Source of the DNA: Bacteroidota bacterium
GTDB lineage: Bacteria > Bacteroidota > Bacteroidia > Chitinophagales > Chitinophagaceae
Length of the DNA: 64,000 nt
NCBI GenBank assembly: GCA_049324295.1
Contig: JBMOKQ010000043.1
Span: 10,746-74,745 of the forward strand
Direction: 5' to 3'
This document shows, piece by piece, positions 1 to 64,000 of this stretch (positions are counted from its first letter, which is position 1; each line of letters opens with the position of its first letter). The notes under the pieces were generated by a model. The model was not told the DNA's origin, made no database searches, and saw only the letters and a list, made by a program, of their open reading frames with translations. The position numbers and the translations under genes are program-made.

Positions 1-128
1 AATTGATACAGGCCGCTATACTGCAATTGGGGAAAAATGGATTGAAACAACTCAAAGAAAACCTGCCGGAAGAAATCAGCTATGGTGAAATTAAACTGGT
101 AATTGCCGCAGATATAACCAATGACTGA
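1..128 (+). CDS. 3' end of a gene running in from the left; C-terminal helix-turn-helix (HTH_40-like, as in RecQ/helicase tails)
   Basis: Frame from nt 3 reads LIQAAILQLGKNGLKQLKENLPEEISYGEIKLVIAADITND* (TGA 126-128); LKxLKExLPEEISYGEIKLV resembles HTH_40 tails. Confidence 0.55.
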   Translation, partial: LIQAAILQLGKNGLKQLKENLPEEISYGEIKLVIAADITND

Positions 129-149
129 TTATTTATTAAACCCCGATGA

Positions 150-821
150 ATGCCGCAGAAAAAAATTTCCATATTAATTGCCGACGATCATCTCATTTAT
201 CGTGAAGGATTAAAAATAATGTTGTCGCGTGATCCGAATTTCTGGATAAAAGGAGAAGTGAGTAATGGGAAAGATTTGGTATTACGTGTAAAACAACTGG
301 CGCCTGATATCATTATAACCGATATAAAAATGCCGTTCATGGATGGTATTGAAGCCACCAAAAAATTATGTCGCACTTACCCGGGTATAAGAATTATTGC
401 GCTCAGTTCATTCAGCGATGACTACCTGATCATTGAAATGCTGGAAGCGGGCGCACAAGGATTTTTGGTAAAAGGCATCAGCCAGGAAGAATTAGCAAAA
501 GCCATCAGAACGGTATACCAGCATAAACCTTATTTTTCAATTGAAATCACAGAAAAAATTTCGAGAATCATTGCCGGAAAAAGCAGCGATAAAAAAAGCA
601 TCAGGCATATATCGCTTACCGAAATGGAAAAACAGATTGTAAAGCTGATCTGTAAAGAGTTAACCAACAAAGAAATAGCCTCACGCCTGTCGGTAGGCAA
701 ACGAACCGTAGAAAGCTACCGCATACGTATTATGGATAAACTGGGGGCCAAAAGTGTGGCATCCATTATTACATATGCACTCCGATCGGGTTTAATTAGG
801 GTGGAGAAGCAGTGGCTGTGA
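150..821 (+). CDS. NarL/FixJ family response regulator (REC + LuxR HTH)
   Basis: IADDH, IIITDIKMP phospho-acceptor, GAQGFLVK, C-terminal LTNKEIASRLSVGKRTVESYR LuxR HTH. Confidence 0.93.
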   Translation: MPQKKISILIADDHLIYREGLKIMLSRDPNFWIKGEVSNGKDLVLRVKQLAPDIIITDIKMPFMDGIEATKKLCRTYPGIRIIALSSFSDDYLIIEMLEAGAQGFLVKGISQEELAKAIRTVYQHKPYFSIEITEKISRIIAGKSSDKKSIRHISLTEMEKQIVKLICKELTNKEIASRLSVGKRTVESYRIRIMDKLGAKSVASIITYALRSGLIRVEKQWL

Positions 822-1154
822 TAGCTCTTAGCTTTTAGGAGTTAGCATAGGCTCCGGTTTGTAACGGCACAGTAGCTTGTAAGCAAATATGCATCCAGCC
901 ACTTGCTAAAAGTTAACTGCTAACAGCCATTCTCAAAACCAATAAATTCCTACTATTTGGGGAAGAAAAGCAAGAAATCAGCGATTTGACTAATTTTTAA
1001 CCACTTCGGTGCAACCAATTCTGTTATTTTTGCGCCCTATTGCCATATATTGGCGCAACGAAACGAGAACATGAAATGAGCCACGATAAAATTCGATAAG
1101 ACAGGAAATGTACATTGGCGAATTCCATGTGGCTAAAATCAATGAAACGAACGC

Positions 1155-1895
1155 ATGAAAAAGACATTATTACTACTTTTGGCCTTTACAGGAACCCTGC
1201 TGGCTAACGCTCAAAAGACCGAGACAAAGAAAAAAACAGACTGGAGTAAGATTGACCTTACCGACCGCCCCGCAGACCACCTGATGATACAATACGGTGG
1301 CGACAGCTGGACCAACCGCCCCGACAGTGTTAGAACCGGTAATGGTTTCAGCAGACATTTCAATATCTATTTCATGGTAGATAAGCCCTTTAAGGGCAAT
1401 AAGAAAATGAGTATTGGTTTGGGCGCAGGTTTGGGAACGAGCAATATCTTTTTTAAGAATACCAAAGTAGACTTAAAATCGCCCACCGCCCGTTTACCAT
1501 TTACCAATGTAGACAGTGCCAGTCATTTCAATAAACTGAAACTTACCAGTATTTATCTTGAAATACCACTGGAACTGCGTTATTATTCAAACCCTGAAAA
1601 TCCCGGCAAATCATGGAAAGCAGCCCTGGGTCTGAAACTGGGAACCCTGTTAAAGTCATATACCAAGGGTAAAAACTATGTAAATAAAAACAGGCAGAGC
1701 CTGTATGGCACATCATATGTAGAAAAAGAAAGCAGCAAAAGATTTCTGAATGGAACCATGCTGGCAGCAACGGCAAGAGTAGGGTACGGTATTTTTTCCA
1801 TTGATGCCGGTTACCAGTTGAATGGTGTATTAAAAGATGGAACAGGAGCCACCATGCGTAAGTTTTCGATAGGTGTAACTTTCAGCGGATTATAA
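1155..1895 (+). CDS. Outer-membrane beta-barrel protein (porin/PorT-like family)
   Basis: Signal peptide, amphipathic strands, YLEIPLELRY motif, terminal FSIGVTFSGL; TATTTTTG -7 box at 1025-1032. Confidence 0.75.
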   Translation: MKKTLLLLLAFTGTLLANAQKTETKKKTDWSKIDLTDRPADHLMIQYGGDSWTNRPDSVRTGNGFSRHFNIYFMVDKPFKGNKKMSIGLGAGLGTSNIFFKNTKVDLKSPTARLPFTNVDSASHFNKLKLTSIYLEIPLELRYYSNPENPGKSWKAALGLKLGTLLKSYTKGKNYVNKNRQSLYGTSYVEKESSKRFLNGTMLAATARVGYGIFSIDAGYQLNGVLKDGTGATMRKFSIGVTFSGL

Positions 1896-1915
1896 TTATA
1901 TTGATGATAATAATT

Positions 1916-1955
1916 AACCCCGTCACCTGCTTAACCAGGCAGTGACGGGGTTTTT
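1916..1955 (+). terminator. Intrinsic terminator
   Basis: AACCCCGTCAC...GTGACGGGGTT stem followed by a T-tract, just after the stop at 1895. Confidence 0.85.
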
Positions 1956-2234
1956 GTTGAGAGAACTAATAAAAGTTGACAGGTTATATAATTGCAATTT
2001 TTAAAGAAGTCAAAAAATAGTGTAAGCAAATTATTTTAAATCAGTCCCTGTGGACGGGCCTCATTGGGGTCGGTGTCAAGCGCAGCGAAGACAGATCAGA
2101 TCATCCGCCTCAGGCGGAGATCTGAGCAGAGGCCAATGCAGCCCAGTAACAGGGACGAGGCCCAGCGGCCATGAGCGATAAATGAATTTTAAACAGCTGG
2201 ATATTTGATTTTAATAGTACAATGCGTTAAAGGT

Positions 2235-2242
2235 TACCTTTG
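2235..2242 (+). promoter_or_regulatory. Bacteroidota sigma-A -7 box (TACCTTTG) for hflX
   Basis: Matches TAnnTTTG about 20 nt before the TTG at 2262. Confidence 0.55.
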
Positions 2243-2261
2243 CAAAAAAGAGGATCGGATT

Positions 2262-3449
2262 TTGATAGAGAAACAACATAAAATAAAAGAAGAAGAAAAA
2301 GCGGTACTGGTAGGTCTTATTCAGAAAGAACAAACACAGGAACAGGTATATGAGTACCTCGATGAACTGGCATTTCTTGCTGAAACAGCGGGGGCACAAA
2401 CCGTGAGAAAATTCACCCAGAAACTGCCACATCCCGATAGCAGAACATTTGTTGGAAAAGGGAAACTGGAAGAGATAAAAGAATATGTATCCGGCAAAAA
2501 AATAGACCTGGTTATTTTCGATGATGAACTCACCGGATCACAGATTACCAATATTGAAAAAGAACTGGGTGTAAAAACTATTGACCGGAGCGATTTAATC
2601 CTCGACATATTTGCCCGCAGGGCCAGAACAGCCCAGGCCAAAGTGCAGGTAGAGCTTGCTCAGTACCAATACCTGTTACCAAGATTAAAAGGTATGTGGA
2701 AGCACCTGGAACGCCAGGGAGGTGGTATTGGTACAAGAGGCCCGGGTGAAACGGAGATTGAAACGGATCGCCGAATTGTAAAAGACAAAATATCGCTGCT
2801 CCGAAAAAGACTCGGAGAAATAGATAAACAGTCATTTACCCAGCGAAAAGAAAGGGGAGAATTGATTCGTGTATCGCTGGTGGGTTATACCAATGTAGGT
2901 AAAAGCACGCTGATGAATTTGCTGAGTAAGAGTGAAGTGTTTGCGGAAAATAAACTGTTTGCCACACTCGATACCACTACCAGGAAACTGGTGTTTGAAA
3001 ACACACCATTCCTGTTAAGCGACACTGTAGGTTTTATTCGCAAATTGCCACATCACCTGGTAGAAAGTTTTAAAAGCACATTGGATGAAGTGCGTGAAGC
3101 AGATATTCTATTGCATGTAGTAGATATATCGCATGCACAGTATGAAGACCAGATTGGTGTAGTGAACAAGACCCTGCAGGAGCTGAAAGCTTTTGAGAAA
3201 CCTATTCTTACCATCTTCAATAAAATGGATCTCTACGAAGAGAAAACATTTGATGAATGGCTGGAAGATGAAGTAAAACAGGAAATATTATTAGAGCTAC
3301 GCGAAAAATGGGAAAGAATAACAGAGCATAACTGTGTATTTGTATCTGCTCTTGAAAGAAAAAATATTGATGCATTGCGTGAACTGATACTGAATAAGGT
3401 ACGAGATATGTACCAGATACGATATCCTTACAAGACTGTTCATTTCTAA
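2262..3449 (+). CDS. hflX: Ribosome rescue GTPase HflX
   Basis: GPGETEIETDRR, G1 GYTNVGKS, LFATLDTT, DTVGF, NKMD. The ORF is open from 2205; TTG 2262 is the likelier start. Confidence 0.97.
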   Translation: MIEKQHKIKEEEKAVLVGLIQKEQTQEQVYEYLDELAFLAETAGAQTVRKFTQKLPHPDSRTFVGKGKLEEIKEYVSGKKIDLVIFDDELTGSQITNIEKELGVKTIDRSDLILDIFARRARTAQAKVQVELAQYQYLLPRLKGMWKHLERQGGGIGTRGPGETEIETDRRIVKDKISLLRKRLGEIDKQSFTQRKERGELIRVSLVGYTNVGKSTLMNLLSKSEVFAENKLFATLDTTTRKLVFENTPFLLSDTVGFIRKLPHHLVESFKSTLDEVREADILLHVVDISHAQYEDQIGVVNKTLQELKAFEKPILTIFNKMDLYEEKTFDEWLEDEVKQEILLELREKWERITEHNCVFVSALERKNIDALRELILNKVRDMYQIRYPYKTVHF

Positions 3450-3476
3450 AACCAGTTCAATCGCGCAGTGTAAATA

Positions 3477-4115
3477 TTAGAGTTCTTTCAGCCAGTGAAT
3501 ACTGTAAGTACGATGGCCGCCTGAAACGCCACGCATGTTAAAACCCAGGCTCCATCTTGTTTCCCAGGATTTTCCCATTCTCATACCTGCCCTGAGCACA
3601 GGATCGAAACTATCAAAAGGAACTTTGCCAACAGAAGTATGTACTTTGCTGTAGCTGTATTGATAACCGGCACCTACATAAATACCGAGTGAACGTCTTG
3701 AATCATCAGAAGCTGAGTGTAAACCGATATTCAGATCGGCCACAACTGGTATTTCAAAAGCAATATGCCCTCCTTTTTTACCTGTAATGGTATCGCGTTT
3801 GGCGCCGTCGAAATCAATGGAACGATAGCGGTTGGTAAAACTTATGCCTAACATCATAGGTGAGCCTACACTTACCGAACCCCATCTCCATTTAATCAGG
3901 TCTTTGCGAATGCTGTACACAATACCAATCTGTTTTACACGCATGCTGTATTGTGCATCAATAGCGGAACTATCTGTTCTTAACCTGGCCAGACCACTTA
4001 TATCAACTTTGCTGCCGAGTAAGCCAAAGCCCTGGTCAACCCCACGATTCTGTGAAAAACTACTGATATTGAATACCAATAAGAATATAACGAAACTAAG
4101 TAGCGATTTCTGCAT
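3477..4115 (-). CDS. Hypothetical exported/outer-membrane protein
   Basis: Signal peptide from ATG 4115 (MQKSLLSFVIFLL); beta-strand-rich with terminal aromatic residues; ORF open to 4142. Confidence 0.6.
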   Translation of the reverse strand: MQKSLLSFVIFLLVFNISSFSQNRGVDQGFGLLGSKVDISGLARLRTDSSAIDAQYSMRVKQIGIVYSIRKDLIKWRWGSVSVGSPMMLGISFTNRYRSIDFDGAKRDTITGKKGGHIAFEIPVVADLNIGLHSASDDSRRSLGIYVGAGYQYSYSKVHTSVGKVPFDSFDPVLRAGMRMGKSWETRWSLGFNMRGVSGGHRTYSIHWLKEL

Positions 4116-4174
4116 CTTTATGATTAGATAATGAATACACAAACCTAAGATATTGTAAGAAAAAAATATACTAA

Positions 4175-4504
4175 ATGTTTAAACCGGATAAGCAATGGCA
4201 TAAAATTGGCGAGACAGAAATGGAGTTTCAATGGCAAAATAACCAGATGTGTGTGATAGAAGTGGCCGGTAAAAAAATTACGCTGGCCAGGCACCAGGAA
4301 GGGTTGTATGCATTTGCCTATAAATGTCCGCATGCCAGTGGTATTATGGCCGATGGTTTTGTAGATGCGTTGGGGCAGGTGGTATGCCCATTACACCGGT
4401 ATCGTTTTAACATAAAAAATGGCCGGAACACGAGCGGCGAAGGCTATTACCTGAAAACCTATCCGCTGGAGCAGCGTACAGACGGTATTTACATCTCATT
4501 TTGA
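4175..4504 (+). CDS. Rieske (2Fe-2S) ferredoxin
   Basis: CPH...CPLH Rieske motifs, 109 aa. Confidence 0.92.
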   Translation: MFKPDKQWHKIGETEMEFQWQNNQMCVIEVAGKKITLARHQEGLYAFAYKCPHASGIMADGFVDALGQVVCPLHRYRFNIKNGRNTSGEGYYLKTYPLEQRTDGIYISF

Positions 4505-4577
4505 GCATTTTTTTCGATATAGATTTTGCCGGAATGCAATTTTCCCTATTTTTGCCACCCCGAAAGGGAAACGGTAT

Positions 4578-4653
4578 TCCCAAATAGCTCAGATGCTTGC
4601 CCGCCTAAGGAGGGGTTAGAGCATTCCGCCTCAGGCGGATTAATCAACGGGTC
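4578..4653 (+). pseudogene. Degenerate 5' part of tRNA-Asn with hairpin insertions (copy 1)
   Basis: TCCCAAATAGCTCAG..GGTTAGAGCAT..TTAATCA..GGGTC matches the tRNA at 4679; extra sequence in the D-loop and TCCGCCTCAGGCGGA in the anticodon arm. Confidence 0.75.
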
Positions 4654-4678
4654 AAAAACGAAAGAATACCAGACACAT

Positions 4679-4752
4679 TCCCAAATAGCTCAGTTGGTTA
4701 GAGCATCTGACTGTTAATCAGAGGGTCGCTGGTTCAAGTCCAGCTTTGGGAG
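4679..4752 (+). tRNA. tRNA-Asn (GTT)
   Basis: Cloverleaf: acceptor TCCCAAA/TTTGGGA, D stem GCTC/GAGC, anticodon stem TCTGA/TCAGA with loop CTGTTAA, T arm GCTGG-TTCAAGT-CCAGC; CCA not encoded. Confidence 0.97.
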
Positions 4753-4756
4753 CAGA

Positions 4757-4785
4757 GCCCTTCGCAAAAAAGCGGAGGGTTTTTT
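4757..4785 (+). terminator. Intrinsic terminator after tRNA-Asn
   Basis: GCCCTTCGC-A6-GCGGAGGGT followed by a T-tract. Confidence 0.85.
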
Positions 4786-4836
4786 GTTGGTCGAACAACC
4801 AGCACATACAGTAAAAAACGTAAATTCATCATCAGA

Positions 4837-5151
4837 ATGAGCCGGGTGAAACTACATAATAAGCAAGAACTCTTATCTGCTATCTCTACAAACAGAGAAG
4901 TGATAAAAGCCTATGGAGTAAATCGCCTGGGTATTTTTGGCTCATTCTCAAAAGGAACTCCAACAGCATCAAGTGATGTTGATTTGCTGGTAGATTTTAT
5001 ACCAGAGAAAAAAACATTCGACAATTTTATGGACCTGTCTTTCTTTTTGGAAGAACTATTTGGGAGAAAGGTAGAACTGGTAACTCCCCAGTCGTTAAGC
5101 AAATTTATTGGCCCTTACATTTTAAAAGAGGTAGAAAATGTCGGCCTCTAA
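4837..5151 (+). CDS. MNT-family nucleotidyltransferase antitoxin (MntA-like)
   Basis: GIFGSFSKG...SDVDLLVDF motif, LEELFGRKVELVT; overlaps the downstream HEPN gene. Confidence 0.92.
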   Translation: MSRVKLHNKQELLSAISTNREVIKAYGVNRLGIFGSFSKGTPTASSDVDLLVDFIPEKKTFDNFMDLSFFLEELFGRKVELVTPQSLSKFIGPYILKEVENVGL

Positions 5152-5468
5152 TCTAAAACTGGTTCGTCATATATTGATTGAGACGCGTTTTATATTACAA
5201 CACGTTGATGGTAGAAACAAAAGATGAAGTAATTCATGATGAAGTTTTATGTCGTGCAATAGTCAGAAGCATTGAAGTAATTGGAGAGGCCTCCAAAAAG
5301 ATCGATCAGGAATTTAAGTCCGATCATCCTCATATAGAGTGGAAAAAGATGGCTGGTACCCGTGATAAATTAATTCACGATTATTTTGGAATCGATTATG
5401 ATATTGTTTGGGATATCATTGAAAATAAGATACCAGACCTTGATCATTTTCTTAAACAACTGGTGTAG
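5138..5468 (+). pseudogene. HepT/DUF86 HEPN ribonuclease toxin, apparently split by a +1 frameshift
   Basis: ATG 5138 frame MSASNLKLVRHILIETRFILQHVDG stops at about 5226; the RSIEVIGEA...RDKLIHDYFG (RX4H) body is in another frame; joining needs a one-base deletion near 5210-5222. Confidence 0.75.
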
Positions 5469-5493
5469 TTGGCTTTCTTTTCATATCCAATTA

Positions 5494-5590
5494 CAAATAG
5501 CTCAGTTGCCTGTCTGCTGAAGGAAGGGTTAGAGCATTCCGCTTGAGGCGGATAAATCAGCGGGTTGCTGGTCAAGTCCAGCTTTCGGAG
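5494..5590 (+). pseudogene. Near full-length degenerate tRNA-Asn with hairpin insertions (copy 2)
   Basis: CAAATAGCTCAGTT[insert]GGTTAGAGCAT[TCCGCTTGAGGCGGA]TAAATCAGCGGGTTGCTGGTCAAGTCCAGCTTTCGGAG, followed by a decayed copy of the tRNA terminator. Confidence 0.8.
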
Positions 5591-5678
5591 CGAAACCCTT
5601 CACAGGAATGTGAAGTATTCTTTGTCAGTCAAGTGACTACATGTATTCGGAAGAAAATCAACTTAGATAAAAGAGGGG

Positions 5679-5859
5679 GTATCCTTCGTCGCAGATAATA
5701 ACCTGCGGTTATTAATGCTCCTCAGGATGACTAGAACACACACAAGAAACCAGTGGTGATGATTGGCATAGCCAATCATCACCACTAATAATTCCCCGCA
5801 TTAAATGGTCATCCTGAGGAGTATTCTGATCGCAGATCAGAAATTACGACGAAGGATAC
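5679..5859. repeat. Inverted pair of ~52-bp REP-like elements (5679-5731, 5808-5859) around a perfect 16-bp-stem palindrome (5752-5786)
   Basis: GTCATCCTGAGGAG...CGACGAAGGATAC in opposite orientations, each with an internal hairpin; AGTGGTGATGATTGGC-ATA-GCCAATCATCACCACT between them. Confidence 0.85.
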
Positions 5860-5923
5860 GCCTCAGCTTGTAACTACGCCTCGTTCGCAGTACGTTATGA
5901 TAGTTTTGTAATAAACTTATTTT

Positions 5924-6205
5924 ATGTACAAGCACGGCTATGTTTACATACTAACCAATGTCTCCAAAACCATGTTATATGTGGGCGTTACGTCGAACCT
6001 AACGCAGAGAATATGGCAGCATAAACAGAAAATTTACCCCAACTGTTTTACCACTAAATTTAATATTCATCTATTGGTTTACTGCGAAGTGCATACCAGC
6101 ATTGGAGATGCTATTAAAAGAGAAAAAGAAATTAAAGGGTGGAAACGAAGTAAAAAGAATGCGCTGATACAAACAAAGAACCCTAAGTGGGAGACTTTAC
6201 AATAG
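5924..6205 (+). CDS. Stand-alone GIY-YIG nuclease family protein
   Basis: GYVYILTN...LYVGVT, R-x-x-QH, AIKREKEIKGWKRSKK; 93 aa. Confidence 0.93.
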   Translation: MYKHGYVYILTNVSKTMLYVGVTSNLTQRIWQHKQKIYPNCFTTKFNIHLLVYCEVHTSIGDAIKREKEIKGWKRSKKNALIQTKNPKWETLQ

Positions 6206-6255
6206 CTATTCCGCCTTAGGCGGATTAATCAGAGGGTCGCTGGTTCAAGTCCAGC
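6201..6255 (+). pseudogene. 3' half of tRNA-Asn preceded by the 15-nt hairpin (copy 3)
   Basis: TCCGCCTTAGGCGGA (6210-6224), then a 31-nt exact match TTAATCAGAGGGTCGCTGGTTCAAGTCCAGC to the tRNA. Confidence 0.8.
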
Positions 6256-6274
6256 ACACAGCTCAAAGGTTGCT

Positions 6275-7075
6275 CTACACAGCCGCCAATATTCTGGCTG
6301 TAGAAGCATATTTAACCGGCTCTATTTCTCCGAGTATGCCCGGTTCTCCCATTTGAATACCTATTGCACCAATGCATGTAATATTTGCTTCCTGCAGGAG
6401 TGGCTGTTGCTGTAGTTTAATGATCATACTATGCGCAGGCATTTTTCTGCCCGACATCATCCAGTCACCAAAAACGGCAGTGCAGGGTAAGGGCAGTATT
6501 TGGTATTGGTTTTTGTATCCCTGTTCTGTGTAATGCAGATCTTCAATAACTCCCAGACTAATGATAAACCTGAAATAGGGTTTGTTCCAGGGTTGCGTAA
6601 AATTTAATCCGGGTGCCAACTCCCCAAAATGTACATGCATTTCAGCTTTCTCTCTCAACAATTGGGCGGTGGGTCTTTGTTTGAATACCGAATCAAAGAG
6701 CTGTTGTTTGGTAAATGCCAGTGAAGTAAGTGCATCTCTGTATTGCGAAAAAAGTATAGAACGCTGTCCGTGTGGATATACCGTATCTTGTTTTTGGATG
6801 GCTTTGCAAAACCTGTTCAATACAGGTGTCATGTTGTAATCGGCTAACTGCATAATATTGGGTAATGCAGATCGTATCATTTTGCCGGCATGCGCACAAC
6901 CTGCAAATTCTGCACTGTTGCGTCGCATAGCTGCATATTGCGGCTCGTTTTTAAAAGCTCCTTTTGCAATAAAGGGTTTGCGACGAAGAATTACTTTATC
7001 ACTGTTCCTCATTTTATAAGCCACCCATTCATCTAATTTGCCGGTGAATTGAATGGGACCATTAAGTATAGCCAT
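6275..7075 (-). CDS. Hypothetical protein
   Basis: 266-aa ORF with ATG start and normal composition; no recognisable catalytic motif. Confidence 0.7.
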   Translation of the reverse strand: MAILNGPIQFTGKLDEWVAYKMRNSDKVILRRKPFIAKGAFKNEPQYAAMRRNSAEFAGCAHAGKMIRSALPNIMQLADYNMTPVLNRFCKAIQKQDTVYPHGQRSILFSQYRDALTSLAFTKQQLFDSVFKQRPTAQLLREKAEMHVHFGELAPGLNFTQPWNKPYFRFIISLGVIEDLHYTEQGYKNQYQILPLPCTAVFGDWMMSGRKMPAHSMIIKLQQQPLLQEANITCIGAIGIQMGEPGILGEIEPVKYASTARILAAV

Positions 7076-7460
7076 AGCGTAGATTTATGGACTATAAGAT
7101 ATGAAAATATTCTTTCATATACAAGACATTTCTTATATTATTTTGAGGTATAGTTATCGCATTCCTTATAAGATATGCCGAAACAATGCCGCATCAATGC
7201 GGGATTAATGCGACAACTATGCGTGAACTACCTGAACAGAAGCGGGCAACCGGCCAACAATAAACAGTGTCTTGTACTGAAAAAACTTTACAGAAGGTGT
7301 CGTACGGGTTTTACTTTACAGAAAAAAGAATACATCACGGAACAATCAACTTGAAAGGGTAGTTGCAAAACACTGTAGCCGCCTCACCTGTTTAGTAATT
7401 GATTTTCAACATCAATCACAGCAACAACATAACTGTATACCAGATGTTTGGGAGCGATAA

Positions 7461-7500
7461 AAAGAAGCCTTGTAAAAAGTTTCATTTACAAGGCTTCTTT
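7461..7500. terminator. Probable bidirectional terminator after higA
   Basis: AAAGAAGCCTTGTAAA / TTTACAAGGCTTCTTT perfect inverted repeat with A and T tracts. Confidence 0.8.
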
Positions 7501-7535
7501 TTTCACTCCTACTAAATTCCTGAACTCAAACGCTG

Positions 7536-7892
7536 TTATGCTAACAGCACTTCCGCAGGAATACTTAATTCCTTATGAAACAACTTTGCAAGCTCCAGCG
7601 TGAGCGGCTTACGCTTGTTAAGCAATGCAGAAACATATCCTTTGCTACCAACTTTTCCAACTAAATCTTTGTTCTTTAAACCCAGATCCTGCATCTTCAG
7701 TTTAATTACCTCTATAGGATCGGGCACAGGCACAGGATAATGAACATCCTCATATTGTTTTATCAGCAAAAGTGCTACCTGAACTTTCTCGCCTTCTGCA
7801 CTGCCAGGCTTAATGCGCTTATCAAATTGATTGTCAACCCAATCAAGGTATTCCTGGTATTGCTTTTTTGTTTTTATTATTTTAAGTTCCAT
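7536..7892 (-). CDS. higA: HigA-type HTH antitoxin
   Basis: IKTKKQY...LLIKQYEDVHYP...PDPIEVIKLKM + XRE HTH (GSKGYVSALLNKRKPLTL). Confidence 0.9.
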   Translation of the reverse strand: MELKIIKTKKQYQEYLDWVDNQFDKRIKPGSAEGEKVQVALLLIKQYEDVHYPVPVPDPIEVIKLKMQDLGLKNKDLVGKVGSKGYVSALLNKRKPLTLELAKLFHKELSIPAEVLLA

Positions 7893-7894
7893 GG

Positions 7895-8206
7895 TTATTT
7901 CTTTTTAAACGGAATCATTTTAACATCAATCTTATCGTATTCAGCATGTGTTCCAAACCATTTTATCTGAATAGCCTTATAATCAAACAGCATTCTTACA
8001 ACCAATCTGTATTTATTACCCATAATATTGAAGACGATTCTGTCATCTCCTATAAGGCTTGCATTACCGTATATTTTTTTTAACTCATTAAAGTTTTTAA
8101 AATCAGCTTTCACCAGTTCATGATACCACTCCTGCAATGCTGTTGCAGCAGCCGGGTATTTGCTGCAGTAATCCAATAAGGTTTTTCTGGTGATGATATT
8201 AAACAC
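7895..8206 (-). CDS. higB: HigB-family type II toxin (mRNA interferase)
   Basis: NIITRKTL..Y..LQEWY...IVFNIMGNKYRLVV...WFGTHAEYDKI. Confidence 0.92.
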   Translation of the reverse strand: MFNIITRKTLLDYCSKYPAAATALQEWYHELVKADFKNFNELKKIYGNASLIGDDRIVFNIMGNKYRLVVRMLFDYKAIQIKWFGTHAEYDKIDVKMIPFKKK

Positions 8207-8361
8207 CGAACAAAGATAATAAAAAGTTTGCTAATAGAAAACATTTTTAATGCCTCTTGACAAAGAACTAAGTTTATAAATAACCCTCAGATGCTCAATA
8301 ATCTGGTTCAACGCCATCTTACCTGGGGAGTGAACAAACCCATCACAGCAATGTTAATAAC

Positions 8362-8390
8362 AAAAAACCCCGACTATTTGTCGAGGTCTT
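8362..8390 (-). terminator. Intrinsic terminator for the 9208-8568 unit
   Basis: Minus strand reads AAGACCTCGAC-AAATA-GTCGGGGTT-TTTT. Confidence 0.65.
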
Positions 8391-8567
8391 ATTTGAGGAA
8401 AGCCAATGGATCAAAAGCTGTAAAGGGCTAAAATATCCCCCGGTATTAACCATTTACAAATAGCTTAATGATTATTAGCGGTAAAAAGAAAATTCAGTTT
8501 AGTTAAATCCTATGCTTCCATTACTAAAACAGTAGTCTAAACTGTGCATCAAGTAATCAGCATCTAC

Positions 8568-8783
8568 CTATGGGTTGTCAATATAAGGCCTGTTTGAAAA
8601 TGGATGACAATCCCTGTATCTCCTTATTGTCTTTTGTGCAGCTTTTATAAAATTATACTTTCTAAAAGCCATGATCCCATAGTTTGAACAACTAGGATAA
8701 TGCAGGCACTTTGAATACTTTCTTCGCTTCGTTTTTTGGTATTTCTTTATAAGAAATATGCAAAGCCAGTTGATCGGTATCAT
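8568..8783 (-). CDS. YidD-like (DUF37) small protein
   Basis: LIKKYQ...CLHYPSCSNYG...RCHPF-like three-Cys pattern of YidD; 71 aa. Confidence 0.7.
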   Translation of the reverse strand: MIPINWLCIFLIKKYQKTKRRKYSKCLHYPSCSNYGIMAFRKYNFIKAAQKTIRRYRDCHPFSNRPYIDNP

Positions 8784-8794
8784 TAGTAACTTTA

Positions 8795-9208
8795 TTATCC
8801 TTTATGACTCAGCTCTGAGTATATTTTCCTGATCTCGTATCCTTTTTCTTTTGTTGGGATGGGAATTGCAATGGTGCCTCCTGATGTACTTATGCGTAGT
8901 TGAAATACTTTTGTAGTGTTACATCCCTTTGAATCCTGGCCTTCAGAAACCTCTATAAAAGAGATCTTGTCAAATGGCAGGTCGCCATCCTTTTCTACAA
9001 AATTTTCAATAGTACCCTTAACCTCCGACACTTTGGTTTTATACATTACACGCCTGTCTGTAAGAGCCAGCCAGTAATTTTCTTTTTGCCCGTTGGAACC
9101 ACAGCCGCCTTTAAAAGCAATAAAGGAGAAATAATAAACCTTTTCTGCCGACATAAGTTGACTTGTTACATCACCCGGAAGCCCTGTAGTAATTTCTGAT
9201 AATGCCAT
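8795..9208 (-). CDS. Hypothetical protein, possible bacterial PH-like domain
   Basis: LALTDRRVMYK and LPFDKISFIE patterns typical of bPH folds; inferred by eye. Confidence 0.55.
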   Translation of the reverse strand: MALSEITTGLPGDVTSQLMSAEKVYYFSFIAFKGGCGSNGQKENYWLALTDRRVMYKTKVSEVKGTIENFVEKDGDLPFDKISFIEVSEGQDSKGCNTTKVFQLRISTSGGTIAIPIPTKEKGYEIRKIYSELSHKG

Positions 9209-9310
9209 TGCCTGTTTATTTTAGTTGTTAGGATTTAGTGATGCCGAAAGTAATTGCTGGTAAACAGGAAATTTTACGGGAAACCATTAACAGAATAAAA
9301 AGATGCATGC

Positions 9311-9520
9311 TTACTTTACATCAAACCGTTGCAGTTCCGATTTGCTGATGATGATCTTTCCATCCTGGCAGTTGATGTCGATGGTATGCCCGGCCTTAAA
9401 ACCGGTATCACGCAGCCATTTGCCGCATAGTAGTATGGTGGGGAAGTATACAGCATTGCCGAGTTCACGGTTAAACCATTTATTGCATACGGTGAGCCGT
9501 CTTGTTTTTGCTGTTGGCAT
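9311..9520 (-). CDS. SymE family type I toxin
   Basis: RRLTV...FPTILLCGKWLRDTGFKAGHTIDINCQDGKIII matches the SymE/AbrB-fold signature; ORF open to 9541. Confidence 0.85.
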   Translation of the reverse strand: MPTAKTRRLTVCNKWFNRELGNAVYFPTILLCGKWLRDTGFKAGHTIDINCQDGKIIISKSELQRFDVK

Positions 9521-9672
9521 ACGGAGTATTTTATGCAGCAAAGCACCATTAGGTAGCCCTTGTATCCTACATAGCCCCCCTGTATTTTACGGGTTATTGT
9601 ATTGTATTTTACAGCTATATTATCCGGATAAATTTTGTAATTTTCCTATTATTATAACCTGAAACTTTTCCT

Positions 9673-10095
9673 ATGCTACACAATACCAATACTAACCATA
9701 AAGTACACGAAGGCCGCAACGTAAAACGGTTTCGTGAAATGCTGGGTATTAAACAGGATGCACTGGCCATTGAGCTTGGCGATGATTGGAACCAGCAAAA
9801 AATTTCTTTATTAGAACAAAAGGAAAGCATTGATGCTCCCCTGCTACAGCAAATTTCCGCTGCATTGAAAATACCGGTAGAGGCGATACAAAATTTTGAT
9901 GAGGAACAGGCGGTGAATATTATTGCGAATACGTTTAATAACAGCGATAGTGCTATTGGTCTTGTCATCAACAACAATAATCCAATAGAAAAAATCATAC
10001 AACTGCATGAAGAGAAGATTGCATTGTATGAAAGAATGTTGAAGGAGAAGGAGGAGATGATGGTGAGGTTGGAGAGGTTGATTGAGAAGAAATAA
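9673..10095 (+). CDS. XRE-family HTH transcriptional regulator
   Basis: HEGRNVKRFREMLGIKQDALA...QQKISLLEQKE; coiled-coil C-terminus. Confidence 0.9.
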   Translation: MLHNTNTNHKVHEGRNVKRFREMLGIKQDALAIELGDDWNQQKISLLEQKESIDAPLLQQISAALKIPVEAIQNFDEEQAVNIIANTFNNSDSAIGLVINNNNPIEKIIQLHEEKIALYERMLKEKEEMMVRLERLIEKK

Positions 10096-10800
10096 ATGGC
10101 TTACCAACCCATCTTTAAATTCATGGCTAAAGAGACCAAAAGAGCAACACCCAAAAAAGCATCACCTGCAAAAAAAGCTGCTGTCAAAAAGAAAGCAACT
10201 CCAAAGCGTTCTGCGGTTAATACTCCTGCTACAGCTTCACGGCGTGTTAAAATAATGATAGGGTCTTCAGTATATGGGTTCGAAGATCAACTTTCTGCAA
10301 TTGTGGCACAACTCACAACGCTGGGCTACGAAGTATTCAATTCGCATTCCGGGAGTATTAAAGTTAATCCTGGAATGTCTAATCTGAACAATTGCCTGGA
10401 AGCTGTAAAAGAATGTGATCTGTTTCTTGGTATTATTCGCCCCTACTGCGGTACAGGCAATATAGGTGACAAAAACATAACTTTTGAAGAAATCAAAGAA
10501 GCTATACGTTTAAAGAAACCATATTGGTTTCTTGTGCATCGGGATGTGGTGTTTGCACGCCTGCTGTTCAGTAAAATAAAGCTAAAAAGCGGCGATGTTA
10601 TTAAGGTAGAATCTAATAAGAATTTTGATCCTTTATCTATCGAAATGTATGAATACGTAATTAAAAAACACGTACCGGTAACACTCCGAAATGGTAATTG
10701 GGCGCAAGAGTTTTTTCGCCTCGATGATATGATGACTTACATCAACACTCAATTTTCAAGCAGAGAGTTTATTGATAATATACTCAGTCAAAACCCATAA
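10096..10800 (+). CDS. DUF4062 domain protein with a Lys/Ala-rich N-terminal tail
   Basis: KIMIGSS...CLEAVKECDLFLGII...G...ITFEEIKEAIRLKKP matches the DUF4062 (TIR/nucleoside-deoxyribosyltransferase-like) pattern. Confidence 0.75.
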   Translation: MAYQPIFKFMAKETKRATPKKASPAKKAAVKKKATPKRSAVNTPATASRRVKIMIGSSVYGFEDQLSAIVAQLTTLGYEVFNSHSGSIKVNPGMSNLNNCLEAVKECDLFLGIIRPYCGTGNIGDKNITFEEIKEAIRLKKPYWFLVHRDVVFARLLFSKIKLKSGDVIKVESNKNFDPLSIEMYEYVIKKHVPVTLRNGNWAQEFFRLDDMMTYINTQFSSREFIDNILSQNP

Positions 10801-10804
10801 AAGC

Positions 10805-12283
10805 ATGGATAACAGTTTTATCATAGACAATTTACTTGACCAGAGGGAAAGTGCAAGACTGGAGTATAAGGAAACAGTTGATCTTGATGCTATTGCAAAA
10901 GCCATTACCGCCTTTATCAATACTAAGGGTGGCGATTTAATAGTTGGAGTAGATGAAACAGGAAAAATTGTAGGAGTACCCAACGTAAATGTTACAGTAC
11001 GCAATATTCAGAACTATCTTGTAGAGCACATTACGCCTACCGCCCCCATCGCTGTTCAGGCCATTACCTATAAAAAAAAATCAGTTGTATTAGTAAGCGT
11101 TTGGGAAGGTGCTAAAAAACCTTATCAGTATAACAGCCTTATCTACGATCGTATTGGCCGTCGTACAACTATCTTAAAATCAGAAAAACTTCCAACACTC
11201 ATTAAACAGCGTAAAGAAGCAGATTTTCATTGGGAGCGTATGCCGGTGTTAGGGGCAGAAATAAAAAGAGACCTTGACATTAAGGAAATAAAAAAGACCA
11301 TACAACTTTACAAAGAATACAACCACGAAAAAATTATTGATACGGAAGATTTTCTGATACAAACCGGATTGATGCAAAATGGCAATATTACCAATGCTTG
11401 TATCGTGCTTTTTGGTAAAAACCCCACAAGGTTCATTCCTCAATCTCGTATCCGGGTAACACTTTATCCAGGCAAAAAATCAGGTAATCAATTTCTGGAT
11501 GATAGAATATTTGAAGGAAATATTTTAAAGAACATCCCTTCTATTTTTGAATATTTCGAAACTGTCTTTGGTAAAATGCTTACTGTGAATGGGCTGGTAA
11601 GAACAGATAAGCGCAACTACCCTGTACTGGCCATGCGTGAAGGTTTATTAAATGCCATTGTACACCGAGACTATAATTCTGTTAATGGGTTTTTACAAGT
11701 CTCAGTTTTTTCAGACCGTACAGAAATAGCCAATTATGGAGCTTTACCCCAAGGCATTACTATTGCCGATTTAAAGGAAGAACATAATTCTATCCTTCGT
11801 AATCCCGACATAGCTCAAATGTGCTTTTACAGAAAATACATAGAAATGTTGGGTAGCGGAACCCTACGCATGGTAAAAGATTGTAAAAACAATAAGTTTA
11901 AGGAACCTGTATGGCAGCAACAACAAAAAATAACTACGGTAGTTTTTGCAGGCGTTTCACATCATAAAAAAATTGAGGGAATAACTGAGGGAATAACTGA
12001 GGGAATAAACAAAACCACCCTAAAAAAGATTGAGGGAATAACTGAGGGAATAACTGAGGGAATAACTGAGGGAATAAAGGATAAAATGAAACAGATGTTG
12101 GCGCTGTTGTATAACAATGAAGGCATCAGAACTGTAGATATGGAAGAGCAGCTTGAAATACCTGCCAAAAGCCTGGAACGATATATTAAAACCTTAAGAG
12201 ATGCCGGCTTGATAGAATACAAAGGCGCCAAAAGAAGCGGCGGATATTACCTGACACGAAAAGTCCAAACTAAATTAAAATAA
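10805..12283 (+). CDS. Schlafen/AlbA_2 domain + RecG C-terminal-like (HATPase_c_4) + winged HTH protein
   Basis: ESARLEYKE...AFINTKGGDLIVGV (AlbA_2); REGLLNAIVHRDY, LRNPDIA, EMLGSG; C-terminal HTH IEYKGAKRSGGY; ORF open from 10772. Confidence 0.88.
   Translation: MDNSFIIDNLLDQRESARLEYKETVDLDAIAKAITAFINTKGGDLIVGVDETGKIVGVPNVNVTVRNIQNYLVEHITPTAPIAVQAITYKKKSVVLVSVWEGAKKPYQYNSLIYDRIGRRTTILKSEKLPTLIKQRKEADFHWERMPVLGAEIKRDLDIKEIKKTIQLYKEYNHEKIIDTEDFLIQTGLMQNGNITNACIVLFGKNPTRFIPQSRIRVTLYPGKKSGNQFLDDRIFEGNILKNIPSIFEYFETVFGKMLTVNGLVRTDKRNYPVLAMREGLLNAIVHRDYNSVNGFLQVSVFSDRTEIANYGALPQGITIADLKEEHNSILRNPDIAQMCFYRKYIEMLGSGTLRMVKDCKNNKFKEPVWQQQQKITTVVFAGVSHHKKIEGITEGITEGINKTTLKKIEGITEGITEGITEGIKDKMKQMLALLYNNEGIRTVDMEEQLEIPAKSLERYIKTLRDAGLIEYKGAKRSGGYYLTRKVQTKLK
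11975..12079 (+). repeat. In-frame 12-bp tandem repeats GAGGGAATAACT (EGIT), tracts of 3 and 4 units
   Basis: 11975-12010 and 12032-12079, directly visible. Confidence 0.95.
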
Positions 12284-12589
12284 TAATGAAAGATGGATTT
12301 ATCTACATATTGAGGGTATTTCTACATTTTGAATTATAACTTACAAGACAGCACAAAGACATCTTGTAACGATGAAAAACCTTAGATTAGTAATGGCTAA
12401 TGGGGAAGATATAAACTCACCTAGTTATAAATGAATAAGCAGCAGAGACTTGGACATTTACCTGGACGTTGTGTCCAAGTAATAAATTAATAACATGAAT
12501 GCCGATACTCAACTTGGGACATTTTATTGATAACTCTAAGAAAATAATTAAGGAATAAAAGGTAGTCAAGTGTAACTTGAAATAAGAAT

Positions 12590-12844
12590 TTAGCCTCTGT
12601 TTATCTGAAGTGTTTTCTTCAAAGATTTAACCACATCCAATAAGGCCTCATCTTGGTCATCCCATTTTGATATGGGTTTGGCATCTTTTGGTAGTGCTTG
12701 ATATTGACTAACAGGAAAGCTATCAAAATCGCATGGACGAATGATTATTGGGATAATCCTAACTAAGCCTTTTTTATAGCGTTCTAAAGCCTTTCTGATC
12801 TCAACATCATTTATACTGGAAAGATGATTTTTTGAAAGTAAAAC
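12590..12844 (-). pseudogene. TIR-domain gene remnant (C-terminal half, no start codon)
   Basis: Hand translation: VLLSKNHLSSINDVEIRKALERYKKGLVRIIPIIIRPCDFDSFPVSQYQALPKDAKPISKWDDQDEALLDVVKSLKKTLQINRG*; in-frame TAG directly upstream. Confidence 0.75.
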
Positions 12845-12973
12845 CTATTGCCAATGAATTTCATCAAACAAATCAGTTTTTAGGTATTGCAAAGCAATTT
12901 GTAACTAAACTAAACAGCTTGATGAAGAATTTGAAGTAAGCAACTGTAATTGCCAACATGGGGTGCAGACCAC

Positions 12974-13190
12974 CTACTCTTCCCCATCATCTTCCCTCTT
13001 CGTCTCCCCCACAAACCCCGAAGCTAAATACGCCGTAAACGTTCCAAACAAGCCAAGACCAACTGTCATCAGCAATGCAGGAATGAATCTGCCTTCGGTA
13101 GTAACAGGAAATTTATCGTCATAATAAACTGTCATAATGGTAACATAAGCCACCAAACGGCATCTTCAGCCGTGTTCTAATATTACTCAT
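12974..13190 (-). pseudogene. Potassium channel (Ion_trans_2) pore-region remnant
   Basis: SNIRT/AEDAVWW/AYVTIMTVYYDDKFPVTTEGR...GLFGTFTAYLAS read across two frameshifts; the TVGYGD filter has decayed to TVYYDD. Confidence 0.8.
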
Positions 13191-14245
13191 TTAGAATACC
13201 ACCATCCAATATTATTTCCTCCTCCAAATCTCGGGCACCGAACTTTATTTCTGGAAGAAGACTCTCCTTTTAGAAAACCCAGAAAGGATAGCGTAATTTC
13301 CATTCCCCCTCTTAACTGTGACGCTGTTCTTAATTGAGATACGTTTATATCATAACTAAGACCAAGCATTAATTTGTATGCTTGGATTTTGAAAGCAGGT
13401 ATTAGAGCATCGTTCCATCGATAGAAAGCACCTAAAGAAAACTTAATATTATCAGCATCATCTAAATAAGAAGTTATAGATGATTCATACAACATTCCTC
13501 CAAACAGTTGCTTATTTCCGGCTTGTTGATAATAGTCTACATAAGCAATAATCTGACTTCGTTCTGTAACAGGCGTACTTAACCCTGCATTAAAAACAAC
13601 CTTTGGTGCCTGGGAGGTATTAGCATCATTATCAAAAAAATTCAATTTGGGTTTATTAAGATGATAAAGCGCCGTGCCAATATAAAATCTGGAATCTTCT
13701 CCATAATTCGATGAGAATACTAGTCCGGCAGATATATCGGTGTAAGATCTGCCTGTATTGGTAAAAGTTTGTGTTGATACATTACCCGGTGAGTAGCTCC
13801 CATTTATAAACTGATCGTCTAACATAGCTTTTGAAGGATCAAAATTACTTTGTACCCTTCCAAGCATGAATGATCCAGATAAGTAGGTATCATTATTATT
13901 ACTTAGCGACTGGTGATAGGTAATTACAGGTAAAATCTGTGTTCGTTTGAGTGCCAGATCACCTGCTTTATCGTACGTCATCTGTAATCCTAATGTATAG
14001 TAACTGTTACTCTGCTCATTAATTGATTTTTTATACTCAACACCAATTGCTCTCGTTTGAAAAGGGGTTGAAATGCTGGCCCATTGATTTCTATAAACGG
14101 AGCTAACTCTGATATCTCCATTAAATATGCCCGATAAAGCTGGATTACGCAACATGGGCATTTCATAAAATTGTGAAAATGAAAAGTCTTGCGATAATAA
14201 AAATACCGGGGAACATAAAAATATTGCTAATAAGACTTTTCTCAT
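13187..14245 (-). CDS. PorP/SprF family T9SS membrane protein
   Basis: QDFSFSQFYEMPMLRNPALSG, YRNQW, GLSYDIN...EI motifs; directly downstream of a type-B CTD substrate. Confidence 0.93.
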   Translation of the reverse strand: MRKVLLAIFLCSPVFLLSQDFSFSQFYEMPMLRNPALSGIFNGDIRVSSVYRNQWASISTPFQTRAIGVEYKKSINEQSNSYYTLGLQMTYDKAGDLALKRTQILPVITYHQSLSNNNDTYLSGSFMLGRVQSNFDPSKAMLDDQFINGSYSPGNVSTQTFTNTGRSYTDISAGLVFSSNYGEDSRFYIGTALYHLNKPKLNFFDNDANTSQAPKVVFNAGLSTPVTERSQIIAYVDYYQQAGNKQLFGGMLYESSITSYLDDADNIKFSLGAFYRWNDALIPAFKIQAYKLMLGLSYDINVSQLRTASQLRGGMEITLSFLGFLKGESSSRNKVRCPRFGGGNNIGWWYSK

Positions 14246-14251
14246 ATTATA

Positions 14252-17200
14252 TTATTTAACTAATGTAATATTCCCTTTGTATGTATAGGTTGTATTGTTT
14301 TCACAAATTACTTCGCAGGTATATATATATACATCTGGAGATGCTTTAACTCCCTTTATAAGTCCATCCCAGCCCTGCGATTTATCATTCGGTTGAAAAT
14401 TTGATTTTTCGAAAATCACTCCTCCCCATCTGTTAAAAATTCTAAATGATTTTACAGAACGAATTCCTGAGGACCTGACCATTAATATATCATTTAATCC
14501 ATCCCCATCAGGTGTAAATACATTTGGAATAAAGACTTGAGCACTTTCGCAGAAAACTTTAATATTAATACTGTCTGCTGCAATACACCCATTCGCCGTT
14601 GTTCCCTTTACAGTATAGGTGATATTATTTTTAATAGTTGCTATTGGAAGTGGACATGTATTACAGTTGATATTATTATTGGGTTTCCATTCCCACTCAG
14701 CAACCGGCCCGTTTGTTATTATACTATTTAAAGGAAGTAAAGTGCCGGTTGCGAGGAGTCTGTCAGGACCAAGATCGATAGATAATGAAGGGTAAACCCT
14801 TATAGGAAGCCTTATGGTATCAGCACAGCTATAAATGGTAGTAGCTACAAAAATAGTTAGATAATTTCCCGGAAATTGAAAAACAGTAGGCGCATTTATA
14901 GTTGCAATTGTAGATCCGGAAGAGAAATTCCAAACAGTACTTTTAATTGGATCAAGTGAAAAAACATTTGCTGCAAAGGGAACTACCTGACCAACACAGG
15001 CAATAGAGTCCTTATTAGTATTAATTTGGGGAATATCCCAGATTGTAATTGGTATAGACTTACGAATCGTATCTCTGCAACCACTATTTCCTTCAGTAAT
15101 TTGTCTTACCTGCCAGGTACTAGGTGCATTGTATATATGGGTGGGATTTCTATCGTTACTATTACTTCCATCTCCAAAATCCCACCGTATTGATTTAACT
15201 CCATAAAAAGCTGTAGACCGATCTGTAAAAGCTACAATAGTGTTTCCGCAAGCCTGCTCAATTGCGTGTGTAAATCCACCCGTAACATCATCCACTCTTA
15301 TAGAATCAATACCATTTAGCCGACTTCTACACTTTCCTTCTGGTCCTGCAAGTAGGTCAACGGTTGGATAATATGGCCCTGCTGCAGCATATTTATGGTA
15401 AATAATTTTCTCAGTTGAGACCAACACATTGCCATCCCCAAAACTCCATCGAATAGAATCTACACCTGGAGCCGCCACCTCAAATCTTGCTGCATCACTT
15501 AAACATAATGGAGAAGTATTATGTTGAAAAATTCCTTTGGGCCCGGTTATTGTAACATTTTTTGTTGCCTCAAACCTACATCCGCCCGGATATTGCGCCG
15601 TCATAATCACCTGGAAAGTACCTGTTGACCTGTAAGTATGCGAAACCTCATCACCTTCATTGAATGCACCATCACCAAAATTCCATGTTGTTTTTTTAGA
15701 AGGCAGAACCAGATTAGTAAAAGTTACATCAAATGGGAAACAGGTTCCAACACTATCTGACATTAAAAAATTCCCAACAGAAGGTCTAACAAAAATGTAG
15801 ACCAAAGAACTGACTTTTATACAAGGAGATACAATCACAAGTCTTCTTACAAATATTGTTGACAATGGTGTCATATTTAAATTAGCTCCGGTTTGACCCG
15901 GGATATCGACCCAATCAGTCTTACCATCTTTACTTTGTTGCCATTGATAATCGAAAACATTATAAGCCCCGATTGGCAATTGACCCGCAATGGCAACTGC
16001 TTGTCCCGGGCAAACAGTCAGAGAGGTAGTGTCAATAATATTATTAAAATCAGGAACTACTTCTATAGGAATTACTGATGTATCTGATAAATTACACCCT
16101 CTTGATACACCTGCCGAAATTGAAATGATTCTGGCAGAAAAACTTTTTTGAATATTTAAAAAACGAATCGTAGTTGAGGTTACAGGCGTGTCTACCCAAT
16201 TAACAGAAATAGCAGGATTGAATGAATATTGCCATTTTGAAACCACACCTCGAAATGTATTTCCTGTATTGATGGTGATATCATTACCAACACAAGCCTT
16301 AATAGCTGAAGCAACAAGAGGACCTGTTATTGGTTTATCGAACACAATTACTTCCATTGTATCTCTTGTTGTTACACAGGCATTATTATTAATTGACCAT
16401 GATAATCGATAAGTACCAGGTCTATTGAAAACAAATACAGAAGTCGGACTGTTTGGATTGCGTATAATACTTGAACTTCCGGAGGGGGCTGGGCTAAGTA
16501 ATGTCCAGGTACCAGTTTCAAATGTTGGATTTAAAAGATTATTACCTGAAAGTGTTACGGAATCATTGCCAGAAGTGAATGAGCAAACAATTTTATCTGA
16601 TCCTGCATTTGAATTTGTCATAGTGGGTGTATTCACTATTTCAACCTCATCTGAAGAACTAGGACAAGCCCCTGGACCGCTTATCACCCAACTAAATTTA
16701 TATGTTTGCCCGGGTTGTAACCCGGTAATCTGGGTATTACGCAATGAAGGATTTGTGATTATCATAGCAGGTCCTAATGTCTGGTTCCAGACACCTGTTC
16801 CGAAAGATGGTGCATTGCCGTCTAAATTTGTTACTGTTTGATTACATAATCTCTGATCTGTTCCAGCATTTGAAGGTGTAACCGCAGGTACAACAGTAAT
16901 AGTAGTTGCCGTAGAATTACCTTGTGGGCAAACACCACTTTGTACAACAGCTCTATACAAAGTTGTTGTTGTTAAATTTAAATAACTCAGAGATGTTGTT
17001 GTATTATTAATACTAGTCCAGCTAGAGCCATTATTAACAGAACGTTCCCAGCGTATGACAGAGCCTGTTTGACCAGACAAGTTTACTGTCCCACTATTTC
17101 CCGTAATACAAACTGTCGCATTGCTGGATGTAACTCCGGGCACAGTTGTTAAAGATGTATTTACTTGTGTAATTGCACTAACTGCCTCATTTGTACATGA

Positions 17201-20200
17201 TCCTGATTGCTTTACTACAACTCTTACACTAAAACTATTCTGAACATTAGTAAAAGATACTGTATTGTTTGTTTGAATAATATCTACCCAGGTGTTATTA
17301 TCTGCAGGAGTTAAATTGTATTGCCATTTTTGAATTACACCTATAACGCCGGAAGTCGATATAGAAACTGTTGAACCCTGACAAACATTTATAACGGAAG
17401 CAGACAAAGTACCTGCATTAGGGTTATTATATATAGTAATTGTAATGGATGGAGAAACAACGGAACAAGCACCACTAGTGACTCTCCTACGATAATAAGT
17501 GGTCGTTGTTAAAATAGGAGGCTGATAATCTTTTGCTGTTGCAGTAGTAATAGTATTCCAGGTACTATTATTGGTAGAACTCTCCCATTGATAGGTATAA
17601 GAGCCATTACCTCCGGTTGGCAATTCACCCACTAGTAACGCAGTTGGATTACCCTCACAAATTTGCTGATTAGCTGAAATAGTAAAGTTGGCTAATGAAG
17701 GCAAAACTGTAATGCTGATAGTATTACTGGAAATGACTGTACAGGCTCCGCTACTCACTATTCTTCGAAATAATGTTGAAGTAGTGATTGCGCCCGGGTT
17801 ATAAGAGCTGTTATTTCCGTTTGAGGGTACATTGATCCATGACGTACCATTATCTGTTGAAAGCTGCCATTGATAGGTCAGTGTTCCGTTTCCTCCTAAA
17901 ACACCAGGTCCGGTAAGTGTAGTTGCTGAAGACCCGACACAAATCGTTTGATCGCTGGAAATAGTATTGTTGGATAATGCAGGTGTAACAACAATAGCTA
18001 CACTTGACGAAACAACATTGCAAACTCCACTCGTAACCCGCCTTCTGTAATAAGTGGTAGCACTAATTGTTGGTGGTTGATAGTCTTGTAATGTGGCACC
18101 GATAATTGTTGACCAGGTACTATTATTAGTAGAACTTTCCCATTGATAATTGTATGTACCCAACCCACCTGTAGGTAGTTGACCGGATAATAAAGTCACT
18201 GGACTTCCCTGACATATGTTTTGGGCACTTCCTATTCCGGTATTTGCTAATGAGGGCTGTACGGTAATAGTAATGGAATTAGAAGTTGAATTACAGGCAC
18301 CACTAAATACTTGTCGTCGGTACGTGGTGGTGGTACTTATTGTTCCTGGATTATAAGATATAGATGTTCCTCCACTGGATACATTTGACCATGAAACACC
18401 GCCGTTAGTTGAAAACTCCCATTGATAAGTAAAAGAATCTGTACCCCCCGTGGGTGTACCAGTAAGAGTAGAGGGGCTTGTTCCGGCACAAATAGTTTGG
18501 TCTGCTGTAATAGTATTACCAATAATCGCATTCGTAACATTTACAACAATTGAGGAGGAGTTGCTTCTGCAGGTAAATGCATTTGTTTGCGTAACATAAT
18601 AAGTAGTAGTACCTGCAACAGTTGTATTTGGCGTTGGAGCTGTAGTAGAGCCGCCAGTTAATCCACTATTGTTATACCATAAAACAGTATTTCCAATAGC
18701 TGTAGATGCTGTTAGAGCAGATGGTGTTGCATTTAAGCAATATTCTATTGGGCTTATTACACCTGGTGCTGAAGGTCTTGGATTTACTGTTATTGTAAAT
18801 GAATTGGAAGGCCCGGCACATCCACCGGCAGAAGGAGTAACCGATATTGTGGAAACGACAGGAGAACCTGTATTATTTATTGCAGTAAAAGCATTTATTG
18901 TTGCTGCATTTCCAGAACTAGCCAACCCTATCGATGTGAGATTATTTGTCCACGCAAAAGTTGTTCCTGTAACATTACCCGTAAATGTGAAGGATCCAAC
19001 TGTTGTGCCTGTACATATTTCCTGGTTAGCAGGTACAGTAGCATTAGGTATAGGCTTAATTTCTATAGAGCGGGTTAGAGTTGTTGTACCACATTCATTT
19101 GCAACTTCTAATTGAATGGTATAAGTTCCTGGTGTAGCATAATTAATACTACCCGGTGATGCACTCGTTGAACTAGCTGGACTGCCCCCTGTAAAAGACC
19201 AATTATATGTAGGTGCAGTGGTAGCATTACAATTGGCGACCGTAGCTGAAGGTGAAATAGAACCCACACAAATTGAAGTTGGTATACTGTTTAATGTTAC
19301 AGTTGGTTTTGATTTTACGGTAATGGTTCTTGTAGCAGCGGTTGATACACACCCCCCTGGACTTGTTACAACTAAACTGATAGTATAGGTTCCTGGGTTA
19401 ACAAATGAAAATTCTGGATTTTCTGAGGTACTACTACCTGATACATAATTAAATTGAGAAGTAGATGGCGTACATCCGGAAGCGGCTGAATAAGAAACAT
19501 TCCAACTATAAGTATTAACGCCACAGGAGGGCGCAGAACTAGTATTTGTGGTTTTTACTAATAAATTATTGCAACCAGTATTTTCATCAACAGTAAACGA
19601 AGCTGTAGGTATGGCATTTACGCAAATTGTTTTTGTTATTTCTGAAGCACCACAAGTATTATTCCCTGTTCGAAGTTTTATGCTGTAAGTTCCTGGTGTC
19701 GTAAAATTTAGTGTAGGGTTCGTTGATCCGGATATCCATAATGCTGGGTCATTTGAACTATTGTCGTTACCAAGTGCTCCTGATGTTACTGTAAACCCTG
19801 TAGAAGGTGTAATTGACCAAACAGTTTTCCCTGGTGAGCATACCCCTGTAACACTAACAATGGTATTTGAAGAAGGACTACTGTTTAGCACAGCTGAACT
19901 ATTCGTACATAAGTTAGTATTCGAAATGGTAAAATCTGCAACTGGTTTTTGTGAAACGTATATCGGACTAACTACTACATCAGAAACCCCACATGGATTA
20001 GATGCTTTGAGTGAAGTAGAAAAGGAATTATTATTTGCTGAAGGCGAAAAGCATGAAGATGTTAAAAATGTATGCGTAAATGTTGCTGGTGCTGGGTGAT
20101 TAACAACCAGAGGAGTTGTACCATCGTTAACAGTAATCGTATAAACTGTACCTGGAGGGTTCGAGGTAGTATTTGATATTGGAAATGTAAGTGCATCTCC

Positions 20201-21097
20201 TGTACATATTACTGTATTTCCTGGACTACCGAATGCAACTGCAGGCGTGGATCCTACAAAAACATAATTTGTTGCAACATTTTCGCATCCATTTTGCCCT
20301 GTTACTGTAAAAGTAAGTGTGTAAATGCCTGTTGTATAATTTTGAGTTACTCCGGGACTAGAGAAAGTGGCATTTTGATAATCAGCACTACCATTACCCC
20401 AAACTATCTTATAAGCCGTATTAGTAGTAGTAGATCCGTTTAAAAATGTAAAACTTGCATTAGATGCACTACAATTAGTATAGTAGGTGGCATTGTTATA
20501 TGTAGTGCTGCCAGTACCTAATAAAGTTGTAGAAGGCAACTCTTTTTTTACAATATTTTGTGTGATTGTATTACTACAATTATTAACATCTGTTACAGTC
20601 AATGACACATTAAAAGTCTGTGTTCCATTACCAGGATTGCCAACAAATGACTTTACTGGATTTTGTAGTGTTGAAGTATTGCCAGTTCCAGAATTACCGT
20701 CACCAAAATTCCAGGCATAAGTTAGCGATGTGCCTATAGAGGTATTAGTAAACGTTGTATTTACATTAGCACAATCGTTTTGCGAAGAAACTGTAAAACC
20801 AGCAGTTGGGTTAGTATTTACAATCAAAACAACTGCCGGAGTAGTTATTGTGTTATTAATTAACGCTGTGTAACTACCGGATGTAGTTGCATTAATGGAA
20901 ATACCTGTTTGAGCCGGGGTAATTTCAACATTATCTTTTAGCCATTTAAAAGTTGCTCCCGATGGTGCATCAACGATGGTAAATGTTTTCGTTTGCCCAG
21001 AACAAATATTTAATGACCCTGAATAGGATATTGTTTGTGAATATAGAATGACAGGACTAAACAAAAAGACTAAAATAATGAAAAGAAGACCCCGCAT
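14252..21097 (-). CDS. 2281-aa PKD/Ig-like repeat surface protein with gliding-motility-associated C-terminal domain (T9SS type-B CTD)
   Basis: Signal peptide, multiple WNFGDG PKD repeats, C-terminal FIPNVFTPDGDGLND...WDG...YKGNITLVK. Confidence 0.93.
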   Translation of the reverse strand: MRGLLFIILVFLFSPVILYSQTISYSGSLNICSGQTKTFTIVDAPSGATFKWLKDNVEITPAQTGISINATTSGSYTALINNTITTPAVVLIVNTNPTAGFTVSSQNDCANVNTTFTNTSIGTSLTYAWNFGDGNSGTGNTSTLQNPVKSFVGNPGNGTQTFNVSLTVTDVNNCSNTITQNIVKKELPSTTLLGTGSTTYNNATYYTNCSASNASFTFLNGSTTTNTAYKIVWGNGSADYQNATFSSPGVTQNYTTGIYTLTFTVTGQNGCENVATNYVFVGSTPAVAFGSPGNTVICTGDALTFPISNTTSNPPGTVYTITVNDGTTPLVVNHPAPATFTHTFLTSSCFSPSANNNSFSTSLKASNPCGVSDVVVSPIYVSQKPVADFTISNTNLCTNSSAVLNSSPSSNTIVSVTGVCSPGKTVWSITPSTGFTVTSGALGNDNSSNDPALWISGSTNPTLNFTTPGTYSIKLRTGNNTCGASEITKTICVNAIPTASFTVDENTGCNNLLVKTTNTSSAPSCGVNTYSWNVSYSAASGCTPSTSQFNYVSGSSTSENPEFSFVNPGTYTISLVVTSPGGCVSTAATRTITVKSKPTVTLNSIPTSICVGSISPSATVANCNATTAPTYNWSFTGGSPASSTSASPGSINYATPGTYTIQLEVANECGTTTLTRSIEIKPIPNATVPANQEICTGTTVGSFTFTGNVTGTTFAWTNNLTSIGLASSGNAATINAFTAINNTGSPVVSTISVTPSAGGCAGPSNSFTITVNPRPSAPGVISPIEYCLNATPSALTASTAIGNTVLWYNNSGLTGGSTTAPTPNTTVAGTTTYYVTQTNAFTCRSNSSSIVVNVTNAIIGNTITADQTICAGTSPSTLTGTPTGGTDSFTYQWEFSTNGGVSWSNVSSGGTSISYNPGTISTTTTYRRQVFSGACNSTSNSITITVQPSLANTGIGSAQNICQGSPVTLLSGQLPTGGLGTYNYQWESSTNNSTWSTIIGATLQDYQPPTISATTYYRRRVTSGVCNVVSSSVAIVVTPALSNNTISSDQTICVGSSATTLTGPGVLGGNGTLTYQWQLSTDNGTSWINVPSNGNNSSYNPGAITTSTLFRRIVSSGACTVISSNTISITVLPSLANFTISANQQICEGNPTALLVGELPTGGNGSYTYQWESSTNNSTWNTITTATAKDYQPPILTTTTYYRRRVTSGACSVVSPSITITIYNNPNAGTLSASVINVCQGSTVSISTSGVIGVIQKWQYNLTPADNNTWVDIIQTNNTVSFTNVQNSFSVRVVVKQSGSCTNEAVSAITQVNTSLTTVPGVTSSNATVCITGNSGTVNLSGQTGSVIRWERSVNNGSSWTSINNTTTSLSYLNLTTTTLYRAVVQSGVCPQGNSTATTITVVPAVTPSNAGTDQRLCNQTVTNLDGNAPSFGTGVWNQTLGPAMIITNPSLRNTQITGLQPGQTYKFSWVISGPGACPSSSDEVEIVNTPTMTNSNAGSDKIVCSFTSGNDSVTLSGNNLLNPTFETGTWTLLSPAPSGSSSIIRNPNSPTSVFVFNRPGTYRLSWSINNNACVTTRDTMEVIVFDKPITGPLVASAIKACVGNDITINTGNTFRGVVSKWQYSFNPAISVNWVDTPVTSTTIRFLNIQKSFSARIISISAGVSRGCNLSDTSVIPIEVVPDFNNIIDTTSLTVCPGQAVAIAGQLPIGAYNVFDYQWQQSKDGKTDWVDIPGQTGANLNMTPLSTIFVRRLVIVSPCIKVSSLVYIFVRPSVGNFLMSDSVGTCFPFDVTFTNLVLPSKKTTWNFGDGAFNEGDEVSHTYRSTGTFQVIMTAQYPGGCRFEATKNVTITGPKGIFQHNTSPLCLSDAARFEVAAPGVDSIRWSFGDGNVLVSTEKIIYHKYAAAGPYYPTVDLLAGPEGKCRSRLNGIDSIRVDDVTGGFTHAIEQACGNTIVAFTDRSTAFYGVKSIRWDFGDGSNSNDRNPTHIYNAPSTWQVRQITEGNSGCRDTIRKSIPITIWDIPQINTNKDSIACVGQVVPFAANVFSLDPIKSTVWNFSSGSTIATINAPTVFQFPGNYLTIFVATTIYSCADTIRLPIRVYPSLSIDLGPDRLLATGTLLPLNSIITNGPVAEWEWKPNNNINCNTCPLPIATIKNNITYTVKGTTANGCIAADSINIKVFCESAQVFIPNVFTPDGDGLNDILMVRSSGIRSVKSFRIFNRWGGVIFEKSNFQPNDKSQGWDGLIKGVKASPDVYIYTCEVICENNTTYTYKGNITLVK

Positions 21098-21418
21098 TCG
21101 AGAAAAATTAACTAAGTGTGTAAATAATTATTGTTAGTCGATGGGGGCAACCTAAAATACAATGGTGAAATAAAAATAGTCATTCTCACGTGGGTTTTAA
21201 TTAATTATTTGCCTAATCACTTTTTTACAATTAAATGAAATACAAACAAGTAAAGTAAAATTTAAGCAACACTGTAATCAAGGACCCGATAACAAATGGT
21301 GTAGTGTTTATTGCTTATTTCGCCATCTCCATTACGGGCATCAATCTTTTCAAGTTCAAGCTATTCGATTCTTCTAACATTTTATTACTGGTATTTATAA
21401 TTGAATTATTTGATAGAC

Positions 21419-22186
21419 TTATTCCTCTGAGATAACAGATAATTCTAACTGGTTATTTTCTGTCGTCGTCTTCTCCTTCTTCCCCCTCACCTTCGCCGTC
21501 TTAAACGGCTTTATCAACCCCGCATCCATCTTATCCGTTACAATCTTATGCACAGCCGCAAGTATGATCTCATCTTCACATTTTTCGTTGTACCTGGCTT
21601 TGATCAACTTCTTAATGCATTTCAAAACCGCATCAGAGCAAATGATGCCTGCAATATTGTAAGGGTCGGTAGCTTCACATTTATTCCAGAGCGGTTTGAA
21701 GGAGTTTTTCACCACGCTTTCTTTGTGCAGGTGTTGTAAATGATTGGCTGCATTTTTTAAAGCAGTAACATCACTCAGGTCAATGGCAAAGATTAAGCGG
21801 GATGATATGGGTTGCTCAAAAATGATCTTATAAAACTCAAAGTTCTTCCCGTTGGTGAGCAGGGCATATTCAATGCCTTCATTGGCGCCATAATTTACTG
21901 TTTGCCGTAAATGTTTTTCGGATAACTGGAAGGAAAGGGCTTTTACTTCAACCAGGAAATGCCTTGTTTTGTTAACCTGTATCACATAATCGGCATAAGT
22001 GCCCTTGATCATGTATTCTGTTTTTATTTCTTCCAGTTGCTTATAACCCAATACATCTGAAAGAAAACGGTTGATCATGATACGGGTACCCGATTCGTCG
22101 AGCTCTTTGATGTTGCCATCTAAAAAATCTTTACGGTATGCTTTCAGGGAATTGAATAGCTTTTGTTGCTTTAATGCAGTGAGCAT
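21419..22186 (-). CDS. Stand-alone HsdR N-terminal (type I restriction endonuclease-like PD-(D/E)xK) domain protein
   Basis: DESGTRIMINRFLSDVLGY, EY.IKGTYADY, LVEVKA, Q...Y, LLTNG; ORF open to 22243. Confidence 0.85.
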   Translation of the reverse strand: MLTALKQQKLFNSLKAYRKDFLDGNIKELDESGTRIMINRFLSDVLGYKQLEEIKTEYMIKGTYADYVIQVNKTRHFLVEVKALSFQLSEKHLRQTVNYGANEGIEYALLTNGKNFEFYKIIFEQPISSRLIFAIDLSDVTALKNAANHLQHLHKESVVKNSFKPLWNKCEATDPYNIAGIICSDAVLKCIKKLIKARYNEKCEDEIILAAVHKIVTDKMDAGLIKPFKTAKVRGKKEKTTTENNQLELSVISEE

Positions 22187-22360
22187 AATATTTGTTTTGG
22201 TTGATGAGAGCAGGCTCAATTCAAAACTAACAGGTAGGAACATCTTTTTATTACGGTAAACCGTAAGCCATTAGGAGTTAGCTTTTAGCCATTAGCTGTT
22301 AGGCGTTAGGAAGAGGTGTTAGCCTAAATGCTAATGGCTAATAGCTAACCCCTATCGCAT

Positions 22361-23026
22361 TTATAACAAACCTGCATTACTACAAAACACCATCAACTGC
22401 TGGTTATTGGTAAAACCAAGTTCATCCCTGATCTGACTCAGGCGTTTCTCGATGCTGCTTAGACTGGAAGGTTTGATGTGCTGCTGTTTAAGATAAGCCG
22501 GTATTTCATTTTGCTGGTAACCTTGGCTAAGCAAACGGATAATCGTGATATCGAAATCTGTGAACTCGTATGTATTTGAACGCTTGATCAGTTGCGTCAA
22601 TGACCTGGGATAGTATCGTTGCCCCTTTGCAAGTGCCTGCATCGCCGACTTTAATTCCTGCACATCATGCCTTGCCTTACGCACATAGGCATCTACTTCA
22701 TGGTTCTCAAACAGGTTGTGTATATCGGCAGGACGATGCTGCCCGGATAAGATGAGGATAAGGATACCCGGCTGAACCGCACGAACAGCCCGTATGAGCT
22801 CAATGCCATCAGTTATCTTTTGAGCAGTTCCATCATCTTCAAAAGACAGATCGGTGATCAGCAGGTCGTAGGGTTCACCCTTTTGTTGAGCCAGTTGAAT
22901 TTTAGCTAAGGCATCATCGCAATAAAATGCGTAATCATACTGCTTCACTTTCAGGTCATCCATTGTCTTCTGCACAGAAAGGTTGGCAAACTCCTGGTCT
23001 TCGGCAATAATAACTTTATCAATCAT
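22361..23026 (-). CDS. Response regulator (REC + divergent LuxR-like HTH)
   Basis: VIIAED, DLLITDLSF, ILILS, AYVRK; C-terminal SSIEKRLSQIR. Confidence 0.9.
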   Translation of the reverse strand: MIDKVIIAEDQEFANLSVQKTMDDLKVKQYDYAFYCDDALAKIQLAQQKGEPYDLLITDLSFEDDGTAQKITDGIELIRAVRAVQPGILILILSGQHRPADIHNLFENHEVDAYVRKARHDVQELKSAMQALAKGQRYYPRSLTQLIKRSNTYEFTDFDITIIRLLSQGYQQNEIPAYLKQQHIKPSSLSSIEKRLSQIRDELGFTNNQQLMVFCSNAGLL

Positions 23027-24690
23027 GCTTTACTGGATTGAAGCGGAAAGCGGATGGAAATAGATGCCCCAGCTTTATCGCTTTTTCCAAAAATAATATC
23101 CCCGTTTAATGATTGAATACGGTTAACCGTATTGTGCAATCCATTACCGTACTCAATGTCTGCAGGGAATCCCTTTCCATCGTCGCTGTAGTTGATCGTA
23201 CCGGTATTATTATCTTCTTTGAATTTTATGACCACGTTGCCGGCGCCACTGTGTTTTTTCATATTGGTCATGATCTCCCGGAGGATCAATAACAGTTGAT
23301 TTTTTTGAACACTGGTCACCCTGTTCCAGAATACGGGTTGGTTACCCACTGCAAATACCTTGGTTTGCTCATTGGTAAATTCATTGAGCAGGCCATGGAT
23401 CTGTTTGTCGTAATCTGTATCATCTGTGTAAGCAAGTTCTTCGTAAGATATATCCCGTGATTTTTCATACAGGTCCTCAACTTTTGTCAGTAAGGGATCA
23501 CGCTCAATTTCCTCGCTGTGTTCCAGTTCGTTCATAATTCCGTACAATCCATTGGCCACCACATCGTGTATTTTTCGGGAAGTGTTTAATCTGGCGTCTC
23601 TTATTGATAGCTCGGCTTCCTGTTTGATGCGTTTTCTGCGCTTACGGTACCATGCTACCAACCCGATAATAATGCTTACTGCAAGCAGGATCACACTATA
23701 TGTAAGCAAACGCTGCCGGGTAATATGTTGCTGTAAGGCAAGATTATCGGCCTTATTCTTCTGCACTTCGTATCGTATAAAAGCAAAACGGTTGCGGGTG
23801 GTGTCTTTTGATCGTTGAAGACTGTCGTTGAGTAGTTTAAATTCCTGGTACCAATATTCTTTTAAAACCGGATTGCGGGTAAAACTTACCAATTTATCAA
23901 TTGCTTCCAGTATGTCTTTCGCACTGTGAATGCTCTTTGCTTTTTCAAACATTTTATTGGCATACCACAATGCCGAATCGGGATTTGATTTTGCATAATA
24001 ATCGGCAAGGTGTGCATAACTCGCATTAAGTCCCTGGTGGTATTGGCTATCGACGCGGATCTTTAATGCAGTCCAGAATTCCGGTAACACAGGGTAGCCA
24101 CGGTTTTGCAGCCACCTGCTGTTCGCCCTGTTATCTATTATCCTGGCAACAAGTGACTGGTCGCTTGGTTGCATGACCAGTATGGAGTCATAAATTACAA
24201 TCGCACCCTTGTAGTTCCCGCTTTTCTGAAGTGCTGTGGCTTTTCCATTTAATAGATCATAAATAAAACCAGTTCCCCGGGCAAAATATATCGCTTTGTT
24301 ATAGTAGCTGATGGCATCTCCGTATGATTTTAAATCCAGGCTTACGTTTCCCAGTATATTGTAAACATAGCTCAATTCCTCATGGTGTTTTTTATTACGC
24401 TGATCAAGTGTATGAATGGCACCGATCAGGCTTTCCTGGGCACCATACAGATCGCCTACATACCATTGCATTTCTCCCATGAATTTGTAAGCGCTGCCTT
24501 TTTTAAGGGTATCATCGGGATTGTTTACATAACGGTTAAACATCAGGAAAGCTGAATCCCATTGATCATAATACCATAAGCGATAGCCGTTATCATAATC
24601 GGTGTACCTGGTCTTTTTTTCCTGCGATTGAACAGTCAGGCCTGACAATAGTAAAGCGGTAGCCAGTAATAAAGAAAGCGTGTATTTCAA
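23023..24690 (-). CDS. Membrane sensor histidine kinase with periplasmic TPR repeats
   Basis: Signal peptide, TPR helices (YNILGNV, YYNKAI), one TM segment (about aa 330-350), KIHDVVANG H-box, NMKKHS, DDGKG, GNGL. Confidence 0.92.
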   Translation of the reverse strand: MKYTLSLLLATALLLSGLTVQSQEKKTRYTDYDNGYRLWYYDQWDSAFLMFNRYVNNPDDTLKKGSAYKFMGEMQWYVGDLYGAQESLIGAIHTLDQRNKKHHEELSYVYNILGNVSLDLKSYGDAISYYNKAIYFARGTGFIYDLLNGKATALQKSGNYKGAIVIYDSILVMQPSDQSLVARIIDNRANSRWLQNRGYPVLPEFWTALKIRVDSQYHQGLNASYAHLADYYAKSNPDSALWYANKMFEKAKSIHSAKDILEAIDKLVSFTRNPVLKEYWYQEFKLLNDSLQRSKDTTRNRFAFIRYEVQKNKADNLALQQHITRQRLLTYSVILLAVSIIIGLVAWYRKRRKRIKQEAELSIRDARLNTSRKIHDVVANGLYGIMNELEHSEEIERDPLLTKVEDLYEKSRDISYEELAYTDDTDYDKQIHGLLNEFTNEQTKVFAVGNQPVFWNRVTSVQKNQLLLILREIMTNMKKHSGAGNVVIKFKEDNNTGTINYSDDGKGFPADIEYGNGLHNTVNRIQSLNGDIIFGKSDKAGASISIRFPLQSSKA

Positions 24691-24713
24691 GCGGCCTTAT
24701 TTGCCTTAAATAT

Positions 24714-24745
24714 AAAAAGAAAGACAGAGTAATCTCTGCCTTTCT
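24714..24745 (-). terminator. Intrinsic terminator between the peptide gene and the kinase gene
   Basis: Minus strand reads AGAAAGGCAGAG-ATTA-CTCTGTCTTTCT followed by TTTT. Confidence 0.75.
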
Positions 24746-24754
24746 ACGGTGTCA

Positions 24755-24940
24755 TTACAGCCCTGTAGGTGGTGGTGGTGGTGGCACTGGTGGTTTTGGA
24801 GTGCCACCCGTTTCGCCACCGGTATCATCGAGAGTAGAAACGGTGGTGGAATGGGCCTTTTTGCAGTTGCCATGATTCTCAGCGGTATGGGTTGGGTTGA
24901 AGCATAAGAATGTGGCCAACCATATTAATAGTTCTAACAT
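24755..24940 (-). CDS. Small putative secreted peptide (61 aa; DTGGETGG + polyproline C-terminus)
   Basis: ATG start after an A-rich leader, hydrophobic N-terminus, co-oriented upstream of the TPR kinase, own terminator. Confidence 0.7.
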   Translation of the reverse strand: MLELLIWLATFLCFNPTHTAENHGNCKKAHSTTVSTLDDTGGETGGTPKPPVPPPPPPTGL

Positions 24941-25158
24941 TGTTTAATGATTTAAGATGGTGTAAAAAATTGCCCTTACCGGGTAGCGACCCCGGCAGAG
25001 ACTGTTTTGTAAGAAGCGCTTCTTACGATGGGAAGGAAGGGCGTTGATCGCAGTCTGGCTAGCAACTTCCCATACTTGCTAACCTCGCTGCGATCGCTGC
25101 ACTCAACAGATCATTTGATTTGTTGTAACAGGTACCAAACGATCACAATGCAAACTTA
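24941..25158 (-). ncRNA. Candidate structured 5' leader with pseudoknot
   Basis: TAAGTTTG -7 box at 25158-25151; nested stems 25046-25053/25088-25095 and 25057-25065/25076-25084; loop 8-mer complementary to 25028-25035. Confidence 0.5.
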
Positions 25159-25317
25159 ACAGCGGCTATAAGCCTTTGCGGAGTTGGATTCCAAAAATTC
25201 CAATCATTCCAAAAATTCCGGGAAACCGTAATCTTCAACACCAGTTGGGAGCTTATTTTGATCCGGTAATTCCGAGAATTCCGGTTATTATGTACATTTA
25301 GAAGGAAGAGAAATTAT

Positions 25318-26289
25318 ATGCGGCTCACTCACACAGCATACATCAAACTGGTATTTCGTACTTATCAATTGTTACGCAGTACCCCCGAATTTTCTCCTGC
25401 ACTGAAGCAGCCAACACCGGCGAGTATCCGTAAAGAATGTCTGACTCTTTATAAGGAACGCCCTGAAAAAAAAGATGAGCCAATTCTCAGATCATTCTTC
25501 GGACCACTTCCAGAAAATAAATCATTCTTAGCCTCCATCGAAAATTTCCCTACTGATGGATTTAGAGCATTCTCAAATTATCTGAAGGGAAAGGCAATAA
25601 AAACCGATGATAAAAATGTAGAACTGCTAGCATGGCTGATAAACTTTCCGCATAGGCCCTTCCGGTATGGAATGGATGTAATTTTAAGCGAGAAAGAAAA
25701 AACAATTTTAAATAGCGATGAAGGCGTCGGTGAAAATTTAGCGAAGGATATTGAAGAAGAAGAGAATAATACGACTGAAGATGTATTGAGTCAACCTCCG
25801 CCCAATGAGCTGGAGGCCACAATAATACCAGCTACTGAAGCACAAATGCCTGTTGTTCCGATAAATCCCGGCAGCGAGATAAGACCAGTGAAAAAGAGTT
25901 TAACAGTTAATAGGCAAGGGCTGATCCTTGGGATACCTTTATTTTTTGCGATTATTTCATTAGGATTTTATCTGCTCTATGACAAAGGTGCTAAATGTAT
26001 GTATTGGACAGGTGATCACTACGAGAAGATAGATTGTGATGCAGATATAAATGACAAGGATTTATTTAATGAAGAAAGATGGAAGAATTTTAAAAAGATC
26101 ACCAGTCCGGATACGATAACCACGTGGTCGATTGGAAAACTTTATTACCTAAAAACTAACGGGGCATTGGAGTATTTTACCGCAGGAGGCAAGCATCCTG
26201 TATTTGTTACCCGCACTTTAAAAGTGCTTTCACCTTATATGTTTGATACATACCTTCGAAAAAAGAGGCTCCTGGTAAAGACTCATTAG
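25318..26289 (+). CDS. Hypothetical bitopic membrane protein
   Basis: 323 aa; cytoplasmic N-domain, acidic linker, one TM segment (LILGIPLFFAIISLGFYLLY), exported CMYW...C domain. Confidence 0.75.
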   Translation: MRLTHTAYIKLVFRTYQLLRSTPEFSPALKQPTPASIRKECLTLYKERPEKKDEPILRSFFGPLPENKSFLASIENFPTDGFRAFSNYLKGKAIKTDDKNVELLAWLINFPHRPFRYGMDVILSEKEKTILNSDEGVGENLAKDIEEEENNTTEDVLSQPPPNELEATIIPATEAQMPVVPINPGSEIRPVKKSLTVNRQGLILGIPLFFAIISLGFYLLYDKGAKCMYWTGDHYEKIDCDADINDKDLFNEERWKNFKKITSPDTITTWSIGKLYYLKTNGALEYFTAGGKHPVFVTRTLKVLSPYMFDTYLRKKRLLVKTH

Positions 26290-26331
26290 CCGAATCAAAC
26301 AAAAAGCCTTAGTAACAGATAACGATCTGCT

Positions 26332-26598
26332 ATGAAAATTCCTTTTGCTATCTTCCTGTCTTTGCTTTTCTGTTCTTGCGATCAAACAGGCCGCAAAACA
26401 GATGAACTTAACCGGCGTGTTACCCGCCTCGAGCAAAGAATGGATTCTTTAACCAATACCAAAACTGGAATTTCCGGCGACTATACCAATAAGGGAACCA
26501 TTACAGAAAATAGTCGTTGCCGGGGAATCACCAAAAAAAGAACACAGTGTAAGCGGAAAGCAAAAACCAATGGGTATTGCTGGCAGCATGGCGGGTGA
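26332..26598 (+). CDS. Small lipoprotein with C-terminal DUF5763-like Cys/His motif
   Basis: Lipobox LFCSC; C-terminal RCRGITKKRTQCKRK...YCWQH. Confidence 0.75.
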   Translation: MKIPFAIFLSLLFCSCDQTGRKTDELNRRVTRLEQRMDSLTNTKTGISGDYTNKGTITENSRCRGITKKRTQCKRKAKTNGYCWQHGG

Positions 26599-27241
26599 TT
26601 GATGGTTTCAATCCACCCATTGCATTCATTCAAAATTTTTTCTTTTAGCTTTTTTGCGCTATATAAAATTTTTTCATCGTACACCATCACCTGGTATACC
26701 ACAGGCTATGATAAGGAAAACCCTTACGGGGTACAAGGCAGAAACAAATTGTCATTCCAATAGTTTGGTAATAGCCAGTAAGTCTTCCGCAATTGGGTTA
26801 GCTCATTGTTCAACCCGGGGAGCGAAAGAGAAAGTCTCACAAGTAAAATGAAGCTGTTGAGAATACCTATTTCACTAAACACTTGATTTACAACGAAATA
26901 CGTTTAGTGTACCAGCCATTATTACACCTGTTTCCTGATCTGCTGAAACGCTGTCTGGTAAAGGGTTTGCAGATATTTTACCAATGTTAACACACAGTAA
27001 ATACACACTAAACACACAGTACAGCACATATTTTGTGTGATACTGTTTGTTTATACTGTTTTAATACTGTAGTAAACATATGTAAAACCACTCCTGATTG
27101 GAAACGCAACAAAATATGCTGTACTGAAAAACAGTATAGCCGGGATGCAGATAAAATAGCTTGTAAACAGGTCTCGCTTTGAGAGCAGCACTCTTTGCTG
27201 TGCTGAGAGGTTTTTTATTCGGCTAATAAACACAGTAACTT

Positions 27242-27583
27242 TTACAGTATCTCTTTCTCCAGCTTCTTTGCCAGATTTGTATTCCCCCAATTGGCCAGCT
27301 CATGTAACAATGGAATTAAACTCTTACCCGATTTGGTAAGCCGGTACTCCACCCTCGGAGGTAACTCTTTAAATTCCTCACGTTCAATCAATGACAATTC
27401 TTCCAGTTCTTTCAGCTCGTTTGATAATACCTTGTTGGAAATAGCAGGTATTAACTGGTTCAGCTTCCCAAAGCGCAGCGATTTGTTGCCAATACAGCTT
27501 AAAATAATAGGTTTCCATTTACCACCTATGATAGACATGGTTCTGGTTACGGGGCACTGAAAGGGGTTGGTAATAGATCGCAT
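27242..27583 (-). CDS. HxlR-family winged-helix regulator
   Basis: CPV...IIGGKWKPIIL, LSNELKELEE, PPRVEYRLT. Confidence 0.93.
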   Translation of the reverse strand: MRSITNPFQCPVTRTMSIIGGKWKPIILSCIGNKSLRFGKLNQLIPAISNKVLSNELKELEELSLIEREEFKELPPRVEYRLTKSGKSLIPLLHELANWGNTNLAKKLEKEIL

Positions 27584-27671
27584 AAAAAACTGGTTACCTG
27601 GAAGTTACTGGTATTCACTAATTCAGTTACAAAAATACACTATTGTGATTAGCTTTGTAAAAAAATCAACC

Positions 27672-28193
27672 ATGAAAAAATTATTTGCATTACTCACCGG
27701 TATCTTAATCATAACCAACATGCAGGCACAAAATTCAAATGAAGACATCGTTAAAGAATGGCAGCGTGCCAAAGCCTATACCAAAGAATATTTAGATGCC
27801 ATGCCTGAAACCGGTTATGGTTTTAAGCCAACCAAAGAAATGCGTTCATTCGCCGCGCAGTTGTTACACCTTAGCGACGCTATTTACGGATTTATTGCAG
27901 CCGCTACCGATGAGAAATCGCCGGTTGGTTTTGGTGAACTTGAAAAATCGAACGATGAAAACAAAACAAGTGTAACCAATAAAGTAATGGCTGCCTACGA
28001 TTTTGCGATTAATGCCATCAAAAAATATCCCAAACAAAACCTTGCACAAACGGTAAAACTGTTTAATCGCTTTGATATGAGCAGACAATCGGCTATTGAA
28101 AAATGTTTTGAACACCAAACACACCACAGGGGCCAGGCAACAGTTTATTTAAGACTAGCCGGAGCTACACCACCCGCAGAAAAATTATTCTAA
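27672..28193 (+). CDS. DinB family protein (exported)
   Basis: Signal peptide from ATG 27672; FKPT.EMRSFAAQLLH, EHQTHHRGQ metal-binding His motif. Confidence 0.9.
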   Translation: MKKLFALLTGILIITNMQAQNSNEDIVKEWQRAKAYTKEYLDAMPETGYGFKPTKEMRSFAAQLLHLSDAIYGFIAAATDEKSPVGFGELEKSNDENKTSVTNKVMAAYDFAINAIKKYPKQNLAQTVKLFNRFDMSRQSAIEKCFEHQTHHRGQATVYLRLAGATPPAEKLF

Positions 28194-28232
28194 AGCTGTA
28201 TGAGTAAAAAACCGTACATCAACAAGTGAATC

Positions 28233-29015
28233 ATGAAAATCCTGAAATCAATTTTACTCATCTGTAGCATACTAAGTGTAACAGCAGCAACCTATTCCCA
28301 GTCGGCAGGTAAGGAATCTGCAAAATGGAAAAGACTGAGCCTGGGAAAACAGGCTTTTGAATTACACAATGTAACAGGTGAAATCATAAAATTTCAGGGT
28401 AAGGAAGTCTTGAAAATTGAAAGAGATTTAAAAGCCATTCCCTTCGACTCCAATAACATTGAAAAAACAGTCGATGAGCCGCATTATGCGCTACTGGTTA
28501 ATGTAGACGATTTTGAAAATGGTACCATTGAAGTGAAAATGTATAGCCAGCTTCAAAACCCGGCCCCTTATTCCGGTATTGCCGGGTTTATTGGAATCTT
28601 TTTTAGAATTAAAGCAGATGATGCAGCAATGGAAGGTATTTATGTACGACCTAAAGTGGGCAGACATACCAACCAGTTGTTTAGAAATCATGCCGTTCAA
28701 TACATGTCGTACCCACATGCCAAGTTCGATACTTTACGCAAAACAGCGCCATTCAAATATGAAGGTTCAGCCCCGGTGGCATTGAATGAATGGATTGCGA
28801 TGCGGATTGAGGTAAATGGTGAAACTGCTGAAATGTTTATCAATAACATGAAGTATTCCAGTTTCATAGTAGATAAAATGCTGGGTAAGCATAAAACCGG
28901 TGGAATTGGACTTTACGTTGATATAGGAACCATTGGTTACTTCAAAGATGTAAAAGTTACCAAACGAATATTAAAAGCTAAGCCGAAAACCGGTGAGAAA
29001 GTAAGTTCGATTTAA
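28233..29015 (+). CDS. Exported DUF1080/GH16-like beta-sandwich protein
   Basis: Signal peptide; FENGTIEVKM, W..MRIEV.G, GGIGLYVDIGT..YFKDVKV. Confidence 0.65.
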   Translation: MKILKSILLICSILSVTAATYSQSAGKESAKWKRLSLGKQAFELHNVTGEIIKFQGKEVLKIERDLKAIPFDSNNIEKTVDEPHYALLVNVDDFENGTIEVKMYSQLQNPAPYSGIAGFIGIFFRIKADDAAMEGIYVRPKVGRHTNQLFRNHAVQYMSYPHAKFDTLRKTAPFKYEGSAPVALNEWIAMRIEVNGETAEMFINNMKYSSFIVDKMLGKHKTGGIGLYVDIGTIGYFKDVKVTKRILKAKPKTGEKVSSI

Positions 29016-29045
29016 TAAGAATTGAGCCTTTCGTTAATAAATAGT

Positions 29046-29076
29046 AGAGCCCTTCGCAAAATGTGAAGGGTTTTTT
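29046..29076 (+). terminator. Intrinsic terminator sharing a 16-mer with the tRNA-Asn terminator
   Basis: AGAGCCCTTCGCAAAATGTGAAGGGTTTTTT. Confidence 0.85.
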
Positions 29077-29222
29077 ATGTGTAGGCTACAAACAACGGCA
29101 GGAGATTGTTGATTAAGCATCAGGTCTGTTAACCTGAAGAAGTATTGTCATCTCAGTTTTCCTTTCTTGCATCACCCTCTTTTGAAAATACTTTATTAAA
29201 TTGAAGTCAAACCACTCTGCAT

Positions 29223-31646
29223 ATGCGAAAGATTGCATTACTCAGTCACCTGTTGATTCTTATTATCGTTTCATGCACAACAGTTACAGCTCAGAAAAAA
29301 ACAACAACCCAGGTAAAAGGATTAAAAGCAACCGTTGAGATATGGCGGGATGAATGGGGTATGAATCATATTTATGCAAAAAACCAATATGACCTGTTTT
29401 TTGCACAGGGTTACTGTGCAGCCAAAGACAGGCTTTTTCAGTTTGAAATATGGCGCAGACAGGCAACAGGAACCGTTGCTGAAATATTGGGTGAACGCGA
29501 ACTCAAAAGAGATATTGGTACCAGGCTGTTTAAATTCAGGGGTAATATGGATAAAGAGTTGAACTATTATCACCCACAGGGAAAAGAAATTATCAATGCT
29601 TATGTAGCCGGCGTAAATACCTATATCAGGGAAGTCAATCAAACTCCAGCACAATTGCCAATAGAGTTTAAACTACTCAACATTAAACCCAAAGAATGGA
29701 CGCCTGAAGTAGTAATATCCAGGCACCAGGGTCTGCTTGGAAATGTTACACAGGAACTCAATATTGCACTGGCTATTCAAAAAGTGGGTGTAGAGAAAGT
29801 AAAAGAGATGATGTGGTTTCATCCGAAAGAACCCAACCTGAAAATGGACAGCAGCATTCGTATTGATCTTTTATCAGCTCAATTGCTCGAACTATACAAT
29901 GCTTATCGCAAAGATGTAACATTCATGAAAGAAGACCTGGTAAATCCGGTAACTGAAGCGGCCGCTTTATTGAATCAGGCAACTATTAAAAGAGAGAAAG
30001 AAGCGTTTGAGTTGAACCCAACCACAGATGGAAGTAATAACTGGATTGTGAGTGGTAAAAAATCGGCCAGTGGTTATCCATTATTGGCGAATGACCCGCA
30101 TCGTAAAATAGCAGCACCATCATTAAGATATATGGTACACTTATCGGCACCCGGTTGGAATGTAGTTGGTGGTGGAGAACCGGTAATTCCCGGTGTTTCT
30201 ATCGGGCATAATGAATATGGTGCATGGGGACTTACTATCTACGAAACCGATGGTGAAGATTTGTATGTGTACGACCTGAATCCGGCTAATTTGAAGCAAT
30301 ACAAACACAAGGGAAAGTGGGTTGATATGAAGATGATTGAAGAAAAGATAAACATAAAAAATGCACCTCCTGTTACAGCTAAATTATATTACACATTGCA
30401 TGGCCCTGTTACATTTATTGATTCGGTTCATCATAAAGCCTATGCTGTTAAATGTGCATGGATGGAGCCGGGAGGCGCTCCCTATCTTGCTTCACTGAGA
30501 ATTGACCAGGCAACTGACTGGACATCATTCAGAGAAGCCTGCTCATATAGTCATATACCGGGAGAGAATATGATATGGGCAGATAAAAAAGGAAATATTG
30601 GCTGGCAAACAGTAGGTATTGTTCCTGTGAGAAAAAACTTCAGCGGCTATGTACCCATACCCGGTGATGGCCGTTTTGAATGGGATAATTATTTACCTAT
30701 TAAAGAACGCCCGCACATACTTAACCCGGAACAGGGATATTTTGCAACTGCGAATCAAAATGTAACCCCGGCTTCCTATAAAAGATGGGATGCAGTAGGT
30801 TATACCTGGGCAGATGCCTACAGGGGCAACAGGGTGAACCAGGTATTGAGCCAGGATAAAAAATTTACGCTTGAAGAAATGGCCCAGTTACAAAACGATT
30901 ATTTCTCTATTCCTGCAAGTGAACTGGTTCCCTTACTTAAAACAGTTACACTGACGGATGAGGCATCAATTGCAGCAAAAAAATACTTCGATCAATGGAA
31001 CTATATATTAGGTATGGAAAGTATAACAGCGGCTATTTACGCCCAGTGGGAAAGACAAATTTATCTTCAGGCAGGAACCACATTTATACCAGTTGCGGCA
31101 AGAGGATTAATCAGTTTACAATTAACCACTATTATCAAAATGCTCAAATCGCCCGCACAATATTTTAAAGAAACCGGTAAATCTTCGGAACAGTTAAGAG
31201 ATGCATTTCTGGCGACTACATTTAAAGATGCGGTGGCAGCTTTAAAAATGAGACTGGGTTCAGATATGAGCAAATGGCAATATGGGCAACCAAAATTTAA
31301 ACATGCATTGATCCGGCATCCATTATCTGCTTTTGTAGATATAGAGCTACGAAATAAATTAGATCATGGGCCAATGCCCAGAGGAGGTAATGGACACACA
31401 CCCGGAGCCAATGGCGGAATTGACAACCAATTGAGTGGTGCCAGTTTTAGGATGGTGGCAGATACAAAAGATTGGGACAAGACACTTATGATCAATACAC
31501 CCGGGCAATCGGGCGATCCGGAAAGCCCTTACTATCGTAACTTATTTGAAAAATGGGCAAAGGATCTATTCTTCCCATCTTATTTTTCAAAAACCAAAAT
31601 ACTTCAGCATACAAAAGAAATTTCGCTGTTAAAACCCGTTCAGTAA
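29223..31646 (+). CDS. Penicillin acylase family Ntn-hydrolase
   Basis: IWRDEWGMNHIYA, AKDRLFQ, GSNNW nucleophile, LANDPH, TPGQSGDPESPYY. Confidence 0.94.
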   Translation: MRKIALLSHLLILIIVSCTTVTAQKKTTTQVKGLKATVEIWRDEWGMNHIYAKNQYDLFFAQGYCAAKDRLFQFEIWRRQATGTVAEILGERELKRDIGTRLFKFRGNMDKELNYYHPQGKEIINAYVAGVNTYIREVNQTPAQLPIEFKLLNIKPKEWTPEVVISRHQGLLGNVTQELNIALAIQKVGVEKVKEMMWFHPKEPNLKMDSSIRIDLLSAQLLELYNAYRKDVTFMKEDLVNPVTEAAALLNQATIKREKEAFELNPTTDGSNNWIVSGKKSASGYPLLANDPHRKIAAPSLRYMVHLSAPGWNVVGGGEPVIPGVSIGHNEYGAWGLTIYETDGEDLYVYDLNPANLKQYKHKGKWVDMKMIEEKINIKNAPPVTAKLYYTLHGPVTFIDSVHHKAYAVKCAWMEPGGAPYLASLRIDQATDWTSFREACSYSHIPGENMIWADKKGNIGWQTVGIVPVRKNFSGYVPIPGDGRFEWDNYLPIKERPHILNPEQGYFATANQNVTPASYKRWDAVGYTWADAYRGNRVNQVLSQDKKFTLEEMAQLQNDYFSIPASELVPLLKTVTLTDEASIAAKKYFDQWNYILGMESITAAIYAQWERQIYLQAGTTFIPVAARGLISLQLTTIIKMLKSPAQYFKETGKSSEQLRDAFLATTFKDAVAALKMRLGSDMSKWQYGQPKFKHALIRHPLSAFVDIELRNKLDHGPMPRGGNGHTPGANGGIDNQLSGASFRMVADTKDWDKTLMINTPGQSGDPESPYYRNLFEKWAKDLFFPSYFSKTKILQHTKEISLLKPVQ

Positions 31647-32077
31647 ATGAAATAAATGGTGAGTATACAATAAGGGTCGGCGCATCGCAAAGCATAGATG
31701 ATAAATCCGGGTTGAATCCATATTTAATTTTAAATGAAAGTTTAGTCACGCTTTCTTATAGCTATTATTTTCGTCCATACAGCGCTACCAGTAACCCTGG
31801 TTTTTTCTGTAGTTATTCTTATACATTCAATCCAATGTATATTGATACTATATGGGCACCAAATAATGGGTTAATGAGTGTTTGGTTGAAAAGAAGTAAC
31901 GGAAAAATTGTGACTACCTGTTCGCAGTATCATACAAACCTGAACAAAAACACAAATACCGGTTTAGTTAGTTGGCCCGTACCGATAAATGAGGCGGATT
32001 ATGCCAATAAAATTCGCAAAGCATTACTTCACCTCAGAGATTTGTTAAAAGCAGAAGATGATCCGTTCGGCGGTTAA
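31553..32077 (+). CDS. Hypothetical protein; start uncertain, possibly a 5'-truncated fragment
   Basis: Open frame overlapping the acylase 3' end by about 90 nt, with no good start codon after 31646. Confidence 0.35.
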   Translation: MGKGSILPILFFKNQNTSAYKRNFAVKTRSVNEINGEYTIRVGASQSIDDKSGLNPYLILNESLVTLSYSYYFRPYSATSNPGFFCSYSYTFNPMYIDTIWAPNNGLMSVWLKRSNGKIVTTCSQYHTNLNKNTNTGLVSWPVPINEADYANKIRKALLHLRDLLKAEDDPFGG

Positions 32078-32279
32078 CAAAACAAGTTTGATTTAATTGC
32101 AACAATCTGCTTTATCAATAAAGAGAGTAAACCTTTCACAACCATGTAAAAGTTTTTTTGTTAGCCGGTTTAACAGGCAGAACAGCAAAGCATTTTTAGC
32201 GTGTCAATAATTTTATTTATTTTTCACTCACTGCACCTGATCAAAATGCAGATTAATGTAAAGCCTAAATAAGCATCAT

Positions 32280-32990
32280 ATGCGTATCTGGTTCAGATTG
32301 ACTTTTATTGGTACACTTTTTTTCTCCGCCTGCACATCCTCTCCAAACCAGCTTAGCAATGAAGAGAAAAGACAAGGCTGGATATTATTATTCGATGGTA
32401 AAACCACCAAAGGCTGGCACGGCTATAACAAAGAAAGTGTACCCGCTGTATGGCTTGCCAAAGATGGCGAACTGCAATGCGATCCAGCTAAAAGAACAGA
32501 ACCTGAAGTAACCGATCTGGTGACAGATCATGCATATGAAAACTATGAATTACAGTTTGAGTGGAAAATAAGTGAAGGAGGCAATAGTGGTGTATTCATT
32601 AATGTGCAGGAGAAAAAAGAATTAATGGCATCCTGGATGACCGGACCGGAATACCAGTTATTGGAGAAAGCACATGTTGATTTTGATAAACCCGAGAAAA
32701 AACCGGGAAGTCTTTATGCATTTACCAAAGAACCTGCAACAGTAACACACAAACAACCGGGAGAATGGAACCAGTCAAAAATTAAACAGGTAAATGGCGT
32801 GATTGAATTTTACCTGAACGGGATACTTACTGCCAAACAGGATCTGACATCTTTAAACTGGAAAGAAGCTGTGGCGCAAACTCATTTCAAAGCATATCCT
32901 GAATTTGGTGTAGCCACTAAAGGGCACATTGCATTGCAGGACTGGCAAAAACCCGTGTCGTTCCGAAATATTAAACTCCTGCCTTTATAA
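32280..32990 (+). CDS. DUF1080 (3-keto-disaccharide hydrolase family) lipoprotein
   Basis: Lipobox FSAC; GWILLFDGKT..GW, NSGVF, GPEYQLL, GSLY, GHIALQD, FRNIK. Confidence 0.93.
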   Translation: MRIWFRLTFIGTLFFSACTSSPNQLSNEEKRQGWILLFDGKTTKGWHGYNKESVPAVWLAKDGELQCDPAKRTEPEVTDLVTDHAYENYELQFEWKISEGGNSGVFINVQEKKELMASWMTGPEYQLLEKAHVDFDKPEKKPGSLYAFTKEPATVTHKQPGEWNQSKIKQVNGVIEFYLNGILTAKQDLTSLNWKEAVAQTHFKAYPEFGVATKGHIALQDWQKPVSFRNIKLLPL

Positions 32991-33010
32991 GATGTCATGA
33001 GGTTTTTCAT

Positions 33011-33117
33011 CGCAGAGATGTGGAGGGGAGAGTATGGAACACAGATTTTCATGATTGTCAAGATCTATCATGATAAATCATCCTAACCATGAAAATCCGT
33101 GTTCTATTCATACGCTT
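33011..33117. repeat. Palindromic dispersed repeat, copy A
   Basis: GAACACAGATTTTCATGAT / CATGAAAATCCGTGTTC arms; homologous to 59786-59892. Confidence 0.8.
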
Positions 33118-33161
33118 TGAATAACCCTGTAGCTTGAAACTTGTGGCTTACTGCTTCTCCC

Positions 33162-34205
33162 CTAACTTTCTTCATCAAAGTAGAGTTTGTAATAATGTTT
33201 ACCACTCATTTCATCGTACCCTTTTTCAATCAGGTCTTTTCTGCCATGGATATAAATGTGAAAGTTTTTGTCGAGTTTTAATACACTTTTAAAAACACGC
33301 TGCTGTTTTTTTACAGCCGCCATGTGAATATCGAAATTGTCTTCAATATTTACCTGCCTGGCCACTTCGTATTGCTGTTTGTATTGGGTAAAACTATTGA
33401 TTACTTCAGGATGGTGTAAAACCTCTTCCGCGAACTCATTCATGTTGAATGATTCTTTTGTGCTGAAATATTCAAGGCTACGGTTCAGGTAATCAATCTG
33501 CTCACTTTTGTTCACTTCAAATTTTTCATTCAGTTCATTGCTGATGAATAATTTACACATACCCAGTGCATCATTGGTATGATGGTAACTGTTGGCGGTT
33601 CTGCTAACCTGTAAAAAATCGGAAACCCAGTATTGTGTGTCCTGTTTATTGGTATTGTCAACCACGCATACGACATAACCTTCATCCCTGTTCTTTTTAA
33701 AGATCAGACAACCCTTATCGAGCTTGTTGATGTTTACACCGTCTTCAGCAATTACTTCCCAGCTTTGTCCATGCGGAAATACTTTTAAAAAAGTTTCCTT
33801 GGTTTCGCTTTTAAATAAACCGATGGCATCCACATATTCAGTACCAAAAGGCACATTGCTGAAACGGGTAACATATAGTTCTCCTTCTTTAACCCTGGCA
33901 TGGGTACTTTTCTGGTATAAAAAAGAAGCCAGCAGAGCCGATTGCGACACAAAACTTTTCGGGTCATCAAAAATACCGTTTACATACTGGTAAACCTCAT
34001 TCAGTTCGAGGCTGCTGATATGGGTAAACTGGTATTGTTCATGTTCATTAAAGGGAGAAAGAAAATATTTTGTCAGTAATACCCTTACCATCTCATCGTT
34101 AAGGGTTAAAGGGTTAACGGAAAGTTTTAGTTCTTCTCCACGGGTGGGATTACCCACTTTATGTAGGATTGCCTGTTCTAAAACTACACTGTTGATCTGG
34201 CTCAT
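33162..34205 (-). CDS. Nucleoid-associated protein (YejK/NdpA family)
   Basis: ILHKVGN, GLFKSETKETFL, NKLDKGCLIF, YWVSDFL, LKLDKNFHIYIHG. Confidence 0.85.
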   Translation of the reverse strand: MSQINSVVLEQAILHKVGNPTRGEELKLSVNPLTLNDEMVRVLLTKYFLSPFNEHEQYQFTHISSLELNEVYQYVNGIFDDPKSFVSQSALLASFLYQKSTHARVKEGELYVTRFSNVPFGTEYVDAIGLFKSETKETFLKVFPHGQSWEVIAEDGVNINKLDKGCLIFKKNRDEGYVVCVVDNTNKQDTQYWVSDFLQVSRTANSYHHTNDALGMCKLFISNELNEKFEVNKSEQIDYLNRSLEYFSTKESFNMNEFAEEVLHHPEVINSFTQYKQQYEVARQVNIEDNFDIHMAAVKKQQRVFKSVLKLDKNFHIYIHGRKDLIEKGYDEMSGKHYYKLYFDEES

Positions 34206-34419
34206 GTCGCAAAATAAAACTTCTGCGGCAGTTGGAGAACTGTTGGTAATGTAAATAGGATGATAGCCACAAATGCACAGAATAAATGGTGAAATACCTG
34301 TTTCTCCGGGCTACCGCATACCGGTTCACTAATTTTTTCGCATTTCGTTAATCGGTTTTCTTTTTTCGTAAAGAGTAATGTCCGGTTTGATATCTCTTTG
34401 CACCTTATCTAAAACAAGT

Positions 34420-36663
34420 ATGATGCGCAGATTACAGCTAAGTCTATTGATGGGTATAATAGCTTTACAGTCAATGGCACAGGAAAAGACGAGTCAGACA
34501 AAAACAGACAGTTCTTTTTTTCAACCCAAATTTTTACCGGATATTACCCTGGTGGGCAGGTATACCAGGGCCGATATACATTTTTTGCCGGAAATAGTAG
34601 GAACCACCATTAATGCCGGTAAAAAGAATGCATTGATTATGATGGACAATGTTCAGGGTAATGTAGTAACCAATACCATGCGCCAGGTAATGGCAAAAGT
34701 ACCTGGTATACAGATATGGGAAAGTGATCCGAGTGGTATACAAATTGGTATTGCCGCCCGTGGACTGAGCCCGAACAGGAGCTGGGAGTTCAATCTTCGA
34801 CAGAATGGATATGATATCAGCAGTGACCCTTTCGGATATCCGGAAGCTTATTATACTCCACAGTTAAACGCTGTACAACGTGTACAGGTTTTGCGGGGAG
34901 CAGCCAGTTTGCAATATGGCCCGCAATTTGGGGGTATGGTAAACTTTATCATGAAGGATGGCAGTGAAATCAATAAACCCTTTCAATACGAATCACAACA
35001 AACGGCAGGTAGCTTCGGCTTGTTCAACTCCTACAATGCCATTGGGGGTGAGAATGGAAAAACACATTATTATGCTTTCTGGGATCACCGCCGTGGAGAT
35101 GGCTTCCGTGCGAACAGTGGTTTTGAAGTGAATACGGCATTTGGAAATTTTTCCTGGAAAATCAATCCGAAACTAAAACTGGGACTGGAAATTACCCATT
35201 TCAATTACCTGAGTCAGCAACCCGGTGGATTAACGGATGCACAGTTTGAAGTGGATGCTTACCGAAGCCTTCGGCAGCGTAACTGGTTTGAAGTGAAATG
35301 GAATATGGCGGCACTTAATATGGATTATACCATCAGCGAAAAGAGCAGGTTGAATATAAAAGCTTTTGGAATGATTGGTAAGCGAAACAGTGTAGGCTAT
35401 TTACAAACACCCAATATTGCCGACAGCATCAACGCAGCTACCTCACAATACAATAACAGACGAGTTGATGCCGATGAATACCGGAATATGGGTGTAGAAG
35501 CCCGTTATATTACCGATTACCGTTTGGGTAAAATGAAGCATACATTATCTGCAGGTCTTCGTTATTTCAGAGGTAATACTAACCGTTTTCAGAATGGAAG
35601 AGGAGACAATGGCGCGGGTTATAATATGTTTATTTCAGGACCCTACCCTACAGCACTTGATTTTACTACCGGCAATTCGGCTTTTTTTGCAGAGAACCTG
35701 TTCCGTTTAAACGAGAAACTGATCATTATACCGGGTATTCGTGTTGAAAATATTAACAATGGAGCAAATGGCAGGGTGAATTTAACAGGCAGTACAGAAG
35801 TAAAAATCAGTAACCAGGATAAAACAAGGCGATTTGTTTTGCCGGGTGTAGGTGCCGAATACCATATTGGTGGAACAGAGATTTATGCCAATTATTCGCA
35901 GGCATACAGACCTGTACTGTTCAGCGACCTCACTTCAAATCCAACTACTGACGTAATAGACCAGAACCTTAAAGATGCGAAAGGGTACAATATAGACCTT
36001 GGTTATCGTGGCCGTATTAAAGACTACCTGTTTTTTGATGTAAGCGGGTACCTGTTACAGTATAATAACAGGATTGGATTGATTGCACAACAACGTACCA
36101 ATGGTAGTTTCTACAACCTGCGTACCAATGTAGGAAACAGCCGCAGTACAGGAGTGGAAGCACTGGTAGAATTTAGTCCTTTGAAATTATGGTCAGCTAA
36201 CCCTGCTGCGGGAAATATTACGCTATTTGCCTCAGTCGCCTATATCCGTGCGCGTTACGATAACCTGCGAGTGATTGTGAAACAGGGCAATAGCCTGGTT
36301 GAAACCAACCTGAAGAACAAACAGGTAGAAAATGCACCCAAACAGATATACCGTTTAGGTATTACTTACAGCAAAAAGGCACTCACTGTTACTGCACAAT
36401 ATAATTATGTATCGGATGCATTCAGTGATGCGAATAATACGGTAACTCCTACTACAGACGGTGTGAATGGTTTGATACCTGCTTATGATGTACTCGATAT
36501 CAGCGGAACCTATAAATTCAGTGAACAATTCTTTTTGAAAGGAGGGATTAATAATCTGCTGCAAGAAAAATATTTCACCAGAAGAGCAGGTGGCTATCCT
36601 GGTCCCGGCCTGATGACCTCAGAACCACGTAATTTCTTTTTGACCCTAGGTGTAAAATTATAA
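34420..36663 (+). CDS. TonB-dependent receptor, FecA-like
   Basis: Plug with RGLSPNRS, RVQVLRGAASLQYGPQFGGMVNF; C-terminal GINNLLQEKYF...PRNFFLTLGVKL; ORF open from 34378. Confidence 0.93.
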   Translation: MMRRLQLSLLMGIIALQSMAQEKTSQTKTDSSFFQPKFLPDITLVGRYTRADIHFLPEIVGTTINAGKKNALIMMDNVQGNVVTNTMRQVMAKVPGIQIWESDPSGIQIGIAARGLSPNRSWEFNLRQNGYDISSDPFGYPEAYYTPQLNAVQRVQVLRGAASLQYGPQFGGMVNFIMKDGSEINKPFQYESQQTAGSFGLFNSYNAIGGENGKTHYYAFWDHRRGDGFRANSGFEVNTAFGNFSWKINPKLKLGLEITHFNYLSQQPGGLTDAQFEVDAYRSLRQRNWFEVKWNMAALNMDYTISEKSRLNIKAFGMIGKRNSVGYLQTPNIADSINAATSQYNNRRVDADEYRNMGVEARYITDYRLGKMKHTLSAGLRYFRGNTNRFQNGRGDNGAGYNMFISGPYPTALDFTTGNSAFFAENLFRLNEKLIIIPGIRVENINNGANGRVNLTGSTEVKISNQDKTRRFVLPGVGAEYHIGGTEIYANYSQAYRPVLFSDLTSNPTTDVIDQNLKDAKGYNIDLGYRGRIKDYLFFDVSGYLLQYNNRIGLIAQQRTNGSFYNLRTNVGNSRSTGVEALVEFSPLKLWSANPAAGNITLFASVAYIRARYDNLRVIVKQGNSLVETNLKNKQVENAPKQIYRLGITYSKKALTVTAQYNYVSDAFSDANNTVTPTTDGVNGLIPAYDVLDISGTYKFSEQFFLKGGINNLLQEKYFTRRAGGYPGPGLMTSEPRNFFLTLGVKL

Positions 36664-36694
36664 TAGTAAAATACCATCGGTCTCACACATCACA

Positions 36695-36728
36695 ACAGGA
36701 ATAGGGAAATACAATAACCTATTCCTGT
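36695..36728 (+). terminator. Hairpin/terminator after the TonB receptor
   Basis: ACAGGAATAGG...CCTATTCCTGT. Confidence 0.55.
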
Positions 36729-36738
36729 ATTACAATAT

Positions 36739-36843
36739 AAGTACCCCGTAAGAATTAAATGTAAACAATAGCACAACAGGTACGGATAGCTTATACTCTA
36801 TTTTTTGAAAAGGAAGGGATAATTTAATTCTTACGGGGTATTT
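36739..36843. mobile_element. MITE-like element, copy 1 (~105 bp, ~22-bp terminal inverted repeats)
   Basis: AAGTACCCCGTAAGAATTAAAT...ATTTAATTCTTACGGGGTATTT. Confidence 0.65.
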
Positions 36844-36861
36844 ATTTAAAGCAATCTTCTC

Positions 36862-37076
36862 ACCCCGTAGGGGGTTACACAATGTGGCTCAATGTATGGG
36901 AGCTGATTTTTTATGACCCCGTGTGGGTCACAAACCTTCGCATGACGGATGAATCATTTTGTAAACCGTTATTAATTGAAATGTGTGTTATGCTTGCGTA
37001 TGTAACCCCTCCGGGGTAATACATTTCTCCGGGCATCGGGGGGCTACAATATGTAACCCCTCCGGGGTTAGGGGGT
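36862..37076. repeat. Cluster of short REP-like palindromes (CCCCTCCGGGG / CCCCGTAGGGG)
   Basis: ATGTAACCCCTCCGGGGT twice plus variants between the two MITE-like copies. Confidence 0.6.
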
Positions 37077-37116
37077 GGTTTAATGATGTTGTTGTTTATT
37101 GATTCGTTAACCTGTT

Positions 37117-37222
37117 AAGTACCCCAGTCAGAATTAAATGTAAACAATAGCACAACAGGTACGGATAGCTTATACTATATTTTTTGAAAAAGAAAGTATA
37201 ATTTAATTCTTACGGGGTACTT
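37117..37222. mobile_element. MITE-like element, copy 2 (direct repeat of copy 1)
   Basis: Near-identical internal sequence GAATTAAATGTAAACAATAGCACAACAGGTACGGATAGCTTATACT. Confidence 0.65.
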
Positions 37223-37333
37223 ATTTCAAATACGATATACCATTTTGTAAGCTACCTAACATTCGTAAGCCCTCATTTTACATTTTTTTTACAAAAAAGT
37301 CTACTTATTTGGTAGGGAATATATTTTTCCCCT

Positions 37334-37341
37334 TATCTTTG
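37334..37341 (+). promoter_or_regulatory. -7 promoter box (TATCTTTG) of the cys operon
   Basis: TAnnTTTG match just 5' of the riboswitch. Confidence 0.65.
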
Positions 37342-37356
37342 TATCCGTTCTTATAC

Positions 37357-37470
37357 ATCTTATCAAGAAAGGCGGAGGGAATAGGCCCTGTGAAGCCTTG
37401 GCAACCACTTCCGCCTTAGGCCGAAAAAGGTGCCAAATCCGGTCCCGCCTAAAGCGGGAAGAGATAAGTC
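37357..37470 (+). ncRNA. SAM-I (S-box) riboswitch
   Basis: CTTATCAAGA-AAGGCGGAGGGA..GGCCCTGTGAAGCCT-TGGCAACC...AAGGTGCCAAATCC...GAGATAAG consensus upstream of sulfur genes. Confidence 0.93.
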
Positions 37471-37500
37471 AGTCTTCTTATACAGCAACTGTAACAATAC

Positions 37501-37535
37501 AAGGCATTCTGACTGAGCATCGATTGCCTTTTTTT
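37501..37535 (+). terminator. Riboswitch expression-platform terminator
   Basis: AAGGCA...TGCCTT plus a T-tract downstream of the aptamer. Confidence 0.55.
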
Positions 37536-37566
37536 ATAAGATGCCTGGAACGATATAAACAAGCGT

Positions 37567-37644
37567 ATGCAATTCAACAACATGAAACACTTATCAATCG
37601 CAGATGGTTATAGCTGTTGTTGTGCCTGTATTAAACTGAACTGA
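37567..37644 (+). CDS. Putative Cys-rich leader peptide MQFNNMKHLSIADGYSCCCACIKLN
   Basis: Hand translation; TGT TGT TGT GCC TGT; ends 49 nt before cysH; alternative ATG at 37582. Confidence 0.5.
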   Translation: MQFNNMKHLSIADGYSCCCACIKLN

Positions 37645-37693
37645 TATTGTTCATACCTGTTCTTGCCGGTTTTTATCGATCCAAACAAAAATT

Positions 37694-38434
37694 ATGTCAC
37701 AAGTTCTCAATAGCAGCATAGCTGCGAATGTACAACAGCAAATAAGGGGTCGCTCCATCGAAGAGGCGATTGCATTGATGGTGGCTACCTATCCTGCTGC
37801 TGTTACCTTTTCAACCAGTTTTAGTTACGAGGACCAGGTGATAACAGATATTATTCACAGTAATCATTTCCCTGTATCCTTGTTTACACTAGATACGGGC
37901 CGTCTTTTTCCGGAAACCTATAGTACCTGGAGCCGTACGCTGGAGTTTTATAAAACCAGCATCAAAGCATATTATCCGGATGCGCAGGCATTGTCTGATT
38001 ATATTGAAACCAATGGCCCCAATGCATTTTATGATTCACCTGAACTCAGGTTGGCCTGTTGTACCATCAGAAAAGTAATACCCTTACAAAAAGCATTGTC
38101 TGGTAACGCTGTCTGGATAACGGGTTTAAGAGCCGAACATTCACCGGCGCGCCAGGACCTTACAACAATTGAATGGGATGTAACAAACCAGGTAATAAAA
38201 TATCATCCATTATTAAACTGGACAACAGAGGAAGTAAAACAGTATATCCATCAAAAAGCAATTCCTTATAATCCTTTACACGATAAAGGTTTTGTAAGTA
38301 TTGGTTGTGCACCTTGTACAAGGGCCATTAAACCGGGGGAAGATTTCAGGGCAGGCCGTTGGTGGTGGGAAGACAATAGTAAAAAAGAATGTGGATTGCA
38401 TTCACATGCAACAAAAACAACAACAGCAGTATGA
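37694..38434 (+). CDS. cysH: Assimilatory APS/PAPS reductase; 4Fe-4S APS-reductase type
   Basis: FSTSF, LDTGRLF, ACCTIRKV (CC), SIGCAPCT (CxxC), RAGRW, KECGLH. Confidence 0.95.
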   Translation: MSQVLNSSIAANVQQQIRGRSIEEAIALMVATYPAAVTFSTSFSYEDQVITDIIHSNHFPVSLFTLDTGRLFPETYSTWSRTLEFYKTSIKAYYPDAQALSDYIETNGPNAFYDSPELRLACCTIRKVIPLQKALSGNAVWITGLRAEHSPARQDLTTIEWDVTNQVIKYHPLLNWTTEEVKQYIHQKAIPYNPLHDKGFVSIGCAPCTRAIKPGEDFRAGRWWWEDNSKKECGLHSHATKTTTAV

Positions 38435-39339
38435 GTGCGTACAGATTAGATTATCTCGATCAGTTAGAATCGGAAGCCATACATATTATGCGTGAAGTGG
38501 CGGGGCAATTCGAAAAACCTGCTTTACTATTCAGTGGCGGTAAAGATTCCATTACCCTGGTACACCTGGCGCTGAAAGCCTTTCGTCCGGGTAAATTTCC
38601 TTTTCCACTGGTACATATTGATACGGGGCATAATTTTCCGGAAGCCTTGCAGTTCAGGGATGAGCTGGCGTTAACTATTGGTGAAAAACTGGTGGTGCGT
38701 AAGGTAGAAGATACCATTAAGTCAAAACAATTAACTGAACCCAAAGGAAAATTTGCAAGCAGAAATGCATTACAGACATACACTTTACTCGATACCATTG
38801 AGGAGTTTGGTTTTGATGCATGTATCGGAGGTGCCCGCCGCGATGAGGAGAAAGCAAGGGCCAAAGAAAGAATATTTTCTGTAAGAGATGAGTTCGGTCA
38901 ATGGAATCCCAAACTGCAGCGTCCTGAATTATGGAATACGTACAACGGGCGTATCAGTAAAGGAGAAAATGTGCGGGTGTTTCCCATCAGTAACTGGACC
39001 GAACTGGATGTCTGGAACTACATCAAAAGAGAAAACATTGCATTACCCTCCATTTACTTTGCGCACGAACGCACGGTATTGGAACATGAAGGACAGTTGA
39101 TTGCTTTATCTGAGTTTATACAACTGGATGATACCGATTCAATTGTTACTAAAAAAGTACGTTACCGTACAGTGGGCGATATGACCTGTACCGCAGCCGT
39201 AGAATCAGATGCTACAGGTATAGATGATATCATCAGGGAAATTACCGCTACTAAAACCAGTGAACGTGGCGAAACAAGAATTGATGATAAAGTAAGTGAA
39301 GCAGCGATGGAAGACAGAAAAAAGAATGGTTATTTCTAA
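38431..39339 (+). CDS. cysD: Sulfate adenylyltransferase subunit 2
   Basis: LFSGGKDS, GGARRDEEKARAKER, VFPISNW, RYRTVGD, RKKNGYF. Confidence 0.97.
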   Translation: MSAYRLDYLDQLESEAIHIMREVAGQFEKPALLFSGGKDSITLVHLALKAFRPGKFPFPLVHIDTGHNFPEALQFRDELALTIGEKLVVRKVEDTIKSKQLTEPKGKFASRNALQTYTLLDTIEEFGFDACIGGARRDEEKARAKERIFSVRDEFGQWNPKLQRPELWNTYNGRISKGENVRVFPISNWTELDVWNYIKRENIALPSIYFAHERTVLEHEGQLIALSEFIQLDDTDSIVTKKVRYRTVGDMTCTAAVESDATGIDDIIREITATKTSERGETRIDDKVSEAAMEDRKKNGYF

Positions 39340-39349
39340 AACAAAACAC

Positions 39350-40591
39350 ATGGACTTACTCCGATTTATAACAGCAGGCAGTGTAGACGATGGTAAATCG
39401 ACCCTGATAGGTCGTTTATTATACGACAGTAAATCAATTATGATTGATCACCTGGAGGCACTGGAAAAACAAAGCAAAAACAAGGAAGATGGTGAGATAG
39501 ATCTTGCACTGCTTACCGATGGCTTACGCGCAGAAAGAGAGCAGGGAATAACTATTGATGTAGCGTATAAATATTTCGCCACACCCAAACGCAAATTTAT
39601 TATTGCTGACGCACCGGGTCATGTGCAATATACCCGTAATATGGTAACGGGTGCATCTAATTCAGACCTCGCTATCATTCTTATTGATGCCAGGCAAGGT
39701 GTGGTGGAACAAACGAGAAGACATTCCATCATTGCATCGCTCTTAAACATTCCACATATTGTTGTGGCCATTAACAAAATGGACCTGGTGAATTACGCGC
39801 AGGATGTGTACAACAATATTGTAATTGACTATGCAGATGTGGCAAAAAAACTGGGACTTAAAGATGTACGTTATATACCCATCAGTGCATTAAACGGAGA
39901 TAATATTGTTGAGAGAACAGAAGCACTCACCTGGTACGAAGGACCTTCACTGCTTGAAATACTGGAAACTGTAGAGCTGGCCGATGATATAGATTTAGTG
40001 AAAGCCCGTTTTCCGGTACAATATGTAATACGTCCGCAAACAGAAGACTTACACGATTATCGTGGGTATGCCGGAAAAATAAACAGTGGTATCTATAAAA
40101 AAGGAGATAAGGTAACTGTGTTACCTGCCGGTATCAGCAGTACCATCAAAGCAATTGAACACAATGGGAAAGAGGTAGCAACAGCATTTGCCCCGCAAAG
40201 TGTAGTAATACATTTGGAAGATGATATTGATATCGGCCGCGGTGACCTGATTGTACAAAATGAAAATCAGCCAAAAGTTACCAATGAAATAGAAGCCTTA
40301 TTGTGCTGGATGGATCAGAAAGCATTGGTACCGGGTAATAAATACTTATTACAGATCAACAGTAAACAGGTACGTTCGGTAGTAAAAGAAGTAAGTTATA
40401 AGCTGGATGTACATACACTGGAACAGATTGCGTCACCCGCAACTGTATCCTTGAATGATATTGTAAAAGTAACGATCAAAACAGCTGGACCTGTGGCTTA
40501 CGATGCTTACCAGGAACTGAGAACCAATGGTGGCGCTATTTTAATTGATGAAACGAGTCATGTAACCGTTGGGGCATGTATGATTCAATAA
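39350..40591 (+). CDS. cysN: Sulfate adenylyltransferase subunit 1 (GTPase), no APS-kinase fusion
   Basis: GSVDDGKSTLIGRLL, EREQGITIDVAY, DAPGH, NKMD. Confidence 0.97.
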   Translation: MDLLRFITAGSVDDGKSTLIGRLLYDSKSIMIDHLEALEKQSKNKEDGEIDLALLTDGLRAEREQGITIDVAYKYFATPKRKFIIADAPGHVQYTRNMVTGASNSDLAIILIDARQGVVEQTRRHSIIASLLNIPHIVVAINKMDLVNYAQDVYNNIVIDYADVAKKLGLKDVRYIPISALNGDNIVERTEALTWYEGPSLLEILETVELADDIDLVKARFPVQYVIRPQTEDLHDYRGYAGKINSGIYKKGDKVTVLPAGISSTIKAIEHNGKEVATAFAPQSVVIHLEDDIDIGRGDLIVQNENQPKVTNEIEALLCWMDQKALVPGNKYLLQINSKQVRSVVKEVSYKLDVHTLEQIASPATVSLNDIVKVTIKTAGPVAYDAYQELRTNGGAILIDETSHVTVGACMIQ

Positions 40592-40600
40592 CAATCAACT

Positions 40601-41434
40601 ATGTCAGAAGAAATTTTTATACAGCAACTGTTTCAACGTAACAGAAAATCGTACCAGGCTTTTCCGGATAAGGTATTGGTGGAAAATTTTATTGATGACC
40701 TGTTCAATTTTTTGTTTGGTTCATATGAAAAGAAATTCAATTCAGCAGAAAAACTCTCTGCAGAATACCATGAATTGCGTCATACTTTTTCGGCTATATT
40801 GTTTGAGGTAATCAGGGAAGAGAAAAAAGTAAAAGAGCATACCAGTAGTTTTTTCAATGCGTTACCATCACTTTACAAAGCCCTGTTGGAAGATGCTGAC
40901 GCAGTATTGGCATTTGATCCGGCTGCACAATCTATTGAAGAAGTGTTGGTGGCTTATCCGGGCTTTTATGCAACAGCTATTTATCGTCTGTCGAACCAGT
41001 TATACCGTCAGCAGATAAAAACACTACCCCGGTTGTTTTCGGAATATGCACACAGTAAAACGGGGATAGATATTCATCCCGGAGCTGTTATTGGTACATC
41101 ATTTGCGATTGATCATGGAACAGGTATTGTAATAGGAGAAACAACAGTTATTGGTGAGCGGGTAAAAATATACCAGGGTGTAACACTCGGCGCATTGAAT
41201 GTAGATAAGGAACTGGCCAGTACCAAGCGTCATCCAACCATTGAAGATGATGTGATCATTTATTCGGGTGCCACTATTTTAGGAGGTGGAACCGTAATTG
41301 GGGCAGGCAGTATTATTGGTGGTAATATCTGGCTTACACACAGCGTGGCAGCTAATTCTGTTGTATACCATAAGAGCGAAATAAAAATAAAAGATAAAGA
41401 CCCTTTTCCTGAACCACTAAATTTTGTGATTTAA
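40601..41434 (+). CDS. cysE: Serine O-acetyltransferase
   Basis: [33 protein letters not shown] hexapeptide repeats. Confidence 0.95.
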
Positions 41435-41444
41435 AAAAAATACA

Positions 41445-42356
41445 ATGAAGGCAAACAGCATTTTAGCAACAATTGGTAATACACCACATGTACGCATCAA
41501 TAAACTTTTTGGTAATAAGCATGAAGTATGGTTAAAACTGGAAAAAAATAATCCGGGTAACAGTATTAAAGACCGTATTGCATTGTCGATGATTGAAGAT
41601 GCGGAGCAAAAAGGGTTACTGAATAAAGACAGTGTAATTATTGAACCTACCAGTGGTAACACCGGTATTGGTCTGGCACTGGTAGCTGCTGTAAAAGGCT
41701 ATAAGATTATTCTTGTAATGCCGGAGAGCATGAGTATTGAACGCAGGCGACTGATGGCTTTATATGGTGCGGAGTTTGTACTTACACCCCGTGAAAAAGG
41801 AATGAAAGGAGCTATCGAAAAAGCAACAGAATTAACACAAACCACACCCAATGCGTGGATGCCACAACAATTCGATAACCCGGCCAACACTGAAATACAC
41901 AGAAAAACAACAGCACAGGAAATACTGGCCGATTTTCCGGAAGGACTTGATTATATTATTACCGGTGTGGGTACCGGCGGACATATAACCGGCGTTGCAG
42001 AAATACTGAAAGAAAAATTCCCGGCACTGAAAGTATTTGCAGTAGAACCGGAATTGTCGCCCGTGTTAAGTGGTGGCGCACCATCTCCACACCCATTACA
42101 GGGAATCGGTGCCGGTTTTGTACCCTCTATTTTAAATACCAGCGTATTGGATGGAATTATACAGGTAGGTAAAGAGGAGGCATTCTCTTTTGCACAAAGA
42201 GCCGCAAAAGAAGAAGGTATTTTATTAGGCGTATCATCAGGCGCGTCACTGGCAGCAGTGGCAAAAAAATTACCTGAAATACCTGCCGGATCAAAAGTAC
42301 TCACCTTTAATTATGATACAGGTGAAAGGTATTTATCAATAGAAGGGTTATTCTAA
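41445..42356 (+). CDS. cysK: Cysteine synthase A
   Basis: [14 protein letters not shown] (PLP Lys), [23 protein letters not shown]. Confidence 0.97.
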
Positions 42357-42359
42357 ATC

Positions 42360-42397
42360 TTTTCCTTACCCCGGATTTAAATCCGGGGTAAGGAAAA
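42360..42397. repeat. Perfect 38-bp palindrome centred on ATTTAAAT
   Basis: TTTTCCTTACCCCGGATTTAAATCCGGGGTAAGGAAAA. Confidence 0.9.
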
Positions 42398-42453
42398 AAG
42401 AGAAAATAAGTTCTCTTTTTTTAGGCAATAATAATCTACTAAAAAAGTAGACA

Positions 42454-43308
42454 ATGAGCAAGCAACAAACATATGGAAAAGTCATTCTCGCATCAGCAGG
42501 TCCTGGCGATCCGGAACTGGTTACAGTTAAAACTGCTCGCTGGTTGTCACAGGCCGATATTGTGTTGACAGATCGTTTGGTGAGCCCGGAAATACTCAGC
42601 AATTACGTTAATAAAAATGCTGAGATCATTTATGTAGGGAAACAATGTAGAAGGGGAATTTCCACACCACAGCAAACCATTAATGAATTACTGGTTGAGT
42701 ATGCATCAAAATATGAGGTAGTGGTTCGTTTGAAAGGTGGCGATACCAGTATTTTTTCCAATGTACTGGATGAACTGGAAACATTGGTACAGTATCAGGT
42801 ACCTTATGAAATTGTTCCAGGGGTAACGGCTGCATTGGGCGCAGCTGCCTATGCAGGTATTCCCTTAACGGCAAGAGGCTTATCGGTAGGGGTTCGTTTA
42901 CTTACTTATTATAAATCAGATATTGTTGCCGCTGAAACCTGGAAAGAACTGGCACAAACAGATGATACCCTGGTATTTTATATGTCGGGCGAAACATTAT
43001 CAACAGTTGTACAACAACTAACCCAACATGGTATTGATGCGGCAAAAAAACTGGCAGTTATAGAACAGGCCACTACGCCTTTACAACAAATTCATACCTG
43101 TAATCTTTATCAATACACAGAACAGTTAAAAGATAAAACCTTCCGTTCACCGTCACTGGTTATTATTGGTAAGGTAGTAGCCCTGCATGAACAGTTTGCC
43201 TGGCTGCCGGATATAAGTAGTACAGAACATTATTTTACGCCGCTTACGGGCCGGCTTACGCAGTTAGAAGAAACACCCACAAAAAAGAGACATGTTAGCA
43301 GAGCCTAA
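42454..43308 (+). CDS. cobA: Uroporphyrinogen-III C-methyltransferase
   Basis: AGPGDPELVT, VVRLKGGD, VPGVTAA, AGIPLT, FYM. Confidence 0.94.
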   Translation: MSKQQTYGKVILASAGPGDPELVTVKTARWLSQADIVLTDRLVSPEILSNYVNKNAEIIYVGKQCRRGISTPQQTINELLVEYASKYEVVVRLKGGDTSIFSNVLDELETLVQYQVPYEIVPGVTAALGAAAYAGIPLTARGLSVGVRLLTYYKSDIVAAETWKELAQTDDTLVFYMSGETLSTVVQQLTQHGIDAAKKLAVIEQATTPLQQIHTCNLYQYTEQLKDKTFRSPSLVIIGKVVALHEQFAWLPDISSTEHYFTPLTGRLTQLEETPTKKRHVSRA

Positions 43309-44983
43309 ACTGAAAATATTAGCTGATTTAATCGGCCAGCTCAATAAAGAAGAATTGATCTGGGTAAATGGATATTTGTCTGGTCTTGTTGCAGAACCCA
43401 TTACGCAAACATCAGTAGCCATTAATGCTGCAGCTGCAAAAAAACTAACCATCGCCTATGGCACAGAAACCGGCAATTCAAAAAAACTGGCCACAGATTT
43501 TGCATCAAAAGCAAAAAAGAAGGGTATTCAAACCAAACTAGTAAGTCTCGATCAGTATAAGCTTACTGAATTACCAAAAGAAGAATATTTTGTTACTGTT
43601 ATCAGTACACAGGGTGATGGAGAGCCGCCTGTAGCCGCACAAAAATTTTATGACCATATTCATAATAACGGTTTTAAGCTGCAGCAACTAAAATATGGTG
43701 TACTTGCATTGGGTGATACAGCTTATCCCATGTTTTGCAAAACAGGAGAAGATGTAGACAAGCAGTTACAGTACCTGGGTGGAGAAAGAATTGCAGGTCT
43801 GCAAAAATGTGATCTTGATTATGAAAATACCGCCCAACAGTGGTTTGATACTGTTTTACAGCAACTGCATACTACCGAAAAAACTACCATAGCAATCAAA
43901 ACTCCTGTGGAAGAAAAAAAACCGGCAGGAAAATTATACTACGATGGGGTTGTACAATCAAATATTAACCTGGCGGCAACAGGGTCTTCAAAAAATATAT
44001 ATCATATTGAACTGGTGGCGGATGGAGTAGGGTTTTTTTCGGGTGATTCAATCGGTATTGTTCCCGGGAATGATGTATTGCTGGTAGATCGGTTATTGCA
44101 ACTGGTATCGATAGATGGAAATAAAACGATTAGCTGGAAAAATGAAACAGCATCGATAAGAGAACTGCTGATTTCAAAAATCAATATCAGTTACCTGTTG
44201 GAAAAATCTGTAAAGTATTATGCCACAATCAGTGGTTATGAAATTCCTGCCTTTAAAACAGATCTTTTATCGTTGGTAAAACAATATCCATTATCCAGAC
44301 CTGAACTATTTGAACAAATTATTGAGGGGCTCACACAGATAGTGCCACGTATTTATAATATTTCTTCTTCCCCTGCTGCACATAATGGAGAAGTACACAT
44401 TACTGTGTTGCGGGATGTATTTAAAAAAGACGAACAGGAACAAACCGGTTTGTGTACACAGTTTTTGGAAAATAAAAAAGAAGGAGATACCGTACGGTTT
44501 TTTATTCAGGGCAATAAAAAATTTCGCTTACCCGCACAGGATAAAGATATCATTATGATAGGTCCGGGTACAGGTATTGCACCATTCCGTTCATTTGTAG
44601 CAGAACGTGATGCAGTAGCAGCAAGTGGAAAAAACTGGTTGTTCTTCAGCGAGGATCAGTTTACCACTGATTTTTTATACCAAACCGAATGGCAAAGCTG
44701 GTTTGAAACAGATGTGCTTACAAGAGTAACCCTTGCATTTCAGAATGGTATTTCAGATGCACCAACACTGGCTGATAAATTGATAGAACAGGGAGCGGAA
44801 TTATTTGCATGGCTCGAAGCGGGGGCATCGCTATACCTCTGCGGAGAAAAAGAACCGGCAGGCAAAGCCATTGAACAAGCTTTAATAAAAGTATTCCAAA
44901 CCCAAACCGGAGATGAAGCAGCCGCTAATGCATACTTCGAAAAACTTAAAAAGGAAAATCGTTACGTAAAAGACCTCTATTAA
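43292..44983 (+). CDS. cysJ: Sulfite reductase flavoprotein subunit (diflavin)
   Basis: YGTETGNS, STQGDGEPP flavodoxin domain, R.YNISSS, MIGPGTGIAPFRSF, DFLYQTEW. Confidence 0.88.
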   Translation: MLAEPKLKILADLIGQLNKEELIWVNGYLSGLVAEPITQTSVAINAAAAKKLTIAYGTETGNSKKLATDFASKAKKKGIQTKLVSLDQYKLTELPKEEYFVTVISTQGDGEPPVAAQKFYDHIHNNGFKLQQLKYGVLALGDTAYPMFCKTGEDVDKQLQYLGGERIAGLQKCDLDYENTAQQWFDTVLQQLHTTEKTTIAIKTPVEEKKPAGKLYYDGVVQSNINLAATGSSKNIYHIELVADGVGFFSGDSIGIVPGNDVLLVDRLLQLVSIDGNKTISWKNETASIRELLISKINISYLLEKSVKYYATISGYEIPAFKTDLLSLVKQYPLSRPELFEQIIEGLTQIVPRIYNISSSPAAHNGEVHITVLRDVFKKDEQEQTGLCTQFLENKKEGDTVRFFIQGNKKFRLPAQDKDIIMIGPGTGIAPFRSFVAERDAVAASGKNWLFFSEDQFTTDFLYQTEWQSWFETDVLTRVTLAFQNGISDAPTLADKLIEQGAELFAWLEAGASLYLCGEKEPAGKAIEQALIKVFQTQTGDEAAANAYFEKLKKENRYVKDLY

Positions 44984-45050
44984 AAATAAACTATTCTCCA
45001 AAGAAGTCCTTCGGACACGATTAACCATTCACGAATCACGAACCACATCT

Positions 45051-46709
45051 ATGTCAAATAACAAACCCTCCCCCATTGAAAAAATAAAAACCTCCAGTAA
45101 AGGTCTTCGTGGCACATTACAGGAGAGTTTAACGGATGAAATTACCGGTGCCGTTCGTGAACAGGATCATGCATTGATTAAGTTTCATGGAATGTATGAA
45201 CAGGATGACCGCGATTTGCGTGAGGAACGTGCCGCTAAAAAACTGGATAAATTGTATTCATTTATGATCAGGTTGCGTATACCCGGGGGGTATATGAAAG
45301 CCGATCAATGGGTGGCGGCACACCATATTGCGGGAAGCTATTCCACCGGTGTTATTAAAATTACCACCAGGCAAACCATACAATTGCATGGTATTTTAAA
45401 GCACCAGATAAAACCAACACTCAAAGATTTTAATGCGGTGCATCTTGATTCCATTGCAGCCTGTGGCGACGTAAACAGGAACGTGGCCTGTACCAGTCAT
45501 CCTTCTGAATCGGCTATTCATGAAGAAGTACATGCATATGCCGATAAAATAAGCCGTTTGTTATTACCTAAAACAAGGGCTTTTTATGAAATATGGCTCG
45601 ATGAAGAAAAAATTGCGGAGTATGATGAAACCGATCCATTGTACCAGGATCGTTACCTGCCCCGAAAATTTAAAATCGGTATAGCCATACCACCCAATAA
45701 TGATGTGGATGTATTGACCAATGATTTGGGATTGATAGCCGTTATTGAAAATGACAAACTCATCGGTTTTAATATTGCTGTAGGAGGTGGCTTGTCAACC
45801 ACACATGGTAACCCCGATACTTATGCAAGACTGGCTACTGTAATTGGTTTTACGGCAGGTGAAGAGCAAACATTAAAAGCAGTGTATGAAGTGTTGACCA
45901 TACAAAGAGATTTTGGTAACCGTTCCGATCGTAAACTGGCGCGATTAAAATATACGCTCGATAAAATGGGTGTAGATACATTCAGAAAAGAATTAGAACA
46001 ACGTTGTGGTTTTAAACTGGAAGAAATAAAATCATACAAGTTTACAGAAAGAATAGATCGTTATGGCTGGCTGGCTGATTATAAAGGCAACTGGCATTAT
46101 ACATTGTTTGTAGAAAACGGAAGGGTAACTGATGAGGCCGATGTTCCGTTAAAGACAGCACTTCTGGAGCTGGCGGAAACAGGTAAATTGATTTTCCGTT
46201 TTACGAGTAACCAGAACCTGATATTGAGTGAGATTCGTCCAGACGATAAACCATTCATTGAAACAATGTTGCAGCGATATGGTATTATAGACAGAGATAA
46301 GGCTATCAGTGCCTTGAGAAAAAATGCCATTTCCTGTGTGGCTTTGCCTACCTGTCCGCTTGCGTTAGCAGAAGCACAACGATACCTGCCATCACTCATC
46401 AGTAAAATTGAACCGCTACTGGAAAAACATGCATTAGCAGGTGAAAACATTATTACCAGAATGACCGGTTGCCCGAATGGCTGTGCAAGGCCCTATGCAG
46501 CAGAAATTGGTTTGGTAGGCACCGGGCCGGGACGTTATAATTTTCATTTGGGTGGCGATCGTGAGGGTACACGGCTGAATACTACATATAAGGAACAACT
46601 CGATGAAACGGCCATATTGGCTGAACTTGATATCGTGTTTGAACAATATAACAAAAACAAGAACCAGCATGAAAGTTTCGGTGATTATGTACAAAGGGCC
46701 ATATTATAA
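45051..46709 (+). CDS. cysI: Sulfite reductase hemoprotein subunit
   Basis: KFHGMYEQDDRD, TTRQTIQ, LPRKFK, CVALPTC and TGCPNGC siroheme/4Fe-4S ligands. Confidence 0.96.
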   Translation: MSNNKPSPIEKIKTSSKGLRGTLQESLTDEITGAVREQDHALIKFHGMYEQDDRDLREERAAKKLDKLYSFMIRLRIPGGYMKADQWVAAHHIAGSYSTGVIKITTRQTIQLHGILKHQIKPTLKDFNAVHLDSIAACGDVNRNVACTSHPSESAIHEEVHAYADKISRLLLPKTRAFYEIWLDEEKIAEYDETDPLYQDRYLPRKFKIGIAIPPNNDVDVLTNDLGLIAVIENDKLIGFNIAVGGGLSTTHGNPDTYARLATVIGFTAGEEQTLKAVYEVLTIQRDFGNRSDRKLARLKYTLDKMGVDTFRKELEQRCGFKLEEIKSYKFTERIDRYGWLADYKGNWHYTLFVENGRVTDEADVPLKTALLELAETGKLIFRFTSNQNLILSEIRPDDKPFIETMLQRYGIIDRDKAISALRKNAISCVALPTCPLALAEAQRYLPSLISKIEPLLEKHALAGENIITRMTGCPNGCARPYAAEIGLVGTGPGRYNFHLGGDREGTRLNTTYKEQLDETAILAELDIVFEQYNKNKNQHESFGDYVQRAIL

Positions 46710-46730
46710 ACCAGGTGTATTAAAACTATT

Positions 46731-48269
46731 GTGATGCAAATGACCATAGCAGCAATTGAACAGAAATTGTCCGGAACGGAATGCAGGGTATCCCGACAGA
46801 ATCATTTGTTTCCTGTTTTTATTCAACTGGAAAGGATGCGTGTGTTGATAATAGGAGGCGGACCGGTAGCTTTTGAAAAATTGCAAACCGTATTGAATAA
46901 CGCGCCCGCCACAAGGGTTAAAATAGTGGCTAAAGCATTTGATGAAGAACTGACTTTACTGGCAGAAAAAAAAGAACAAGTGGCATTGGTGCAAAAAGGC
47001 TATTCTTCCGGAGATTTGTACGATGCCGATATAGTTATTGTTGCAGTAAATGATATTACTACTGCAGAAGAAATTCGTAACGATGCAAAAGCCAGGAAGC
47101 TATTGGTGAATGTGGCTGATAAACCTGCTTTATGCGATTTTTATCTTGGCTCGGTGGTACAAAAAGGAAATCTTAAACTGGCCATTTCCACGAACGGAAA
47201 GTCCCCCACCATTGCCAAACGGCTAAAAGAAACATTACAGGAATCATTACCGCCTGAACTCGACCAGGTACTGGATCAGATGCAACTCATCAGGAATAAA
47301 ATTGGAGGAGATTTTTCTTATAAAGTAAAAAAATTAAATGAAATAACAGCCGTGTTAGCGGCAACGGATAAGAGGAACCCGACAGTTGCTGAACAGCGAT
47401 GGAAAAAAATAGCATCCATTTTTTTGTTTGCTTTCTTCTTTATGTTTATTGGCCATCTTGTTCTTTCCTATGTTCCATTCGCACAATTGTTTACAGAATC
47501 AAAAGAACTGGTAGCATCTTTAGACAGTACGTTTTACTGGATGATACTGGCAGGTTTTCTGGCGCAGTTGGTAGATGGTTTGCTGGGAATGGGTTATGGT
47601 GTGGTATCAGCAACTGTGCTCCTTTCTCTGGGTATTAAATTACCTGCTATCAGCGGAAGTATTCATACGGCCGAAATGTTTTCGAGTGCAGCCTCAGGTT
47701 ATAGTCATTATCGTTTTGGCAACGTTAATAAAAAATTATTCAAAGCATTACTGATTCCCGGGGTACTTGGCGCCATATTGGGTGCAGTCGCTTTATCGAA
47801 ATTATCGGATCATTATTCGGGTTTTGTAAAACCTGTTTTGGCAGCGTACACGCTATTCCTTGGCTTAAGGATATTGAGAACAGGCTTCAAAAAAATAAAT
47901 AGACCAAAGAAATTCCGTAAAGTAGGCTGGCTGGGTGCAGCAGGTGGCTTTCTTGATTCTTTTGGTGGTGGTGGATGGGGACCATTGGTTACGAGTACAC
48001 TCATATTAAAAGGGAAAACACCCCGCTATGTAATTGGTTCAGTAAGTATTGTTGAGTTTTTTGTTACGCTGGCAAGTGCAGCAACCTTCTTTTCTTTATT
48101 AGGAATATCTCACTGGCCCATTATTGCCGGATTGATTATTGGCGGTGTTATTGCAGCTCCTATTGCAGCAAGACTTACGGGTAAATTACCATTGAAGACA
48201 ATGTTTATTGCAGTAGGTATAATGGTTATTATCTGGAGTATGCGTATACTGATTAATTCATTCCTGTAA
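46731..48269 (+). CDS. Fusion of precorrin-2 dehydrogenase/sirohydrochlorin ferrochelatase (CysG N-terminal/Met8-like) and a TauE/SafE transporter
   Basis: LFPVF, IGGGPVA, NVADKP..CDF, ISTNGKSP; then VDGLLGMGYG and GGGGWGP TauE motifs. Confidence 0.88.
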   Translation: MMQMTIAAIEQKLSGTECRVSRQNHLFPVFIQLERMRVLIIGGGPVAFEKLQTVLNNAPATRVKIVAKAFDEELTLLAEKKEQVALVQKGYSSGDLYDADIVIVAVNDITTAEEIRNDAKARKLLVNVADKPALCDFYLGSVVQKGNLKLAISTNGKSPTIAKRLKETLQESLPPELDQVLDQMQLIRNKIGGDFSYKVKKLNEITAVLAATDKRNPTVAEQRWKKIASIFLFAFFFMFIGHLVLSYVPFAQLFTESKELVASLDSTFYWMILAGFLAQLVDGLLGMGYGVVSATVLLSLGIKLPAISGSIHTAEMFSSAASGYSHYRFGNVNKKLFKALLIPGVLGAILGAVALSKLSDHYSGFVKPVLAAYTLFLGLRILRTGFKKINRPKKFRKVGWLGAAGGFLDSFGGGGWGPLVTSTLILKGKTPRYVIGSVSIVEFFVTLASAATFFSLLGISHWPIIAGLIIGGVIAAPIAARLTGKLPLKTMFIAVGIMVIIWSMRILINSFL

Positions 48270-48275
48270 AAAAAA

Positions 48276-48311
48276 TAAAAAAGCCTTTGCGGGGATTTCT
48301 CTGCAAAGGCT
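48276..48311 (-). terminator. Terminator between convergent genes
   Basis: AGCCTTTGC...GCAAAGGCT with an A-tract on its left side. Confidence 0.7.
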
Positions 48312-48547
48312 GCGTAGCGTTTGGTTTTCAACTTCATGGATATTACCCGTTTAACTTACACTACAATAGTTAACAGGCTGATTTGGATTTTTCTTAAGAT
48401 GCTTGGATTTTAAATCAAGCAATGATACGTTTGTCTGTATCGGTTGCTAATACAAAGAAACTATATACAGCGGGCAGATGAAATAGTGATGCCAGTTGAG
48501 TTGTTGTAATGGTTTTACTACATGCTAACCGTTTTTTAACGGCATTT

Positions 48548-49141
48548 CTACCAGGATGCCTGCGTTAAATTACCGTATCTGATATTCCTGGCAAGCTCAA
48601 GTTGTACTTTTTGTATAGAATTATTTACCTGTGGAACAATGTATTGCTGTACATAAGCCAAACGATTTAGTTGCCGTTCATTATAGGCTTCCAGTTCAAA
48701 TTGTGCAGGTCTCATATTTCCTGAAGTGGTTGGGGCGGTAAAACAAATGATGTCGGTAATCAGGTTTTCATATCCTGCATTAGTGAAGCTGATGGTCATG
48801 GTAAACATTACAAATATTTGCTCCATCACCAGACCTGAACGATCATCAACCGGGTACATTACATAGAATCCGCACTTGCCTGCAATACTGTTGGTTGTTT
48901 CTATCATTTGTAACGACTTCCCTTTCCTGGCAATTTTAAAATGATCCTCAAACCTGGATGTTTTATAATAATTAATAAACCATGTTTTAACCCGGTTATA
49001 CTTCTCCGCCTTGGTAATTCCTATTTCTTCTGTTTTCAGATAATACACTTTACCCGATGACTCATTCACCGGAAAAAAAACCTGGCCATTGCCATTTAGT
49101 TGCAGATACAGAAAGGCAATCAGAAAAAAACATCTCTTCAT
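48548..49141 (-). CDS. Hypothetical exported protein (DUF4468-like)
   Basis: Signal peptide from ATG 49141; KAEKYNRVKTWF pattern. Confidence 0.6.
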   Translation of the reverse strand: MKRCFFLIAFLYLQLNGNGQVFFPVNESSGKVYYLKTEEIGITKAEKYNRVKTWFINYYKTSRFEDHFKIARKGKSLQMIETTNSIAGKCGFYVMYPVDDRSGLVMEQIFVMFTMTISFTNAGYENLITDIICFTAPTTSGNMRPAQFELEAYNERQLNRLAYVQQYIVPQVNNSIQKVQLELARNIRYGNLTQASW

Positions 49142-49402
49142 AAGCTGTAGTAGTGAACAAGGTAAATAAACCGTAAGAACCAACCAATTAGATTCGGCTT
49201 AAAAGATGAAAACTCTCTGCATAACCTCCCTTTCTTCTCTTTGTTAATAACACTTTGCATTTTTCGTAGTGCGCTTCTGTATAACCTTTTTAACAAAGAG
49301 AAGGGAAGAAAGGGAGGTTACACAGAGATACTACTGATTAAATAACAAAGGATAAGTAGTAACTTAATATCAGGCAAAATTAAATAACGGCCTAAACAGG
49401 GT

Positions 49403-49819
49403 ATGAAAAACAAACAGCGTACACAGGTGAGCACCTGGCATGAACAACATTCTTCAAAAAGAACTTTTGGCCAAAGGGTTGCAGACAGTATGGGCTCCTG
49501 GTCATTCATGATTATACAAACCATTATTGTTGTAGTATAGATGGCTTGTAATCTTATTGGTTTTATCATGCATTGGGCCCCCTATCCATTTATTTTACTC
49601 AATCTTTTGTTTTCAACAAGGCAGCTTATGCGGTACCTATCATTATGATGTTGCAGAAAAGACAAAATGAACGCTGACCGTTTACAGGTCATGGATGATT
49701 ACCAGACCAATCTGGAAGCTAAACAGGAAATAGAAGAGTTACAAAGAAGGTTAAATAGTATTGATGTTGATAAACTCAATAAAATAATCGCCATACCGGA
49801 ATCGTGTAAATCCAGGTAA
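49403..49819 (+). pseudogene. DUF1003 membrane protein pseudogene
   Basis: TFGQRVAD.MGSWSF, PYPFILLNLLFS, AAYA.PIIMM.Q.RQ, DYQTNLEAKQEIE; one in-frame TAG and two frameshifts. Confidence 0.8.
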
Positions 49820-49824
49820 ATGAT

Positions 49825-51063
49825 TTAATACATGGCCATATCGGAACACTGGTTAGATCGCCATAAAAATTTGAGTGTACAGCACATTCTTACCTGTGCA
49901 AGTATGCCCGCTGCAATAGTAAGCACCGCTATGAATATAAGCGTGCCGTTAATGCCAATACTGTCTGCAAGAAATCCTGCTAAGATAGCGCCCATTACAT
50001 AACCACTGTCTCTCCAGAAACGAAACAAACTCAATCCAACCGCTCTTTGAGACGGGTGAAGATTTTCAGCCATCACCGTTAAAAAATTCGGGTACACAAA
50101 TGCTGTACCTATACCTAACAATACAGCCGCTATGAGCATCCATATAAATGAATATGAAATAATCATCAGCAAAATAGCCAAACCCTGAACTATCATTCCC
50201 AGTGTAATCAATTGTTTTTTGCAGGCATGGTCACCTAACTTGCCGGTAAATAACTGCATAAATCCCCAGACAGCGGGGTAAACTGCTGCGATCCATCCAA
50301 TTTCAACCGTACTGAATCCTCTCTGTATTAATAATAGTGGAAGCACCCCCCATACCATCGCATCATTCATATTGTTTACCAGTCCATTGATGGAAACAGT
50401 ACCCATATTATGGTGTTTCCAGCTTACTTCTGTCCATAGTCTGTTAAATATTTTGTTTGCTGAAGTTTGTGCTTCATGCGATACAAAATGACCGGTATCT
50501 TTTATGAGAAATATAGAGATGAGCAGACCGGCAAGCAGAAAGAAAACACCCGGTAAAAATGGAAAATACCGGTAACCATAATCAGCAGCTATATTGCTGG
50601 CCAGCAAAGCGGCAAGTCCAACGGCTATATATCCTGCAAATTCATTGATACCCATGGCAAGGCCGCGATTTTTATTTCCTACCAGGTCAATTTTCATGAT
50701 TACTGTTGAAGACCAGGCCAGGCCCTGGTTTATTCCGAGGAAAATATTTGCGGCAATTATCCACCACCAGGAAGAAGCATACATCAGTAAAAACGGAACA
50801 GGTATGGCAGCAATCCATCCTGCAATCAATACCTGCTTTCTTGTTTTTTGAAGCATGAGTTTTGCTACAGCCAGGTTAGCGAGCGCTTTTGTTATACCAA
50901 AAGCAAGAATAAATGACAGGATTACCGTGTATTCATTGAGAAAAAATACTTCTTTGCCAAGCCCGGGTAATACAGAGCGCTCCAACCCGATCATGGTACC
51001 CACAAAAGCGTTGACTAATACCAACAGGTAAAACTGGGAGGCATTTTTTTTCAATCCCTGCAT
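49825..51063 (-). CDS. MFS transporter
   Basis: 12 hydrophobic segments; GLERSVLP, KIDLVG...RGLAMGINE, FWRDSGY. Confidence 0.92.
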   Translation of the reverse strand: MQGLKKNASQFYLLVLVNAFVGTMIGLERSVLPGLGKEVFFLNEYTVILSFILAFGITKALANLAVAKLMLQKTRKQVLIAGWIAAIPVPFLLMYASSWWWIIAANIFLGINQGLAWSSTVIMKIDLVGNKNRGLAMGINEFAGYIAVGLAALLASNIAADYGYRYFPFLPGVFFLLAGLLISIFLIKDTGHFVSHEAQTSANKIFNRLWTEVSWKHHNMGTVSINGLVNNMNDAMVWGVLPLLLIQRGFSTVEIGWIAAVYPAVWGFMQLFTGKLGDHACKKQLITLGMIVQGLAILLMIISYSFIWMLIAAVLLGIGTAFVYPNFLTVMAENLHPSQRAVGLSLFRFWRDSGYVMGAILAGFLADSIGINGTLIFIAVLTIAAGILAQVRMCCTLKFLWRSNQCSDMAMY

Positions 51064-51072
51064 ATAAATAAT

Positions 51073-51576
51073 TTAGTGTGGCAAACGATCCCTGAAATAA
51101 CCATACACCCATGTACCGGCAATAGCACTTAATAAAATTACAATCATTACCGTAATTCCCATTCCAATTTGAGCAAAGATGGGTCCCGGGCATGCACCGG
51201 TAAGAGCCCAGCCCAAACCAAAAATTAGTCCACCAATGATCTGGCCCTTATTGAATTTTTTGGGAGTAAAATGTATTTCTTCACCATGAATGGTTTTTAC
51301 TTTAAACTTTTTAATCAGCGCCACAGAAATGGCCCCAACCATAACAGCCGCTCCTATTACACCATACATATGAAAACTCTGAAACCGGAACATTTCCTGC
51401 ATGCGAAACCAGGAAATGATTTCAGCTTTTATAAATACAATTCCAAATAAAATACCTACGACCAGGTATTTAAAATTATACCACCACGGATGTTGTTGTT
51501 CAGACTCGTTTATACACATGGTATCGAGTGAACGAACTTCAAAATCGGTTACTATTTCTGTTTGAGATCTGTTCAT
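51073..51576 (-). CDS. YeeE/YedE-family (DUF6691) sulfur-compound transporter subunit
   Basis: GILFG, FGLGWALTGACPGP. Confidence 0.88.
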   Translation of the reverse strand: MNRSQTEIVTDFEVRSLDTMCINESEQQHPWWYNFKYLVVGILFGIVFIKAEIISWFRMQEMFRFQSFHMYGVIGAAVMVGAISVALIKKFKVKTIHGEEIHFTPKKFNKGQIIGGLIFGLGWALTGACPGPIFAQIGMGITVMIVILLSAIAGTWVYGYFRDRLPH

Positions 51577-51585
51577 TGTTTTCAG

Positions 51586-52149
51586 TTATAGTTTCATAAT
51601 AACGGGAAGTATAAAATTGGCCATTAAAAAACCGCCGGCCATAAAACAGCAGGTTGCTACCAATGAGGGCCATTGAAGATTGCTTAACCCCATGATGGCA
51701 TGTCCGCTTGTACATCCGCCTGCATAACGGGAACCAAAACCCACCAGGAAACCACCACCCACCATCAGTATCAGTCCGCGTACAGAGAAAAGAGATTCCC
51801 AGGATACCAGTTCTTTTGGTACCATACTGCTGTAATCGCTCATGCCATATTCTTTTAACTCATTTACGAGTGCAGGATGAACAATAATCGGATCAGGATC
51901 GGGAATACCAAATGCGGCAATCATGGCGCCAATGAGAATGCCTCCTACAAAAAACAGGTTCCATGATTCTTTCTTCCAGTCGTACTGAAAAAAATTAATC
52001 TTCGCAGGAAAACAGGCGGCACAGGCATGACGCAGGTTGGCTGAAATACCAAAATGTTTATTGCCTAATAATAATAATATTGGAACAATTAATCCAATCA
52101 CTACACCCGCTACATACCAGGGCCAGGGCTGTTGTAAGAATTCTTGCAT
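51586..52149 (-). CDS. YeeE/YedE-family thiosulfate transporter subunit
   Basis: [14 protein letters not shown]...[17 protein letters not shown]. Confidence 0.9.
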
Positions 52150-52194
52150 AAAAAATATTGACTACAAAAATGCTGTTTATCGTATTGCTGAAAC

Positions 52195-52208
52195 GTGATT
52201 CATGTCAC
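52195..52208. promoter_or_regulatory. Crp-type box GTGA-N6-TCAC upstream of yeeE
   Basis: CGTGATTCATGTCACG, 46 bp before the start at 52149. Confidence 0.65.
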
Positions 52209-52217
52209 GCCGATGCA

Positions 52218-53192
52218 CTATTGTTTTTTTGCCTGTATAATAGGTAGGAAGGGGCCATATTTATGTTGCTGTTCGCTGAAACCATCTGCGTATGGACCAA
52301 AAGGATGATCAAAAGGTTTAGTTGAAATATCGGGCCAATCGTATCGTTCCTTAAAAACAGGCCGGGGTTGTGAATTTACATAAGCGGCCAGGTCCCAGGC
52401 TTCTTCGTTTGTGAGATGAGTATTGTGTGTAACCTCGTTGAACGGCATATTGGATTGTACAAAACCTGCAAAATTACTGAGACGATATAAACCTGCTCCT
52501 GTATTGTAACTATGGTTACCCCACAAAGGCGGATAACTGTAACCAGTATTCTCCGGATTTATTTGTCCTTCTCCATTACTGCCATGACAACGTTCGCAGC
52601 TGGTCGTATAAATTTTTTTTCCGCGAACCGGGTCGGCTGCACGAGCTAATATTGCCGGTACTTTTATACCGCTGCCCCTGGGATGTTCATTTTTAATCAC
52701 GTCTTTTCCTACCCACTTAATATATGCCTCAATAGCAAGGAACTCACGGCTGTTACTGTCTGGCGCATGGCCGTTCAAACTTCTTTCAAAACAATCGCTC
52801 ACACGTTTATAAATACTTTCCATGTTGCCGCTTCTTGCCCTAAACCTGGGGTAAGTAGCTGCAACAGCTGCATAATTATTACCATCAACCCGTTTACCTG
52901 CATCTAAATGACAGTTCTGGCAGTTCATCCCATTACTGATCTGCTGAACTGTTCCGTTAGGTCCGAGGTATTTTGATGTATGTGCAATTAACTCCTCACC
53001 ATATAAAACAAGTTCACGTGAATGTTCATCTTTTATAGGATCGAGATAATAACTGGGTGCATGCCAACTGCTATCAGCCTGGCTATAAAAATCTGAATGC
53101 CTGCTGCTTTGAAAAATCCAACTGGTAATGACAGCAAATGCCAGTACAAATAATAAAAAAGCCGGCCAGTTTGTTTTTATCTTCTTCCACAT
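52218..53192 (-). CDS. tsdA: Diheme cytochrome c, thiosulfate dehydrogenase TsdA-like
   Basis: CQNCH and CERCH heme motifs; RVSDCFERSLNG with the active-site Cys; PPLWG..SYN.GAG, MP. Confidence 0.8.
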   Translation of the reverse strand: MWKKIKTNWPAFLLFVLAFAVITSWIFQSSRHSDFYSQADSSWHAPSYYLDPIKDEHSRELVLYGEELIAHTSKYLGPNGTVQQISNGMNCQNCHLDAGKRVDGNNYAAVAATYPRFRARSGNMESIYKRVSDCFERSLNGHAPDSNSREFLAIEAYIKWVGKDVIKNEHPRGSGIKVPAILARAADPVRGKKIYTTSCERCHGSNGEGQINPENTGYSYPPLWGNHSYNTGAGLYRLSNFAGFVQSNMPFNEVTHNTHLTNEEAWDLAAYVNSQPRPVFKERYDWPDISTKPFDHPFGPYADGFSEQQHKYGPFLPIIQAKKQ

Positions 53193-53202
53193 TGCTTCTC
53201 CA

Positions 53203-54594
53203 TTAAAATCGGTAGTTTAAAATTAGGTTGAATAACGATGCGTTTACTTTATGAATAACATATTTGTCGTTATTATAGCTGTTTCCTTTCTGTCCTTTGT
53301 ATACATATAGTAATTGTGCCTGTGCCCCGTTTAATAAACCTTTGAAATGATACTGAAGATCAATATTCAGTTGGGTATAAGATGGCATGCCATATTTATT
53401 GAATGCTGTATTCAGTACATCGGGTAAATGGTAATAACCAAAACCCGCCTTCGACTGGAACCCACTTTTTCCAAACTTTTTTTTATACTGCAGCATCCAT
53501 GCGTTCAAATCGCCAAAGCCATCGTTTCTTTCACGGGGTAAAAAAGTAAAAAACGGGTCGCGCCCCCATTCACGGGGCATTAAGTAACGGCCGTGGCGGG
53601 TAATGCGGGTATAATTAAAAGAAATATCCTGTTCCTTATTTTTCCAGCCCATTCTTGCTCCAACACTCAAAGCGTTATTACCCTTTTGCATATAAGTATG
53701 ATCGGGATTCTGGTTGCCGCCATTTTTTAAACTGTGTTGTATGATAGCCTGGGCAGAAGCATAATAATACTGTTGCTCATTCTCTGAAAAACGTTGATCG
53801 ATTTGAAATAACATCGTATTAAAAACCTGGTCGGTAAATTGTTCCCAGAACTGAATTTTTGTTTGTTTGCTTATAGGGTAACTAATTCCAACAAGACCAA
53901 TAAATTTACTGTTGATATGACTCCTGTAATCAGAAGGCTTACCGGATATATTAACGCCTTGTGGGTATATGCCAAATGACTGCCCGATATTAAACCAGCG
54001 AACGGTACTTCGCGGACTTATTCCCCAAAGTACACCCGCATCTATTTCCAGGTTTTCTGTTTTTGTTTTCAGCCATATACCTTCTACTCCTGTTGGCCGC
54101 ATTCTTCCATCCTGCGGGTTGATAAAAGGGGTATTGATGATTTGTTTGCCCAGTGTAACCACATTCTGTTTCCAGCTATAACTCAAATACAGTTCTTCCA
54201 AACGATCAATATCATTTTTGTTGGATCGGTTTTCAATATCAAATAACCCTATTTCATAACGATTTGGCTGTTGCGTAACAGGGTCGGGTTTAATAAGATC
54301 GGACGAGCCTGTATTAAAAATAAAAAAGCCACCAATACCCAGCCGGAACCTATGAAAAGCAGCAGTGGTATAACTTAAACCACCACCTGTAGCATGTGCA
54401 TGATAATCTGAGAGTCCTTTCTTATTATCGGTACCCATAAAAAAATACCTGAAATGCCCTTCCACCTTACCATTCCTGAAAGCAGATAACAGGGAGCTGC
54501 TGTCTTTATTTGATTCAGTTATTTCATGCTGTGCCAATACCGTATGACTGAGTAAAGTGAATGAAATTCCTATGGCAGCATATTGAACTGTCAT
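53203..54594 (-). CDS. OprD-like outer-membrane porin
   Basis: Signal peptide, G.F.YFFM, LEELYL, GKQ..NTP..NPQDGRM, terminal LNYRF. Confidence 0.8.
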   Translation of the reverse strand: MTVQYAAIGISFTLLSHTVLAQHEITESNKDSSSLLSAFRNGKVEGHFRYFFMGTDNKKGLSDYHAHATGGGLSYTTAAFHRFRLGIGGFFIFNTGSSDLIKPDPVTQQPNRYEIGLFDIENRSNKNDIDRLEELYLSYSWKQNVVTLGKQIINTPFINPQDGRMRPTGVEGIWLKTKTENLEIDAGVLWGISPRSTVRWFNIGQSFGIYPQGVNISGKPSDYRSHINSKFIGLVGISYPISKQTKIQFWEQFTDQVFNTMLFQIDQRFSENEQQYYYASAQAIIQHSLKNGGNQNPDHTYMQKGNNALSVGARMGWKNKEQDISFNYTRITRHGRYLMPREWGRDPFFTFLPRERNDGFGDLNAWMLQYKKKFGKSGFQSKAGFGYYHLPDVLNTAFNKYGMPSYTQLNIDLQYHFKGLLNGAQAQLLYVYKGQKGNSYNNDKYVIHKVNASLFNLILNYRF

Positions 54595-54619
54595 GAGTGA
54601 TAGTCAATTAATTTGAAAA

Positions 54620-54880
54620 TTATTTCCCCACGGAACAAGATACGATCGAAAGGGCCCTGCTAAATAATGAATTATGACCCAATGCCGGATAACCCATTTT
54701 ACGGAGGGCTTTTATAACCAGGTCTCTGCTTATACCAATACCCATAACAGATATCTTTTTTTCCGGCACCGATACATTCACTCCCTGTACACCTGGAATT
54801 TTATTGAGTTCAGATTGAATACTGTTTACACAGCCACTATAGCGAATGTTTTCGGTATAAAATATTTCTGTTGTTGTCAT
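54620..54880 (-). CDS. Heavy-metal-associated (HMA) domain protein
   Basis: ENIRYSGCVNSIQSEL..IPGV.GV...LRKMGYP HMA fold; YSGC replaces CxxC. Confidence 0.75.
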   Translation of the reverse strand: MTTTEIFYTENIRYSGCVNSIQSELNKIPGVQGVNVSVPEKKISVMGIGISRDLVIKALRKMGYPALGHNSLFSRALSIVSCSVGK

Positions 54881-55182
54881 GATGTATATTGTTGTAACAA
54901 CTGTTGTAACCGGCCGGCATTTTTTACACCAGACTCTCTCCACAACAGTTGTCCTTTCTTAAAAATCATCAGCGTTGGTATACTGCTTACCTGGAAATGT
55001 GCGGCCACATCGGAATGTTTATCTACATTTACTTTGAATACCTGTACCTGGTTACCCATCCTGTTTTTAATTTCTTTTAATACTGGTGGCATCATACGGC
55101 AGGGGCCGCACCAGTCCGCATAAAAGTCTACCAGTACTGGTTTTTCATTGTCTATAATTTTAGCAAATGCATTATTCAACAT
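54877..55182 (-). CDS. trxA: Thioredoxin
   Basis: VDFYADWCGPC, KVNVD, SIPTL; ORF open to 55233. Confidence 0.93.
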   Translation of the reverse strand: MLNNAFAKIIDNEKPVLVDFYADWCGPCRMMPPVLKEIKNRMGNQVQVFKVNVDKHSDVAAHFQVSSIPTLMIFKKGQLLWRESGVKNAGRLQQLLQQYTS

Positions 55183-55399
55183 GTGTTTTTTGTTTTGAAG
55201 GTTTCTTAAACAAACTAAAAACCAATACACCAAGTACCGAAAAATAAAGCGTGCTGTTTACTGGTTTTGAAGTAATGGCACAGGTGCCTGAGATACAGCC
55301 AACATATTTCCAGTAAAGGAAACCACTAAGTGCGCCAATTGCGGCACCAATGAGTAAAAGATAATTTTTACTAAACCACTTCTTCATATATAGGTTCAT
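55172..55399 (-). CDS. DUF6132-like small membrane protein
   Basis: GFLYWKYVGCISGTCAITSKP motif. Confidence 0.8.
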   Translation of the reverse strand: MNLYMKKWFSKNYLLLIGAAIGALSGFLYWKYVGCISGTCAITSKPVNSTLYFSVLGVLVFSLFKKPSKQKTHVE

Positions 55400-55619
55400 T
55401 TGCTGAAACAGGTTGCTTCTTTTTTACGGGTGTATAACAGCCATTGGGTCCACAGCAGCCAATATTAAATAATCCCATGGCAAGCAGTATCAGCCCTATA
55501 ACGGCTGTGGTACTGTCTTTTACATACCAGGACTGTACTAGAATGGCAAGCGCCAAAACTACTCTTAACACGCGCATAAAATGCCAGCTGCTGCTTATTA
55601 TTTTGATGAATGATGCCAT
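55371..55619 (-). CDS. Small membrane protein (DUF2892/YgaP-like)
   Basis: Two TM segments followed by GCCGPNGC. Confidence 0.65.
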   Translation of the reverse strand: MASFIKIISSSWHFMRVLRVVLALAILVQSWYVKDSTTAVIGLILLAMGLFNIGCCGPNGCYTPVKKKQPVSANEPIYEEVV

Positions 55620-55625
55620 TGTTTC

Positions 55626-55907
55626 TTAATTTTTATATTGCAGCATATCGCTTAATCCACCACCATTGTACACTTCTTTCAGTCCCTGCTGGTGTAAAAA
55701 ATTCATACCGATACTACTCCTGTTGCCACTTCTGCAATAAAGAATAACAGGTTTGTTATCTCTTTTTAACTGGTGTAAATGTTTGGGTAATTCGTCTAAC
55801 GGAATATTAATGGCATCGGGATAATGCGATACACCAAACTCACTGCTTGTTCTTACATCAATAATGGTAGCATTGCTGTTATTGATTATTTCCTGAATTG
55901 TTTTCAT
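55626..55907 (-). CDS. Single-domain rhodanese
   Basis: IIDVRT..EF, AINIPL, YCRSGNRS active-site loop. Confidence 0.93.
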   Translation of the reverse strand: MKTIQEIINNSNATIIDVRTSSEFGVSHYPDAINIPLDELPKHLHQLKRDNKPVILYCRSGNRSSIGMNFLHQQGLKEVYNGGGLSDMLQYKN

Positions 55908-55910
55908 TGT

Positions 55911-57329
55911 TTATAATAAAGTTGTTGGACATACATAATCACTTATCCTGAATTTTTCTGATTCTTTGATGGCTTTAAATCCACCCTTAACATTAATCAG
56001 GTTATCAAAACCTCTGGCGCGCAGAATGGAATTAAAAATCATGGAACGATAACCACCGGCACAGTGTACATAATAAGTTTTGTTACGGTCTATCTGGCTC
56101 ATGCTGTCGTTGATAAAATCTAACGGTGCATTCTCTACATCTAAAACATGTTCACTGAGGTATTCGCTTTTCTTGCGTACATCCAGTATGTTTACGTTTT
56201 CTTCTTCCAGAATAATGGCCAGCTCATCGGCGCTTATGGAAAGAATCTGATCCGTTTCTTTACCCGCAGCTTCCCAGGCAGCAAAACCACCTTTTAAATA
56301 GCCAATAGTAAAATCGTAACCAACCCTGGCCAGGCGGGTAATTACTTCCTGTTCTCTTCCTTCCTCTGTTACCAGTAAAATTTCCTGCTTAATATCTGGT
56401 ATCATGGCACCTACCCATGGTGCGAAGTTTCCGTCGATACCGATATTGATGGAATTGGGAATAAAACCGGCTGCAAATGTTTGCGGATCACGAGTGTCGA
56501 GAATCAATGCGCCTGTTTCATTGGCAGCAGCTTCAAATGCATCGGCGCTCAATGCATGCTGACCTCTTTCCAGAACGGTATCAATACTTTCGTAACCATG
56601 AATATTCATCATTACGTTTAATGGAAAGTAAGCAGGTGGAGCCACCAAACCATTGGTTACTTCGCTGATAAACTCCTGTTTAGTCATATTGGCCCTTAAT
56701 GCATAATTCGTTTGCTTCTGGCGACCCAGTGTATCGGTTGTTTCCTTGCTCATATTTTTACCACAGGCACTGCCCGCACCATGCGCCGGATACACAATAA
56801 TATCATCAGATAAAGGCATGATTTTATTTCTCAGTGAATCAAATAAATAACCTGCCAGCATATCCTGTGTAAGATCGGCTTTCACTTTTTGAGCAAGATC
56901 CGGACGGCCCACATCGCCAATAAACAACGTATCTCCACTGAACAGACCAACAGCTTTTCCTGATTCATCTTTCAACAGGTAGCAGGTGCTTTCCATGGTA
57001 TGTCCCGGTGTATGTAATACCTGGATGGTTGCCTTACCTACTTTTAATTCCTCTCCATCTTTAGCAGAATAGAAATTAAAATCGGGTGCCGCATTTGGAC
57101 CATACACAATTTGAGCACCGGTTTTTTTGGCGAGATCGATATGGCCTGATACAAAATCGGCATGGAAATGTGTTTCCAGCACATATTTTATTTTGGCGCC
57201 ATTGCGATCAGCTTTCTGGATATAAGGAGCTACTTCTCTGAGTGGATCAATTACCACAGCTTCACCATTGCTTTCAATGTAGTAGGCACCCTGTGCCAGG
57301 CATCCGGTATAAATTTGTTCAACTATCAT
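55911..57329 (-). CDS. MBL-fold persulfide dioxygenase fused to rhodanese domains (CstB/Blh-like)
   Basis: ETHFHADFVSG, HTPGHT, FSGDTLFIGDVGRPDL, PAHGAGSACG; C-terminal HCAGGYRS. Confidence 0.92.
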   Translation of the reverse strand: MIVEQIYTGCLAQGAYYIESNGEAVVIDPLREVAPYIQKADRNGAKIKYVLETHFHADFVSGHIDLAKKTGAQIVYGPNAAPDFNFYSAKDGEELKVGKATIQVLHTPGHTMESTCYLLKDESGKAVGLFSGDTLFIGDVGRPDLAQKVKADLTQDMLAGYLFDSLRNKIMPLSDDIIVYPAHGAGSACGKNMSKETTDTLGRQKQTNYALRANMTKQEFISEVTNGLVAPPAYFPLNVMMNIHGYESIDTVLERGQHALSADAFEAAANETGALILDTRDPQTFAAGFIPNSINIGIDGNFAPWVGAMIPDIKQEILLVTEEGREQEVITRLARVGYDFTIGYLKGGFAAWEAAGKETDQILSISADELAIILEEENVNILDVRKKSEYLSEHVLDVENAPLDFINDSMSQIDRNKTYYVHCAGGYRSMIFNSILRARGFDNLINVKGGFKAIKESEKFRISDYVCPTTLL

Positions 57330-57383
57330 AGTGGTTTGTTTTATTTGATACTGTAAAATTGAGTTGTTTCATTCCCCTTTTCC

Positions 57384-57397
57384 GTGACCTGAATCAC
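57384..57397. promoter_or_regulatory. Crp-type box upstream of the persulfide dioxygenase operon
   Basis: CGTGACCTGAATCACG, 55 bp before the start; a second box CGTGATATTCGTCACA at 57542-57555. Confidence 0.65.
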
Positions 57398-57582
57398 GAT
57401 GCTTATTTTTTAACAATCTCTCTCTGCGAAAACTCTGCGCCCTTCTTTCTCTGCGATGAATCTTCACCGCAGAACATGAGTTAACGAAGTTTTCACAGAG
57501 AGTTGGAGTTGTAAAGTTGAAAAGAGTAGACGAGTTAAAACGTGATATTCGTCACATTCAAAACTGCTCTTTGTCATAAATT

Positions 57583-57610
57583 AGAAAGGCCCGCATTGCT
57601 GCAGGCCTCT
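57583..57610 (-). terminator. Terminator after tauE
   Basis: Minus strand GAGGCCTGCA-GCAA-TGCGGGCCTT followed by a T-rich tail. Confidence 0.65.
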
Positions 57611-57633
57611 CACTTATTGGGGGGTATAAAAAA

Positions 57634-58446
57634 CTAATGTGATGAACCTCCGGGGAAAACGATTTCTTTAACAATTATATACATACCCATTACCAGCACA
57701 AACCAGCCAAACCCCTTTTTTAGTTTATTGCCATCTATTTTTTTACTGATACTGTTACCCATAAAAATTCCACCGATTGCCAATGCTGTTATAGAACCGA
57801 GTAGCGGCCAGTCTATTTTAAAATGAGAAAGATCGCCGGTAAAGCCAATCAGCGACTTGGCCGCAATAATGAGCAGCGAAGTACCAACAGCCTGTTTCAT
57901 GGGTAATTTGCTTAATAATACCAGCGCGGGAATAATTAAAAATCCGCCGCCGGCACCTACCAATCCTGTTAACATACCTACAACTGCGCCTTCAAGAAGA
58001 ATCAATGGATAATTGAATTGCTGGGGGCCATTTTCTTTCTCTTCTGTTTTTTGTTTTTCGCGAATCATGGAAACAGAAGCAAAGACCATAAGCATTGCAA
58101 ACAAAAGCATCATGAGTATCGATTTTGTAACAACAAAACCGCCTATGGTAAATACTTCGGCAGGTATTAATGGAACAATAAATTTTCGGGTGGCAAAAAC
58201 CGCTGCAATAGAAGGAAGACCAAAAATGAAGGCGGTTTTCAGGTTAATAAAACCCTGTTTATATTTTGGAACGGCCCCTATTAAACTCGACAAGCCCACT
58301 ATAAAAAGTGAATACGCAGTAGCCAGTACAGGTTCTATTCCAAAAAGATACACAAGAACGGGTACCGTTAAAATAGATCCACCGCCACCTATTAATCCGA
58401 GAGAAACACCAATAACCAAAGATGCAATATAGCCCGCTATTTCCAT
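57634..58446 (-). CDS. Sulfite exporter TauE/SafE family protein
   Basis: LIGGGGSILTVP, GAGGGFLIIP, AVGTSL. Confidence 0.94.
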   Translation of the reverse strand: MEIAGYIASLVIGVSLGLIGGGGSILTVPVLVYLFGIEPVLATAYSLFIVGLSSLIGAVPKYKQGFINLKTAFIFGLPSIAAVFATRKFIVPLIPAEVFTIGGFVVTKSILMMLLFAMLMVFASVSMIREKQKTEEKENGPQQFNYPLILLEGAVVGMLTGLVGAGGGFLIIPALVLLSKLPMKQAVGTSLLIIAAKSLIGFTGDLSHFKIDWPLLGSITALAIGGIFMGNSISKKIDGNKLKKGFGWFVLVMGMYIIVKEIVFPGGSSH

Positions 58447-58493
58447 GTTTTTAATTGTAGGGGCAAAGTTGAGGGCATGAACCAGATTGTTTC

Positions 58494-58507
58494 GTGATAA
58501 ATATCAC
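58494..58507. promoter_or_regulatory. Crp-type box upstream of tauE
   Basis: CGTGATAAATATCACG, 48 bp before the start; overlaps the crp stop codon. Confidence 0.65.
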
Positions 58508-59160
58508 GAAGCCCATTTTTGCAGATCAACTATTTCAATATGCGATTTATGCTGTTTGATCATACCTTTTTCCGTGAGCTTTTTCATGAGTCTTGAAATT
58601 ACTTCACGCGATGAGTTGAGTTCCTGGGCCATTTCAGTAAATGAAATACCCAGCATATTCGATTTAGTGGTATCCTGGTGTTGTTTCAGGTAAAAAACCA
58701 GGCGTTCATCCATATTCCTGAAAGCAATATGGTCAATGGTTTGTAACATATCTTCAAAACGATCGCGATAACTGCTGATAACAAAATGATACCAGCTTTT
58801 ATGATTGGCCATCCACTGATCCATATAGGTTAATGGAATGGCAATTACTTCTGTGTTGTTCACCGTTTTGGCCATAATATGGCTGGTTTCCTGTTTAATG
58901 GCACATACCATAGAGAGGGCGCAGGCCTCACCCGGTTGCAGGTAATACATAAAGAATTCATTTCCTTCTTCATCTTCCCTGAAAATTTTAATAAGACCAG
59001 AAAGTACCAGCATGGTAGAGCGTATGTTCTGCCCCGTTTTCATCAGAATATCACCGGGTTCAAATTTTTTTACTTCACCAACGGCAGCAATCTGATCCTG
59101 CAGGTCTTTCTCAAAAAAGGGAAAATGTTTTTGTATGATCTCAATCGGTATCATAAACAC
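58504..59160 (-). CDS. Crp/Fnr family transcriptional regulator
   Basis: cNMP-binding barrel (SGLIKIF...PGEAC), C-terminal HTH MAQELNSSREVISRLMKKL. Confidence 0.94.
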   Translation of the reverse strand: MFMIPIEIIQKHFPFFEKDLQDQIAAVGEVKKFEPGDILMKTGQNIRSTMLVLSGLIKIFREDEEGNEFFMYYLQPGEACALSMVCAIKQETSHIMAKTVNNTEVIAIPLTYMDQWMANHKSWYHFVISSYRDRFEDMLQTIDHIAFRNMDERLVFYLKQHQDTTKSNMLGISFTEMAQELNSSREVISRLMKKLTEKGMIKQHKSHIEIVDLQKWAS

Positions 59161-59204
59161 AAGTTAGACAATCTGCAAATTTAAACCGATAAAAAAGCGC
59201 TGGC

Positions 59205-59218
59205 GTGACATTTGTCAC
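59205..59218. promoter_or_regulatory. Crp-type box upstream of the crp/fnr gene (autoregulation)
   Basis: CGTGACATTTGTCACA, 45 bp before the start; TAAATTTG -7 box on the minus strand between them. Confidence 0.65.
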
Positions 59219-59221
59219 AGC

Positions 59222-59668
59222 TTATTTCTTGTTCAGGATGAGTAACTGGTGAAACTTCTCCAGTTCCTGTTGCTCTGTTACAGAAAGTGTTTTTCGTTGT
59301 TCCCATTGTGCCTTAAGAAACAATACACGTTTATGTTGCGGATATTTATGAAGTATCTGTTGCATCAATTCATCCCGTTCCTTCCCTGTTTCCTGTTCCT
59401 TGTTTCTTGCTGCTTCCACCGGCGTTTTATCGCGTGTAGGCATTTTAAGCACAATGGCTTCAACACCTGCAATCAATCCTGCCGGTATGTCTTTTGCTTT
59501 TTTGGCTTTTAGTAATAAACCTTCCAGTTGTTTTTTGCTGAGGCTGCCTCTTTCTTCATACTGGTGCATAAGGCTCATTACAAACAAGGCATCTTTATTA
59601 TGCCGGTAGCAGGCTTCCAGTAATTTATCAATTACATCTATCTTTTTTTTCTTTCCCGGTAATGCCAT
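59222..59668 (-). CDS. Hypothetical protein
   Basis: ATG 59668 (MALPGKKKKIDVIDKLLEAC); ORF open to 59752. Confidence 0.7.
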   Translation of the reverse strand: MALPGKKKKIDVIDKLLEACYRHNKDALFVMSLMHQYEERGSLSKKQLEGLLLKAKKAKDIPAGLIAGVEAIVLKMPTRDKTPVEAARNKEQETGKERDELMQQILHKYPQHKRVLFLKAQWEQRKTLSVTEQQELEKFHQLLILNKK

Positions 59669-59785
59669 CTCTATTAAATAAAAGGAAAGGTAGAAAAACT
59701 CTGTGTAACCTCTGTTTCCTCTCGTTCTCCTATGTTTACAAAGTTGTAGCAATTAAACCATGGAGTCAAGAAGGAATGATGAAGA

Positions 59786-59892
59786 AAGCGTATGAATAGA
59801 ACACGGATTTTCATGATTTTCAATATCTATCATGATTAATCATCATAATCATGAAAATCTGTGTTCCATACTCCTCTCCCCATGTCTCTGCG
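59786..59892. repeat. Palindromic dispersed repeat, copy B
   Basis: Arms are the reverse complement of copy A (33011-33117). Confidence 0.8.
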
Positions 59893-59997
59893 GTAACCTT
59901 ACTCGAATATGCACCGCAGGAGAACGAGCGTACGCAGCGTTTACGCAGGGGGGGTTAGAATCTTTTGGAGTAGTTTTAATGTTCATAAACGCCATAT

Positions 59998-61542
59998 ATG
60001 GTTCGTAATAGTTTACTGATTGCTTTTGCATCTATCTTTTTTCTGTATTGCAACCCTGCTAAAAAAGCACAACGCAATGAACCGGTAAAAACATTCAGTG
60101 CCGACAGAGAATTCAGGGCCGCATGGATTGCCACAGTGGCCAATATTAACTGGCCCGCAAAGCCGGGCTTAAGTGTGGAAGAACAGAAAAAAGATGCCAT
60201 TGAGCAACTCGATTTTCTGAAAGCACATCATTTTAATGCAGTCATCTTCCAGGTGCGTCCACAGGCCGATGCATTGTATGAAAGTGCATTGGAGCCCTGG
60301 TCTTATTATTTAACGGGTAAGCAGGGAAAAGCACCGGAACCATTGTATGATCCTTTGCATTTCTGGATTGAAGCGGCACATGATCGGGGTATGGAACTGC
60401 ATGTATGGTTAAACCCATATCGTGCGCATCATAAAGACGGAAAGGAAATCAGTGAACAGTCAATCGTAACCAAACATCCGGAGCTGGTGATGAAATTAAA
60501 AGAAGGGTACTGGTGGATGGATCCTGCAAGAAAAGAAACACAGGATCATACATCGGCAGTGGTGATGGATATTGTAAAGCGTTATGATATTGATGGGGTT
60601 CATTTCGATGATTATTTCTATCCCTATCCATCCTATAACGGAGCCGATGATTTTCCGGATGATGAAAGCTGGAAAGCGTATCAGCAAGCGGGTGGTACAT
60701 TATCGCGTGGCGACTGGAGACGCAATGCGGTGAATACACTGATTGAAAGACTATATAAAGAAATTAAAGCCGAAAAGAAACAGGTGAAGTTTGGTTTGAG
60801 TCCGTTTGGTATCTGGCGCCCAGGTTACCCGGCATCTATTGAAGGATTCGATCAGTACGACCAGTTGTATGCCGATGCAAAACTGTGGTTGAATAAAGGA
60901 TGGATCGATTATTTCGCTCCGCAATTGTACTGGCCCATCAATCGTATGCCACAGAGTTATCCTGTTTTACTGGGCTGGTGGCAGCAGGAGAATACCATGC
61001 AGCGCCATCTCTGGCCGGGCATCAGTGTAGGAAGAGATACCAGTGCAAAAAATGTCAATGAAATCATGAGCCAGATTATGATATCGCGTGGTATGCTGCC
61101 ACAAAGTATGGGTGTATTGCATTGGAACATTTTCTCTGTTTCCAAAAACCAACCTATGGCAAAAGCGTTGATAGAAGGGCCTTATAAAAAACAGGCATTG
61201 GCACCTGCAAGTCCATGGCTGGGTAGCCAGGCTCCTGCAAAACCTGAAATAACTGTTGTAACTGAAAACAGTAAAGTAAAAATTAGCTGGAAGCATACAG
61301 CGTCATCAGAAGTGTTTCGGTGGGTGCTGTATTACCGGTATGGAAACCAGCAACGGTATCAGATACTCAACAGAAATGACAGAATGCTTGAATTGGAACA
61401 AAGTATTACTGCTGCCAGTAAAGAAAAAATAAACCTCATAGCAGTTGGGGTAACAGCCGTTGACAGATTGGGTAATGAAAGTGGAAAGAACGAAATGGTA
61501 ATGTTGCAAGGTTCTGCAGGAATTACATGGGTTCCTAAATAA
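59998..61542 (+). CDS. Glycoside hydrolase family 10-like (GHL10/YddW-DigH type) lipoprotein
   Basis: REFRAAWIATVANINWP, FQVRP, HVWLNPYR, YDIDGVHFDDYFYPY, FGLSPFGIWRP. Confidence 0.92.
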   Translation: MVRNSLLIAFASIFFLYCNPAKKAQRNEPVKTFSADREFRAAWIATVANINWPAKPGLSVEEQKKDAIEQLDFLKAHHFNAVIFQVRPQADALYESALEPWSYYLTGKQGKAPEPLYDPLHFWIEAAHDRGMELHVWLNPYRAHHKDGKEISEQSIVTKHPELVMKLKEGYWWMDPARKETQDHTSAVVMDIVKRYDIDGVHFDDYFYPYPSYNGADDFPDDESWKAYQQAGGTLSRGDWRRNAVNTLIERLYKEIKAEKKQVKFGLSPFGIWRPGYPASIEGFDQYDQLYADAKLWLNKGWIDYFAPQLYWPINRMPQSYPVLLGWWQQENTMQRHLWPGISVGRDTSAKNVNEIMSQIMISRGMLPQSMGVLHWNIFSVSKNQPMAKALIEGPYKKQALAPASPWLGSQAPAKPEITVVTENSKVKISWKHTASSEVFRWVLYYRYGNQQRYQILNRNDRMLELEQSITAASKEKINLIAVGVTAVDRLGNESGKNEMVMLQGSAGITWVPK

Positions 61543-61559
61543 CCTATGGCAAGAATTGT

Positions 61560-61609
61560 CCAACCTTAACCCAGCCCGGGATTTAAATCCCGGGCTGGGC
61601 TAAGGTTGG
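61560..61609. repeat. 50-bp near-perfect palindrome centred on ATTTAAAT
   Basis: CCAACCTTA-A-CCCAGCCCGGGATTTAAATCCCGGGCTGGG-C-TAAGGTTGG. Confidence 0.9.
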
Positions 61610-61648
61610 GTCAAAAATGAATTGTATATTAAAGCTTAAAACCTGCTC

Positions 61649-63631
61649 ATGAAGCACTTCATTCTAATCTGCTTCCTTATGATATTGGCAAAACAACATA
61701 CAGAAGCGCAAAGCCGGTACGATCAGTATCCTGTTTATAAAGGCAATGATCTGGGGTTAACTTATACCAGCCAGTCATCTGTGTTTCGCATATGGAGTCC
61801 GCCGGCCACTGATGTTGAACTAAGGTTGTATAAGGAGGGATCAGGCGGAGCAGTATACCAGGTATTACCTATGCAAAAAGCCGAATCGGGTACATGGGTA
61901 CTAACTGTTAAAGAAAACCTGAAAGGATATTTCTATACCATCCGCACAAAAATCAATGGCAAATGGAATAATGAAGTAACCGATCCTTATGCCAGAGCCG
62001 TTGGTATTAATGGACAGAGAGCGATGGTTGTTGATTTGAAAGAAACGAATCCCGAAGGATGGGATACAGACAGAAGCCCTGCTTTCTCTGATAAAAACCT
62101 GCCAACCGATGCTGTTATTTATGAACTGCATATTCGCGATGCAACCATTCACCCATCATCTGGCGTACAACATAAAGGAAAATTTTTAGGACTGGCTGAA
62201 ACAGGCACTAAAAACGCCGCAGGTTTATCAACAGGTCTCGATCATATAAAAGAACTGGGTGTTACACATGTTCACCTGCTTCCTTTCTACGATTATAATT
62301 CGGTGGATGAAACAAAAACCGGTCAGTACAACTGGGGTTACGATCCTGTTCATTATAATGTACCCGAAGGTTCTTACAGTACCAATGCAGCAGATGGCAC
62401 TGTTCGCATACGTGAATTAAAACAGATGATACAGGCTTTTCATAAAAAAGGATTGAGGGTGGTAATGGATGTGGTGTATAACCATACGGCGCTGACAGAA
62501 ACATCTAATTTTAATCAACTGGTACCAGGTTATTATTACCGGCAGAAAGCAGACGGCAGTTTTTCTGATGCCACTGCCTGTGGTAATGAAACAGCCAGCG
62601 AAAGAGAAATGTTCCGCAAGTTTATGCTGGAGAGTGTGCTGTACTGGGTAAACGAATACCATATTGATGGTTTTCGTTTCGATCTGATGGGGGTACATGA
62701 TATAAAAACCATGAACCTTATTTCAGATACACTGCATACAATAAAACGCGATATACTCCTGTATGGTGAAGGCTGGACGGCGGGCACTTCTCCTTATCCG
62801 GAAGCACAAAGAGCAGTAAAGAAAAATGCACATTTATTAAAAGGTATTGCAGTGTTCAGTGATGATATACGTGATGGCATTAAAGGAAGTGTGTTTGATA
62901 TAAAAGACAAAGGTTTTGCTACCGGTAAAACAAGCAATGCAGAATCGGTAAAGTTTGGTATTGTGGCATCGGGTAAACATGTGCAGATTGATATGAGTAA
63001 AGTGAACTATTCTAAAGAGCCTTATGCTTCCGGGCCTGATAATGTAATTACTTATGCCGAGTGCCATGATAATAATATTCTCTGGGATAAAATAGCTTTA
63101 TCTGTACCCGAAGCATCGGAGGCAGACAGAAAAAAAATGCATGAACTGGCATTAACGATTGTACTCACATCACAAGGCATTCCTTTTTTGCATGCAGGCT
63201 CAGAGTTTCTTCGTTCCAAGTTTGGGGAGGAGAATTCTTATAATAAGGGCGATAGTGTAAATGCGATTCGGTGGGATTTGAAAACAACAAATCATCTTTT
63301 TTTCCTGCGAGTGAAATCATTGGTAGATCAAAAAAAGAAGGAGCCACTGTTCCGTCTACCATCTCAAAACGCGGTCAAAGAAAGCATTAGTTTTCTGGAG
63401 AATCTTCCGGAGGGTATAATTGCCTATACACTTGGAGGAAAAAAAGAGGGTAGCAAATCCAGAAAGTATTTATTTCTGTTTAATGGAACTGCAATATCGC
63501 AGAAGGTAAAACTCCCAATGGGTAAGTGGCTTACAGAAGCCACTTTATGGTTTGATAAATGGTCCTATTTCGAGGAATCTATAGAAATCAACCCATTTAG
63601 CAGCACGAAATTGATGTTAGAAGAAAAATGA
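61649..63631 (+). CDS. pulA: Type I pullulanase (GH13)
   Basis: YNWGYDPVHYNVPEGSY, MDVVYNH, DGFRFDLMG, YGEGW, YAECHDN. Confidence 0.94.
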   Translation: MKHFILICFLMILAKQHTEAQSRYDQYPVYKGNDLGLTYTSQSSVFRIWSPPATDVELRLYKEGSGGAVYQVLPMQKAESGTWVLTVKENLKGYFYTIRTKINGKWNNEVTDPYARAVGINGQRAMVVDLKETNPEGWDTDRSPAFSDKNLPTDAVIYELHIRDATIHPSSGVQHKGKFLGLAETGTKNAAGLSTGLDHIKELGVTHVHLLPFYDYNSVDETKTGQYNWGYDPVHYNVPEGSYSTNAADGTVRIRELKQMIQAFHKKGLRVVMDVVYNHTALTETSNFNQLVPGYYYRQKADGSFSDATACGNETASEREMFRKFMLESVLYWVNEYHIDGFRFDLMGVHDIKTMNLISDTLHTIKRDILLYGEGWTAGTSPYPEAQRAVKKNAHLLKGIAVFSDDIRDGIKGSVFDIKDKGFATGKTSNAESVKFGIVASGKHVQIDMSKVNYSKEPYASGPDNVITYAECHDNNILWDKIALSVPEASEADRKKMHELALTIVLTSQGIPFLHAGSEFLRSKFGEENSYNKGDSVNAIRWDLKTTNHLFFLRVKSLVDQKKKEPLFRLPSQNAVKESISFLENLPEGIIAYTLGGKKEGSKSRKYLFLFNGTAISQKVKLPMGKWLTEATLWFDKWSYFEESIEINPFSSTKLMLEEK

Positions 63632-63646
63632 CGGATACACCTATAT

Positions 63647-63889
63647 TTGCACAAAATCAACAACGGTATGACCATTGAAAGTTTTAAAGAACTGGCCCAC
63701 GAAAAGAAATTGTTAGAGTTAAAACATAACGGCGAATTACTGGGCCCCTATGAGCGCAGAAGTGAAAACGGCGACAGCAAAACCCCCGGTGATATTTTTA
63801 CCCTGTATGCATTTTGGGTGTTTTTGAGTGAAGATGAGAAAATGATCATCCCCACCCGCAGAAACCCACTCTACAAGGAAGAAGAATAA
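63647..63889 (+). CDS. Small hypothetical protein
   Basis: 80-aa ORF with plausible composition; likely ATG at 63668. Confidence 0.55.
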   Translation: MHKINNGMTIESFKELAHEKKLLELKHNGELLGPYERRSENGDSKTPGDIFTLYAFWVFLSEDEKMIIPTRRNPLYKEEE

Positions 63890-64000
63890 CCAGGGCTTTC
63901 TTATATACATAGCCACAGGCGTATTGGATAAAGGGAAATATTTCCCATTGTAATCTTTTACGACTGTGGCTATATTTATGCAGTAAACCCAGCATATGTC

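Follow-up and report, generated by a model that had tools for sequence, protein, structure and literature searches.

A conserved pseudoknotted leader RNA precedes the peptide gene of a two-component cassette in Bacteroidota

What is the function of the ~200 bases that precede a tiny peptide gene, when that gene is itself followed by the genes of a sensor kinase and a response regulator? The question is raised by a locus in the window, the 64,000-nucleotide stretch of a Chitinophagaceae genome analysed here. A reading of the sequence alone had proposed that the segment is an unrecognised cis-regulatory RNA or small RNA that controls the peptide/kinase module. We found that the ~200 bases constitute a conserved structured RNA with a pseudoknot, whose existence, structure, conservation, and genomic linkage are established by the comparisons described below. 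The leader is a member of a structured RNA family that had not been catalogued before, and its description as an unrecognised RNA attached to the peptide/kinase module is supported by covariation, by natural variants of the pseudoknot, and by the lack of a match in Rfam. The features of the locus are listed in Table 1.

Table 1. Features of the leader and its cassette, in window coordinates (position 1 is the first nucleotide of the window)
Feature	Position	Strand	Remarks
Response regulator, RcsB/NarL-like over its full length	22361–23026	-	
TPR-containing sensor histidine kinase, NarX/LiaS-type catalytic core	23023–24690	-	
Intrinsic terminator 3' of the peptide ORF	24718–24745	-	Strong; called by the consensus scan
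Peptide gene, 61 amino acids	24755–24940	-	Homologues 3' of the RNA in every Bacteroidota locus with enough sequence
A/U-rich unstructured spacer before the start codon	24941–24963	-	Unpaired in nearly all leaders
U6 run, AAUUUUUU, 2 nt past P4	24964–24969	-	Makes P4 terminator-like in this clade
P4, two-tier hairpin: P4a GUCU/GGGC, P4b CCGGG/CCCGG	24972–25002	-	
P3, 18-nt perfect palindrome, GTAAGAAGCGCTTCTTAC (GUAAGAAGCGCUUCUUAC)	25009–25026	-	Absent from the sequence-only reading
Pseudoknot 3' strand, CUUCCCAU, 3 nt past the base of P2	25028–25035	-	Family core CUUCCC
P2, long irregular hairpin	25039–25102	-	
Pseudoknot 5' strand in the P2 loop, AUGGGAAG	25066–25073	-	Family core GGGAAG
P1, 5'-terminal hairpin, GAUCGUUUGGU / AUCAAAUGAUC	25109–25144	-	Absent from the sequence-only reading
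-7 promoter box, TAAGTTTG, Bacteroidetes-type	25151–25158	-	Consensus TAnnTTTG
Four GGAAT direct repeats, 9-nt period	25186–25221	-	Conserved across genera
Distal GGAAT-type direct repeats, CCGGAATTCTCGGAATTACCGGAT	25262–25284	-	Conserved among Sediminibacterium species
Divergent membrane protein, 323 amino acids, single-pass	25318–26289	+	Position in the cassette conserved

The cassette has a constant order, consisting of the divergent membrane protein, the GGAAT repeats with the -7 box, the leader, the peptide, the TPR kinase, and the RcsB-like regulator, and nearly every locus that extends far enough contains it as a whole. The peptide starts at an ATG at 24940 (-); its hydrophobic N-terminus is closed by a Cys, and it also has the motif DTGGETG and a tail rich in Pro. 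Across the peptide family, a short hydrophobic N-terminus, often closed by a lipobox-like Cys, leads into a linker rich in N, S, and T; the (D)TGGE(T)G motif comes next, and the tail is either PPKP or poly-Pro. GTG serves as the start codon in some of these peptides, and no NCBIfam model for the family was found. The response regulator aligns with RcsB from end to end. The divergent membrane protein has no Pfam or NCBIfam family; in Weeksellaceae it is alignable only over its transmembrane segment and C-terminal third. Beyond the regulator lie a gene for an HSDR_N-domain protein (21419–22243, minus strand), which only close relatives within Chitinophagaceae share at this place (L065, L124, and L135), and a gene for a 2281-amino acid protein (14252–21097, minus strand) beside a PorP/SprF gene.

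From its 5' end, the leader is composed of P1, P2 with the loop pseudoknot, P3, the two-tier P4, the A/U-rich spacer, and the AUG. The loop of P1 carries GUUACAACA, which is related to a conserved GUACA(A)AAC. In most clades, P1 has an additional inner hairpin (P1b), whose stem varies and whose UAGCUA loop is conserved; the conserved GUACA(A)AAC comes after it. Changes in P1 among homologues keep pairing through G-U, and its outer pairs covary modestly (AU/GC/CG and GC/AU). P2 includes P2a (GUGC/GCCC, with one mismatch in the window), an 8-bp stem (GAUCGCAG/CUGCGAUC), a 3x3 internal loop, a 9-bp stem (GGUUAGCAA/UUGCUAGCC), and a 10-nt loop. An outer stem in which GATCGCAG (25095–25088) pairs with CTGCGATC (25053–25046) and an inner stem in which GGTTAGCAA (25084–25076) pairs with TTGCTAGCC (25065–25057) through one U-G pair had been read on the minus strand, and both are indeed present there, as is the perfect complementarity claimed between the loop sequence ATGGGAAG (25073–25066) and CTTCCCAT (25035–25028). 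All 22 pairs of P2 (four in P2a and 18 in the rest) have two-sided changes in at least one sequence. The length of P2 is held at 63–68 nt across leaders and the linker from P2 to the 3' strand of the pseudoknot at 2–6 nt; that both are narrowly held fits a tertiary constraint. The leader RNA also has many invariant unpaired nucleotides. In Weeksellaceae-type leaders only, an A-rich linker was seen by inspection to pair with the U-rich stretch before the AUG.

Homologous leaders covary strongly in three differently ascertained samples, which bears out the fold that had been read from a single sequence. In a MAFFT alignment of the P2–P3 core (A6; 86 sequences, structure defined by hand), 81.8% of cells are paired versus 71.9% in shuffles, and the covariation score is 0.295 versus 0.155 in shuffles, with 0 of 500 shuffles reaching it. 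Sliding the partners by 1–3 columns reduced the score to 0.075–0.099. For leaders that were found through the peptide only, with A6 as the basis of the covariance model used for realignment (R1), the score is 0.296 versus 0.136 in shuffles. An RNA-independent sample was obtained by scanning metagenome contigs with 17 aligned kinases, which reported 518 relatives, with 80 loci listed; among the matches listed, 65 of the 80 loci have the motif upstream on the same strand. Covariation in this 65-sequence set is 0.308 versus 0.146 (0 of 500 shuffles reach it; slid controls, 0.054–0.097). Among the 15 kinase-found loci without a model match, eight have almost no upstream DNA, and the peptide gene was not found in four. 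Two others score below the model threshold although the peptide and the P3 motif are present in both: in L248 the leader is complete and its pseudoknot is a variant, whereas L232 is truncated where the contig ends. In L193, only a partial peptide frame occurs and the motif is absent. P4 was scored in a separate 40-sequence alignment (0.395 versus 0.200 in shuffles). P1, P2, P3, and P4 all covary. RNAalifold predicted nothing on the broad P4 alignment and only part of P2 and P3 on the full leader, and the helices were then defined by hand and tested by counts.

The pseudoknot required particular attention to how leaders were found. In the pattern-derived set, the search itself fixed both pseudoknot strands, and in the peptide-derived set the strands are almost invariant; both sets accordingly show conservation and not covariation. 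The kinase-derived set settles the question, as the pairing is kept there through two-sided compensatory changes. In this set, 98.9% of cells are paired, and the two core pairs that vary do so with zero mismatches (pair 3, 43–90: GC in 60 and AU in 3; pair 4, 44–89: AU in 62 and CG in 1). The compensatory variant GGAAAG/CUUUCC occurs in three lineages (L204, L233, and L248, the last being the locus below the model threshold), which differ in P3 type, such that these events are probably independent. Other compensatory variants are GGACAG/CUGUCC in L196 and GGGAGGA/UCCUCUU in L036, and GGGAGG occurs with a G-U pair in L192. The flanking pairs switch among UU/AA, AU/AU (in the clade of the window), CC/GG, and CA/UG. 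Exceptions with uncompensated changes are L030, L044, L200, and L234.

The topology of this pseudoknot is similar to that of the c-di-GMP-II and SAM-I riboswitches, in which a hairpin loop pairs near the base of its own hairpin thanks to a kink-turn. As in these, the terminal loop of a long hairpin pairs with a downstream strand, and the helix has to bend back. However, there is no sequence similarity to them, and by inspection of alignment A6, P2 lacks the tandem G-A signature of a kink-turn. The tip of P2, which is ~28 layers tall, has to reach its own base, and this needs a sharp bend or an opening of the basal helix.

The 218-nt minus strand folds with a minimum free energy of -72.2 kcal/mol (z = -4.56, 200 dinucleotide shuffles), and the plus strand with -69.8 kcal/mol (z = -4.0). 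Owing to this near-equal stability, energy alone cannot pick the strand. The lines of evidence that bear on the strand are the promoter box, the downstream ORF, the ratio of G-U to A-C in the best-aligned helix (67 versus 15), and transitions in P4, which are mostly of the G-U type in the Sediminibacterium-like clade. Pooled over all helices, the ratio is 169 G-U versus 147 A-C and not decisive, the count being informative only in well-aligned helices.

The leader RNA is the best-conserved part of the locus. Among six Sediminibacterium species, the P2-pseudoknot-P3 core has 94.9% pairwise identity (88% invariant columns) and P4 has 92.5% (84.6%), as compared with 82.4% (64.6%) for the peptide ORF and 74% (52.5%) for the promoter. 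The kinases have 63–68% amino acid identity among congeners. The leader is single-copy in its genome, one copy per genome being the rule, and is present in five of 280 congeneric genomes. No plasmid or phage copies were matched.

A peptide search of 400 genomes of the family yielded 22 homologues in 16 genera, and the leader profile matches most of their upstream regions; the RNA is present in 26 leaders that were found by the peptide alone. A DNA pattern that combined the core of P3 with the loop and the sequence complementary to the latter matched at least 119 stretches in species-representative genomes. About 90 of these are from Bacteroidota, and each has a homologous peptide gene 62–97 nt downstream; two matches that seemed to lack the peptide use a GTG start and do carry it. 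The remaining misses are cuts at locus edges, or chance matches outside Bacteroidota without a peptide. Carriers belong to Chitinophagaceae, Sphingobacteriaceae, Weeksellaceae, and Aquimarina, and include Chitinophaga, Niabella, Ferruginibacter, Lacibacter, Paraflavitalea, Pedobacter, and Mucilaginibacter, as well as Chryseobacterium, Epilithonimonas, Elizabethkingia, Empedobacter, Cloacibacterium, and Aquimarina. In all, at least about 180 Bacteroidota loci have the RNA, always within the same peptide/sensor-kinase/regulator cassette. Its orientation and distance to the ORF are always the same, and it was never seen apart from the ORF. An even draw across the class with the covariance model found the RNA in one of 150 genomes, indicating that its distribution is patchy.

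The -7 box that had been read at 25158–25151 on the minus strand is present there, directly upstream of P1. Of 86 leaders, 48 have a strict TAnnTTTG upstream whose distance to the motif is fixed, and near-matches are visible in others. From this positionally conserved box, transcription is predicted to start at about 25146–25144. The GGAAT repeats are placed between the divergent genes, and in the 3.65-Mb genome three GGAAT units with a period of 9 nt (one mismatch allowed) occur at this site only. The repeats are probably the binding array of the RcsB-like response regulator of the cassette; given their uniqueness, this locus may be the only one that the regulator targets directly. A purine run (GAAGGAAGAG) lies within 25285–25317 of the plus strand, just 5' of the ATG of the divergent gene at 25318.

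Comparison with databases was consistent with the proposal that the RNA is unrecognised. Against Rfam 15 (4227 models), the region 23000–27000 gave three chance-level matches at E ≤ 10, all elsewhere and none on the leader, and 15 diverse loci gave only tRNA at gathering thresholds. In the literature searched, which left out most subscription-journal papers, we found no paper with the P3 sequence and nothing relevant on such a motif or cassette in Bacteroidota. Two specific identities were rejected. An upstream-ORF attenuator is at odds with spacings that are not multiples of three, with a frame from the loop NUG that runs for anything from 3 to 49 codons, and with a 1-nt indel in genome G032 that breaks the frame. 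As for an ANTAR-regulated leader, the RcsB-like regulator has no ANTAR domain (no match even at E ≤ 10), and only P3 could offer an A..G.. hexaloop.

The explanation that best accounts for these observations, and one that we regard as evenly balanced between being right and wrong, is that the segment acts as a cis-acting regulatory leader, either of the riboswitch/attenuator or of the protein-responsive type. Transcription would proceed from the promoter flanked by the GGAAT array, to which the RcsB-like regulator probably binds, and the 5' end of the RNA would lie at P1 or shortly upstream of it. A small molecule or a protein would be sensed by a domain made up of P1, P2, and the pseudoknot, the last of which would stabilise the domain. 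The state of the sensor would be relayed through P3 and P4 and set the amount of full-length peptide mRNA, by premature termination at P4 and the U6 run in the Sediminibacterium clade and by RNA stability or access to the start region in other clades. We infer this cis-regulatory mode from the fixed orientation and distance of the single-copy RNA to the ORF; from its stable structure, covariation, pseudoknot variants, and conservation above that of the ORF; and from the -7 box upstream of P1, the combination of P4 with U6, and the occurrence of modular short leaders. The latter are natural leaders in two congeneric genomes, L032 (1300–1500, plus strand) and L034 (minus strand), in which P3 and P4 follow the same promoter and GGAAT array without P1, P2, or the pseudoknot; their congener L033 has a full leader. 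They suggest a modular design in which P1, P2, and the pseudoknot serve as the sensor and P3 and P4 as the output domain.

Several points count against a cis-acting leader. The gene context suggests no ligand or binding protein, and a conserved antiterminator or an alternative pairing that sequesters the start codon was not found. The sharp bend or partial opening of P2 needed by its tip-to-base pseudoknot is a further difficulty, and the near-invariant stem sequence of P3 is unusual for a riboswitch. P4 itself is terminator-like in few leaders. The CCGGG/CCCGG hairpin that had been noted near the start codon lies at 24995–24979 (-) and is the P4b tier; the outer tier, P4a (25002–24999 with 24975–24972), was added here. 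At least six T within 9 nt occur after P4 in 21% of leaders, versus 43% for hairpins after the ORF, and the consensus terminator scan makes no call on P4 and U6 in the window. Attenuation at P4 may thus be clade-specific.

Among the closest known systems are the orphan riboswitch candidates found by comparative genomics (Breaker–Weinberg motifs in Rfam). These and the leader share a multi-helix fold with a pseudoknot, invariant loop and junction nucleotides alongside covarying stems, a constant position upstream of one gene class, and, in some clades, a hairpin and U-run before the ORF. They differ in that the leader here has no sequence or structure match among the 4227 Rfam models, precedes a signalling-type peptide and then a two-component system instead of a metabolic or transport gene, has a P3 stem that is conserved in sequence, and lacks a clear expression platform in most clades. 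A second parallel is prgQ/Anti-Q of Enterococcus, a plasmid-borne Gram-positive system in which the structured 5' region of a peptide-signal gene carries a terminator and controls read-through into the genes downstream. The parallel lies in the signalling-type peptide gene, its structured 5' region (terminator-like at P4 and U6 in the clade of the window), and the divergent gene alongside. Unlike prgQ, the leader has no opposite-strand -7 box by eye (the minus strand of the window lacks CAAAnnTA there), and hence no evident countertranscript.

The main rival to a cis-acting leader is a trans-acting role like that of RNAIII, which we consider unlikely though still a serious contender. RNAIII of the Staphylococcus aureus agr system is transcribed from a direct-repeat promoter beside a divergent promoter and is driven by a peptide-linked two-component system. 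By analogy, the leader and ORF would be a dual-function transcript of ~430 nt, driven by the two-component system and serving as its effector, that encodes the peptide and also acts on other RNAs or proteins through the single-stranded motifs GUACAAAAC, UAGCUA, GGGAAG/CUUCCC, and AGCGCU. The likeness extends to the direct-repeat promoter next to a divergent promoter, to the peptide-linked two-component system, to a transcript of a few hundred nucleotides that joins a small ORF and a conserved structure, and to a regulator that may have few targets. The unit is discrete, running ~430 nt from the promoter to the strong terminator, whose stem keeps its pairing despite two-sided changes in congeners. 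The genome-unique array, conservation of the RNA above the ORF, and the many invariant unpaired nucleotides also fit such a role. However, the pair of motifs with the highest conservation are each other's partners and covary, and hence are not free seeds, and the RNA never occurs apart from the ORF. No conserved target complementarity was found: the sole match noticed, between CUUCCUUC of the leader (25038–25031) and the purine run upstream of the divergent gene, is complementary in the window and not kept in G032. RNAIII also belongs to another phylum and has no homology to the leader, its regulator is of the LytTR and not the RcsB type, and here the structured part lies 5' of the ORF.

It is improbable that the leader is instead a processive antitermination or polarity element like the put or EAR RNAs, which would let polymerase read through the terminator into the kinase and regulator genes. 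The arrangement would suit such an element, in that the strong terminator separates the peptide gene from the kinase gene, only ~30 nt lie between this terminator and the kinase start in the window and in congeners, and the leader heads the unit in every locus. Against this, the leader has no similarity to any antitermination RNA in Rfam, and none of the genes seen next to the cassette in the window is NusG-like.

The remaining functional alternative, which we judge about equally improbable, places the function in the DNA: the palindromes, chiefly P3 (TAAGAAGCGCTTCTTA), would be operators at which a dimeric RcsB-like regulator forms a roadblock, and the RNA fold would be incidental. P3 is the feature that lends this weight. 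The sequence of its stem is conserved beyond pairing, with the apical 12 nt almost invariant across the family, and it is a perfect palindrome through its centre in >90% of leaders. The four central bases stay self-complementary, as GCGC or, in one metagenome clade, as GGCC, a symmetry for which a hairpin has no need. TAAGAA-like half-sites occur in RcsB-type boxes, which is no more than a lead. On the other hand, the outer pairs of P3 covary freely (UAAG/CUUA, CAAG/CUUG, GAAG/CUUC, UCAG/CUGA, and UGAG/CUCA, with UA/CG/GC/AU and AU/CG counted in the alignments). In some leaders P3 is extended to 11–12 bp by covarying pairs of arbitrary, unrelated sequence, two leaders have U-G pairs, and in some lineages it is swapped for unrelated hairpins or given GNRA-type loops. 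The free covariation, extension, and replacement argue for an RNA hairpin over a pure DNA operator, and operators cannot explain the covariation in P1, P2, P4, and the pseudoknot.

As a part of the RNA, P3 has further invariant complementarity: its 3' strand is complementary to the loop sequence GGGAAGC and its 5' strand to CUUC. Judged from the sequence, the pseudoknot and P3 might therefore conceivably exchange strands. The centre of P3 is palindromic like retroviral dimerisation loops, and by this analogy, dimerisation of the RNA through a kissing loop at P3 is a possibility.

A non-functional or selfish REP/MITE-like repeat that lies in the intergenic region by chance would explain the dense inverted repeats, but this is practically discounted by the single copy in the genome (for which a dispersed palindromic repeat was rejected), the lack of plasmid or phage copies, the covariation, and the fixed position and orientation in about 180 loci.

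Bacteroidota from soil, water, and hosts share the RNA, among them Chitinophaga, Pedobacter, Mucilaginibacter, Chryseobacterium, Elizabethkingia, and Sediminibacterium. To our knowledge, this Gram-negative phylum lacks Hfq and rarely uses Shine–Dalgarno sequences, its post-transcriptional control is poorly known, and no peptide quorum-type circuit has been characterised in it; uncatalogued RNA motifs that are large, pseudoknotted, and as rich in covariation are likewise few. The cassette to which the RNA is tied resembles a peptide-sensing two-component circuit, and working out the role of the RNA would offer a handle on that signalling system. More tentatively, and well short of an even chance, the leader might be the aptamer of a new riboswitch class that ties production of the peptide to an intracellular metabolite or second messenger, or else an RNA effector that is a counterpart of RNAIII. 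The natural compensatory variants of the pseudoknot and the short leaders constitute ready-made experimental designs. Mucilaginibacter corticis MAH-19 has two complete cassettes on two contigs (L121 and L132), whose leaders and peptides differ.

Follow-up and report, generated by a model that had tools for sequence, protein, structure and literature searches.

A conserved cysteine-codon leader ORF in tandem with a SAM-I riboswitch upstream of the Sediminibacterium cysH operon, very probably a cysteine sensor

Organization of the cysH upstream region

We analysed a window of 64,000 nucleotides (the whole stretch of DNA under study, numbered from its first letter), whose host is a Sediminibacterium species of the family Chitinophagaceae. 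The closest public CysH loci belong to MAGs labelled Sediminibacterium, Chitinophagaceae or, in one record, Chitinophaga pinensis, with 87-91% identity, and the CysH of S. goheungense is 81% identical to that of the window. On the forward strand, cysH, for a PAPS/APS reductase, is the first of nine genes (Table 1), the others being cysD, cysN, cysE (for a protein like serine acetyltransferase), cysK, a uroporphyrinogen methylase gene, a cysJ-like flavoprotein gene, a cysI-like sulfite reductase gene, and a sirohaem-synthase-like/TauE fusion. The genes were named from their Pfam domains and gene order, and they are taken to form one operon because they share a strand and are separated by short gaps. 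The stop codon of cysH overlaps the ATG of cysD (ATGA, 38431-38434), which suggests translational coupling of the first two genes. The final gene (46731-48269, + strand) joins a sirohaem-synthase-like N-terminus (NAD_binding_7, Sirohm_synth_M) to a membrane domain of the TauE/SafE sulfite-exporter family.

Upstream of the operon lies the likely promoter of the leader transcript, which fits the Bacteroidetes promoter consensus, TTTG / TAnnTTTG. A segment homologous to this promoter, 'aaaaaagtctac...ttatctttg', stands immediately 5' of the leader in relatives that have no riboswitch, for example at locus L025. Downstream of the promoter we found a SAM-I (S-box) riboswitch, which scores far above the gathering score of its family (44.4 bits) and is followed by a terminator as its expression platform. 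The terminator hairpin has a predicted stability of -8.2 kcal/mol and is kept in relatives; by eye, TCAGTC at 37470-37475 could pair with its complement GACTGA in the loop of the terminator to form an antiterminator.

Table 1. Features of the cysH upstream region and operon, in window coordinates
Feature	Position	Strand	Details or basis
Likely promoter of the leader transcript	37299..37341	+	TTTG (-33-like) at 37308-37311; TATCTTTG (-7-like) at 37334-37341
GTCTAC...GGTAG element, upstream part of the likely promoter	37299-37317	+	Read from the sequence
SAM-I (S-box) riboswitch aptamer	37357..37470	+	RF00162, 87.3 bits, E 5.7e-20, full model 1-108
Riboswitch expression platform, terminator	37501..37535	+	Hairpin 37501-37530 (AAGGCA...TGCCTT), then T7 ending at 37535
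Arm A, 5' of the leader, -21..-7 of ATG 37567	37546..37560	+	Predicted pairing with the cysH start region
Leader ORF, 25 codons, MQFNNMKHLSIADGYSCCCACIKLN	37567..37644	+	ATG 37567, TGA 37642-37644
CAACAACA box, 5' half of the leader	37575..37582	+	Complementary to Cys codons 37615-37622
Putative regulatory Cys codons, TGT TGT TGT GCC TGT	37615..37629	+	Read from the sequence
Spacer from leader stop to cysH ATG, 49 nt	37645..37693	+	No intrinsic terminator
Arm D, -25..-11 of the cysH start codon	37669..37683	+	Predicted pairing with arm A
cysH (PAPS_reduct), first gene of the operon	starts 37694	+	Pfam
Operon, nine genes, presumed to be regulated	37694..48269	+	Pfam hits and gene order

[quoted passage not shown] The ORF is a short one on the same strand, in the 5' leader of a biosynthetic operon, 49 nt before cysH. 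A second in-frame ATG at 37582 would give an alternative peptide of 20 aa, MKHLSIADGYSCCCACIKLN, and both ATGs are invariant in the seven closest sequences.

A profile search detected SAM-I in 27 of the 208 cysH upstream regions, 20 of them with the leader and 7 without it. The carriers of the tandem are the window's Sediminibacterium subclade, Flavisolibacter-like loci and a Taibaiella genome, and all of these leaders belong to a long type of 23-36 aa, in which several more codons follow the first Cys run. One cultivable strain, S. goheungense DSM 28323 (locus L137), has both SAM-I and a leader. The order of promoter, riboswitch, terminator, leader and cysH is conserved in the 20 regions. Most Sediminibacterium relatives are without the riboswitch, and the leader there starts about 20 nt after the promoter, counted from the -7 box to the ATG. 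Between riboswitch and leader in the window (37470-37567), no TAnnTTTG motif was seen by eye and no sigma-70-like site was found.

Conservation of the leader and its recurrence before cysS

Upstream regions were gathered by anchoring on the CysH protein, because a DNA search with 37340-37760 across 41 relatives matched only the riboswitch part. CysH sequences came from 121 genomes of the genus (29 with cysH), 301 genomes of the order (69 with cysH), and 160 further public genome and metagenome loci. Of about 28 usable same-genus loci, 24 have a short ORF with CCC to CCCCCCCC ahead of cysH; these ORFs end 27-56 nt before cysH and hold CCC to CCCCC, for example MNAVNTNMIYKPCCCC, MALSKQLISKRTCCCC and MKQAITTFVQAIMNLLTPAKGFMCCCCCPVQPTRCCND. 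Cys leaders were also present in genera labelled Flavisolibacter, Puia, Terrimonas, Ginsengibacter and Taibaiella and in other families of the order, and they precede cysH at 108 of 155 public genome and metagenome loci.

In total, 133 unique regions bear a leader, with runs of 2-8 Cys codons at the equivalent place, and at least three of these codons are consecutive in 96 of them. The leaders are 9-52 aa long (median 21 aa), the median gap to cysH is 56 nt, and in 65 of the 133 the stop codon comes directly after the Cys run. Within the runs, TGT and TGC alternate synonymously (424 vs 217), with TG fixed.

Conservation of the frame and of the Cys run upstream of cysH in Chitinophagaceae, which the initial annotation had named as its first check, is clear. 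Runs of at least three TGY codons occur in 105 of 208 unique Chitinophagaceae cysH upstream regions on the sense strand, compared with 9 of 208 on the antisense strand. An upstream ATG shares the frame of 103 of these 105 runs with no intervening stop, as compared to 7 and 18 in the other two frames. The residues outside the Cys run, the leader length and the flanks vary among relatives. Clustered codons for the very amino acid that the operon makes are therefore kept together with their ORF while other residues, length and flanks drift, a pattern characteristic of regulatory leader peptides.

The leader is dispensable, since four close relatives (L023, L138, L139 and L216) retain the riboswitch and have lost the leader. 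At these four loci, a repetitive hairpin (gcaagccacaagctgcaagcttcaag ... cttgaagcttgtggcttg) stands in place of the leader ORF between the riboswitch terminator and cysH, and it looks like a small inserted repeat.

The genome of the window (3.65 Mb, both strands) contains 790 runs of at least three TGY codons, and about 20 of these fall in ATG-initiated ORFs of at most 60 aa outside long ORFs. Two of the latter lie directly upstream of cysteine-related genes, namely cysH and cysS (cysteinyl-tRNA synthetase). The second ORF, MKLKRANICCCCC, was found by this whole-genome scan for Cys-codon runs in short free-standing ORFs; it lies outside the window at G000:C12:19175-19216 (+), 67 nt upstream of cysS (locus L104/L294, about 1392-1433).

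For the survey of cysS loci, a first query of 30 residues read from the genome and extended after typical CysRS sequences matched the genome's own cysS product at 91%, and the true sequence was used afterwards. Of 30 sampled same-genus genomes, 9 have a poly-Cys leader before cysS; across the order, such leaders stand at 4 of 30 sampled loci, each of the four belonging to the window's own family, and some other genera of that family have similar leaders. The five same-genus genomes with a cysS leader for which both loci could be compared (G048, G069, G080, G087 and G090) all have the cysH operon, and G004, G018 and G019 are without both; this co-occurrence is only an indication, because the genomes are kin.

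Because it is conserved across Chitinophagaceae and recurs before cysS, the Cys-rich ORF is very probably a leader peptide that senses cysteine through the ribosome, as judged from comparison of sequences.

Two further observations were made around cysS and the Cys-codon runs. In most Sediminibacterium and other Chitinophagales (L297-L304, L306-L310 and others; L106-L133), a TAnnTTTG-like -7 box stands only about 5-12 nt before the cysS ATG, which suggests leaderless or nearly leaderless cysS mRNAs where the Cys leader is absent. The genome of the window also holds a 565-nt intergenic repeat in two copies that are 96% identical (G000:C6:2845-3408 and C9:145441-146004), with an internal inverted repeat of 72 nt; it carries an ORF, MNDDRCCCCNHIVVSVY(R/G), and no cysteine gene follows it.

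Predicted pairing of the start regions and candidate outputs of the leader

The initial annotation had remarked that no clear intrinsic terminator follows the leader ORF, and this holds: neither a terminator scan of the window nor a comparison of seven relatives revealed a hairpin with a T-run after the leader. Rfam at permissive E-values returned only a meaningless GIR1 match. Without an intrinsic terminator, a translational or Rho-dependent output is needed.

For a translational output, we compared the two start regions. In the 40 long leaders, the leader-start region pairs better with the cysH start of its own genome than with those of other genomes (-9.22 vs -7.01 kcal/mol, p<0.0002), and a control with reversed sequence was null. 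After de-replication the same test gives p=0.005-0.008; as the sequences are phylogenetically related, permutation p-values of this kind overstate independence. In the window, arms A and D form 13 predicted pairs with 2 mismatches, and the extended duplex (37541-37565 with 37664-37688) reaches -17.6 kcal/mol. Within the leader, the CAACAACA box forms 8 pairs with the first Cys codons (-9.4 kcal/mol); this pairing is only partly kept in relatives, and an analogous pairing of CAAACAAC with the Cys run appears in a second subgroup.

The consensus folds of the two closest subgroups, whose sequences are unrelated, give the same single long hairpin. Its outer helix joins the leader 5' region to the cysH start region, its middle helix joins the first codons of the leader to the spacer after the stop, and the Cys run lies near the tip. 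In the first subgroup, 91.7% of cells are paired, and sliding the partners lowers this to 28-45%; changes on both sides are seen in 7 pairs. The subgroups comprise only 7 and 5 similar sequences, with thin covariation inside each, and this support is modest. Folds of single sequences were no better than those of shuffled sequences (z -1.06 and z -0.14), and in a global shuffle test of pairing at the cysH start region the median z was only -0.6.

We modelled the effect of ribosomes on this structure. Opening of the cysH start region is predicted to become cheaper, at 3.9 instead of 7.5 kcal/mol, only if the leader is occupied by ribosomes all the way back to its start, as in a queue of three. 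At equilibrium, a single stalled ribosome leaves the cysH start closed (7.0 to 9.9 kcal/mol), and occupancy of the leader start brings the value to 3.4. Relief by a queue is similar at L051, L024, L142 and L220, and it is absent at L135, L214 and L215 and in the Flavisolibacter-like group. Opening of the leader's own start site would cost 9.7 kcal/mol in the window and 6.8-23.6 across the tandem leaders. Since the A:D pairing hides the leader's own start too, the leader would need to be translated during transcription.

The short leaders with a C-terminal run have a different arrangement. Their UGU/UGC repeats are complementary to a ACAACAAC-type box just upstream of the cysH ATG, and variants of the run have matching variants of the box, such as CGUGUUG and CAACACG. 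Within -35..-1 of cysH, 20% of the short-leader loci have an 8-mer complementary to the Cys codons, vs 1-2% of controls. The run pairs better with its own cysH start than with others (-9.76 vs -8.90 kcal/mol, p=0.0006); this significance is lost after de-replication (p=0.13-0.23), because both partners are nearly invariant. The case for pairing of the Cys run in this group is carried instead by the motif enrichment and by a masking model, in which a ribosome footprint over the run lowers the predicted opening cost of the cysH start from about 10 to about 4 kcal/mol at many short-leader loci.

Several further pairings were considered for the window and set aside. Direct pairing of the Cys run with the cysH start was rejected, as the best duplex of the run with the spacer reaches only -5.3 kcal/mol; none of the 40 leaders of the window architecture has an 8-mer complementary to the Cys codons within -35..-1 of cysH. 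An anti-sequestor pairing of arm A (GAACGATAT) with the post-stop ATATTGTTC (37645-37653, -9.6 kcal/mol), flanked by toeholds for strand displacement, has marginal support (p=0.05) and is weaker than A:D. A mimic of the Cys run, CCTGTTCTTGCC at 37657-37668, resembles a motif after the cysS leader and is not conserved in close relatives.

Taken together, our preferred explanation is that the transcript of the cysH-cysDN-cysE-cysK-sulfite reductase operon begins with two sensors in series, first the SAM-I riboswitch, which terminates transcription, and then the Cys leader, whose output passes through the start-region hairpin; as a whole we give this explanation roughly an even chance. At high SAM, transcription would end at 37535, and at low SAM the leader would be transcribed and translated. 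The peptide would measure the supply of cysteine, as charged tRNA-Cys, through the speed of the ribosome. With ample cysteine, the ribosome would pass the four Cys codons and leave at 37644, and the leader RNA would close into the long hairpin, in which arm A with arm D would block the cysH start (which has no Shine-Dalgarno sequence) as well as the leader's own start. With scarce cysteine, a ribosome would stall on the Cys codons, the following ribosomes would queue back to the leader start, and the hairpin would be kept open. The cysH gene would then be translated, and the downstream genes would follow by translational coupling, as at cysH/cysD, and by protection from polarity. The gate would be ON only when SAM and cysteine are both low.

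Comparison of genomes shows that the ORF is kept together with its Cys run, and it supports a predicted A:D complementarity that follows each genome's own sequences; that the ORF is translated, that ribosomes stall and queue on it, and how strongly and in which direction this acts are inferred. A translational lock by a co-transcriptional A:D hairpin is tentatively the output we prefer, at a little under even chances.

The same cysteine sensor could instead act through Rho-dependent termination, in the style of the tna operon. Once a ribosome had ended the leader normally, the naked spacer, rich in C and poor in G, together with the untranslated 5' part of cysH would load Rho, and a stalled ribosome would mask the site or keep transcription and translation coupled. 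The spacers of 96 leaders contain 27% C and 11% G, with C exceeding G in 99%, compared with 19% C, 15% G and 60% for the 55 nt upstream of 1,718 ORFs of the same genome. The frequent contact of the Cys run with the stop codon and the absence of an intrinsic terminator point the same way, and Rho is the sole output that could be common to all architectures found. A Rho-dependent output has also been proposed for actinobacterial Cys leaders (Seliverstov et al. 2005, PMC1262725). However, the bias in the window's own spacer is modest by eye (C 10/49, G 6/49), its first three Cys codons and the stop have five codons between them, and an A/C-rich spacer is also expected from complementarity to UGU repeats. 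We consider Rho-dependent termination a serious rival, though rather unlikely as the main output, and the spacer composition speaks for it as much as for pairing; it could act together with the translational lock.

Classical attenuation, with an intrinsic terminator and an antiterminator after the leader, is very unlikely. A T5 run is present at 37670-37674, but no G+C-rich hairpin precedes it, and the closest relatives have GGCTTTTATCG, GCACTTTCATCG and CCATTTTCATTG in place of the T-run.

It is equally improbable that the UGU repeats act as RNA without being translated, as a structural strand or as a binding site for a protein, with the ORF incidental. The pairing of the Cys run with ACAACA-type boxes in many relatives would suit such an element, but the strong preference for a stop-free ATG frame would not, nor would the variation of T and C at the third codon position with TG fixed, or a stop codon at once or soon after the run.

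The high Cys content might also suggest a functional micropeptide, for example a metal-binding one or the precursor of a modified peptide; as only the Cys run is conserved over such a range of lengths, the ORF always lies directly upstream of cysH or cysS, and no modification or export genes were seen adjoining, we regard this as highly improbable. A chance ORF without function, for which a short ORF in an AT-rich spacer and unremarkable single-sequence folds might speak, is hardly credible given the conservation with its strand and frame controls and the second copy before cysS.

Relation to known leader systems

A literature search and Rfam yielded no report or family of cysteine leader peptides for Bacteroidota. 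Cys leader peptides have been predicted in Actinobacteria by Seliverstov et al., and polycysteine sORFs (Ms5788A and others) work in Mycobacterium smegmatis (Canestrari et al. 2020, bioRxiv 10.1101/834739), where a stalled ribosome prevents pairing of the Cys tract that hides the downstream ribosome-binding site (Shine-Dalgarno region). Experimental demonstration of cysteine sensing by leader peptides is known only from mycobacteria, and the support for leader function at the present locus is comparative or thermodynamic.

The likeness to the mycobacterial type is considerable. In both, consecutive Cys codons (here CCCAC) lie in a short ORF upstream of cysteine-metabolism genes, a genome has several such loci (cysH and cysS in the present case), a terminator is absent, and translational control is the proposed output. 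Two cysteine-related loci under one device also resemble the mycobacterial "Cys ribulon", and among short-leader Sediminibacterium relatives, as with Ms5788A, the predicted partner of the Cys codons is the downstream gene's start region. On the other hand, the leaders belong to another phylum and share no sequence relationship with the mycobacterial ones. Unlike the leaderless mycobacterial sORFs, the ORF here would begin about 220 nt into the transcript, behind a riboswitch and a terminator. There is no Shine-Dalgarno sequence to hide, and in the window it is not the Cys tract but the region 5' of the leader that is predicted to pair with the cysH start.

The classical leader-peptide transcription attenuators are trpL, hisL, thrL, pheL and pheM-pheST of enterobacteria. 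As in these, cognate codons stand in a short upstream ORF and are kept while other residues drift, and the placing of cysS under a leader parallels that of pheST under pheM. Unlike these, the leader here is not followed by an intrinsic terminator/antiterminator pair. The proposed output is closer to the translational attenuation of ermC and cat, where a stalled leader ribosome remodels the RNA and frees a downstream start site, except that the stall here would come from scarce aminoacyl-tRNA, not from a drug, and the hidden element would be an A-rich start region without Shine-Dalgarno. With tnaC-tnaAB the locus shares a leader ORF followed by a spacer free of terminators, which is C-rich across the family and modestly so in the window, and where a ribosome stalled near the stop could block Rho. 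Here, in contrast, ribosomes would stall at sense codons because tRNA is scarce, whereas in tnaC the free amino acid causes the stall at the stop codon, and a role for Rho is hypothetical.

Leaders with two inputs include Salmonella mgtA, with a Mg2+ riboswitch and the proline-codon ORF mgtL, and Bacillus clausii metE, with tandem SAM and AdoCbl riboswitches. The present locus would resemble both in having two sensors in series, each of which could shut the operon off, and it would resemble mgtA in combining a riboswitch with an ORF read by ribosomes. The ligands and the organism are different, and the inputs here would be linked end products, SAM and cysteine, of the pathway that is controlled.

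What distinguishes the present case is a phylum without Shine-Dalgarno pairing, the predicted start-to-start pairing, the tandem with SAM-I, and a second leader before cysS. A wider reading, in which Chitinophagaceae would control at least the cysH operon and cysS as a cysteine regulon read by ribosomes, with a co-transcriptional mutual lock of the two start regions in the riboswitch lineages and a SAM/cysteine gate, is speculative and unlikely to hold as a whole; in such a lock, only the ribosome queue behind the one stalled at Cys codons would keep the rod-like hairpin open.

If the preferred explanation is right, a principle of leader-peptide control would extend to a phylum without Shine-Dalgarno pairing and would show what a "hidden start site" looks like there. 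The locus would be a clear example of a riboswitch and a ribosome-read ORF in series that integrate SAM and cysteine, two end products of one pathway. The natural series of architectures (pairing of the Cys run with the start, pairing of start with start, with or without a riboswitch) makes both mechanism and evolution testable. The small ORFs before cysH and cysS are unannotated, and annotation of Chitinophagaceae genomes should include them.

As a separate observation on the upstream region, GTCTA / TAGAC half-sites stand around and after the promoter, as in ttGTCTAttgaacagaTAGACtatatttgcctatcatttaaGTAGACtg (37299-37317 in the window; about -60 to -20 of the leader ATG in the relatives L026-L049). 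Among the 208 cysH upstream regions, 27 contain GTCTA-N6-14-TAGAC, a pattern with only 6 occurrences in the window's own genome; it is a candidate transcription-factor site that may add a third layer of control.
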